From contig OX597814.1 of NCBI GenBank assembly GCA_951406725.2, forward strand, positions 95,418,001-95,482,000: a DNA stretch of 64,000 nt, given 5' to 3'. The notes under the pieces were generated by a model. That model was not told where the DNA came from. It was given only the letters and a program-made list of their open reading frames with translations, and made no database searches. Made by a program: the position numbers and the translations under genes. Shown one piece after another: positions 1-64,000 of the stretch. This DNA is from Octopus vulgaris (taxonomy: Eukaryota). Numbering within the stretch: position 1 is the first letter of the stretch; every line of letters begins with the position of its first letter.

Positions 1-880
<880 letters not shown>

Positions 881-2128
881 TCATCATCATCATCATCATC
901 GTTTAACGTCCGCTTTCCGCGCTAGCACGGGTTGGACGGTTTGACCGGGTCTGGGAAGCCAGGGGCCGCTCCAGGCTCCAGTCTGAATCTGGCAGAGTTT
1001 CTACGGCTGGATGCCCTTCCTAACGCCAACCACTCCGTGAGTGGATTGGGTGCTTTTTACGTGCCACCTGCACAGGGGCCGGAGGGTCCGGCATCGTCAC
1101 GATCGGATTCGAGCATTTTAACGTGTCAGCGGCACGGGGGCAACGAGGTCCGGGGTACTTTCGGGGTATTTTGGGGATCCAGGGTACTTTGGGGATCCGG
1201 GGTACTTTGGGGATCCGGGGTACTTAGAATGGGTAGGGGGGTACTTAGAATGGGTAGGGGGTACTTAGAATGGTAGGGGGTATGTGGAATTGCTGCAGAA
1301 AGCAGCCCGGGTCTTTGTAGTCACAGCATATCTCCAGAGATCTCGGTCCTTCGCCATTGCCTCAGTGAGGCTGCTCTGAGGTCATGCTTGACCACCTCAT
1401 CCCATGTCTTCCTGGGTCTACCTCTCCCCCTGATACCTTCAACTGTTTGGGAGTGGCACTTCTTCACATCTCTCTTCATCCATCCGCAGCACATGACCAT
1501 ACCATCGCAAGCGTCGCTCTTGCACACCACATCTGATGCTTCTTATATCCAGCATTTCTCTCAGGATACTTACACTCTGTTTTGCGTGCACACTGACACT
1601 ACACATCCAGCGGATCATGCTAGCTTCATTTCTTTCAAGTCTACGCATGTCTTCTGCAGTCACAGCCCATGTTTCATTACCGTGAAGCATGGCAGTTCGC
1701 ACACATGCATCATATAATCTACCTTTTGCTCTGAGGGAGAGGCCTTTTGTTGCCAGTAGGGGTAGGAGCTTTCTGAACTTTGCCCAGGCTATTCGTATTC
1801 TAGTGGTGATACTCTCTGTGCATCCACCTCCGCTACTAACTTGGTCTCCCAGGTAGCGGAAACTATCAACTACTTCTAGTTTCTCTCCCTGGAGTGTGAT
1901 GGAATCTGTTTTCTGAGTGTCTGTTGTGTCTATTGTCCCTGTGCATCTGCCGCACATGTAAGCTATCTTATCTGTTAATTTCCCTTTAATGTTGCTGCAC
2001 CTCTTATGTGTCCATAACTTACATTGGGTGCATCTTATGGAGTTTCTACCTGTACCTTTCCTACAGGTTGAGCAGGGCCACCTACCCGAGGGGATGTGTG
2101 TTGAGTACCTCTTGCTGCTTACTAATAC
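881..2128 (-). mobile_element. RTE-clade LINE, 3' fragment (end of RT with PHD-type insert, C-terminus, 3' UTR, (ATG)n tail)
   Basis: ORF 1439..1957(-) has RTE-type motifs [28 protein letters not shown] and [20 protein letters not shown] continues in a shifted frame (1321..1530). (CAT)n at 881-900 is the 3' tail. The fragment is 5'-truncated at the microsatellite. Confidence 0.9.
1150..1282 (+). repeat. G-rich minisatellites (GGGGTACTTTGGGGATCC-like and GGGGTACTTAGAATGGGTA-like units) in the RTE 3' UTR
   Basis: About 3-4 copies of an ~18-nt unit, then 3 copies of an ~20-nt unit, read directly. Confidence 0.85.
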
Positions 2129-2130
2129 TT

Positions 2131-9819
<7,689 letters not shown>

Positions 9820-10269
9820 CCGGTTCCGTTTTCAGCAGAGAAAGACGTGATTGCCTTTGCTCTGTGAAAAAGTTTGCATAGAACGGCGAAATAACCCACT
9901 GTATTTGCAAAACGTAAAACTCTAAGTCATAGAGATCACTACAACACTTTGGTTAAAAATATTTTTAAAAATATATATATAAATATATACATATACACAG
10001 TAATTTTCATTTTCGCCGAAACGCACATGGTGCAAAAATAACTGAATCAAGTTATCTCCTGCAAGAAAGAAAAAGAAGCATCTCTCCTGAAAAAAATCCC
10101 GTAAACCAAAAAAAATAATCCAGACCACATTGTTGGATTAAGTATCAATTTCATCTATTTCATATTTTATTTATTATTCTATTTTATCTTTCACTTAGGC
10201 CCACATCTTAGTTAAAGTTGCGATCGTCATTTTGTTTGTTTACATTTTCAATATCTGTTCTCGATATAA

Positions 10270-11465
10270 TAATTTTCCAGATACTCTATCTTCTAATTAG
10301 CCTTAAGATTAAATTAAATAACGTTTAATATTGATACCGTCAAATTAGCCTTAGGATTAAATTAAATAACGTTTAATATTGTTTAATATTGTTAATAATT
10401 ATTGTTAATTAGCCTTAAGATTAAATTAAATAACGTTTAATATTGTTTTAATATTGTTAATAATTTTTCAGATACTCTATCTTCTAATTAGCCTTAAGAT
10501 TAAATTAAATAACGTTTAATATTAATAACGTCTAATTAGCCTTAGGATTAAATTAAATAACGTTTAATATTGTTAATAATTATTGTTAATTAGCCTTAGG
10601 ATTAAATTAAATAACGTTTAATATTGTTTAATATTGTTAATAATTACTGTTAATTAGCCTTAAGATTAAATTAAATAACGTTTAATATTGTTTAATATTG
10701 TTAATAATTATTGTTAATTAGCCTTAGGATTAAATTAAATAACGTTTAATATTGTTTAATATTGTTAATAATTATTGTTAATTAGCCTTAAGATTAAATT
10801 AAATAACGTTTAATATTGTTTTAATATTGTTAATAATTCTTCAGATACTCTATCTTCTAATTAGCCTTAAGATTAAATTAAATAACGTTTAATATTACCC
10901 ACACTCTAATATAATATTAACATTGCTAATATATTTTCAGATACTCTATCTCCTGATTAGCCTTAAGATTAAATAACGTTTTTATCCACACTCTAATATA
11001 ATATTAATATTGCTAATATATTTTCAGATACTCTATCTTCTAATTAGCCTTAAGATTAAATTAAATAACGTTTAATATTAATAACGTCTAATTAGCCTTA
11101 AGATTAAATTAAATAACGGTTAATATTGCTTAATATTGTATATATAATTTTTCAGATACTCTGTCTTCTAATTAGCCTTAAGATTAAATTAAATAACGTT
11201 TAATATTACCCACACTCTAATATAATATTAATATTGCTAATATATTTTCAGATACTCTATCTCCAAATTAGCCTTAAGATTAAATAACGTTTTTTTTACC
11301 CACACTCTAATATAATATTAATATTGCTAATATATTTTCAGATACTCTATCTCCTAATTAGCCTTAAGATTAAATAACGTTTTTACCCAAATAACGTTTT
11401 TACACAAACTTTAATATTGTTAATATTTCTTTTTCAAGTACTCTATCTTCTAATTAGCCTTAATA
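10270..11465 (+). repeat. Modular AT-rich tandem array, 17 copies of core ATTAGCCTTA(A/G)GATTAAA(TTAAA)TAACGTTT
   Basis: ATTAGCCTTA counted by eye at 10296, 10344, 10408, 10487, 10535, 10589, 10653, 10717, 10781, 10860, 10956, 11043, 11091, 11171, 11267, 11357 and 11453 (last copy truncated). Periods are 48-96 bp. Confidence 0.95.
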
Positions 11466-11524
11466 TCTTCCTGTCTTCTCTCGAACATAATTAGATAGAT
11501 AAACGGATAGACGGATTATCCAGC

Positions 11525-12435
11525 ATGTCCAGAGCATGGAGACGTGACGAGCTGGATTTATTCGTACGAGCATGGGAGTGCGCCGGCGGAGATAGCCCTA
11601 GCGAGGTGATTGCGGCTGCGCTGAAGAGCAGAGGCTACAAGAGGACAGCGGCTCAGATGGAGCGAAAGAGACAGGAATTCGTGCGCTCATATGCGCTTGT
11701 ACGGTCGCACATTGGCGCACTTGATGCCATCTTTGAGAACGAGCGGGGCAAAGATGGCAAGAATGGAGACGATGAAAGAAGTCACCCCCACCTGGTGGAC
11801 GCCCGGGAGGAGGTTTTGAATGAGAAACCTGCCCGGGAAGTGAACCCAGGTGCAAGTTCTCCAACCGGCAGCAAGGGCCATGGAGACGGAGAACCCGGTG
11901 AAGAGGTAGAGGGAGGAAGAAGAACTAAAAGAAGGACTGGAAGAGCTAAAGGAAAAGAAAAAGCTCAAGCAGGACCAAAGAGTGAAACAACCAGAATAGA
12001 AGTGGAACCGCAAAGGATGGAACCAAACAGCGCACACGGGTGTGTATGTTCTACCTGAGAGGTTCCTGCTGGCATGGAAAGGAAGGTGCAGGCTGCCGCT
12101 TTGCACATCGGGGACCCTGCCACAGAGACACGAGGCAGATGGACAAACCATCAACACAAAGAAAAGGGATGGACCACGCACCACCTGCCCCAAAGCGGAG
12201 GTACGCAGATGTTGTGCGCGCCACAAACAGCCAACATGATGTTGTCGAAAGAGCAGCTGCTGAGCAACAATCTTTTTTGTGCATGGCACAAAAGATTGTA
12301 CAGCAGCTGACCTGGCTTCATCAAACCCAAGCCCGCAGGTGGGACTACCCACTATATACCAGACCACCACAGCAAACAGACACAGGATGGACACCGCCGG
12401 CAACAACGTACACCTCACCTCGATACTCCTACTGA
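11525..12435 (+). CDS. LINE ORF1: Myb/SANT-like (trihelix-type) N-terminal domain + CCCH zinc finger, split by a -1 frameshift between 11986 and 12058
   Basis: 11525..12058 encodes WRRDELDLFVRAW...IAAALKSRGYKRTAAQMERK...Y...LDAIF, a Myb/SANT-like pattern recognised by eye. The -1 frame is open 11986-12435 and encodes CMFYLRGSCWHGKEGAGCRFAH (C-x7-C-x8-C-x3-H). Confidence 0.75.
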
Positions 12436-15383
12436 ACATCAGAGGACTGCAAACACTCAGTAACAGGACAAAGATCCCGTTCCTGAGAGACTTTGTTGCA
12501 TGCAATCAAGCCTTATGCATAGCACTTACAGAAACGCACCTGAAACCGGACATAGCAGATGCGGAGTTACACATACCACAGTATGCTGTACTACGGACCG
12601 ACAGGAAAGAAAGGAGTCATGGAGGTGTTGCTATGTACATCCGTGAGGACCTCACACCCCAGGTCCTCTTGTCATACTCAAACTCGGTGTGTGACACACT
12701 AATTGTACATATTAGGCAACTTGATGTAGTTGTGTGTGCTACATATCGCCCTCCAGATGCCCCAAGCCATGTGGGCAAGTTTGAAGACTGCCTTATAAAA
12801 ATAGAAGAAATTCTAACCACATTAGAACAACACATAGGTGTGCTTCTTATGGGAGACTTCAATCTGCCCAATGTCAGATGGCCCGAGGGCCTTTCTCTCC
12901 CAGGAATGACAAGATGTGAACGAGGACAGGCGAGGTCCCTCCTGAACCTCATCAACACCCTGTACATGGAGCAGGTAATACTCCAACCAACCAGGGCAGG
13001 TAACACACTGGATCTCTGCTTCACAAATGACATGGATCTCATCCATAATGTGAAAGTGACACCGACACTACTCTCGGATCACAACATGATAGAGCTGACC
13101 ATGTACGGGCCAAAAGAGAGCACGGACATGCAGCCTACAAGAAACCCTCAAAATCTTTCCAGCTTGAACTACCATAAGGCAAACTGGAAACAAATTGAGA
13201 AAGAGATCCTCAAACAAAACTGGCCTAAATGTCTCTCCTCGCCAGACATCGACGTGAAACTTCAACAATTCATGTCTGTAATGCAAGCCATATGCTACAA
13301 ATGTGTCCCAGAGAGAAAGGCCACTGTACACAAGAACAAAATCCCCAGAGAGAGGAAAATTTTAATGAGACGGCGTACGAAATTTTCAAATCGCCTAAAC
13401 AAACAGATTGAAAGCAGTGAAAAGTCCCGCCTAAAAATAAAACTGTTGGAAATCGAAAAATGTCTGCAACTCTCCCATGAAAAAGAAAGAGCAGACAAAG
13501 AAGCCTGGGCTATAGAAAACATAAAATCTAACCCCAGAGCTTTCTACAGGTATGCCAAAGAAACAGCTACAGTGCACTGTAGAATAGGGCCACTCCTCGA
13601 AAAGGATGGCACACTTACAGGAAAACCAATGAGGGTAAGTGAAATACTGAATGAGCAATTCAAGAGTGTTTTCACTCCACCCCTTGGGCATCTCCAAATC
13701 ACCAATCCAACTGACTTTTTTACCACTGCAGATATAAAATCAGAGGCGGCGACGATAGATTACATCGATATAAAGGAAGACGATGTAACCAAGGCTATAG
13801 ATGAAATGAAAACAGACTCAGCTACTGGCCCCGATGGATTCCCGGCAATCCTCCTAAAAGCATGTAAGAGAGTCCTAGCAAGACCACTGCAGTTCCTCTT
13901 TCAGAGCTTCCTTGCAGCTGGCAAACTTCCAGGAAAACTGAAGGAAGGTAAAATATGCCCCATTCATAAAGGAGGTAGCAGAGCGGAAGCCAAGAACTAT
14001 AGACCTATCTCTCTGACCTCACACATCAGCAAGGTCATGGAACGAATAGTCAGAAGGAAGCTGATCACCTTCCTTGAAGAGAATGACTTGCTGCCCGACA
14101 CCCAACATGGTTTCCGACCAGGGAGAAGCTGTTTAACTCAGCTCCTACAACACTATGACTGGGTGCTGAAACGGCTGCTCAACCACTCAAATGTGGAAGT
14201 GATATATCTCGACTTTGCAAAGGCCTTTGATAAAGTCGATCATGGAATGATATGTCACAAACTGCGTGATCTCAACATAGTTGGAAAACTGGGAGAATGG
14301 CTTCATGACTTTCTGAAGGATAGAAGTCAGGTGGTAGTAGCCAATGGGGCCACCTCCATTAACACACAAATAGTGAGCGGTGTTCCGCAGGGCACTGTTC
14401 TGGGACCACTACTGTTCATAATGGCCCTCTCAGACATGCCCTCAGCCACGCAGAGAGCCACGATCACAAGTTATGCAGATGATACAAAAGTTTCACAGGC
14501 AATACAGAACCCTGAGGACACTAAACACCTGCAATGTGAGCTGGACGAAATATACAAGTGGGCTGAAAAGAATAGCATGCAGTTCAATGCTGGAAAGTTT
14601 CAAGCTTTATACTATCAGCATGCAAAACTGAATGCAATACCCAATGAATACACTGGACCCGGAGGGATTGCAATCCCAGAGGCACAATCAGTGCGTGACC
14701 TGGGTATTCACATGAGTGATGACGCGACCTTTCATGTACATGTTGCTAAACTGACAATGAAATGTAGACGGCTGGCTGGATGGATTCTTAGAACCTTTAG
14801 AACAAGAGAACAAGAAACCATGATGGTCCTCTGGAAGACACTTGTCCTAAGCCACTTTGACTATTGCTCTCAGCTATGGTCACCATCCAGTGTCAAGTTG
14901 ATCACAGAACTTGAGGCGATCCAACGAAGCTACACAAAGAAGATAGCCTCTATGCAGAATGTAAGCTACTGGGAAAGACTCAAGAGATTAAAATTATATT
15001 CCCTGGAGCGTAGGCGGGAAAGATATGCCATAATATACATCTGGAAGATCCTGGAGGGAAGTGTCCTGAACTTTGGCATCGAGAGTTACGCAAATGCCAG
15101 AACTGGGCGCCACTGCGTGGTGCCTAGGACTCCAAACCTGCCATCAAGATGTAGGACAAGATTCTGTGATAGCCTGGGCTTCCGAGGCCCACAGCTCTTC
15201 AATATCCTCCCGAAGAACCTGAGAGACCTGCATGGGGTGGATACAGATGTCTTTAAAATGAAGCTGGATCTCTTCCTGTCAGGTGTCCCAGATGAACCAA
15301 CTTCACGGCAGGAGGGGCAGATGAGGGCAGCTGCATCGAACTCTCTCATGCACCAAATAGCAGTTGCTAGAAAGCCTCCATGA
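12387..15383 (+). CDS. LINE ORF2: APE endonuclease + reverse transcriptase (CR1 group), uninterrupted
   Basis: EN motifs [30 protein letters not shown] motifs [46 protein letters not shown]1-type C-terminus [17 protein letters not shown]. The frame is open from 12279; ATG 12387 just before the EN domain is the inferred start. Confidence 0.95.
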
Positions 15384-15472
15384 AGTGAAACCAAGTAGCA
15401 ACACCAAATGGCGGTGCCCCAGCATGGCCACAGCTCATAAGCTGAAACTAGAATCAATCAATCAATCAATCA

Positions 15473-15476
<4 letters not shown>

Positions 15477-15527
<51 letters not shown>

Positions 15528-15554
15528 GTATGTATATATATATATATATGTATG

Positions 15555-15593
<39 letters not shown>

Positions 15594-15594
15594 G

Positions 15595-15643
<49 letters not shown>

Positions 15644-15697
15644 TGTATATATATATATGTATGTATGTATGTATATATATATATATATGTATGTATG

Positions 15698-15742
<45 letters not shown>
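15477..15742. repeat. (TA)n/(TATG)n microsatellite
   Basis: Direct reading. Confidence 0.98.
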
Positions 15743-15743
<1 letters not shown>

Positions 15744-16143
15744 CATAACTGTGGAGGGAACCTTTGGAAGAGTTAGACCCAGGAAGACATGGGACAGGGT
15801 GGTGAGGCATGATCTTTGGATGCTGAGATTAATGGAGCCAATGACAAGTGATTGAGACATTTGGTGATTTGCTGTGCTTGAGAAGTCTTGTCAAGCCAAG
15901 TGAAGTCATAATTGAGGACAGTGCTGGTGACCCATAAAAGGCATCCACCACACTGTTAGAGTGGTTGGCATTAGGAAGAGCATCCAGCCATAGACACCAA
16001 ACCAAAATCAGGCTGGAGCCTGTTACAGCTCCACAGAGTGGAGGCACATGGCTTAGTGGTAAGGGTGTTGGACTAATGATCGTAAGATTGTGGTTTTGAT
16101 TCCTAGACCATAGAAAATGGACACTAAATAATGATGATGATGA
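15743..16143 (+). mobile_element. RTE LINE 3' end remnant with an embedded tRNA-like SINE head
   Basis: [24 protein letters not shown] parallels the RTE C-terminus at ~1380-1445(-). 3' UTR similarity and an (ATG)n tail at ~16130. A/B-box-like head at 16042-16110. Confidence 0.7.
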
Positions 16144-16144
16144 T

Positions 16145-16392
16145 ATATGTGTGTGTGAGTATGTCTTTGTGGCTGTGTCTGTCCCCCCCCCCATCACTGC
16201 CTGACAACCGGTATTGGTGTGTTTACATTCCCATAACTTAGCTGCTCAGCAAAAATGACCACTAAAATAAGTAGTGGGCTTAAAAAAAAAAAAAACTAAA
16301 TACTAGTGTCGATTTATTCAACTAAAAATTCTGCAAGGTGGTGCCCCAGCATGGCCACAGTCTAATGACTGAAATAAGTAAAAGATAAAAGA
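16145..16392 (+). mobile_element. SINE body/tail sharing its 3' end with the CR1 LINE
   Basis: GGTGCCCCAGCATGGCCACAG at ~16340-16360 is identical to the LINE 3' UTR at ~15413-15433. Related copies at 29625-29965(+) and ~58075-58530(-). Confidence 0.75.
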
Positions 16393-16813
16393 CACACACA
16401 CACACAGCTAATGAAGTTATGTAATTGATGTTCCTTTGTCATTCATTCATTGATATTACACTCTAGTTGCCTAATACTTTTATTCAAATGCACATTGAGT
16501 TCTAATAACTTATGATTACTATCAATATACCTAAGCAAAATCATGCATGTGTATGTGCACACGTTTGTGTGTGTGTGCATGCATATGTGTGTATTCATGC
16601 ATGTGTGTGTGCACAAAATCAGACAGAGAGAGGAGGTGCAGGAGGAGTGTAAGCATGTCAGACTGATACAAAAGATGTAACAATAGGAATATGTCAATGG
16701 AAACAAACTAAATATTATGACACTTTCAATCAATTAATTTGACTTTTGAAAATCAGAAGCAAAAACTTGTCAATTAAGCTCTGTTTAATTTTAGGTGTGC
16801 CAGGACAACCAGT

Positions 16814-17041
16814 TTAACCTTTTCGTTACCAACTTGGCTGAAACTGGCTCTGGCTCTGAGTACAAATGTCTTGTTTTCATAAGTTTTGAAATAAAATCTT
16901 CCACCAAACCTTAGTCACAATTTATGTTCATAATACTAACTGAATGATAGCTAAGTTATTTTACTAAATTCTTTGTTATATTTAAAGTAATTGAAAGAAA
17001 CACAGAGCATCTCAACAGAAATACAGTAAGGAAAGGGCTAA
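16814..17041. mobile_element. piggyBac-like MITE (TTAA-CC(C/T)TTT...AAAGGG-(T/C)TAA ends)
   Basis: Left end TTAACCTTTTCGTTAC and right end GTAAGGAAAGGGCTAA form imperfect TIRs. Confidence 0.55.
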
Positions 17042-17087
17042 TGTCAAACTGTGGAATGTTTCCCTTTCTTAACACATGAATGATTCA

Positions 17088-17425
17088 AGGCACATGGCTC
17101 AGTGCTTAGAACATGGGGCTCACAATCATGAGGTAGTAAGTTCAATTCCCAGACCAGGTTGTATGTTTTGTTCTTGAGCAAGACACTTTATTTTCACATT
17201 GCTTCAGTTCACTCAGCTGTAGAAATGAGTTGCAATGTCACTGGTGCCAAGCTGTATTGGCCTTTGCCTTTCCCTTGGATAACATTGGTGGTATGGCAAG
17301 GAGAGGCTGGTATGCATAGGTAACTGCTGGTCTTCCATAAACAAACTTGCCTGGACTTGTGCCTCAGAGGGGAACTTTCTTGGTGCAATCCCATGGTCAT
17401 TTATGACCAAAGGGGGGTCTTTATT
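17088..17425 (+). mobile_element. tRNA-derived SINE (~335 bp)
   Basis: Head GGCACATGGCTCAGTGCTTAGA...AGTTCAATTCC (A/B boxes). Colinear with the copy at 19068-19410. Confidence 0.8.
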
Positions 17426-17725
17426 GTTCATCCTTTTACACATAATTCAAATTACTTGGCTATGTGGATTATGATCAATAAATAAATAAATTAGAACATG
17501 AGAAAAATTTTTTTTCATTGTCTGATTTTATATTTTAGGTCAAGAAGTATTTTATCTTCTTATTTGGTTGCTAACAAGTCTGCCCTGCTTCTTATTCCTC
17601 TTCACACCGCTAACTGCATAGTGAAGTAATCAGTTCTCATCTAGTTTAACTATTTTGTTACCATATTTATTCTTTCATTTGTTTCATTCATTTGACTATG
17701 GAGCACCACATTGAAAAAGTGTGAG

Positions 17726-17845
17726 ATGCTTAGAGCTCTTAGGTTTCCCAAGTGATCACCCATCGAAGTACTAACTGGACTCAACATTGTTTAACTTCGG
17801 TGATCAGACAAGAACCAGTGCATTCAATGTGATATGGCCATAAGC
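17726..17845 (-). pseudogene. 5S rRNA gene copy (probably a pseudogene)
   Basis: The 120-nt reverse complement GCTTATGGCCATATCACATTGAATGCACTGGTTCTTGTCTGATCACCGAAGTTAAACAATG...TTAGTACTTCGATGGGTGATCACTTGGGAA...TAAGCAT follows the metazoan 5S pattern. TTTTT terminator at 17714-17718. Many substitutions look like CpG decay. Confidence 0.85.
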
Positions 17846-18004
17846 ATTTCTTCATATTTCTGTGGAAATATACTGCTCTTGTTTCAATTAACTTTGGAAA
17901 TAATGAAGAAATTAGTAAAATAACTTTGTCATTACAATGCTGGTTTAAGGAATACAAATCAGAATGAAATTTTGATGAAAGATTTTTTTTTTTTTCATTT
18001 GGAC

Positions 18005-18223
18005 TACTTTCAGATTACTCTGTCAAATGTAATACTTCTTTATTCACATTGTTTTGAATTAATCAGGCATTATCTTGTAGCTTTGAGGAGTCCAATTATG
18101 TAATTGTTCATTTTTAAAATGACATTTTAGCATAGGTGTGAGGGACCAGATCTGGTCAGTTTGAATATAAAGCAGGTTGACTACTTGGACCAGATATGGC
18201 TGGTTTAAACACTAAAGGGTTAA
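18005..18223. mobile_element. piggyBac-like MITE (copy related to 32019-32243)
   Basis: Shared body CAGATTACTCTGTCAAATGTAAT...GAATTAATCA; ends in CTAAAGGGTTAA. Confidence 0.6.
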
Positions 18224-18541
18224 AACAGTTAGTTTGCATCATAAAAATAGAAATGGTTTGAAGGATACTGGTATGAAAACTGTACATTTCTGTTAATATC
18301 CTCAAGAAAGGCTTAAAACACAACAATAACCAGTTTCCTCTATCAGCTATAAATTGAAGAAATTGTTATAAACTGCTATTGTTTCTTATAAAATGATGCC
18401 ATTTCTTTGCTAGGATACGGTTTATTTCACATAACACTCTAATGAATTTGTTAAATATAGGCTTGATTATGTGAATATAAAATTTGCTTTTGTATCACAT
18501 GGCTCTCTAACACCAAGTTCCTGAAAATTGGGTCTTCTACA

Positions 18542-18587
<46 letters not shown>

Positions 18588-19067
18588 TCAATTAACATCT
18601 GTTGTCCAAGCTGGCATGAGTTGGACAGTTTGACCAGGGCTGGTAAGCTGGAAGGCTGCACCAGACTCCAGTCTGATTTGGCATGGCTTTCTATAGCTGG
18701 ATGCCCTTCCTAACACCAACCACCCTGTGAGTGTAGTGGGTGCTTTTATGTGCCAGCTTGATGGGTATATATATATACATTTAGAATTTTGTGTTGTAAG
18801 ATCCTTGATGTAAAACCATGTGTTGAAACAAATATTATTGTATTTCAGGATGTTCTTCTTTTTCTGTTTGCCACATAAACACATGCACTATCGTTCTTCA
18901 CCCATTCATTACTGTTCTTATTTTAACATAAGAACAGTAATAAACAAGTGAAGAACAAATATATAGTGTGTGTGTTTATTTGGAAAAAAATAAATAAATA
19001 CTCATCCCAAAATACAACAATATATATATATGTATATAATTATCATTTTAATATCAACTTTTATGTG

Positions 19068-19410
19068 AAGGTGCATGACTCAGTGGTTAGAGCATGGGGC
19101 ACACAATCATGAGGTAGTGAGTTTGATTCCTGAATCAGGTTGTGTGTTGTGTTCTTGAGCAAGACACTTTATTTCACATTGCTCTAGTTTACTCAGGTCT
19201 AGAAATGAACTGTAACATCACTGGTGCCAAGCTGTATCAGCTTTTGCCTTTCCTTTGGATAACATCAGTGGTGTGGAGAGGGGAGATTGGTATGCATGGG
19301 CGACTTCTGGCCGTCCATAAACAACCTTCCGCAGACTTGTGCCTTGGAGGGGAACTTTCTAAGTGCAATCTCATGGTCATTCATGACCTAAGGGGAGGGC
19401 TTTACTCTTT
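19068..19410 (+). mobile_element. tRNA-derived SINE
   Basis: Colinear with 17088-17425. Confidence 0.8.
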
Positions 19411-20424
19411 TTATCAGCTTTTCCATGCTTACATGAGTCAGGCAGAATTTGTTGAGACTAATTTTCTATGGCTTGATGCTCTTTCCATCACCAACTCTCA
19501 CCTGTTTCCAAGTAAGGCAATATTTCCTCATGACTAGACATGTTTTTACAATGGACACTGTTTGTATGACAGTGATAGTCATTTACAACTATCATGTGAT
19601 GTCATGGCAAGGAGATAGTAATGCATGTGCACACACACACACACACACACACACAACAGACTTCTTTCAGTTTCCTTTTATCAAATCCACTCACAAAGCT
19701 TTGGCTGTCCTGGAGCTATAGTAGAAGAGGTGCCATGCAATGGGACTAATCCTGAAACTGTGTGATTGGAAAACAAACTTCTTACCATATAGTCACACAT
19801 CTATGTATTATCAAATATTTCCAAAATTATCAGTGTTCAATCAGCTACAACACTAATCATTCAACCAATAATTGATTCTTCCCTTTCTATCACCACTGCC
19901 ACCACCACTACAACTGCTACCACCACTAGCATCATCATCACCATGATCATGATCATCATTATTGTTGTTATCATTGTTATATAATTTTTTTTTCAAATAA
20001 AAGTGAAGAATGTTAGCTTGGGCTTGTTAATACATTTACCAGGACACAGAAAATTTCAATTGTATGTTGATGAACTTAGTCAAAGTATGACCAGCCAGAG
20101 AGATTTATGACACTAAGCTCTTATCTAACTGATAAATCCACATTAGTTAACTAATCAAACAACAGTACCTGGCACTAAGGCAGTAAACTCTTATCCATCA
20201 ATCTAAACCACTTTGGCTTAATTTAATTCAAGTGATTTATTACCCTACACTGTAAACCTGTTGAAGAAATTTATGGCGGTGATCTATGCTATGAATTTTA
20301 ATCAGACTTCCGGGAATGTAACAGAAAATTTTATGGTGGTTTAATGAAATGAAACAAAAAAAAGTATTTAAATTAAGTGTAAGTCAGTTCAAGAGACCCA
20401 GTTTCTGAGAGCCATCAACTAAAC

Positions 20425-20683
20425 CAATGTTTCTGAACCATTGTTTACCTATGGATCCCTTCAATTCTGGTTTTATGCAGATGGACCCTTATAGACATTC
20501 CATGTTTAAAAAATCCTATTATATTCTTATAATTGTCATTAGGGGTTGTATAAAAAAAACTGTTAAAACATTTTGTGTATTGTATAAGTATAACCAATTT
20601 ATTACCGATAGATTTTAACTACAAAAATCTTATATGGACCCCCCCCCCCCAATGGCCATGTGGGATCAAGTTGAGAACCGCTA
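20425..20683. mobile_element. hAT (Charlie-like) MITE
   Basis: Degenerate TIRs CAATGTTTCTGAAC / GTTGAGAACCGCTA, flanked by an 8-bp direct repeat AACTAAAC (20417-20424 and 20684-20691). Confidence 0.75.
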
Positions 20684-21249
20684 AACTAAACCATGTCTTA
20701 TAAATATTTTAAAATTTCCATTTACTTCTAACCTGTTTGGTTTGGTGTTATTTTAAAAACAACAAAATAATCAGTATTTTAGAGTTGCCTTATTATGTAA
20801 GGGATTACTATATCTATTTTTAATATCCTTCTTTTAAAAATAATTTGGTATTTGTGTGTGTGTGTGTATTATATTCTCTTCTATTTTTAATTATTTGAAA
20901 TCTTGTAAGGAAGGAGCTGGTTCCTATCAAAGATACAAAGCTCCATCATTGAAATGCAGATAACAAAAACAAATTCATGCTTTCTCAAGAAAGTCTTGCA
21001 TATTTTTACTGTTCCCTTTACAGATTGTATTTGTAATGTGAGAGTTAGCTGGCTGATTTCTTTTTCTGAATGTTTATTCAGATTGTCCATCAAGCATTTT
21101 ACTCACAAAAGCAAGGGTACCAATTATTATTGGCATCTATGTGCATGGATATGTATGTATGTATGAAATGGTGGTGTATTTGCATACAAATATCTATGCA
21201 AAACCATGAAATGCATACAAACACAACTAAACATTAGAATTCAAAATGT

Positions 21250-21288
<39 letters not shown>

Positions 21289-23212
21289 GTCATATAAATT
21301 AGTCAACAAGTATAGCAAATTCTGGATAAATTTCAAGTGCCATATATGTTTGCACATACATACTCACAAAATAGACATGCACTAAGTAACACTCAAATTA
21401 AAACCCAATCTATTTACAAAAAATATTTTTAAAGGTGTACTGTTTGAGAATAGTATGAAGCTGCTATGGCTGGAATTCCTTTGATCAGAGGCCTGGTGTT
21501 CAGGGCTGACTTAAGGATAAATACCACCAGTACCTTATGCATAATTGGTTAAGTCAAAATATCTGATGTGAAATTATAATTTCCCAGATTAACACCCATT
21601 TTATATAAAGATTTACAATATGGCTATACGATCTTCGTTGATTCAATTAAAATGTAGGGATATCCCTATTCACCATGCTACACATTATGCATGCCTAGTA
21701 ATGAGACACCTGATGAAGATCAATGGTTAAATTGACTGATATAAATATTGTAAATATTCACTCTAACAATTGGATTGATAGCCCCCAAAGTTTTAAAGCT
21801 GAATTTTTATATGCAATTCTCTCTACCCAAATTTTTGATTGTATGTTAAAACTCTTCATCAACATAAGCTGACTTGCTCCTGATGCTTGCTTTTGGTTTT
21901 GTTGTTGGATATGTACACGTCTTATTTACCACTATTAAATCAACCTCTCCTGAGCCATAAGTCAATAGTTGGATCTCACTTGACTTTGAATACTCAACAG
22001 CAACTACAACACTGAAGCTTGTAAAGAACCATTCTCATACAGTGATGTTTACATGCACTCCCACTCTCTCTCTCCCTCTCTCTCTCCACACACATCTTAA
22101 ACCCTATCTCTATTCTGTCTCATTTCCTTATCAGAGTAAAATTAACTTCATATCATATCTATTTGTTTGCAGAGCCTCCAGTTTTTCAATCTATTGATTT
22201 CCCCCTTTAATATTACTGTTGTCATTACTGGATATAATTAACGTATTAATGTTTACCTGATGTATATTTAAGCAAACAATGTTGATTGTGCGACTCATCT
22301 ACCACACCTACTTTTAATGAGTTTGATTAATAGTCTGAATTAGCTTTAGTTTACACAATATATATATATCATATCATACAGTAGATGAGTGGTTAGAACA
22401 GTGATTTTCATTTGCCCTCACTCACTTTCCTTCTTTATTTTATAACCTTAAAAATGAGTATGGTGACAGAAATTGTATCCTCAAATTTTAACACTAAGAA
22501 AATGTCTAAAGAAAATTGTTTGATCATCTTTGAGAGTTTGCAGTAATAGTTTCAGAATATTGTGGCATCCCAAGTTTAAAATGATTGGGTTAAGAGGACC
22601 AGACTCAAATGGACTGCTTGTTTGTTGATAAATTGTTCTCATAATGTACAGACATTATGCTGTGACATAGCCACCTCAGACCACAGGTCATTCCATGATA
22701 CTTAAACTAGTGGCATGACTTGGTGTTTTATACTTTGAATAAGCCATACTTCGTTTCATTGAAATATATTCAACAAAGAATGAAGTAAATGAAGGTAAAA
22801 CACTATTGATATGAAAGAAAGACAGACAGACACATGGCATTTCTTATTGTAAAGAAAATAACTTATTAAAATTTAAATGAGAAAAATGTATTTATTCATA
22901 AGTTTTCTTAACAGAAATTCAAAGAATGGTTGAAGGCTCATCATTTTGTTGCCATTTTGTAATAAACTTATATCTTTTAAAAGAAGTTTATTATTTTCAA
23001 AAGCAGTAGTTCAATGTCTTTAACTCTTTTGATACCAATCTCCAAGATTCAACTTGCTGTACATATTTATTATTCCATGAAATATACATCAAAATAACCT
23101 TAGTATTTTCCAGTTTACATGCACTCAACAAGAGAGTACATAAATATTTTCAGTACTTACACATGATAGCATTTCTGAGCATTGAAACCCCTTTAAAAAT
23201 TAGTGAATATTA

Positions 23213-24492
23213 TCAGGTCATTAAGAATGAAATGTCTGATTTTCTTATGCACCAAGTTTGACAGTCATTAACTCTAATATTTTATCCTGACAATTCTTTG
23301 TTTTACAACATTGAAGAGTTACATCATCACTTTGTGAAATGCAATTCATGGTGTCTGATTATATTGTGAGTTTTCTCTTGTAAATCAATTTTTGTGAACC
23401 CATGGATTTATGTTGCTTATGAAAATGAGTTCTGTCATGGAACCAATGCCTCCCAGACAGCTTGAAACATCAATGAGGTGCTTGGTGATGATGTGGTGAA
23501 TGAGCACACTGTACGTTAATGATTTGAGAAGTTCTGATCTGGTGACTTTACTCTTGAAAATCAGCCTTGTGGTAGACCTGAGACTAAGATGGATAATGAT
23601 GAGCTGGAAACTGTAGTGGAAACGAATACATCTCAAACTATGCATGAGTTAGCAGCAAGGTTTGATGTTTCAATTTGAACTGTATTGGACCATCGGAAAC
23701 AAATCAGCAAGGTAAAGATGCTGGACAAGTGGGTACCACTTGAACTGAAAGATCATCAAATGACACATCGTCTTAAAATTTACTATTCTTTGCTGTCATA
23801 GCATAAAAGCAAACCACTTTTGCATCATATTGTAATATGTGATGAAAAATGGATTCTTTTCAACAATAGTAAGCATTCTGCATGGTGGTTGTATAGAGAC
23901 GAAGTGCTAAAACACAATCCAAAAAAGAATATTCACCTAAAAACAGCTAATGGTATCTGTTTGATGGTCCAGCACTGGTGCTAACTACTACAGCTTCATG
24001 AGACCTGGTAAGTCAATTACAGCAGATGTGTACATCAACCAATTGGATGTAATGATGAGTGAACTTGCAATTAAACAACCAAGATTGGTCAATAGAGACA
24101 GGCCTATTCCCTTGCAAGACAATGCTCAACCACATGTTGCCTAAAGAAAGCTATGCAAGTTACAGGAATTGAACTTGGAAGTACTCTGCCATCCATCATA
24201 TACACCAGACCTTACACCAACTGACTATCATCTTTTCCAGATATTAGACAACTTTTTGCAAGAAAAAAATTTCAAATCTGGGAAGATGCAATATCAGCCT
24301 TTTGTGATTTCATCACCTCTTGCTCTCTAGAATTCTTCACTGTCGGCATAAACTAGCTACCGATAAAATGGCAAAATTGTATTGATAATTTAGGTGCATA
24401 CTTTGATTAACTGCATTGCTTTTTGTTGAGATAAAGTAAATTAAACTTTCAGTTCAAAATTGGACATTTCATTCTTAGTGATCTGGATCTGA
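23213..24492 (+). mobile_element. Degenerate mariner (DD34D-type) transposon, ~1.28 kb
   Basis: ~31-bp TIRs (TCAGGTCATTAAGAATGAAATGTCTGATTTT / AAAATTGGACATTTCATTCTTAGTGATCTGG) with flanking TA. Broken transposase with CDEKW (~23838), QDNAQPH (~24115) and HPSYTPDLTPTDYHLF (~24190-24237). Many stops. Confidence 0.92.
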
Positions 24493-27246
24493 TACAACAT
24501 GGTTTGAGAAAAAAAAAAGACTAAATAATGACATTGTTTATTTTTATATTTTAAAATCAATGTTACCTTTGTTAACATAGCACTAAATTTATCCATCTTA
24601 CTGATACAGATCTAAAGGCTGAATTGAGTAAAGTTAATCCTTCCATGACCATATTTCTAAAGAAATACACAGTTTTTGGTTTCAGATGATCATGAAAATA
24701 ATCAAAAATTTAGGAGTGAAGTGAAATAATGACATTTCATTAACTGGAATATTAAATCAATAAATGGAATGTAAATTAACTAAAAATTCTCATGATAATT
24801 TATGGCTGAAGGTTTTAATCACTTTAATGATTTTTCTCAAATCTGTCTGTCTGTAACATATTTAGTTTGCAACTCACCCCTCCTCTCTTACTCTCTCCTG
24901 CATATATGTATGAATGTATGTACACACACAATTACACATCATAGTATTTTTGAGCATGGAAACTCCTTTAAAAATTAGTGATTATTGCAACGTGGTTTGG
25001 GAGAAGAAAAACTAAATATTTTTATTTTTTTAAATCACTGTTAACTTTTTAATGGATTGAAGAGTTCAGCAATGAAATTTACTTATACATGTTGGTGTAG
25101 GTATGGATTTTGGTTCAATCCCACTACATGGCACTGTGTTCATGTGTCTTTTACCACAGCTGTAGTTTGAGCAATAACTTCAAATATCCGTCTATCCATC
25201 CACCTTACCCAACCTCCATGTGTGTATGTATCAATGTATGCTTCTGTTCTTATTTTAGCTAAATATATTTAACCTCTCCACAAAAACGTGTGTGTGGTAA
25301 AATAGACAATTCTTTTTTAAAGATGTCTGAAGTTTGAAATGGACAGCTCAAGACTTGCAATCGATCATCTGGTGATCCTTTTGTTTTCAACCAATCTCAT
25401 GAATTATTAATTTTCAAAATCAGTCCTCCAGTTAGTCACTATCACTTTTTCTATACAATATATTTTATAAATGATAGAACAACTGTAGTATATTGTGTGG
25501 AATTCTAAAGGAAGTTTAAAAATTCATGATAGTAAATACACAGTGAAACAAAGGAATGGAAAGTATGCAATGAAGAACATGAGAACATGTATAGGAAAAA
25601 GTATATGTAGAGAAAAAGGTACTTGACAAATATCATCTCCACTATCATCATCATCATGTTCATCAATTTCACTATCATTACCATAATTTTAATATTTTCT
25701 AAAATTTTGGCATTGGCATTTTTATTCTATGTCATCTTGTGAGCCATAATGTTCTCGGGTACATCCCTATGCTTCTTCAATACTTCCGCTTAATCCTTCC
25801 TTTGTCTGTCTTTATCACTTTGCAAAAATATATTCCTGGAAATGAAAGAGGCATATGAAAGGAATTTACTGAAGAAACATATGTGTGATGGAAATGTTTT
25901 GGTTGGAATATGACTGAGATATTTTTATTATCGCAAAGGAATTAAATTAAAGATTCTGACTCTGTAAAAGTAATAAAACTGTTTTCTCTCAGAGTGAAAC
26001 AAATAGATGAGAGAAAAAAACAATGTCAGTAAAAGATCTGCAAAGACTTCAGTGTTTGGGAGTAGAAAATAGTGCATAAATAAGAATATCGAAATTTAAT
26101 TTAATAGTTTGAGATATAATCTGTGACTGAATGTAAAATATCTGCAATTAAAACTGAAACTGTAGTATGATAGAGATATAAAAAGGAATCAAAAGTAAGA
26201 ACAAGTTGGAATTGAACCCATATCATCATCATCATCATCATTTAATGTCCATTTTCCATACATGCATGAGTAGGAGGGTTGACAGGAACCAGCTAAGTTG
26301 GAAAACTACCTGAGGCTACTGTGTCTCTGAATTAATATTTTGAGGCATTAAACACTGTGATATGATAACCTACTAATATTCTATAGTTAAGCTATACTCA
26401 TAGTACAGTGGCTAATGCACAACATCAACTAAGAATGGATTTAATTCCCATCAGTTATTTATGATTCTCTTTCATATGTAATTTATATATGCAATAACAC
26501 TTGTTCAGACATCCTTAATCATTAAAATTATTATTAATAGCTAAATATTCTTAACTGGGAAAATTTATGCAATGAGGTCAATAAGAGAGCAAATTGTTTG
26601 AGAATTTAATGAATGTACACCTTGAGCTTGAGCTTAATGACAATCTAAGTTAGTTGACATGTTTGTTTGCTTCAGTACTGTGTAAGCTGGATTAAGAAAA
26701 GAAAAGAAATATATAGTAACTAAGAATTTTGAGGAAGTTTCATAAGTTCACTCTGTATTAACCTTTTATTCTCAAAAAGAAATATACACTTGAAAATGCT
26801 TACCTTTCCTACTACACCTGATAAAACATTTCTACCTTTGTATTAACAAGACCCAGTATTGTTTGACTCATCTTTTTAGAATGTCTAACAAACAGGTTCT
26901 ACATTGATGTCAAGTATTTAATAAAGAAACATTGAGACATGACTTTTTAACAATTGTGTTAAACAAGGTTTGCATTATGATTCATCTTGGAAAGATGGTG
27001 CATTTTGTGAGTATTTAGTACATAAAAACATAGGCTGCTGGTTTACTTAAGATATTTTCTGAAATTAGATCAAAATATTTCATAAAGTACTTTGGCCTCT
27101 TACCACTTTTCAGCTCTGTCATGGTAGGATTTAATAAGTAGATAGTAAATCATTGTTGTTAGCCCCAGGACACCTTGGCTAAGTAAACGTATGATCAAAA
27201 AATGAGATATGCCAGCCTTGACTCTTTCTTTTTTCCTTGCATTGCA

Positions 27247-27716
27247 TACGAAGGGGTGCTGAAAAGTTCCTGGCTTTAAGGGTACCATAAAAGGCCTGGC
27301 TGGAGGCCCGACCTTCTAAGTTCTTTTACAAGGCTTAGAAAAACTGAAGGACTGCTACAATAAGTGTGTGAATCTAAGAGGTAAATATGTTGGATAAAAT
27401 CATAATTAACTGATCCACCTATATTTTTTACCCAAAGCCAGAAACTTTTCACCACCGCTTCATATATATATATATATATACATACACACACATACATACG
27501 AGAGTGTGCTGAAAAGTTCCTGGTTTTAAGAGTATCGCAAAAGGCCTAGTTGGAGGCTTAACCTTCCAAGTTCTTATACAGGGCTTAGAAAAACTGAAGG
27601 GCCATTGCAACAAGTGTGTCAATCTGAGAGGGAAATATGTTGGATAAGATCATGATTAACTGATCCTCTTGTATTTTCTTTTACCCAAAGCCAGGAACTT
27701 TTTTGCACCCACTCCT
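27247..27716. mobile_element. Two tandem Tc1/mariner-type MITEs (~215 bp each)
   Basis: TIRs TACGAAGGGGTGCTGAAAAGTTCCTGGCTTT / AAAGCCAGAAACTTTTCACCACCGCTTCATA (27247-27464). A second similar copy at 27497-27716. Confidence 0.85.
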
Positions 27717-28190
27717 GTTTAGGACTACACTAGTATGTCCTTGTCCTTCCTTTTTTAAAGATGCTAAGATGCATTTTGGATATTTGGATAAATATAATTA
27801 TTTCTAGCAGGTTGAACAATCACACATGGGCTTCCTCATTGGCAGGGTATGATCTAATGAAATTTGGTTACTATTTCTAGCATGTTGAGTGACCATGAAA
27901 GATTTCTTTGGTAACTTATTATATAGATTGTTGTGGTTTTATGAAACGTCTGTGTTGACATGCTTGTATGTAATGTTTGCATATGATTCATGTTATGTGT
28001 AATGCTTATATATGTTACTATGGTCATATGAAACAGTTGTATATTACCATGGTTGTGTGTATGATGTGTACAGATTACCATAGTTGTAAGACTTGTGTTA
28101 GTTATTATAGTTATGCATGTGTACATATTACTCTGATTACACATGCTAAAGACTATTAGTAATGCATATATTGTACTGCATCATACTCTA

Positions 28191-28520
28191 TGTTGTAGTG
28201 AAAATGGTACACCCCTTCCCACGTGACAAAGTGGTATGACCAGCCACTATAAAGTCAGACAGAGGCCAGTAATAGTAGAGTCATTGTACGAGTTCTCAGT
28301 TGAAGTTAGTGTCAGTTACATAATATAGTCAAGTTTTAGTTACCCTCAAGGTAGATGTTTCAAAGTCACTATTTTGTGGAGCTATCAGCAAGCCAAAGAT
28401 AATAAGACATGGAAGACCACCACAACATAATAGTGGCGACAAAAATATTACAGTGCCAACAATAACATACATGTGGATGAGGATCCACATCATAACAGTG
28501 GCGATGAGGATATAAGCAAA
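28191..28520 (+). mobile_element. Probable Gypsy-type LTR with PBS-like motifs
   Basis: TGTTGTAGT...ACCACAACA termini (28191-28427) and an internal TATAAA. TGGCGAC follows at 28434 and TGGCGATGAGG at ~28499. Confidence 0.45.
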
Positions 28521-28689
28521 TTCACATGGATGACGTTGAAAAAAAATTTTTTTTTTCATGCCATGGAATTTTTTAAAAAGATACATGTGAAAAAATTAAA
28601 AACTCATTAGAGGAATAACACATTTTGTTGTACACATTTTATGAAAAATCCATAAAATCATGGAAAACTTGTTAGCGGATTTAGTTGAG

Positions 28690-28910
28690 TCACAACTATG
28701 TGTCTTGCCTGTGATGAACCTGGCTGAAGCTCCTGTCCACCTTACCTCTTGGATGCAACATACATCAACATGCCTCCATTCAAGCATCTCAACTATCTCG
28801 CTAGACCTACCTTTCAATGTGCCTACATTGACAGTGCCAACTCTGAAAATTATGAAAGGGACATGGGAGGGAACATGAGAAGGAAAGATAGTATTCAGCA
28901 CCTGAAAAGA
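28690..28910 (-). mobile_element. RTE LINE endonuclease N-terminal fragment
   Basis: FRVGTVNVGTLKGRSSEIVEMLEWRHVDVCCIQEVRW in ORF 28596..28901(-). Confidence 0.8.
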
Positions 28911-29079
28911 AGGTTTGTATATTTATAAAGTATAGTTTCTGAAAAAGTATCTCATAATCTTTTTGTTTTAATAGATTTTTCTCTTTTCCTCTCTCTTTTC
29001 AGGTTGCTTGGCGCAATCTTCAGGTAATCAATCTGCATAAATATAAGCCAGTTTTATTCTAGTGATATTTACTTTAATA

Positions 29080-29110
29080 ATGGGACTAAATTCATCTAGG
29101 ACGGCGAAAG
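29080..29110 (+). CDS. AIFM3: AIFM3-like gene, candidate first coding exon (MGLNSSRTAK)
   Basis: Polypyrimidine acceptor ending AG at 29002, ATG at 29080, donor AAG/GTAAAA after 29110. Phase 1 matches the next exon. MGxxxS myristoylation-type start. Confidence 0.6.
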
Positions 29111-29624
29111 GTAAAATAAAAAACAAAAGTTTATTATGTTTCCATGTTTTTATACTTATTTTCCCCTATATTACAATTATGAAATAAAATTTACTAAAAA
29201 AAAAAATATATATATATTTGATTGTCAGAAGAATTGGTGTAAATTTTTATATTGCTGATCTAATGGAAATTTAGTTTTAAATTACTACTTTTGAGTGACA
29301 TCTAGGATATAGATACTGTTTCAACTGATTTATCAAGGTAAGAGGCATGTAGCCACCTGAGTAGGACACTGTTTTTCTTTTTAGAAAATCCAAGTCAACT
29401 GTTGAAGTCACACAATGATGGTGTTAATTTTTCCAAATCATCGTAGTTTACACAAAACAAAATGGAGTTTTTGACAACCATTGCAATTTAGTACTTTAGT
29501 GCATTCATGGAATGAAAACTTCATATTGTCCTTTATTTACACTGCTAATTTGTTGAAAATGAAAATATTTCAAAATTGTTGGTTTGTATATGTTTTGAAC
29601 TCTTGTTTTGTGATCTGCAATATA

Positions 29625-29965
29625 GGTGCAGATGTGCTATGTGGTAAGAAGCTTGCTTTCAAGTCACATAGTTCCGGGTTCAGTCCCACTGCATGGCACC
29701 TTGGGCAGTAGATTTGGTAAAGCCTTGTGAGTAGATTTGGTAAACAGAAACTGAAAGAAGCCTGTCATATGTGTGTTTGTCAACTGGTGTTGGTGTGTTT
29801 ATGTCTCTGTAACTTAGCAGTTCAGCAGAAGAGATCAATAGAATAAGTACTAGGCTTACAAATAAGTCCCGGGGTCAATTTGTTAGACTAAAAACCTCTC
29901 AAGGCAGTGCTTCAGCATGGCCACAGTCAAAAAGACTAAAACAAGTAAAAGAGGATAAAAGAATA
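29625..29965 (+). mobile_element. tRNA-derived SINE with CR1-like tail
   Basis: Head GTGGTAAGAAGCTTGC...GGTTCAGTCCC; tail CAGCATGGCCACAGTC...AAGTAAAAGA. Confidence 0.7.
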
Positions 29966-32018
29966 TATTGTTGTGAATCTATCTGATGCTTTGCTCTTAT
30001 CCTCCTCACCTGTTACTCTGTTCTCCATTCCTCTCACATTCCCCATCTTGTATCTTGAGGGTTCAACCTGACACCTCATCACCACCATCTTCTCTCCTTT
30101 ACCTGATGGGATAACTGTGTCTACAGCACGTCATCTGTTCCTATCTCTCTATCATACTCCTGCCTCTCAACACTTGACATAAGCTGCTTCCCTCAATATT
30201 ACACACCTCTTGATCAAAGGGTCTCGTCTTGAAAGCTACTTGGTGACCTCACAAGTGCCAGTGACACACGAAAAAAAAAAACATTCAGTACACACTGTAA
30301 AGTGTTTAGCATTAGGAAGAGCATCAAACCATAGAAACCATGCTAAAATAGACATTGAAGCCCAACATGATCCTCTGACCTGTCAGAGTCTCTCAAACTT
30401 CCCAACCCATTCCAACATGGAATATGGATGCTAAAGGATGATGAACTCAGTGTATAAGTTACACTCTACTAGTTTACCAATTGGCCTTCATTCTGTTGAA
30501 AATTAAACAATAAAATGAGCTAAATTTTAGGGTAATAAACATACATAAGTATATACTTAACATACCTAAACATCTGTAGTGGTTAGATGTGTATCAGGTG
30601 AACAAATGCGATAGGAATGTGGATGCCTTTGAAGTAAACAAGTGAATGAATCAATTCATAGTTAAAATAATTTATTCACTGGACTTAATTTGTCGTTGGT
30701 ACACATAATTCTTCGCTACATGCATATGTTGACAACTGCTACGAGTTGCTAGAAATAAAAACGGAGTACATCTGTGGAAGTGATACGTCAGAAATGGATG
30801 TTTGTATGTGTGTGTGTGCATGCCTGCTTGTGTAGTTCATCTGAGACAGTTGTCTACCGTGGAACTTCTTTAGATCATTTCTCTCGGTTTCTGCAGTTTG
30901 CCAAAAACCTTCTGTCATGTCGTAGACCTTTCTCGTCTGCCTCCTAGGCCTTTCTTGTCTGTCCCTCTGCTGACCACCATCTTTATAACGACTGTGGCAG
31001 CTAGAAGGACAGACATATTGCAGCAGAAATTATGCCTAAATAGGTCAGCTCCTGTCCATTTGAACTTCGCCTGACTTGGCTGAGGTCGTAGGTCAAAGGG
31101 AGATGATCAATCACTTTTTAACAGGACAAAGAAAACCTTTTCTCGTGCCTGTTGATCCTGGTGGTTTGGACGACTTAGAATTCTTAGATTCGGTTTCAAA
31201 TCTAGGCTTGGAGAAGGAAGTGTTCATTTTTACACATCCTTTGGTCTCAAGAGATTTAGTTGTTCTTTAGATTGTCCTTTGCAAAGCCTAAGTCCTTGAT
31301 AGTATGGAGGGCCATCTGCTGGCCATATAGTGTACCTCTTTTCACTCTACAAGGCTGATGCAGCCCAAGGGAAGCAATGTTGCTAATAAAGCTGGACATG
31401 AAAACAAAATTAAGCAGTAAGTAAAAATTAAAGTATACAAAGCTGTTGCAATTTCTTCCAAATGTGCTGTAGATCCACACAAGGTTTTATGTGGAATTCT
31501 TCCACAGAACCAAGGAACCTTGGTTCAATGACTGCATTAAAGGCTATATCCAGCATTAAGGAATAGTACCAAAACAATAGGGCATTTGTTCCAACAAGGT
31601 GCAGGTATTGCTAGACACAAGTATGTATGTGTGATAAAACGTTTGCTCCCAACCACATGGTTCCAGGTTCAGTTGCACTCTGTGGCACTTTGGGCAAGTG
31701 TCTTGTGAGTGATTTTGGTAGACAGAAACTGAAAAAAAGCCCCAGTGTGTGTGTGCATGAATGTGTGCATGTGTGTGCATGAATGTGTGTGTGTTTCCTT
31801 GTTTTGACATCATATGATAGTTGTAAAATGGTTGTCACTGTCATAGAAACAGTGTCATTTATTTCTAATATTCTGCAAGAGTATGTCTGGCCAAAAGGAA
31901 ATATTACCTTGCATGAAAATAGGTGAGAGTTGGTGACAGGAAGGGTATCCAGCTGCAGAAAATCTACAGGCATGGAGAAGTGGACATTAAAATGATGTTG
32001 AATAAGTGACCAGACACT

Positions 32019-32243
32019 TTAACCCTTTAGCATCCAGATTACTCTGTCAAATGTAATGTTCATTTATTCATATTGTTTTGAATTAATCATGCATTATCTC
32101 ATAACTCTGAGATTTTGATGATGTGATTGTTTATTTTTAGATTGACATTGTTGGGTAGGCATAAGATGCCTGATCTAGCCAGTTTGAGCATAAAATAAGC
32201 AGAATATTTTGGGGCTGATACAGCCTCTTTGAATGTTAAAGAG
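32019..32243. mobile_element. piggyBac-like MITE
   Basis: Starts TTAACCCTTTAGCAT; body shared with 18005-18223. Confidence 0.6.
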
Positions 32244-34068
32244 ACTCATCAATGTAAATTTGTTAGTACCAGAATGGTGAGCAAATCTACCATGCAGAAC
32301 CCTTCCATAGCAATCTTAATGTATCACCTAAAAAGCCTTGCTTGTGCAGTTCACACATTCAACTTGCAACTCATACCTCAATCTACCAGATCTGACTACA
32401 CATATGGCATTCATTGCATCTAACTGGTCACCAATGATTGAAATGCTAAATTGTTCAAGTATGAGAACTGAGACTCTATAGAAATTATGTAAGACAGATG
32501 AACTAAGGTGATTTATGTGGGTGTGGTATGCATATAATAGTTTTTGGAGGTAATAACTGTTGTAACCAGAATTGTAATATGATAGTAATGTGCTAGTCAT
32601 TGTAGTACATAAAAGTCTGCCAATTAGTCAGGAAATGGCTTTTCTTTCCTTTTCTTTTTTTTTTTGTGTGTTCCATACAGGTTTTTGTACAGTCTATACT
32701 CTGCCTCAGGTATATAAACAGTGCTCTAGTGAAGGGTACATTTGTGCCAGTAGTTGTTTAGAACTGAAGTAGCTTCTGACTTTGAGTAGGTGCTGTTTTT
32801 TGTTTCTGTTTCGTATGTGAGTACCATAAGAATTTATCAGACTGTGAAGGGATCTGAACTCAGAACGTAAAGGGTCATAACTAAATACTGTAAATCTCAA
32901 ACAATTCTGAAGCTATTTTCTCTGTTCAAATCTTATTTTGTTGAATGTGATCTTCATAACCTGACATCTTTCTTCTCTGATCTGATCTGTATACACACAC
33001 ACATCCACATCCATACACAGATCACCTTATACCACGAGTGTTTGAAAACCTGAAGACAGTTCACTTACACAAAAACTTTTCTGTCAGGTTTGTGTTAATA
33101 AGCTTTTTTGAACAACTTTTTATATAATTAGTTTTTGATTAAAAACATCTTTTTTCAAAAAAAACACACACACACAAATAAAAATACATACATACACACA
33201 TTGAGAAATTAGGCTTCTCAAAACCAGAAAAGAGAAAGCTAATTCAAAGACTACAGATCCAAGCCATCACTAGAACTGTAAAAATTTGTAAAACTTTCCA
33301 CAAGTTTATCATTTAAGTATATATGAGCATGACTAGATAAGCAACTATATGCATGAGGATACATACATAAAACAAAACATACGAATCCGCACATATATAT
33401 ACATACATACAAAAATACCCTTTGGGTGTTGTTGAAATTCCAATGAAGAAGCCTTGGATCTAGGTTAGAAACTGGCGCTTTCTCTCTTGGCAAGAAATCT
33501 TGAATAAACTGAATAATGACATTCATATATACACACATACTAAGCAACCTAAAATTGACAGGATCAATCAACAATATCAAAGATGACAAAGCAAAAAAAT
33601 AACACATAATCATTTATTTTGCATATACTTTCTGTAGAAATCTTTACACAGTCTGTAAAGAAAATATGACATAGATTACAAAGCAAAAATTGCCAATGAT
33701 ATGGTAAGAGATATTTACTGTGTGAAAACATGAAGTTAAATAACAATGTGAGAAGTGTTTGATCATTGAACTTCTCTGTTCTTGAAACCTGATCTGTTTA
33801 ATGCATACAATAATTGTGTGTATGTGTGTGTGTGTGCATTTATGCACCTGCATGCATACTCTTGTAGTATCATGTAGTATTTTGTTTGTGTGCATATTTG
33901 CATGCATGGTGTGATTTGGCTGCTATTTCTAGTATAATTTTGTTCATTTCAGTTCATTTTTATACATGAAGGTGAATGTAAAAATTTTCATGCTTCCTAC
34001 ATGCATATATATGTGAATCAACTGCTTGATCAATTGCTGTTTCTTGAATCAACAGCTAAGTTATTGTT

Positions 34069-34512
34069 GTTCTATATTTAAGAGATGAGGAATTATGTAC
34101 ATTATTTACAGTTGATGGATATTTGTCCTCATCTTGTTTGTTGTTAACACATTTCAGCTTATATACCCTCCAGCCTCCATCAGGTGTCTTGGGGAAATTT
34201 CGAACCTGGGTTCTCATCCCTAAGGTATTTTTCGATGGTGGTGGTGATGATGATGATGTTGTTGTTCAGGCCCTTGGGCATATAGGCATAGTGGTTAAGA
34301 GCATGGGCTACTAACCCCAAGATTCCGAGTTCGATTCCAGGCAGTGACCTAAATAATAATATTGATATCAACATCAAAAAATACCTTGAGAATGAAAACC
34401 CAGGTTCGAAATTTCCCCAAGTCACCTGATGAAGGCTGGAGGGTATATCAACCAAAATGTTGTGTTAACAACAAACAAGATGAGGACAAATATCCGTCAA
34501 ATGTAAATAATG
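34069..34512. mobile_element. Palindromic Penelope-associated insertion: inverted arms each with a hammerhead motif, around a tRNA-like segment
   Basis: Arms ~34098-34236 and ~34370-34514 are reverse complements. tRNA-like segment at ~34280-34350. 12-bp direct repeat TAAGTTATTGTT at 34057-34068 and 34513-34524. The same unit is fused to Penelope coding sequence at 46315-46470(-). Confidence 0.75.
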
Positions 34513-34569
34513 TAAGTTATTGTTATTATTATACAAATGTGACTTAGTTAATGAATCTAGGATCCCCTC

Positions 34570-36490
34570 CGCCTTCTTTCAGTATCTAGTTTGCCAAGGC
34601 TAATGCACTGGAACAGCTAAGCACCCTCATGAGCCTCACCAGTTACTCTACTAGGCGAGTTGCTCTTGAACACAGGAATCTTGCTGTTAGTAGTCTGACC
34701 CCTACCAAATGTCTCAAACGCCATAGCATGGAAAATGTAGTTGGTCAACAGATTGCAGTATTTCAGGATTTTGTTCAGCTTGGCCACAGAAGCTGTAGAT
34801 CTTGACCTGACCTCAGCATCCAGGATGTTAGATGACGCAAAGGAGTTGCTAACTGTGACATCTCAGACAAGGCATCTGCCTCGCAACCAGGGGCACAAGG
34901 TGAGGCTATCAGGTCCTTTCCCATCACATCTGGACAATCCAGATGGTTCTAAGGTGGAGAGGATGTTTGCCCAGGCCAAGCTCCTTTTGAATATAAGGTT
35001 CAACTCTGCATGACACATGAAGCAACCAGCATTAAGGTAGCAAGAAAGACCATGGAGGCCTGTGAAGTTGAGGAGCCTGCCACAAAGACAGATCAAACCC
35101 ATGCATACATCAGCTCCCACTCTGAGGGCAATGGAGACACAAAGTTCATTCAAGCTGAGTAGACCACCAACATTAGCCACAGGGATGGCATCAATCTGGT
35201 CACCTGAGTATTTGTCACTAGCAGACAGTATGCAGTACCCTGAAAACTGGTCTGACAGGATGAAGATGAAGTTGAAGGTGGCATTCAAAATTATGTTGTC
35301 CTAAACTCTCTGACTCCGACAGTCCTCCACCTTCTCAGGAGTAGACAAACCCAATTCCTTCCAGTGTTGGAGAGGTCCATGTTGGAGAGGAGAGGATGTT
35401 GCTCACCAGGATGGAGCAGGCGTGAGTGGAGGAAAGGAAGCAGGGGGGAGAGAGGGACAAACACTTATGAAGACCAACACCCCCAAATCACTTAGGCAAT
35501 GCAGCCTGGTTGTGGGACATTGGAGAGAGTCTGACATTGACCAAGCATTCGAGTCTCTCAAAGATTAGGTTGTCGAAGCATTAGGGGCACAATGGGAATT
35601 GGTAAGATAAGCTGACTCTGAGCAAATATAGAAGCTTAGGGATCAAGAGATAATTCCTAAGTATGAAGAAACCTTAATGGGGTTTGATGGCTTCAATATT
35701 TTTCAGCAATTGTTCAAGGGCAGCCACTTTTGACTGGAAGATGGACTCAAAGGCAAGGTCAGTGATTGAGGCTCCTAAGAAGCACCAAGCCTATGGGGGA
35801 TGGACTGTAATGGAAGGGAAGGACTCAGCAAAAAGGTCAATCATTGGTTGATGTTGAGAAGCCAGGTGGTTGAGGATCCAGAGCTAACATTTACTTGGAG
35901 ATCCCAGTGATCAAGCTCCCCAACCATCATGTTTGCAATAGCAAGAACCCTGTCTGGAAGTCCCTGCAAACAAGCATCATCAAGATACCAGACATTGAGG
36001 TCTAGCTTGACCCCCATCTTGGTGATATCATCAGTGCCCAGAGTGGGCCCAAGTGGGTTGCCCTGTTGGTCTCCTAAGGTGGAGATGATGATTTGGTCAG
36101 TGAAAGAGATAGGAAGGCTCCCGATAAGCCTGCCATGCAAGGTGGTAGAGTTGCGGGACCTTCTCTCTTACTGAGCTGAGGACAGCATTGTGGTTGATAG
36201 AGTTAAAGGCATTCTTAAAGTCAAGTTTGAGGATGACCTTGGGTGACAAGGAGGAAAAGTTGGCATAGGTTCTGATAGCGTGGGCAGCAGCTTCACATCC
36301 CAATTTGGTGCCCACTCCTAGCTGGGTAGGGGTAAAATTGCTCCTCCAATATGCTAGAGACCAATTGAGACGGTGAAGGGTGCAGCCAACCACAATGGGG
36401 CACAGGTCTCCATTGAGTTTAGTGAGCCCGAATAATTTTACCAAGAATGGATAGGTTAAAGTGGTGGCAACCCCATCAAGCAGCAGTTGC
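34570..36490 (-). mobile_element. Degenerate CRE-like non-LTR retrotransposon (RT + CCHC + restriction-like endonuclease)
   Basis: Motifs across broken frames: GDLCPIVVGCTL, QLGVG, KLDFKNAFNS, QQGNPLGP, WYLDD, then CLCG...HGLSC, HAELN and EPSGLSRCDGKGPDSLTLCPW (PD-(D/E)xK RLE). Confidence 0.85.
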
Positions 36491-37662
36491 CTGTGGTTGG
36501 GAGAGAAAACAACGAATATACAAGAATAAGTGGGGGGGGGGATAAGAGAGGAAAAGAAAAAAGGTAGCAAAACTTTACAGAGCGCTATCAGAAACGTTTA
36601 AAGAGTCACACACATGCGACATTCTCCAAATTGGCAGAGGGAATAGAGCAAAACAAGATAAACTGTTGGATAGTTCAGTTCAAGATCAAAAGCGCTGAAA
36701 TGCAAGGAAAAAGAACAGAGAGCAGATCATTAGTGTTTTTGTAATAGACGTTACAGTGATTCAGGCAAAATGCCGTGATTTCTTTTCATTTTGTCTGGTA
36801 TGCATCTACCTACAGATTTGTGTGAATATTGTTTTTTTTGTAAAATTTGTGGTGTGCTTACTGTAATCACTGCGAGATGTAGTGATTTAGACTTTTTTTT
36901 TAAGTTTTTCATTCCTTTTCCCCTTTTCTCCCTATTTTTCTTTCCCTTCCATTCATGTCTGCGCGTGGTTTGTTGGCAAAAATCAGATTTTCATTCGAGC
37001 AGGTTATAAAGGCATTAAAACAATTACCCCCAATCATGTTTACACATGGTTTGTTGGTGAAAATCAGATTTTCATCCAAACAGGTTAGAAAAACATTAAA
37101 ACAATATAGACTTGGTTCCATCTGACTGATAACGATGCAGACGTTTGTCAATATGCATGTGTGTATTTGATTAACATATTCTCATACAAAAGCCCAGAAA
37201 TCGTAGTAACTACTTGTTGAGGTGTGCGAAGACTGTCATGTAGTCATGCAGCCGTCGCGAACATTTGGTTGTCTGGAAGTAATGATCAGAGAAATTGAAG
37301 CGGGTATATTATCCTCACACCGAAATGTAATCCATTTAATGTAAACAATTTCCTCTTTCATTTTACCGTCTTATAAAAACAGATTTCCGTCTGGTCGAGA
37401 GGCAAGATGCCTTCAAAATCGAAAGTTGTATTTGGCAAGAACACTGTCACCAGATTCTAAGTAACCTATTTTGAAGCAGTTTTGAAATATATTTTTGGTT
37501 ACTGACGGTGGCGATGATGAATATAAGAATCCACTTAAAAGCTTGATATTCCTTCACTTGTTGAAATTCATTTACCTGCATGCTCAATAGTTCTGGGTTT
37601 TAAATATTTCAGGACTGACATTATAAAATGAATTATACTCTTGTCTTAACTGACAACTCACC

Positions 37663-37770
37663 TAGCAGATGTAACTGGTAAGGCTCGTGAGGGTGCTTGG
37701 CTGTTCCCACGCATCTGCCTCACCATCACCCGCAGCAACGCTGCAAGTGTGCTGGCGTGCCTCAATAGCC
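37663..37770 (+). mobile_element. CRE-like RLE LINE extreme C-terminal fragment
   Basis: Translates as ADVTGKAREGAWLFPRICLTITRSNAASVLACL, resembling RLE-LINE C-termini and the fragment at ~53900-53975(-). Confidence 0.5.
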
Positions 37771-38294
37771 ATTAGAGAGGTTTCCCAAAGTGGTGAATTG
37801 TTTTGGGCTTTATTTTGTTTTTTTTTCTTTTTAATTTTTTCAGTTGTATTCCCTGTTTTGTCCAATTTTCTAAATTAATTTTGTAAAACTATCGAGCTTC
37901 ATCGAAATAATTTTTTTTGTCATGGTCACATTTAATTTCATTTCAAATTTAGAAAAGCTATAGTATTTAATCATTATTATTATCATAAAAATATTACCAA
38001 GTCCATCTAGCTACGTGGTGCGTGAACTTAGTTTGCACAAGGTCTGTGCCCAGCATCTGTCGTATATTTAAAATATTGGCATTCTTTCGATATGAGTCCC
38101 ATTTACGTCACGTGTATTTGTTTACATTTAAAGAAGATCGTCACTTTCCGTAAAATTTTTATTTTTTTTATATATGTGGGGTTAGGGGAGGGGGAGGGGT
38201 GTCTTTTCAAGTCAGCGTAATGTAAATAAACCCACGTGGGTTTATAAGTGACAGTTATGTTACTAGTAACGAATGATCGCCAAAATATTTAGTA

Positions 38295-41200
38295 TGGGGT
38301 GGAAGGAATACTGGAAGGAGGGAGAGATGATGTCGCGCTGGCGAGTGAGAAGAAAACTTTCCCTTTTTCAAGCTATCTCTGAATGAGGCGAGACGTTGCG
38401 ATAGAGAGGTCGTGACAACACTTGTATAAATCTGCCAGCGTAACCCGATTGCCAGTAGAGGTAAGAACGACTTAATTTACGTGCCTTCAAACCACAAGCT
38501 ATTTTGGCACGTTGTTACCAGCTGCGTGGATATGTCCAAGAAGTGAATTTTTTATATTTTTCTGTTGCTCTTGTTCTTTTTATTGTAATGGCCACAAAAA
38601 TCTGAATCGGTTGTGATGTGTTGAGACTGTTCACTGGAGAAGGCGATGTGGTGACCTGGATAAAGAAGGTGAGACTCGTGGCAAAGTTGCAGGGAATAGA
38701 TGTGGCTAGCTTTACGCCGTTGTACTTAGAAGGGATTGCACTCAATCTCTACTTAGAGATAGATGGGGCGGACCAAGAGAAACCGGAAAAAATTGAAGAG
38801 AGGCTGAAACGCGGGGTGGCTTTTAAAGCCTACAGCAAGCTCGGGAGAGTGAGAGGGACCGGCGAGCAGATAGATGATTATGTGAGCGAGATTAGGAGGT
38901 TAGTGGGCCTAGCAGGGTTTACTAGAGCAGCAATGAAGCGGATGCTGAAGCTGGCTTTTGTGACCGGCTTCCCCGACCATATCTCTGTACGTCTGCAGCA
39001 GATGCCGGACATCGAAACGATGTCGGTAGGAGAGTTGATTGATAAATAGCGGGTGTTGTCACAAAGCGGCACTCGCGGCATAGCGGCAACAATGACCGCG
39101 TATACAAACGAGACGAAGAGGCAGGCAGCAAACAACGACAGCAAGAGTCTGGCGTGGCGAATGGCCAAGAGACCATGCTTCAGATGTCGAATTCCGTACA
39201 TGGTCAAGGAATGCACGGAACTGAAGCCAATGGTGGTGTGTTTCTGATGCGGCCATCCTGGGCATAGAGAGAATAAATACAAACAGAAAAATGAACAAAG
39301 GGGGACTACTGCGCCGCTAGTTCCCTCCAATACCAATTGAAGGCGTACCACCGAACGTTGCCTGTAGTGAGGCTTATGGTTGGGGCGAGGGAAGCATGAG
39401 CCCTCGTGAATACGGGTTAATAATAATAATAATAATAATAATTGTGTACAGTGCTCAGGTGCACTACAACTCATCTAAAGTGTATATATAATCAGGTGAA
39501 GTTTCGGCGGATTTCGGAAAGCATGAGGGCCTTAAAAGATGCAGTGTCATGGCAGTCAACAACTGACGCAGGCAGTTTATTCCATGCTTCAGCAACTCTG
39601 AGCGTGAAAAAATGTTTCCGAAAGTCATGGGAGCTGTATTGTTTTCTGACTTTGTAGGCATGTCCACGTGTGTTAGACACATGGAGATCAAAAAGGTGTT
39701 CAGTGTTGTTGTTGGTGAGGTGGTTGATAACTTTGTGGGTGTTTACCAAGTCCGTCGCCAAACGCCGGAGCTTCAGTGAATCCATGCCCAGGGAAACAAG
39801 GCGCTCAGAATATGGTAGGTGTCTGATGGAGGGTATGCGTTTGGTTGCACGTCTCTGGACAGATTCCAGGAGGTCAATGTTCTGTGCAAGATAGGGGTTC
39901 CAAATTGATGATGCGAATTCCAAGTGTGGTCGTACCATAGCTGTATATAGTTTTAAATAGATGGCTGGAGAGCGGCTAACAAAAGACCTGCTGAGTGATG
40001 CCAAGACACCCTCGGCCTTCCTGACAATCTTAGAGATATGCTTTGACCAACGCAAATCACTGCTGACAGTGATGCCTAGGTCACGCTCGCAAGAGGATTT
40101 CTTGATATCAGTGTTGTGGAGGGAGTATGTGAACGCAGGGTTTTTTCTCCCAAAATGCATGGTGGTACACTTGTCCACAGCCAGTTTCAGTTGCCAGTCT
40201 GTGATCCATTGCTGCATTGTGTCTAGGTCTGATTGCAGGAAAGAGTTGTAGACATCAGGATCTGTCCTCTTGATTTCAAGGTACAGCTTGATGTCGTCTG
40301 CATATTTCAATACTGTGGCATTCTTTAAATTGGCATCTATGTCGTTAATGTATGCCACAAACAAGAGGGGGCCAAGGACAGATCCCTGTGGTACACCCGA
40401 TGACATCTCATATGGTGTAGAGTGCTGTCCTAGAACTGTGACTACCTCCTTTCGGCTGAGGATGAAGGATTTCAACCAGTTAAAAAGGTCATCCCCCACA
40501 CCCATTGCAGAGAGTTTCACCATAAGCCTTTTGTGTGGCACAGAGTTGAAAGCCTTAGCAAAGTCAAGGTAGACAACATCCACCCATGAGCCACTGTCAG
40601 TAATCTGAGTAATGTCCTCAAGGAACTCGACAAGCTGGTCACTGCAGCTGGAGTTAGGGACAAATCCATATTGTGAGGGTCGGATGAGACTGTGAGAGCT
40701 CCAGAAGTTCCAGAGTGTTTCTCTGACACACGATTCCATCAGTTTTGCAATACAGCTAGTGAGACTGACTGGGCGATAGTTGACAGGTGATGTGCGGTCG
40801 CCCTTTTTGAACAGAGGAATGACACTGGCAGTTTTCCACTGCTCCGGAGTAGCACCATTGTTGAGACAGTACTGGAAGAAAATAGAAAGCTGGTGTAAAA
40901 GGAAGTGCCTGCCACGTTTGAGAAGCAGGTATGTAACTCCATCGAGACCAGGGGAGGCATAGTTGCGCTTATTTTGAAGGTGACGTCGCAGCATTGCAGG
41001 TGTAAATTCCATAGTTGTTATGGAGTTTGCTGTTAGTGATGGTGAAGATGGTACATTTTGACTTTCAACAGTGAATATGTTTGCATAGCACTCGGCAATG
41101 AGTTCTGCGCATTCCTTGGGGTCGTCAGTGATCTGGTTTGTGTGAGGGTTGCGAAGAGGGCCCACTGGAGAGTGAGGTCTCTGCTTTGAGTGCACATATT

Positions 41201-44200
41201 TCCAGAAAACCTTGCTGTCAGGATTGGCTGCTATGCACTGTTCAAATTCAAGCACTGCTTTTTTTGTCACTTGCTTGAGATGGTTGGAGGATTTATTCCG
41301 CTTCTTCCTGTTGGTGTCTGATTTATGCAACCTGTATTCCCGTTCAGCAGTCCGACGTTCCCTCCTGGCAAGTCGGACCGCTGAAGTTTCCCAAATTGCC
41401 CTTTTGGGGCGGTTCTTCTTTTTTTGTTTACGTGGCACTGATGCTGCACATGCTGCCCATATTGAGTCCAGGATACTCTGGAGTATAGTATTCACATCTC
41501 CAGAGTTGTAGAATTCACGCCAGTTTGGGTGCTGTAGTTCAGTGTGGTACAGGTTCCAATCTGCTCTCTTCCAATCGAAGGAAGCAGATTGGAGATGGTT
41601 CAGGTTTTTGTTGCCCGCAAGAGCCAGATTGGCGATGATCATAGCATGATCAGAGTCACCTAGAGGTTCCTCCGTAGTGCAATTGATAACCGCTTCAGGA
41701 GTTGTGGTGAAGAGCAGGTCCAAGGTGTTGTCGCCTCTTGTTGGAGAGGTGACTACTTGTGACCAGTTTGAGTCCAGCACAAGCTCAACAAAATCGTTTG
41801 CACTCTGTGGCCAATGGAAGGTCTCCCAATCGATCTCAGGATGATTGAAATCGCCTGCAATAAACACATAAGTGGCTGTTTTCCTGGCAGCAGCTCGGAG
41901 GACATTGCAAAGCTGTGTGTCCCGATGGTAACTTGGGGACGATAAACAACGCCAAGCAGGAGTGTTGACATGGTCATACGCACGTCACAGAAAAAAACTT
42001 CTTCTTGTGATTCGTTCAAATCGGCACAAGGAATTACCAAAAAATTTGAACGAACGTAGACCATCACACCACCACCACGGCGGTTAGTGCGGTCCTTACG
42101 GAAGAGGTTGTACCCCGTAATGTTGAAAACCCCATCACAGAGTAAGGAATGCGCCCATGTTTCCGTGACAGTGATGAAGTCAGGGTCAACACTTCTGACG
42201 TAGGCGTTGAACAAATGTATTTTGTTGCATAAACTGCGAGCATTTAAGGACAACAATTTGTACCCTGCTCGCAGTTTATGATGGTGTGTAGAGGATGGCA
42301 GGTTGTTCTGGCTTAGTTTCCCTGAGTTGCTGTAGTTTTTTTAGTTATTGTGGGTAGAGAGCACTCAGACCAGCTGGTATCTCTCTTCCACGTTTCAGCA
42401 GTCTTGACAAATCTCCAGATTTGTCCATCTTCCCGAAGACTGAAGCTTTCCTGTAGAGCTGAGTTCCTATTCAGGGAAGCCACTACACGTAGCTTTGGGC
42501 GTACATCGGACGGTAAGCCTGGGCGTGTTCGGAAGGTGGTCCGATTTTCCCGCCCAGCTTTAACTGAGGCCAGATGGTAAGAGGTTGCCTCAGTGGGGTC
42601 CGTAAAAGACAACTTGATGAGCCTAGGTTTTGGGCCAGGTCGTCCAAGGCGGATAGCACCCGTTGCACAACAACTCTGGTGACTGCAAGAATGGTTGAGA
42701 ACTGGAGAGGAAACACCAGGCTCAGAGCGGTAGATGGTAGGGAGGTCAAATGTAAGGGCGTCAGCGATGCAGAAATGGAGATACAGGGGTCTCTGTTGAG
42801 GCTGCAGGTGATTGTAGTTGATGAGGTAGTGGACAGTGCCGACATAGTGGTCGGAATAGACATGATCATACGATTAGGTGTGATGGTTGGCGGGGTAGGA
42901 GTAGAGTTTAGTGACCTGTGTGCCATGAGTGTGGAGCGGGGGAAGAAGACTGTAAGAGTGACATTACTGGCACAGACAGGGTCTTCCGTTGAAGACGAGG
43001 ACTTCCTTGCTGAGTTCGACGGCGAAATGTGGATGGTGGAATACTTCTTGAAAGGAGAATCTCTCGTACTGAGAAACAGGTTGAGCTGCAATGACCATAC
43101 CTTGAAAGGAGAAGCCAGATTTGAGTTCGAGACAGAGGTGAACAAATGGATAGAGGAGAGTATTCTGATGCCGTGGAGTCAGGAGACGACAGGCAGTGTG
43201 CTATCGTTGATGGCTGCGGTTCAGCCGACAAAAAGTAAGGTTCGACCGGTGCTAGACTTCAGGGAACTGAACTAATATGTGTCCTGTCATATGGCTGGCA
43301 AGGCAGCAGACCTGTGTGGAGAAATCCTTCGTGAGTGGAGGCGAAGGAGGGGGGCAACTACGATCACTGACCTCAAGTCGGCCTATCTACAGCTCCAGAG
43401 CTCCAGAGAAGTTGTGGAAGTACCAGCTAGTGAGGTACAGGGACAGGACGTACTGCCTGACTCGACTGAGTTTCAGCTTGAGTTCAGCGCCAAAAATCAT
43501 GGCGAAGGTACTCAAGGCAGTTTTGGGAAAAGAGGCCAAAGTGGAGCAAGCTACCACCTCATATAGCGACGATACCTTGGTAGATGAGAATGTGGCATCG
43601 GCAGAGGAAATCGTGGACTATCTTAGGACGTTCGGGCTGGCAACAAAACCGCCAGAGGCTATAGGAGATATGGCGTTGAGGTTCAGGCTCGAAAGGGACG
43701 AAATGGGTAGGCTTGTGTTTCACAGAGGAAACGAGATCCCAGACCTAAATGGGAATATAAATAGGCAAGAGCTGTTCTCAATGTGTGAGAAGTTGGTGGG
43801 TCACTACCTTGTCGCGGGATGGCTCCGAACAGCATGTCAAAAGGCGAGCAAAAGGAGTGAACTGGGGTTATTAAAGTGCGAGAGAAGACGATGGTGATGA
43901 TGCGAGATGTCTTGGAGAGAGTGCGAGCAGAAGATCCAGTGAAGGGGCAGCTGGTACGTGCCTGATACAAAGAAAGGGATTATGTGGTGCGACGCAAGCA
44001 GCATAACATTGGAAGTAATGCTGGAAATAGGTGTCGAGGTGGAAGACACAGCGTGACTTAGAAAGAAGGACGACTTCAACCATATCAATGTAGCTGAACT
44101 GGATGTTGTGTTGAAGGGTGTCAACCTAGCATTGAGATGAGGACTGCGAACCGTCGAGGTACAGACTGATTCTGCTACAGCGCGAGGGTGGGTGGAGTCA

Positions 44201-45578
44201 GTGATCAACCGGAAAATGATTCGCACGAAAGGGGCCGCGGAAATGGTAATTAAGCGTCGCTTGGGAATCCTGAGAGAGAGAGCTTCCGAATTCGACCTCA
44301 AGCTGCATGTCTGTTCGTGCCCTCGGAAAAGAATAAAGCGAACTTTCAAACCAGAGTGAAAAAACATTGATTGAAAAGAGTAGAGGATGTTCCAAGTGGG
44401 GGTAGCAGTTGTTTGTCGGTTGGAGGACACAGAACTAAGGAGGCTGCACAACATGCACCACATGGGGTTGGACAGGACGTTGTTACATGAGGCTTTAGCA
44501 AACTAGGAGGGTCGACCCCGATGTCACCAGGGAGAGCATTCGGAGGATAGTGGGGAATTGTAACAGGTACCAATCGATCGATCCTGTCCTGAATACACAC
44601 AAACCAGGAAAAATTCAGGTAGAGAAAGACTAGAAGAGGCTAGCCATTGATGTGACGCACTATCGAGGAAAGGTGTTCCTTTCAATGGTCAACTGTGGAC
44701 CGGGGCGAATGGCTATATGGAAAGATATCAGGGTGAAGACGGCTGCCGATGTCGCAGAAGTGCTGAATGCAGTGTTCTTGGAAAGGGGGCCGGTAGACGA
44801 GCTATTGATGGACAACAGCGCAGTTTTTCACCCAGAGCAGCTAAGAGAGATGCTTGGAAGGTGGAGCACAAGACGCTTTTTCAGAGTTGCATACAGGCCA
44901 GGTGGAAACGGAATTGTGGAACGGCACCACCGTACAATTAAAACCATGGCTGAGAGGGGATGAATCTCCTCTATGAAAGCAGTCTTGTAGTACATGTCAC
45001 CCGGAGTAGGGAAGCCGAAGAGTTAGTCCCGCACAGGGCCGTATTCCAGTACAAATGGAGACACCCAAGCGTGGTGCCGCAGCAGCTGGAGGTGGAAAGT
45101 ATTGCATCTGTGCAGGTTGGAGACGAAGTATAGGTGAAGCTCCTTAATGCTCGGTGCACAACGCAGTAAGAAAAAGGAAAGGTGACCGCAATCAGTACTC
45201 TGAATAATGTATCAGTGGATGGAATGCTGCGTCACGTCCTGGATATTCGAAGGGTGATTAGCTCTTCCGATGATAAAGGGGAGGGAGAAGGCAGCCTCGT
45301 GACTCTACGGAGATCTCTAAGGGAAGGTTACCCCCCACCCCAGGTGGATGGACGATTACGAGACAGGGGAACGGTGATCTTTATATCATGGGGCGGCGTG
45401 TGGTGGAAGGTAAACCGGAAGGGGGAGAGATTATGTCACGTGGGTGAGTGAGATAAAAAGTTTCCATCTTTTTCACGCTGCGGCAGATGCGAGACGTGCC
45501 GATAGAGTTCGTGACACCTGTGTTAAGAATTCAGTAATCTGCAAGTGATACCCGATTGCAAGTCGAGGTAAGCACGAT
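38295..45578 (+). mobile_element. Degenerate Ty3/Gypsy LTR retrotransposon interrupted by a CR1 LINE
   Basis: Related LTRs at 38295-38496 and 45399-~45578, with a G-rich tract before the latter. gag 38618-39300 has CCHC remnants. Protease LVNTG|CTTTLV; RT VRPVLDFRELN, DLKSAYLQ, YSDD; RNase H WCDASS, HINVAELD; integrase LLMDN, GNGIVERHHRTIK. Domain order PR-RT-RH-IN. Confidence 0.9.
39419..42660 (-). mobile_element. 5'-truncated CR1-group LINE (ORF1 tail + ORF2 with one frameshift) nested in the Gypsy element
   Basis: EN start 41753..42256 (LNARSL, VTETW, RGGGV) joins 39492..41867 ([31 protein letters not shown]) across a 1-nt shift near 41930. (TTA)n tail at 39419-39442. Confidence 0.95.
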
Positions 45579-46314
45579 AATATTTTTATAATTATAATTA
45601 AATACTACGGCTTTTCTACTAAGCCCATCTAGCTGTGTGGTGCGTAAGCTTTGTTTGCCGAAGGTCTTACTCCAGCGTCTGTCCTACATTTAAAATAGTT
45701 TCTCAAATATCGTTCCATTTCATCGCTGCCCAAAACAGCGAATCAACTGCTCGATCAGTCGTTCTTTCTTGAATCAACAGTTAAGTTATTATTATTATGT
45801 GACTTAGTTAATAAATCCTGCCTTCGTTCAATATCAAGTTTACCTAGACCACATGTAATTTCAGCCTAACTCCCCTTTTCGTTGCAAAATGCTTATGCAA
45901 TAAATTTGCCGATTAATTTAGTAAGTTAGTGTATTATTTAGTATATTAATTTAGTAAGTGAAAGTAAACTGGTTTCGCCGAAAGCGGGTGGTGTGTGTAT
46001 TCTTTACCTCTGCCAATTTAGTCTTAATGTTTTTATAATAGTAAAGATTAAATACTAAGGCTTTTCTTCTAAGCCCATCTAGTTATGTGGTATGTAAATT
46101 TAGTTTGCACAAGGTCTGTGTCCAGTGTCTGTCGTATATTTGAAATTGTTTCCTAAATATCATTCCATTTCTTCGCTCGCTCTTCCTTGAATCAACAGCT
46201 TTGATTCAAGTTGTTGTTGTTATTATTTATTATTATTCAAATGTGGCTTACAAGACCTCATGTAATTTCTTTTCAATTTCAGCCAGACTCCTATTCAATT
46301 TATATATTAATTTA

Positions 46315-47175
46315 CATCTTGTTTGTTGTCCTCATCTTGTGCAGATCTCGGTGGGAGTAGTAAACACAACGTTTCGGCTGATATACCCTCCAGCCTTCAT
46401 CAGGTTCTCATTCCTAAGGTGTTATTATTATTATTAAGGTTACTGCCTGGAATCGAACTCGGAATCTTGGGGGTGTGCTTCTTTCAGTTTTCGTATTTTC
46501 TAGGGGTGTTCTCTGTCTGTCATTTTAACTTCGTCCCACAGGGAGAGATGGTCTCCATTTTTCCATACATGATCAACTATACCCGATTTATCAATATCTC
46601 CCTGTGTCACAGCTTTGCGATGTTCCTCTACCCTTATTTTGAGGGGACGGCATGTTTCGCCTTTGTATAACTTACCACAGCTGCATGGGATGGAGTGAGT
46701 ACACGCAGTTCTTGGTCATATTCTCTTCTATTGGTGGTTTTACTCGAAGGAAATGTTTGCGAAGTGTTGTATTACTTTTGAATATTGTCCTGGTGTCATA
46801 TGGACCGCATATCTTTTGTATCTTTTCGGAGAGGCCTTTCACATAGGGTAGACAGACTGTGGACAGTTTATCGGTTTCATCCTCTCTTTTCTTCATAATT
46901 GGAGTGGATAGTATGTTTTGGGGTAGTTGTTGCTTAATAGATTGTTACTGAGCTTGATCATTTCTTCGTGGTGTGTATCACGATCGCTACTTATATTCAT
47001 TGCTCGATGTTTTAGGCACTGAGCAATCCCCCTCTTTACACTGTATGGATGGTGGGAGTTGAAATTGAGGTATCGTCTAGTGAAGGTCGGCTTGCGGTAT
47101 ACGGATGTCCTGGTGCGTGTTATTAATACGTCCAGGAATGCTAGCTGATTATCTTTTTCTTTTTCAATTGATCTA
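46315..47175 (-). mobile_element. Penelope-like element fragment (RT C-terminus + GIY-YIG endonuclease) followed by a tRNA-like piece and a hammerhead motif
   Basis: EKEKDNQLAFLDVLI, VYRKPT...YLNFNSHHP, LPYVKGLSEKI, NCVYS..PCSCGKLYKGETCRPLKIRVEEH. Downstream CTGATGAAGGCTG...CAGCCGAAACGTT at ~46403-46368. Confidence 0.9.
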
Positions 47176-47817
47176 ACAGCACTTGGACATCTTCTTTGTG
47201 GGGCCAGAGTATGAAGGTGCCTGTAGTAGAAAGTATTATTATTATTATTATTATTATTATCATCGAGTGAGAGAGCAGTGCATGCCATCAAAGTGACACT
47301 GGAGTAAAATATATGAAGCCCAGTATACCTATCATGACTACCCGTCTGGTAAAGGCACACCAGGCACATCCATCATAACCATATGTGTGCGACATGGTGA
47401 TCTTATATCAAGATTAACAGTGCATAACATTGCAGGTGGAGTCCAGTTAAAATTTTCTTCAGGTCGAGTATCCCATCCTGCTCAAAAGGTCCCTGAATAA
47501 GGATTGTTTAAAGATGTTGAACGAAAACCCATGTTTCCAGAGGTGAATTATCCAAACCCCAGAGAATTTCTTTCAACACATTGCTATAATGCTCCTCAAC
47601 ACTTCTGCTTGCGATCAGAGATGCACATATCATCAGCCACTAAGGGACATGCTCAAATAACTGACAGGCAAATCTGTGGTTTTGAGCAGAATATTTGTTG
47701 TAGCCCATCTTTTATACCAAGACAAAACAATGTACATGATAACACTTCCAATCAGTTAAGATGAGAAGCCATGAAAGTCTGGTACTGCATCAGGGCTATT
47801 ATAATTATTATTATTAA

Positions 47818-49220
47818 GTTGGCAAGCTGGCAATCTTCTTAACACACTGGATGCTTAGCAGCATTTCTTCTGGCTTTACATTCTGAGTTCAAGTTCTACT
47901 AATGTCAGCTTTGCTTTCATCCCTTTGGTGTTGATAAAATAAGTACCGGTTGAGCAATGGGTTGATGTAATCAACTAGTCCCTCCTACCCCACAGTTACA
48001 GGCCTGGTGCCTATAATAGAAAGGATTTTTATTATTACAGCAGCCAGCTAGCAGAATTGTTAGTATACCAGACAAAACGCTTGGCAGCATTTCTTTCCAC
48101 TTTTACATCACGAGTCCAAATTCCCCTGTGGTCAACTTTGCAATTCATCTTTTGGGGTCAATTAAATAAGTACGAGTCAAGTACTGGGGAGCATGGTCCA
48201 ATGTAATTGATTAATCCCCTCCCCCTGAAATTGCTGACCTTGTGCCAAAATTAAAAAGAATTTTTATTATATAGATATGTGTCAGTAATAATAGTAATTT
48301 GTAACAACAGCAGTGGAGGTGCATGGCTTAGTGGTTAGGGCATTGGACTCACGATTGTAAGATTGTGGTTTCAATTCCTGAACCAGAGATGCATTGTGCT
48401 CTTGAGCAAAAACATTTCACTTCACATTGCTCTGTCCACTCAGCTGTACCACTAGTGGAGGTGTGTTGCTTAGTGGTTAGGGTGTTGGATTCACAAGTGT
48501 AAGGTTGTGGTTTCAATCCCTGGACCGGGCAATCCGTTGTTCTTGAGCAAAACATTTCACTTCACGTTGCTCCAGTCCTCTCAGCTATAGAAATGAGTTT
48601 AACCTGGAGAGGGGTGGGCTCCACCGGGCTTTCTCACACTAGATATGCTGTATGGCTGTGTAACCCTAAGAGGTAGAGGACTTATCAATTGTCAACGGCA
48701 GCAATGATAATGATAGTTTCTGACTTAGACAGAAACTATCAGAAAGGAGTATAGTCAATTACATCCATCCCAGTACTCAACTGATACTTATTTCATTGAT
48801 GAAAGGCAAAGTCAATCTCAATGGAATTTGAACTCAGAATGTAGAGATGGACAAAATACTGCTACGCATATCGCCTGGCATGCTAATGATCCTGCCAGCT
48901 TGCCACCTTAATAAAAATAACAATAATCCTTTCTATTATAGGCACAAGGCCTGAAGTTTTGGGGGAGGAGACTAGTCAATTACCTTGACCCCAGAATTTC
49001 ACTTGTACCTAATTTATCGGCCCCAAAAGGATAAAAGTTGACCTCGGCAGAATTTGAACTCAGAATGTAGTGATGGGTGAAATACTGCTAAGCATTTTCT
49101 CCTGGCGTGCTAACAATTCTGCCAGCTCACCGCCTTCACTGTTAATAGTAGTGATGATGATAAGACTTTCCAATATAGGCACAAGGCATGAATTTGGGGT
49201 TGAGAACTAATCAATTACAT
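47818..49220. mobile_element. Cluster of SINEs in both orientations (core GCCTTTCATCC...GGGGTCGATAAAATAAGTAC family plus tRNA-headed copies at 48316-48600)
   Basis: Repeated ~200-bp units at ~47818-48030(+), 48040-48260(+), 48715-48910(-) and 48925-49135(-). More at 50520-50720(-) and 51015-51205(-). Confidence 0.75.
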
Positions 49221-51977
49221 CAATGACGACCCCTTTTGTGAAACTTGAAAAATTTGAGTTTTGCCAAACAGGAGAATGCCTGTTTTCAACTTTTCATCCT
49301 CATCTACCAAGCAATTTCTTTTGCCAAAGTCACCAGACAAAGACAGCCTGTCTATTCCAGGTAAAGGAGGGTTGGGAGATATTCTTCAAAATGGACTCAG
49401 CAAATAACTGGATCTGCCCCACACATGACTGCAAGTACATGATGAGGAGAATTTTGACATGAATTTATGCCTCATTCAACAGTTAAATTAGGTCCAGGAT
49501 CTTTCCTAGGTTTTCTGATTTCACCTATAATAGAACCTTCAAATCTATTTTGGACCTATATTTTTTAACATCCAGTAAAATGTGACTTCCCTCTAGGATG
49601 ACCCACCAGATATCTGGCTCTGGTGGTATGCCAGATATTTTCACCTTTGTTGATTGTCTTCCCAAATAAGTGGGAAAGGGGATAAATTCCTCACTCTTAG
49701 AGGAGACAACACAATGTTTAATTGCAAGGGCTTCATTGAGGGATATCACTTTAACATCCCTGGTAATGAGGTTTACATCCATTCATATTTCATACCTGCA
49801 TCCTTCCACTTAGGCATGTATGGCCATTTCCGCATGCCAATTTCTCAGTGATGCACACTTAAATTATCATGCATCTGGAGTTGCTTCCAGATATTTTCCA
49901 GGCTTTTTGTTTGTATATTTTTACAAGATGTTTTGTGATTTTTAAATTGGTGTGTTTGTCTACCATAGAAATCTGTATATTATTTGATGCCACTTTTTGT
50001 ATAGAATTTAGTTTTTGTGGTATTGCTTTCAGTGGTGTCATTGGTGGTGATGGTGGCAGGGGAAATATTGAAGATAGCAGCAATGGTGGGGATAGTGCTT
50101 TGTTAGTTTTTGTTTGTTTCTTTTATAATTGCTGTCACTGCTAACGACAGTGGTAGTGGTGGTGGGGTGATAATGGTGCTTTTATTGTCATGATACACTG
50201 CTTTGCTTACTGTTTTACTATTGTTGTTGTTAACCAATGCTGCAAGGGTGTTGGCAATATATGACAGTTTGCTGTTCTCATTATTTGGCATGTTATTGTT
50301 GTTTCTGTACATGTAATATTTTAGATTTTGTACTTTGGAGAGGAGAGAATCTTCATTTATCTTCCTTTTGAAACTCATTTGCTTTTTCTCTCTTACCTTT
50401 CCTCTCTAGCTGGTTGGTTGGTTGTTTGTTGAAAGCAAGAATTCCACAATTTTGAAAGTTTGCTAACCTGCTCACTGGGCTCTTGGTTAACTTAACAATA
50501 GATATTTAACAGATATTAGTTTCAAAATTTGGCATAAGGCCAGCAATTTAAGGGAAGGCAGTAAGTCAATTACACTGACCTCAGTACTCAACTGGTACTT
50601 ATTTTATCGACCCCAAAAGGATGTCAACCACAGCAGAATTTGAACTCAGGATGTAAAGATGGATATAATTCCTCTAAGTATTTTGCCTGGTGTGTTAACG
50701 ATTCAGTTCACCACCTTTAGGTATAAAACAGATATTAACAAGGAAATTGTATATAGATATATGATTATAGTAAAACTTATGGAGTACATATTGTTGTACA
50801 ATAATAATTATCAGTGGCATATGGTGGTTGTTGTACTGGGTGCACTACCACACCCAATGCCACCAAATTTCAAGCAGGAGTAAACAAAAGTTTTCATTAA
50901 GATTTGTGATTAAATTTATAAGTAAGGTTAATATTTATAATGAATTTGCCATTTCGACAGGTGTTCTGCATGCATCTAGCACACCTAGAATATACACTCC
51001 TGATAATTATAGTAATGGTTTCTGATTTAGGCACAAAGGCAGCAATTTTGTGGGAAGAGGGTTAGATAATACCATCAACCCCAGTTCTTAGAATTGGCAG
51101 GTGAAAGCCAAAGTTGACATCGGTTTTGAACTCAGAATGTAACGAGTTGGAGCAAGTTCCACAAAGCATTTTTTCTACTGCTTTAACAATTCTACCAGCT
51201 TGCTGCCAATGATGACTACAGCAACAATGACGATGGTGACAGCAATGATGCTGATGGTGACAATGATGATTCTAAAGTACTCAATAATACAAGAAAAGTG
51301 AAATAAAACAAATAATGAGGTTGAAAAACTCAGGAAGGTTCATTATCTGAATTATTCTAAAAGTAGTTAGGGGAAATATTGTGACAATATTACCTGTGTG
51401 TAGAAGGTGGCACAGTGTTCTGGAAAGGAGGAACCAGGTATAGTGATTTGGTAGGAAGTGTTGGAGAGAGAATAAGGGAGATGAGTGGAGAAAAGAGTTG
51501 GATGAGAATGCCTTGGTGAAAGTAGAATGAGACCAGCCAACTCTAAGGAGCAGGGGCTATTATAGTAGCAGTAGAAAAGGCAGAGAGAAGAGACACCGTT
51601 CCTGCGAGTAGAGGCTGGAGTGTGTCTCTGAGTGACTTTATATCAATCATTTGGATGGCCTTTTGCTAGATGCAGTCTACAATGTCTGTATGCAGTGCCA
51701 TTACCACCCCAGAGATACAATATTTCATAAGAGCAATATTCCATAATTCGCCTTACTTGATCTTAGTTAAATAAAGGTTCTAATATTCAGACTTTTAAAG
51801 TGAAAATGACTTCAACTGGGGATTAAAACTAGATTGTATTATTTCTTACTGCGCTGACACTCTCTATTATTGTTAATTAAACAAGTTAATTAAGAATTAA
51901 AATTTTACAATGTTTTTCATACTTTAACTGTGCCACCGATCAATCAAATCTTGATAACTTGCACCTGCTCTGAGTGT

Positions 51978-52781
51978 TATGTGTGTTTGTGTAACTGACC
52001 TATTAACAGCGTAAGCATGGAACAAATACATTTTGGGCACAAAAGGTATCTTGTGTTCTTGCTGTCCATTGCTGAGGCTATTTTTCATCTGATGATATTT
52101 ACTGTGTTTTTAACACAGCATGTCTATAACAGATGCTATCTCAGGATATATGCTAGCATGGGTTGGAGAGTTTGACAGGAGCTGACAAGTTAGAGAGCTG
52201 CACCAGACTTCATTATCTGCTTTGATGTGGTTTCTACAGCTGGAATCTCTTCCTAACACCAACCACTTTACAGAGTTGACACTAGCACTGGTGCATTTTA
52301 CATGGCACTATTACCAGTGCAAGTAACATGCAAGACAAAGACATATCAGCTGGGAGAGGGAGTAGTACTGAAGAGAAGTGGCTTTGTACCAGTTAAGAGG
52401 TTAGAGTATAAAAGAGATAGAAATAGATATCTTACTATAGAGGAGATACTTGGCTACCCTAGAAGAAAAAGAGAGACAGTCAGAGAGAGAGAGAAAAATA
52501 GTGTTGGAAATGCATCAGGACATACCTACAGGGAGCAGTGGCAGGAATATAAGTGGTACAGAGAGAAGAAAGGGGAATGTTTCATAAGAGTGTGAGGGGA
52601 GATGTTTAGAGATGGGGAAGACATGACTGTAGCAAGTGATGGTGAGAGAAATTGGAATGGCTGGTGGGGGAGGGTATGGTAGATATGTGAGGGCATGGAG
52701 AGTGTGGATAGACCTTTTGTGCCCAAAATGTATTTGTTCCATGCTTACTCTGTTAATAGGTCAGTTACACAAACACACATA
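51978..52781. repeat. 70-bp near-perfect inverted repeat pair (51978-52047 / 52712-52781)
   Basis: TATGTGTGTTTGTGTAACTGACCTATTAACAG(C/A)GTAAGCATGGAACAAATACATTTTGGGCACAAAAGGT and its reverse complement, with one mismatch seen. Confidence 0.95.
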
Positions 52782-53632
52782 GGCCAGAGTGGTGATCATG
52801 AGTGGTACAATGAAGGGATACTGGGAAGATGGGTAGACAGAAGGAGCTAACAGTGTATATACATTGAGTATAATACATAGCTGGCTATTTTAATTTGATA
52901 CTGCCTCAGTTGTGCATACACAAATGTCTATATTTTAGAACAACCAGCTTAAGGATTTAGTATAAACTTTGGTATTATATTGAATTACAATTATTTGGCA
53001 TTTGACTAAGTAAACTAATATTTTGGGGATTAATTTGTGTCCTTGTTTGTTTAAAATAATGAGGTTTGATTTGAAGGAGACTTGATTATTTCTGACAGGT
53101 TGATCAACTATGTTGGGGTTCCTTCACTGGTTCATGAAGTTGGGTCTTGAGGAAACTGTTATAACTTTTGTTGTTGTTTAGCCCCTAATTAATTCTGATT
53201 AAACATACTTATCATAAAAGGATTTCCTATTGTGACCATACCACCTTTTTGCTCAACACATTATCCAGTGTATCCTTTTCTAAGACAGTAAGGTGTGATT
53301 TGAGGTAAGATTTGGCTGTTATTTCTTGCCAGCTGGATCTTGATGGCATCTGGTAAATGAAGATAATGATAATGGCTTGGTCACTGATTGAGATAATAAG
53401 AATGTTTGTGGTTCAATTATGATGACAATGATGTTTGGTAACATTGTAATGTTAGTAGAGGTAATGATTGTAAGAATAATTATGTTCGTGATGATGATGA
53501 TGATGGTTGTATTACCAGCAAGGAATAATCCTATTGATGATTCCATTATAACATAAAAGTGGGTATTGTTTCTCTGTCTGTAATAATGATCACGATAATA
53601 GTGATGATGATAATCATGTTTTTTTTTTATAG

Positions 53633-53680
53633 GTCAAGCAAGTATCAGTGTGAATAAATATTCTACTGACAAAGATGCTG
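53633..53680 (+). CDS. AIFM3: AIFM3-like gene, 48-nt coding exon (GQASISVNKYSTDKDA)
   Basis: Poly-T...ATAG acceptor, CTG/GTAAGT donor, open frame, phase 1-1 compatible with neighbouring exons. Confidence 0.7.
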
Positions 53681-53894
53681 GTAAGTGTTTTTGTTTTGAT
53701 TTTGTTTTTTGTTTTATTTTTTTTTTATGGTTTTAGATAGGATAAGAAGCTTGTGACCATTGCCTTCACAGATCCTCTGAGAGTGGTTACAGTGATATTG
53801 TTTTAATATATTTTATTTATCGCAAGTTTTCTGAAGAGATACAACAGCTATAACTAAAAAGACTTGTCAGTTCACTTCATTGTCCCCATGAACA

Positions 53895-54195
53895 AAATGG
53901 AAAAGGTGTTGTCCCGGTAGATGGCTAGAGAGATGCATTGGAACAACTACTCCGACTCGTGAGGCTCACATTTGCAGATAGCCAACTCTGCCCTGATAGC
54001 AGTGAGCAGAAATATAGTCTGAGGACCAAGAATGCCAGAGGTTTCCACTGCCAGAGGCTTGACATCAAATCTGTCACAGAGTGGCTGATACTTTGACATT
54101 TTGCCCTTCTTGGCTTGGTGAGCAGTGAAGCCTGGGCTGGCAGCTGAACACACCAGGTTGCCACTGGAGTTGTCACAGCATAGTTTGAACAACAG
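53895..54195 (-). mobile_element. CRE-like RLE domain fragment
   Basis: KMSKYQPLCDRFDVKPLAVETSGILGP...ESE*LFQCISLAI. Confidence 0.7.
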
Positions 54196-55197
54196 TTGTA
54201 AATCAACAATTGTAGTGGGGGAAAATGTTAGTGGAGAGGAAATCTGAGCAGTTTGATGTTATGGGGAAGAAGGATTGACTAAAGTGGTTAGCATGGGGGA
54301 CCTATGAAGAAAGACATGGAATGAATGATTAGAAGGGGTGGAAATGTTTACTCTGAGGAGCAAAGTCCACTGTTGTAGTAGCAATTGAAAAGTGGAGTGA
54401 AGAGCCTGCACGTCTAGTGAAGAGCCTGCACGTCTATGGGTTAGAGGTTGGACTGTGTCAGTAAGTGGATTGTTGCTAATGCCTTGACTAGCTTTTTTTT
54501 TTTTCAGTCCAGGATATTTGTGTGTGTGTGTGTGTGTGTGTGGCAGCAATACTGTCCCAGATGTTTGAGTCATATTCTGTTGTACGTCTTATTTGAACTT
54601 TGTGGAGAGTTTGATATTGATCAGATTTAGTGTTTTGCTTTTTATTTTTTGTTTTGTTTTGTATTTTTACTTTGAAGAAGTAGGCTAATAAGTCAGAAGC
54701 TTGTTACTTTGATTAACTCGGTGAATGCTTCATCGTGTACTTTTGAAGGAGGCAAGATTATCTATCCTATTCTATTGGTTTACATCTTTATTTTCCCACA
54801 GTGTATCCACTACTAATGTGAGAGATGTTATGGCACACTGGAGGGTAAATATAAGAGACAGAGTTATAGAGGGAAAAAGATCAAGAAAAAAGTGTTTAAT
54901 CTATAATCTGAGTGGGTAAAATACAATGAGAATGAGATAAAGAACTGAGCTTCAAATGGTTTTTAGATGTAGAGATGAATATGATTAACAATTTTCAGAA
55001 AAGCAGAAGCTTTTCTGTTGTGGTAGGGCTAGGATCTCTCAATTCTTAATTAGCTGACACAAATATGAATTTGTGGTTTTCTCGGAATGTGACTTTTATA
55101 CATATCTATGTACTTTTATGTTTCTTTATAGTCTAGAACCACACAACAAAGTATATCTAAAGTGTAAGATATAGCATTGGTTTCTAAGAAGATAATA

Positions 55198-57530
55198 ATA
55201 ATGAAATTATTGTATACTGTGCTCAGGTGCACCACAACTGGTCAAAAGTGCATATAAAGCATATGCATTAATGTACAAATATCTGGGAAGTGAACAGTGT
55301 ATGAGTCAGATACATGCTTGTGTGTATATGGAGGGGAGAAAATCAGGTATAGTGTTGGCAAATCTCAGGAAGCATTGAAGTTTTGAAGGATGCAGTGCTC
55401 CGACAACTAACAACTGATGCCGGCAGTTTGTTCCATACTTCAGCAACTCTTAGCATGAAAAAGTGTTTCCGAAAGTCATGGGAGCTGTGCTGTTTTCTGA
55501 CTTTGTAAACATGTCCACGGGTGTTAGACAGGTGGAGTTTGAAAAGGTGCTCAGAGTTATTGTTGGTAAGATGGTTAATAATTTTATGGGTGTCTGCCAA
55601 GTCAGCTGCCAGACGTCGGAGTTTCAATGTATCCATACCCAGGGAAGTAAGGGGTTCAGAATATGGCAAATGCCTGATGGAGGGTATTCTCTTGGTTGCA
55701 CGTCACTGAATGGTTTCCAGACGATTAATATCCTGGGCAAGATAGGGGTTCAAATAAAAGGGGGCCAAGAACAGATCCCTGTGGTACACCAGATGTCATC
55801 TCATAGGGTGAAGAGTGCTGTCCTAGAACTGTGACAACTTCTTTTCGGCGAATAATGCAAGGACTTCAACCAGTTATAGAGATCATCACTTACACCCATT
55901 GCAGATAGTTTCACCATAAGTCTTATGTGTGGCCCAGAATTAAAAGCCTTAGCAAAGTCCAGGTAAATGACATCCACCCAGGAGCTGCCATCAGTGATTC
56001 GGGTAATGTCCTCAAGAAACTCGATGAGTTGATTACAGCAGCTGGAGTTAGGAATAAATCCAAATTGTGACGGTTGGATGTGGCTGTGAGACTTCCAGAA
56101 GTTCCAGAGGGTTTCTCTGACACAGGATACCATCAGTTTGGCGATGCAGCTAGTAAGACTGACGGGGCGATAGTTGACAGTTTCCACTGCTCTGGAGTAA
56201 CACCATTGTCAAGACAGAATTGAAAAAAAAGTGAAAGTTGGTTTAGAAGAAAGTACCCACCGCGTTTGAGAAGTAGGTATGTAACACCATCGAGACCAGG
56301 AGAGACATAGTTATGTTTATTCTTAAGGTGTAGTTGTAGCATTGCTGGTGTAAATTTCATAGTAGTTACAGAGTCCGGTGTCAGAGGTGATGGAGATGGA
56401 ACATTTTGATTTTCGACAATAAAGATGCCTGCATAGCATCCAGCAATGATTTCTGCACATTCTTTCGGATTGTCAGTTATCTGGCCTGTGTGGGGATTGC
56501 GAAGGGGGCCAACTGGAGAGTGAGGTCTCTGTTTTGAATGTACATGCTTCCAGAACACTTTGCTGTCAGGGTTGGTTGCTATGCACTGCCCTTTTTGTCA
56601 CCTGCTTGAGATGGTTGGATATTCTATTGTGCTTTTTCCTGTTGATATCTGATTTGTGCATTTTGTAATCCTGTTCAGCATTACGGCGTTCTTTCCTGGC
56701 AAGTCGGACTACTGTAGTCTCCCAAATTGCACTATTGGGTGGTTTTTTGTGCTTGCGTGGTACTGATGCTGCACATGCCGTCCATATTGAATTCAGAATG
56801 TTCTGAAGTATAGTGTTCACATCTCCAGAGGCATAAAATTCGAGCCAGTTTGGGTGTCACAGCTCGGTACAATTAGAGTTCCAGTCTGCTTTATTCCAGT
56901 CGAAGCGGGCAGTTTGAAGATGGTGACAAGTCAGCTATGATCATGGAATGATCAGAGTTACCTAAAGGTTCTTCACTAGTGACACTAATAATTGTTTCAG
57001 GAGAAGCGGTAAATAGTAGATCCAAAGTGTTGTTACCCCTTGTGGGGGAAGTAACGACTTGGGACCAATTTGAATTCAGCACCAGTTCAAGGAAATCGTC
57101 TGCACTTTGCAGCCAACAGAAGGCCTCCCAGTCAATCTCAGGGAAATTGAAGTCCCCCGCAATATAAACATAAATGGCTGTTTTCATGGCAGCAACTCTG
57201 AGGATATCAAAAAGTTGTGTGTCTTGATGATAATTTGTGGGGTGGTAAACAACTCCAAATAGAAGTGTTGATATGGTCATGTGTATATTGCAGAAAAATA
57301 CTTCCTGTTGAGATTGGTTCAAATCATCACAAGGAATTGCCGATAGATTTGAACGAACGTAGACCATCACACCCCCACCATGGCAATTAATGCGATCTTT
57401 GCGGAACAAGTTGTAGCCGGCTATGCTGAAAACCCCATCACAGAGTGCAGAATGTGCCCATGTTTCCGTGACTGTGATGAAATCTGGGTCGATACTTTTG
57501 ACGTAAGACTCAAAAAGATGTACCTTGTTG
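55198..57530 (-). mobile_element. Degenerate CR1-group LINE, same family as 39419-42660, with internal deletions
   Basis: Colinear EN/RT peptides (56891..57592, 56566..56820, 56133..56558, 55801..56187, 55343..55669). The YADD region is deleted near 55755. The 3' end matches (GTGCTCAGGTGCAC). 25-bp tandem duplication at the 5' junction (57518-57566). Confidence 0.92.
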
Positions 57531-57698
57531 ATAAGATAACAAATGTACCTTGTTGATAAGATAACAGCTTCTTTCCACGGAAATGACAACACTATGTAAT
57601 AATTGAATGAGTGACTGTCTTATCTGTTGTATGTCTTTCTCTGTATATCTTTCTCAGGCTTTTCTTTCTGTCACCTATTGTATTTTATTTAGTTACAG

Positions 57699-57816
57699 GT
57701 TTGAGTTATAAACCTACAGAAGCTGTGAGTGAGGAGCCATCTTTGAACCCATCACCTTCAGAGCTCAGTGAAATGGAGGTGGTTGTTGGACCTGTTGAGG
57801 ATCTCCAGCTTGGACT
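57699..57816 (+). CDS. AIFM3: AIFM3-like gene, coding exon (GLSYKPTEAVSEEPSLNPSPSELSEMEVVVGPVEDLQLG)
   Basis: TTACAG acceptor, CT/GTAAGT donor, 118 nt, phase 1-2, in frame with the Rieske exon. Confidence 0.85.
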
Positions 57817-59309
57817 GTAAGTCATATGTAACATTTCCTAACCCTTTTGTTTTTATTTGTTTATTTTTGTTTTCTTTGTATTTTTAAAGGAAACCTCAAA
57901 CTTTTTATCTTTATTTTGGCAGCGTGTTGACTATATCAGTATATAATAGGAATGATTAATAGTCAAAAGTTTCTTTAGTATTTAATGTACAAAATTTTTA
58001 TTTTGTGACAATTTCATTTTTATGTTTCTAAAGCTATCTTTGCTATTTTGTTTTGAATATCTTCTGATATATATATCTTTTATTTGTTTCAGTCATCAGA
58101 CTGTGACCATGCTTGGGCACCGCCTTGAAGAATTTTAGTTAAATAAATCAACCTCAGTTTTTTTTTCTTTTTTTAATGCAGTACTTATTCTGTTGGTCTT
58201 TTTTGCCATATCGCTATGTTATAGGGGCATAAACCAACACCAGCTGCCAAGCAGTGATGGGACACACACACGCAGAAGACTGGAAATGACTATCACTTGT
58301 ATGATGATACTCATTTACAAGCATCATGTGACATCTAAATAAGGGTACACACACACACGCACACATACATATACACACACTTAGGTCCTTTCAGTTTCCA
58401 TCTACCAAATCTACTCACAAGGATTTAGTCAGCCTGGTGTTATAGTAAAATACGCTTGCCCAAGGTGCCGCTTAGTGGAACTGAACCCAAGACCACATGA
58501 TTCGTAAACAAGCTTATTAAGCACACAGTTGCTCACTTATCATAAATATCAGATCTTCTAGTACTCACATTTGTGATAGATTGTAATCTTATTAAGGAAA
58601 AAAAAATCTATCTTCTGTTTGCTGAAGTATTGACTCATACATTCCTAACAACTTTCGGAGCCTTTGTGATTTTTAAAATGATTAATTTTCAATTTATCTA
58701 AAGTTACAACAAAGTAGGTTACATAAAGATACAATAAAAACAATGGCATTTCTCTTGCACAGCTGGCTTTCTACAGTTTTGGATAGTTTAAAAGTAATAC
58801 AAAGGAAAAGATTAATGGTATAGATGGATAAAAAAATAATTGTTATGACAGATGTGCTGTGGCATAATGATACATGTCATCTATCACACCTGTTGTTATA
58901 CTGTTACTATGTGTGTTCTGTGGATGGAAGTAATGCTTTGTTGATGATGTTTAGTAGATGACGCATAAATGTATGTGTGTATGTATGCATGTATGTATAT
59001 ATGTATGGGGGTGGATGTTGACTTGGAAATTATAGATATTATCTTGTTAGTGTTTTTCTGGGTTTTTTTCCATTGGTAAATAACTGCCACAAAATATATA
59101 TTTGAAGTTGATTGTGTTGGTTGTCACTCAAAATCAAATGAGATAGGATTTGCTGCATAATATGGCATCTCTGTAGCTAAATAAATCTGTGCCAAAATTG
59201 AACAGATATTTTTAACATTTTTCAAAATTTTTTACTACAGCCACTTGATCTGAAAGTTTCCTGAAGTAGAATTTGTGGAGCTGATTTCATGCCTTGTTCA
59301 TTTTACAGA

Positions 59310-60140
59310 TATGATGTACACCGGGTACATCATATGGAGTTTCTACCCACGCTTTTTCTACAGATTGAGCAGAGCCATCTACCTGTAGAGGGTTGTGATT
59401 TGACAGCCTTCCTTCTTACTAAGACTTTGGGTTTGGCTAAGCTAAACCTAAGGCCCTTTGATTCTAGACCATGCTTCCACACCCTAAACTTTGTCCCCAG
59501 TTCTGGCAGTGACTCAGCTATTAGAGCAAGGTCATCAGCATAGAGGAGCTCCCAGGGGCAGCCTGTCTTGAATTCCTCTGTTATTGCCTGGAGGACTGTA
59601 ATGAATAAGAGGGGGCTGAGGACAGATCCTTGGTGAATTCCTACTTCTACTCAGAATTCTTCACTATACTCATTGCCAACCCTCACCTTACTGATAGCGT
59701 CCCTGTACAGAGCTTGTACAGCTCTTACCAGCCACTCATCTATTCCCAGTTTCCGCATTGACCTCTAGATAAGGGACTGGAGGACCTTGTCAAAGGCTTT
59801 CTCCAAGTCAACAAAAGCCAAGTACAAAGGTTAATCTTTGGCTAGGTATTTCTCCTGCAGTTGCCTTACCAGAAATATAGCATCACTGGTGCTTCTGCCT
59901 GGCACAAAACTGAACTGAATCTCATCTTAGCAGACTCTCTCACCAATTAGTTGGGCTATGACCCTCTCTGTAACTTTCATCACCTGATCCAATAATTTGA
60001 TACCCCTGTAGTTATTTCTATCTAAAGCATCACTTTTCCCCTTGTAGCAGTTGACTATGGTGCTGCTACACCAGTCATTGGATATGGCTCCATGAACTAC
60101 CTGATTTACGATGCGGGTGACAAGACCATAACCCACACCT
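59310..60140 (-). mobile_element. RTE LINE RT fragment ending in a PHD-type finger
   Basis: NYRGIKLL, FVDLEKAFDKV, GIHQGSVLSPLLF, LLYADDL, then GRWLCSICRKSVGRNSI*CTRC. Several stops. Confidence 0.92.
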
Positions 60141-61136
60141 GCATATATATGTGTATATGTGTGTGTATATATATGTGTGTGTGTATATACATGTATGTGT
60201 ATACATATGTGTGTGTATATATGTATTTGTATGTATATATGTGTGTGTATATGTATATATGTATGTATGTATACACACACACACATATTCAGTGGTTAAT
60301 ACTTTAGGAGGTAAGATTCTTTCGTATTAACTGTTGAAGAATCAGAGACAAAAAAACTAGACATCTGTGAGTTAGTGTGTGAAGTGTTTTGATGAGTTGT
60401 TGTGAATATGCTTAATACATTGCAAAGGAAAGGACTAACAGAACGTTTCTGATCAAAAAGATTAACGGAACCTGAAGTAGACATCTCAGCTGAAAAAAAT
60501 TCAATAACATTACTTTCACCAAAGTTGTTGGAGGATGAAAACTGCTGACATTCTTATGCAGGTGACTAAGTTACCATTGCCAAATACACATAGCTTTAAA
60601 TAGCTTAAAGTTATCTCAACAGATTTTCTATAGAAATTATGACAGTATTAACTTATAAAAGCGTTTAATATACTTTGTAGTATATTATGGTTGCATAACA
60701 AAATATGGTGTCTCAACAAGTCATTAATAAGCCCTAAGTATATACTGAAACATGGTGTAATTTACTATCGTAGGTAGCAGATGCATTGAAAGATTGACAT
60801 TAACCTGCAGTGCTGAGTTCAATTCTTTCCAAAAGAAAATGTATCTGCAATAGAGTGGAATCCTGTCAAAAGGAATTTTTGAGGGGTGGGATCGTATTTT
60901 GTTTCTAGTCTCATCTGCTACAAGAACTAAAGAGATGCAAGAAGTGTGTCTGAAAACATGAGATTTCAAACTAATGCAAGAAATTACATTCATCCACTTA
61001 TTTAGTTGTTTAAAAATTTATGGCACTTCAGAAAGTTGACCGTGATATTCATATATTAAAACTTTAGAAAAAAATGAACTGTTGTAAAATTTCATTGTAT
61101 GTTTATATTTCTTCATTTTTGTTTATAAATTTTAAG

Positions 61137-61246
61137 GGTCAAAGAAGTTGCTGTTGGAGACCAAAAGGTGCTGGTTGTTAAGGAAAAAAATGGAGTTTTT
61201 GCTTTTGGATCAAAATGTAGTCACTATGGATTACCACTGGCCAATG
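61137..61246 (+). CDS. AIFM3: AIFM3-like gene, Rieske exon 1 (VKEVAVGDQKVLVVKEKNGVFAFGSKCSHYGLPLAN)
   Basis: TTTAAG acceptor, G/GTAACA donor, 110 nt, phase 2-1. Contains the Rieske box-I C-x-H. Confidence 0.92.
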
Positions 61247-62963
61247 GTAACATTTCAGTTGTTTTTGTTTACATACTAACCAAACACACATGAACCATTA
61301 CAACAACAACTTCAATAATAATAAATCCAACTACTACAGAAATTATTGTTACAGAAAATTTTTTTTTTTTCCAAGTATGAATGACTAGAAACAAAATATC
61401 CAAACCCTTAAGTTCAAACTCACTGGAAAATTTCTTTTGTTATGGGCTTAATAATTTATATACATCATTTCACCCAACTATTAGGAACAGTTACCATATC
61501 TTCTGAATCAGATTGGCATCCTACCCAGTTTTCAAAACTGTTTTAACATAATTGCAGTGTGGAAGGTGTCCACGCTGCAATTGTTTTCATTCCAGCACAT
61601 GATCTCAGATCAGGTCACTTGCTATGCAAGTACATCTCCGTAATGTTTTAACATAAAAATATTGTAACTTTCAGCAAGGACCTTAGTTAAAGGAAGAATA
61701 AAGAATTTCACTTATAAATGAATTCCTTTATCATATTTTAAATGTTTTATGGTTATTGTCTTAAAGTAGATTGCTGTTGTTCTTAACAGAAATGAGTTTT
61801 CAAGTAGTTTTTGTCATAAATGTTGCTTTCATTAATTTGTTTTGTTGTTGTTGTCTTAGTTATAAATTAATCTTTTTATGATTATCATTTCTATTGCTGT
61901 CATGGGTTTCTCACCACATAGTTGTTGTTGTTATCAAAGTCAAAATTTATTCCCCTCATTAATGTCATCAACAGATTTATGCTTTAAAGCTCATTTGCAT
62001 ATTGCCAACTATATCGTGCGTATTCTTTGATGAATCCTCAAAACTGATTTGAAAATGTCATGGCTGGCTGAATCTATTGGAGACGACAATATGTCTGTAA
62101 CAATATGCTTAATTAATATATATATTTTTCAACAAGCTCACTAGCTAATCGCAACACCAGCGCCTGTTCAAGCACTGTCTCTCTATATATCGCTGAGGGG
62201 AGATGAGCCTCTTTTATCTCTAGCGGTTGAGCATCCATCATTGTCAAGACCAAGGAAGGTCAAAATCATGTAATCTAGTGGTCTCAGTACTGGAGCTGAT
62301 GGGGATTTATCTCCCCAAAAGCGATATAAACAGGCATGCATTTTGCACCAAAAGCTTGTATGAGAGTTTCTCTCATGGTGTCTACTGCAGTATAGTTTGT
62401 TCTAACAAAACATCTACATTTGAGTGGGGATGAATATTATCTCTCAATATACTTAATAGGTTGTTATAAATACTTAACATGTGAAAGTATAACTCACTAC
62501 TGAGTAGTTGATGTACTGAACAATTGACATTTTGCTGAGTTTACAATATTGGGTGCAACCTTTCTCATGAGTAAATTTTGAGATGGATTAAGTTTCCCAA
62601 ACTGAGTTGCTTCAAATACACTATGTAAAGTCAAAAATTCATGATCCATTCCGTATGGGTTTCACTGCCACTAAGTTGAACTATGCATCATAGATGAATT
62701 TGTAGATAATGCAGTCTGTTGAAGCCAGCAGTATAGTAACCAAGAAAGCCTATGTCAGTACAGATAATTGACACAATTTACAATGATGATGATGGTAATG
62801 AAACTTGATGAGGTAGAGAATCACTAAATATTTGGAGTTAGTTTTTTTCAACTTACTGCTGCTCTCTTGTAGCCATTAGTTACCAATTTGTCAACCAAAT
62901 TTGTGCAATTTTTAATTCAGCATCATTATTTAACTTACACCCTTGAATTGTTCCATTTCTCAG

Positions 62964-63073
62964 GTGCCTATTGCAATGGAAGGATTCGATGTCCTTTTCA
63001 TGGTGCTTGCTTTGATGTGAAAACTGGTGATATTGAAGACTTCCCAGGACTAGACAGTCTGCACACATTCAAA
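62964..63073 (+). CDS. AIFM3: AIFM3-like gene, Rieske exon 2 (GAYCNGRIRCPFHGACFDVKTGDIEDFPGLDSLHTFK)
   Basis: TTCTCAG acceptor, AAA/GTAAGT donor, 110 nt. Rieske box-II CPxHG plus GDIEDFPGLDSL, which I recognise as typical of the AIFM3/AIFL family. Confidence 0.93.
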
Positions 63074-63214
63074 GTAAGTATTGCTTTTTTGTATAAAAAA
63101 AAAGTGCCTATCACTAAAGGGCTACATAAACTCATTTCATATAACATATTTTGATAATGCTGCTGCTAATGATGATTGTGATGATACTCCATTTGTTTCC
63201 CACAGCTGAGTTGT

Positions 63215-63925
63215 AGAGGTGCATGGTTTAGTGGTTAGCGTGTTGAACTCATGATTGTAAGATTGTGGTTTCGATTCCTGGACCAAACAATGCATTGTGT
63301 TCTTGAGTACAACCGGGCAACGCATTGTGTTCTTCAGCAAAACATTTCATTTCACGTTGCTCTAATCCATTCAGCTGGCAGAAATGAGTAATCCTGCAAC
63401 GGACCAGCATCTCATCCAGGTGGGGAATATATTTGCCATGAAATTGGGAAACTGGCCCTTATCAGTCGGCATAACACAAGAAGGTATCTTTACCTTACAT
63501 TACCACTGCTGAAATTATCACCATTTGGTGACAATTGGTAGAAATTATCTTCAGCCTTCACATGCTATATTGTGTCCCATTCTATCCCTAACACTTCCAA
63601 CTACCATTTGGAATTGTTGGGGGTGGGGCTGTGTGGTTAAGAAGCTCTCACTTTGCACTGGTTCAGTCCCACTGTGCTGCATATTGGGCAAGTGTCTTCT
63701 ACTATAGCTCTGGGCCAACCAACCTCTTATGAGTGAATTTGGTAGGTGCAAACTGTGCGGAAGCCCAGACATGGTTGTGTGGGTAAGAGCTTACTTCCCA
63801 ATCATGTGGCCTTGTGGTCAGTCCCATTGCACAGTATATTGGGCAAGTGTCTTCTACTATAGCCCCAGGCTGTCCAAAGCTTTGTTTGTAGATTTGGAAG
63901 ATGGAAACTGAAAGAAACCTGCAGG
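63215..63925 (+). mobile_element. tRNA-derived SINE cluster
   Basis: Heads GGTGCATGGTTTAGTGGTTAG...GGTTTCGATTCC (63218) and GTGTGGTTAAGAAGC...GGTTCAGTCCC (63630, 63775). Confidence 0.7.
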
Positions 63926-64000
63926 ATAATTATAATATATATGTGTATGGAATAATTACTATGAAGCATTGTGTAGAATATATTGTATAAAATATAGTGG

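Follow-up and report, generated by a model that had tools for sequence, protein, structure and literature searches.

The window analysed here is a stretch of 64,000 nucleotides from the genome of Octopus vulgaris (contig OX597814.1, positions 95,418,001 to 95,482,000), and all coordinates given below are positions within it. It contains a young CR1-like LINE, on the plus strand at 9820 to 15476, set between two tracts of (TA)n (2131 to 9819 on the 5' side and 15477 to 15747 on the 3' side) that are target DNA. The 5' tract lies outside the element, as shown by flanks that vary from copy to copy and by 5'-truncated copies that adjoin (TA)n too. The element opens with a unique 5' UTR of fixed start (9820 to 10272), followed by an internal array of 17 cores, TTAGCCTTA, in units of 48 to 96 bp (10273 to 11463). 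ORF1 (11525 to 12435; 303 amino acids in intact sister copies) comprises a Myb/SANT (trihelix-like) domain with four predicted helices (residues 1 to 78; 11525 to 11758), a CCCH zinc finger (12043 to 12108) that resembles Muscleblind fingers and likely binds RNA, and a long C-terminal helix (residues 237 to 273 of intact ORF1; 12232 to 12342) recognised from a model and from conservation. ORF2 (12387 to 15383) overlaps the end of ORF1 by 49 nt and is followed by a 3' UTR with two predicted hairpins (15384 to 15451) and an (AATC)n tail (15452 to 15476).

An earlier, sequence-only reading of this DNA had claimed an intact endonuclease and reverse transcriptase of about 1000 amino acids, and this is confirmed: ORF2 is open across 998 amino acids, with Pfam matches to both enzymes and with the catalytic motifs present. 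It joins an APE endonuclease to a reverse transcriptase, without RNase H or a C-terminal CCHC, and the short 3' UTR with its hairpin and microsatellite tail, together with frequent 5' truncation, is likewise as in the CR1 group. The 3' hairpin has a z-score of only -1.5, yet is kept across families; the first of the two hairpins is common to sister families and to an abundant SINE. The genome holds 4038 exact 3' ends (a pattern that picks up close sister families as well) versus 119 ORF1 starts. In quick trees, searched without bootstrap and including neither named CR1 references nor RTclass1, the reverse transcriptase falls in a supported clade (SH-aLRT 99 to 100) beside unnamed elements whose ORF1s carry PHD or esterase domains. 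Homologue clusters gave no useful names for the clade, and the reverse transcriptases from the PDB were those of L1, R2 and introns only. No LINE of this clade without a Myb domain turned up in the octopus genome to serve as a control.

The Myb-like start and the CCCH finger claimed for ORF1 are both there, though in the window copy they stand in separate frames: one base is missing near 11994 to 11996, leaving a frame of 177 amino acids and the CCCH finger in a different one. The 303-amino-acid form occurs in 21 of 29 other matches examined (two of the 29 could not be placed by the frame script), and the extra base is present in all four public sequencing runs compared. One copy (L009) has a 177-amino-acid frame identical to that of the window copy, whose frameshift could be either a genuine mutation or a fault of the assembly. 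Programmed frameshifting was ruled out, since most copies keep a single frame. Both ORFs are open in 14 of 39 sister copies. The element had been called potentially active, and because ORF1 is frameshifted in the window copy while most other copies encode 303 amino acids, that description holds for the family, which looks active, rather than for the copy at hand.

The model of the N-terminal domain (pLDDT 87.9) places helices at residues 7 to 20, 25 to 35, 42 to 60, and 63 to 78, a predicted three-helix HTH fold with a long third helix and an added fourth, as in domains of the trihelix type. Its top fold matches are RAD MYB (Z 7.9, rmsd 2.5, 58 residues aligned) and LUX (7.6), then the GT-1 trihelix (Z 7.5, rmsd 7.2, 75 residues aligned), ARR1 (7.5) and TEAD4 (7.4), all with Z below 8, values that by the tool's own warning may reflect a common arrangement. 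Foldseek returned no match for the domain at E <= 0.001. Against PF13837 the domain scores 20.5 bits in the window family, under the gathering cut-off of 27 bits, which none of 23 proteins scanned reached, and the domain part of ORF1 has no sequence match in the PDB. Low fold scores, sub-threshold Pfam scores and the lack of a PDB match are what a generic helix-turn-helix bundle without Myb/SANT descent would give, but I judge that reading highly improbable in view of family Z, a distantly related family of this octopus genome. Two of its ORF1s pass PF13837 (29.8 to 30.1 bits), and all 25 Z loci score 32 to 52 bits on a profile built without them. Feature and structure matches in the Atlas, made via homologue P0126 (scores 0.81 to 0.87; leads only), also fell mostly in Myb/SANT clusters.

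The domain is conserved and under purifying selection, with dN/dS of 0.08 to 0.17 versus 0.33 to 0.52 for the linker (from four of eight pairs, the others being saturated). Basic recognition helices are of the DNA-binding type and acidic ones of the SANT type; the helix here is basic (+3 to +6) in all 11 representatives. The first Myb tryptophan is kept and the third is replaced by lysine; two Pfam-positive host genes are also without the third tryptophan. No convincing host donor of the domain emerged, the same profile giving only 5 to 10 bits on five host Myb-like genes, and no longer fused form of the domain scored, which is weak evidence. Since the model is confident and matches Myb and trihelix folds, the dN/dS values are low, and family Z exceeds the Pfam cut-off, I conclude that the Myb/SANT-like domain is real by sequence and by model, as the sequence-only reading had proposed. 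Its conserved Myb-type fold likely binds DNA. The unusual ORF1 architecture proposed there is supported as well; an ORF1 of Myb-CCCH type was not found in the literature searched. The C-terminal helix, conserved between families, possibly serves multimerisation.

The array had been placed directly upstream of the LINE. It does contain 17 cores (10297 to 11454), the last of which begins 71 bp upstream of the ORF1 start codon (11525), but it lies inside the element, about 477 bp past a 5' end (9820) that is identical in most full-length copies. Its GC content is 21%. A search of the genome finds the 27-mer core 1503 times and its backward reading not once. The core had been described as rich in dyads; two units folded as RNA gave z of 0.51 and 0.63 versus shuffles, no more than AT-rich sequence gives, and the 5' end shows no special RNA structure.

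It had further been suggested that ORF1 encodes a DNA-binding factor with its own multimerised sites, so that ORF1p would bind the array core and control transcription of its own element. The predicted linkage is found: 44 of 45 arrays precede ORF1, and the single orphan fragment (L139) rules out an independent satellite. Also in keeping with such control, the core is kept through 5 to 37 copies per element, the array belongs to a recently expanded family, and the word TAACG, which I take to be like a Myb site, occurs in it 19 times. There is a precedent, moreover, in the Harbinger Myb-like protein, for which the accessible part of PMC9710019 describes binding to a motif of 9 bp within the element that encodes it. 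The comparative test nevertheless failed. Other full-length copies were expected to carry the core, and in sister families only 1 of 31 does, while all of them have the domain. Some sister families that lack the core have a near-identical recognition helix (21 of 24 residues identical in family E), family Z has a 470-bp UTR free of any array, and other families amplified different UTR segments or none. A search for a kept motif found no 9-mer common to at least 11 of 12 UTRs, so that no binding motif accompanies the domain across families in the Harbinger manner. With the array also beginning so far from the 5' end, autoregulation seems to me quite improbable, and the array is unlikely to be a binding site of the ORF1 protein. 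Its unit stems from a single-copy UTR segment, with a single-copy ancestor in families H and H2. More likely it arose as a recent expansion within the 5' UTR and is not required by the domain, whose origin lies much further back than that of the array.

The unique part of the 5' UTR, which can be aligned with families G, H and B, is likely an internal promoter. Sister families begin with ACTTCCGG, presumably ETS-like, or with AAGATGGCG. The latter start, that of families C and D, is YY1-like by the accessible part of PMC5381506. None of the runs that contain the element is recorded as RNA, and 14 of them are taken as such by guess alone. Read-depth steps near 10010 fall at a repeat that was skipped, and for this reason no transcription start can be called. 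The array units resemble a branch point plus acceptor, but an intron in the 5' UTR was rejected, as run contigs contain no GT-AG joint; in four runs the contigs read without a break from the final array unit past the ATG, and in three of the four they cover the unique 5' part, though the check is weak in that contigs drop rare forms and that the array and families C and D were left out. Separately, families C and D have GTAAG donor-like sites.

The comparative data favour the other option that had been raised, target selection in AT-rich DNA. Every Myb-bearing family checked sits in (TA)n, down to 36% identity in ORF2. Among 30 unselected copies taken in genome order (L104 and L105 are neighbours and not independent), 22 have (TA)n on the 3' side, compared with 3 of 30 in a control family that is also CR1-like (p = 1e-6), and the 5' flank is (TA)n in 26 of 27 copies. 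The corresponding counts are 31 of 31 for 5' ends in sister families, 16 of 17 for flanks in families C and D, and 12 of 15 and 9 of 9 in family Z. Target-site duplications are unreadable inside (TA)n; the two junctions share one repeat, and do so more often than background or other elements would give, as in a microsatellite-targeted element. Part of this pattern reflects the loss of long insertions that fell outside (TA)n, because short copies are less often in (TA)n (9 of 16 stubs of at most 150 bp, versus 13 of 14 long copies, p = 0.04). Across families, the (TA)n target appears to go with the Myb domain.

The mechanism I propose, to which I would give nearly an even chance, is that ORF1p, acting in cis, uses its Myb/SANT domain to tether the particle of RNA and protein to (TA)n DNA. 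Host factors would transcribe the element from the internal promoter at its 5' end, the CCCH finger would bind the RNA, and the C-terminal helix would multimerise ORF1p, giving several Myb heads per particle. The Myb domain would bind DNA and help to choose long (TA)n tracts in cis, the ORF2 endonuclease would nick at TA steps, and priming would proceed through pairing of 2 to 3 nt of AT/TA with the tail. There is a precedent in the accessible part of PMC2868851, where repeat specificity comes from a Myb domain joined to an APE endonuclease.

A serious competitor, in my estimate somewhat more apt to be wrong than right, is that the endonuclease and tail pairing choose (TA)n by themselves and that the Myb-like domain has another role, such as non-specific contact with chromatin or DNA, nuclear retention, RNA binding, or protein contact. 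APE endonucleases such as those of TRAS1 and Tx1L are able to set target preference alone. All 30 junctions begin with A, most with AT or AAT, outside (TA)n as well; the survival bias just noted among LINE copies points the same way; and among marine relatives the closest in which an ORF1 can be discerned have a PHD or PHD-like finger and tandem CCCH but no Myb match. Because relatives carry such a finger there, the N-terminal slot of ORF1 seems to hold general chromatin modules. Against an endonuclease acting alone, two lineages share both domain and target even though their endonucleases are just 35 to 38% identical (family Z versus the window family, with marine relatives at least as close); the tail of family Z also differs from that of the window family.

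A SINE that shares its 3' tail with family C bears on both sides of the question. It has TA at the joint in 22 of 40 junctions, as endonuclease choice would have it, but (TA)n flanks in only 7 of 40, no enrichment over the control LINE (3 of 30, p = 0.5) and fewer than the LINE stubs of at most 150 bp (p = 0.007), which is not what choice by endonuclease and tail would give. The SINE-LINE partnership has the shared tail as its sole basis. With a median pairwise identity of 88%, versus 99.8% for ORF2 copies, the SINE copies are the older set, so their (TA)n tracts may have decayed, or the partner LINE may have been a different one, now extinct. The lineage is likely the driver of this SINE, with more than 50,000 copies in the octopus genome. 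Tethering through ORF1 would fit a wider picture that I hold tentatively, with less than even confidence: an APE-type LINE lineage with a sequence-reading Myb domain in ORF1 and cis landing in a (TA)n safe haven, the module being common to two deeply separated reverse transcriptase lineages and the SINE borrowing the machinery without the targeting.

The usual view treats LINE ORF1 proteins as chaperones that bind RNA and leaves the choice of target to the endonuclease. If ORF1 reads DNA, target choice would reside in a small swappable domain, which would be of interest for retrotransposon-based gene insertion. For the host, the matter concerns several young families with open ORFs and thousands of copies. 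HeT-A Gag is an ORF1-type protein with a proposed role in delivering the particle to repeat DNA, and Matsumoto in 2004 reportedly implicated SART1 ORF1p in the same way; both differ from the octopus ORF1 in their telomeric targets, gag-like CCHC and lack of a Myb domain.

LINEs of the CR1/L2 lineage (Metcalfe and Casane 2014, PMC4120745; ORF1 types I to V) likewise have two ORFs, an APE-RT ORF2, and a modular ORF1 with domains swapped between lineages, as here. The ORF1 domains given in the accessible text of that Jockey/CR1/L2 survey are RRM, CCHC, PHD, Tnp22, esterase and zf/lz, and the words myb, sant and ccch do not occur in it. RTE-2_OV, also a potentially active LINE of Octopus vulgaris, is in contrast a single-ORF RTE element (PMC9115989, in the accessible text of which neither CR1 nor myb occurs). 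A parallel for variable 5' UTR repeats and UTR turnover is offered by the monomer arrays of rodent L1 and by tandem duplications within the 5' UTRs of mammalian L1 (accessible part of PMC5381506), but the octopus array, unlike L1 monomers, is internal, AT-rich, and behind a fixed unique 5' end. PIF/Harbinger also has a Myb/SANT/trihelix domain in a transposon accessory protein; it is, however, a DNA transposon whose partner protein binds its motif in the element's own subterminal DNA (PMC9710019, in part), whereas the octopus UTRs keep no such 9-mer. R2 and other RLE elements are non-LTR retrotransposons in which a Myb domain also aids target recognition (PMC13708176, in the part accessible): there the domain belongs to the protein that bears the reverse transcriptase, whereas in the octopus LINE it occupies the separate ORF1 of an APE element.

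The CR1-like LINE of the window (9820-15476, forward strand) is a full-length copy between two (TA)n tracts, one of 7.7 kb on its 5' side (2131-9819) and a shorter one on its 3' side (15477-15747). A unique 5' part beginning at 9820 precedes an array of 17 cores (TTAGCCTTA; 10297-11454) in units of 48-96 bp, and the ORF1 ATG follows at 11525. The intact EN-RT of about 1000 aa noticed in the sequence-only reading is found as an open ORF2 of 998 aa (12387-15383), behind which a short 3' UTR leads into an (AATC)n tail. ORF1 has the Myb-like start and CCCH zinc finger described in that reading, but its frame is broken in this copy, which lacks one base near 11994-11996 and ends after 177 aa (303 aa in sister copies); the extra base is present in all four public runs compared. 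Beyond the Myb part, ORF1 comprises a disordered linker, a CCCH finger resembling those of Muscleblind and a long helix that is conserved. The closest proteins are labelled as from Octopus vulgaris and O. sinensis, one of them 100% identical to this genome. A protein of 447 aa (P0130), which resembles a lipin N-terminus, has at its end a piece of the ORF1 linker of this lineage, perhaps from an exonised LINE copy.

Family A, to which this LINE belongs, is young. Its copies have a median ORF2 identity of 99.8%; of the 39 best other matches, 31 have an open ORF1, 18 an open ORF2 and 14 both. By exact pattern the whole genome has 119 starts of ORF1, 1503 copies of the array core and 4038 3' ends, the last pattern also picking up close sister families. 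Stubs of 33-50 bp make up 14 of 30 unselected copies (L102-L130); their ends coincide with the base of the 3' hairpin, which suggests that reverse transcription often halts there.

The array belongs to the LINE, though it lies inside it and not upstream, as first read. The 39 best matches hold 5-37 cores per copy, and in most the array starts about 477 bp behind the common 5' end. Since these copies were chosen with a query containing the last array unit, the places of array clusters and ORF1 starts on four contigs were compared by hand as a separate, unselected test. Of 45 array clusters, 44 precede ORF1 (exact matches showed this for 32, fetched sequence for 12), the remaining one being an orphan fragment. 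An array accompanied 33 of 34 ORF1 starts, the exception being truncated just before the ATG. Two copies (L059 and L060) reached 34 and 37 cores via duplication of larger array blocks.

Modeled with 21 homologues, ORF1 residues 1-80 are predicted to form four helices (pLDDT 87.9). The best fold matches are RAD MYB (Z 7.9, rmsd 2.5, 58 aligned) and LUX (7.6), followed by the GT-1 trihelix (7.5, rmsd 7.2, 75 aligned), ARR1 (7.5) and TEAD4 (7.4); all rows fall below Z 8, and Foldseek returned nothing for the model at E <= 0.001. The score against PF13837, the Pfam Myb/SANT-like (trihelix type) domain, is 20.5 bits, below the cut-off of 27. The stronger argument for the Myb identity proposed from the sequence is a transitive one, through the Pfam-positive family Z, a distant LINE family of this genome whose ORF1 combines a Myb domain with four CCCH fingers. 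PF13837 has 43 matches above cut-off in the genome, and the 30 cut out comprise 25 of family Z and five host-like genes. A profile of the family-A-lineage domain made without Z gives the 25 Z loci 32-52 bits and the host genes 5-10, and two natural Z ORF1s exceed the Pfam cut-off, at 30 bits. The recognition helix is basic, the third tryptophan of the Myb pattern is substituted, and dN/dS between families is 0.08-0.17 in the domain (four of eight pairs unsaturated) versus 0.33-0.52 in the linker.

It had been supposed that the element encodes a DNA-binding factor together with its own multimerised sites. All 60 sister-family loci fetched (ORF2 identity 53%-98% where present) have the Myb-like domain, but the core occurs in just one of the 31 with a placeable 5' end, other full-length copies lacking it in 30; one further copy, truncated, has five cores. 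Family E, identical to family A at 21 of the 24 residues of the recognition helix, has zero cores, and family Z keeps the domain with no array in its 470-bp UTR. Across the families the array is not coupled to the Myb domain; ORF1p is unlikely to bind it, and autoregulation through it is improbable. Family B has instead amplified a unit of 42 bp, to as many as 24 copies, family H has TTAGATAGATA repeats and family E longer duplications; families H and H2 still show a single-copy ancestor of the array unit, and the 12 UTRs compared hold no 9-mer common to at least 11 of them. Tandemly duplicated segments have been described before in LINE 5' UTRs (PMC5381506). The array may be an enhancer for a host factor. 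Sister-family 5' ends read ACTTCCGG, which is ETS-like, or AAGATGGCG. The latter is YY1-like (PMC5381506), and because of these likenesses the ends point to host factors acting at an internal promoter.

The 5' UTR start is common to families C and D (L203, L210) and unrelated to that of A, B, E and H. These two UTRs carry donor-like GTAAG sites around nt 500 as well as long tracts of pyrimidines, and a UTR intron is possible there; the family C UTR has 17 upstream ATGs. Between families A, E and H (L033, L217, L229), synonymous divergence in ORF1 is 0.9-1.7 across the Myb part and drops to 0.06-0.18 by the CCCH finger, with ORF2 95% identical, and the 5' parts look exchanged between families.

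Of 30 family-A copies taken in genome order, 22 have (TA)n on their 3' side; the figure is 3 of 30 for a second CR1-like family present in the window (p = 1e-6). On the 5' side (TA)n adjoins 26 of 27 full-length copies with an identified 5' motif. A looser measure puts the background at 0.7% across the remaining window sequence and at 8% in DNA lying 0.5-1.5 kb from insertions. Copies of another CR1-like LINE lie on the reverse strand at 39495-41984 and 56136-57619; the first, which has a (TTA)n tail, served as the control family (2161 exact ends). One full-length family-A copy (L034) sits in a (TAA)n tract within another short repeat, not in (TA)n. Sister families have (TA)n at 31 of 31 5' ends, and family Z gives 12 of 15 and 9 of 9. 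In the RT tree Z does not group as sister of the A-C lineage, and its endonuclease is 35-38% identical, as are those of marine relatives. The (TA)n target goes with the Myb domain.

I would put at just short of even the chance that Myb heads tether the particle to its target: ORF1p would cover the RNA by means of its CCCH finger and basic linker, multimerise and display Myb heads that keep the particle on (TA)n DNA, where the endonuclease would nick at a TA step, with short AT pairing allowing the tail to prime. An engineered Myb-endonuclease fusion acquires repeat specificity (PMC2868851). That the enzyme alone picks the target, the domain having a general role, has a substantial but clearly less than even chance, and here a SINE provides a natural control. 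It has the same 3' hairpin and GTAAAAGA tail as family C, with 51,830 exact occurrences of a 34-letter piece of its end (in the window at 16337-16374, 58086-58124 and 29903-29926; also loci L423-L462), and its partner is likely this LINE lineage. If it borrows ORF2 in trans, on the analogy of Alu (PMC3894237), it would report the enzyme's behavior without the LINE's own particle. Against the enzyme acting alone, the SINE is in (TA)n at only 7 of its first 40 places, versus 16 of 17 for families C/D and 9 of 16 for LINE stubs of at most 150 bp (p = 0.007 for stubs versus SINE). In its favor, long copies are in (TA)n more often (13 of 14) than those stubs (p = 0.04), so survival bias remains, and the copies of the SINE, at 88% pairwise identity, are older. 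Because the same-tail SINE is seldom in (TA)n and the stubs often are, the comparison favors a cis-acting targeting factor in the LINE, with age and survival bias still in it. Target tethering by the Myb domain is a testable idea.

Among metagenome relatives with ORF1 in view, the four nearest (L265, L267, L270 and the partial L269) have tandem CCCH fingers and are not matched by the Myb profile, and none of the upstream ORFs of 80 relative loci exceeds 8 bits. The three longer ones add a PHD or PHD-like zinc finger and a helical N-terminal module, which L267 repeats in a 916-aa frame. Since these relatives are PHD-bearing and Myb-less, and Z is not sister to A-C, the Myb domain would reflect either early replacement of a PHD-bearing N-terminus or transfer between lineages.

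This octopus LINE lineage is recently active and (TA)n-associated, and its Myb-CCCH ORF1 is a real and, it appears, undescribed ORF1 type. Full-text searches of the accessible literature turned up no Myb/SANT domain in any LINE ORF1, and the accessible text of a Jockey/CR1/L2 ORF1 survey (PMC4120745) lists no Myb, SANT or CCCH domains. Mollusc and cephalopod repeat surveys, in their accessible parts, treat CR1 at class level only (PMC10294476, PMC8967140, PMC9115989), though O. sinensis members of this clade may be in the LINE tables of the first, and two SINE papers (PMC4824008, PMC4758252), in their accessible passages, do not name an octopus partner LINE. Myb domains are known elsewhere, in RLE proteins (PMC13708176) and in the Harbinger partner protein (PMC9710019).
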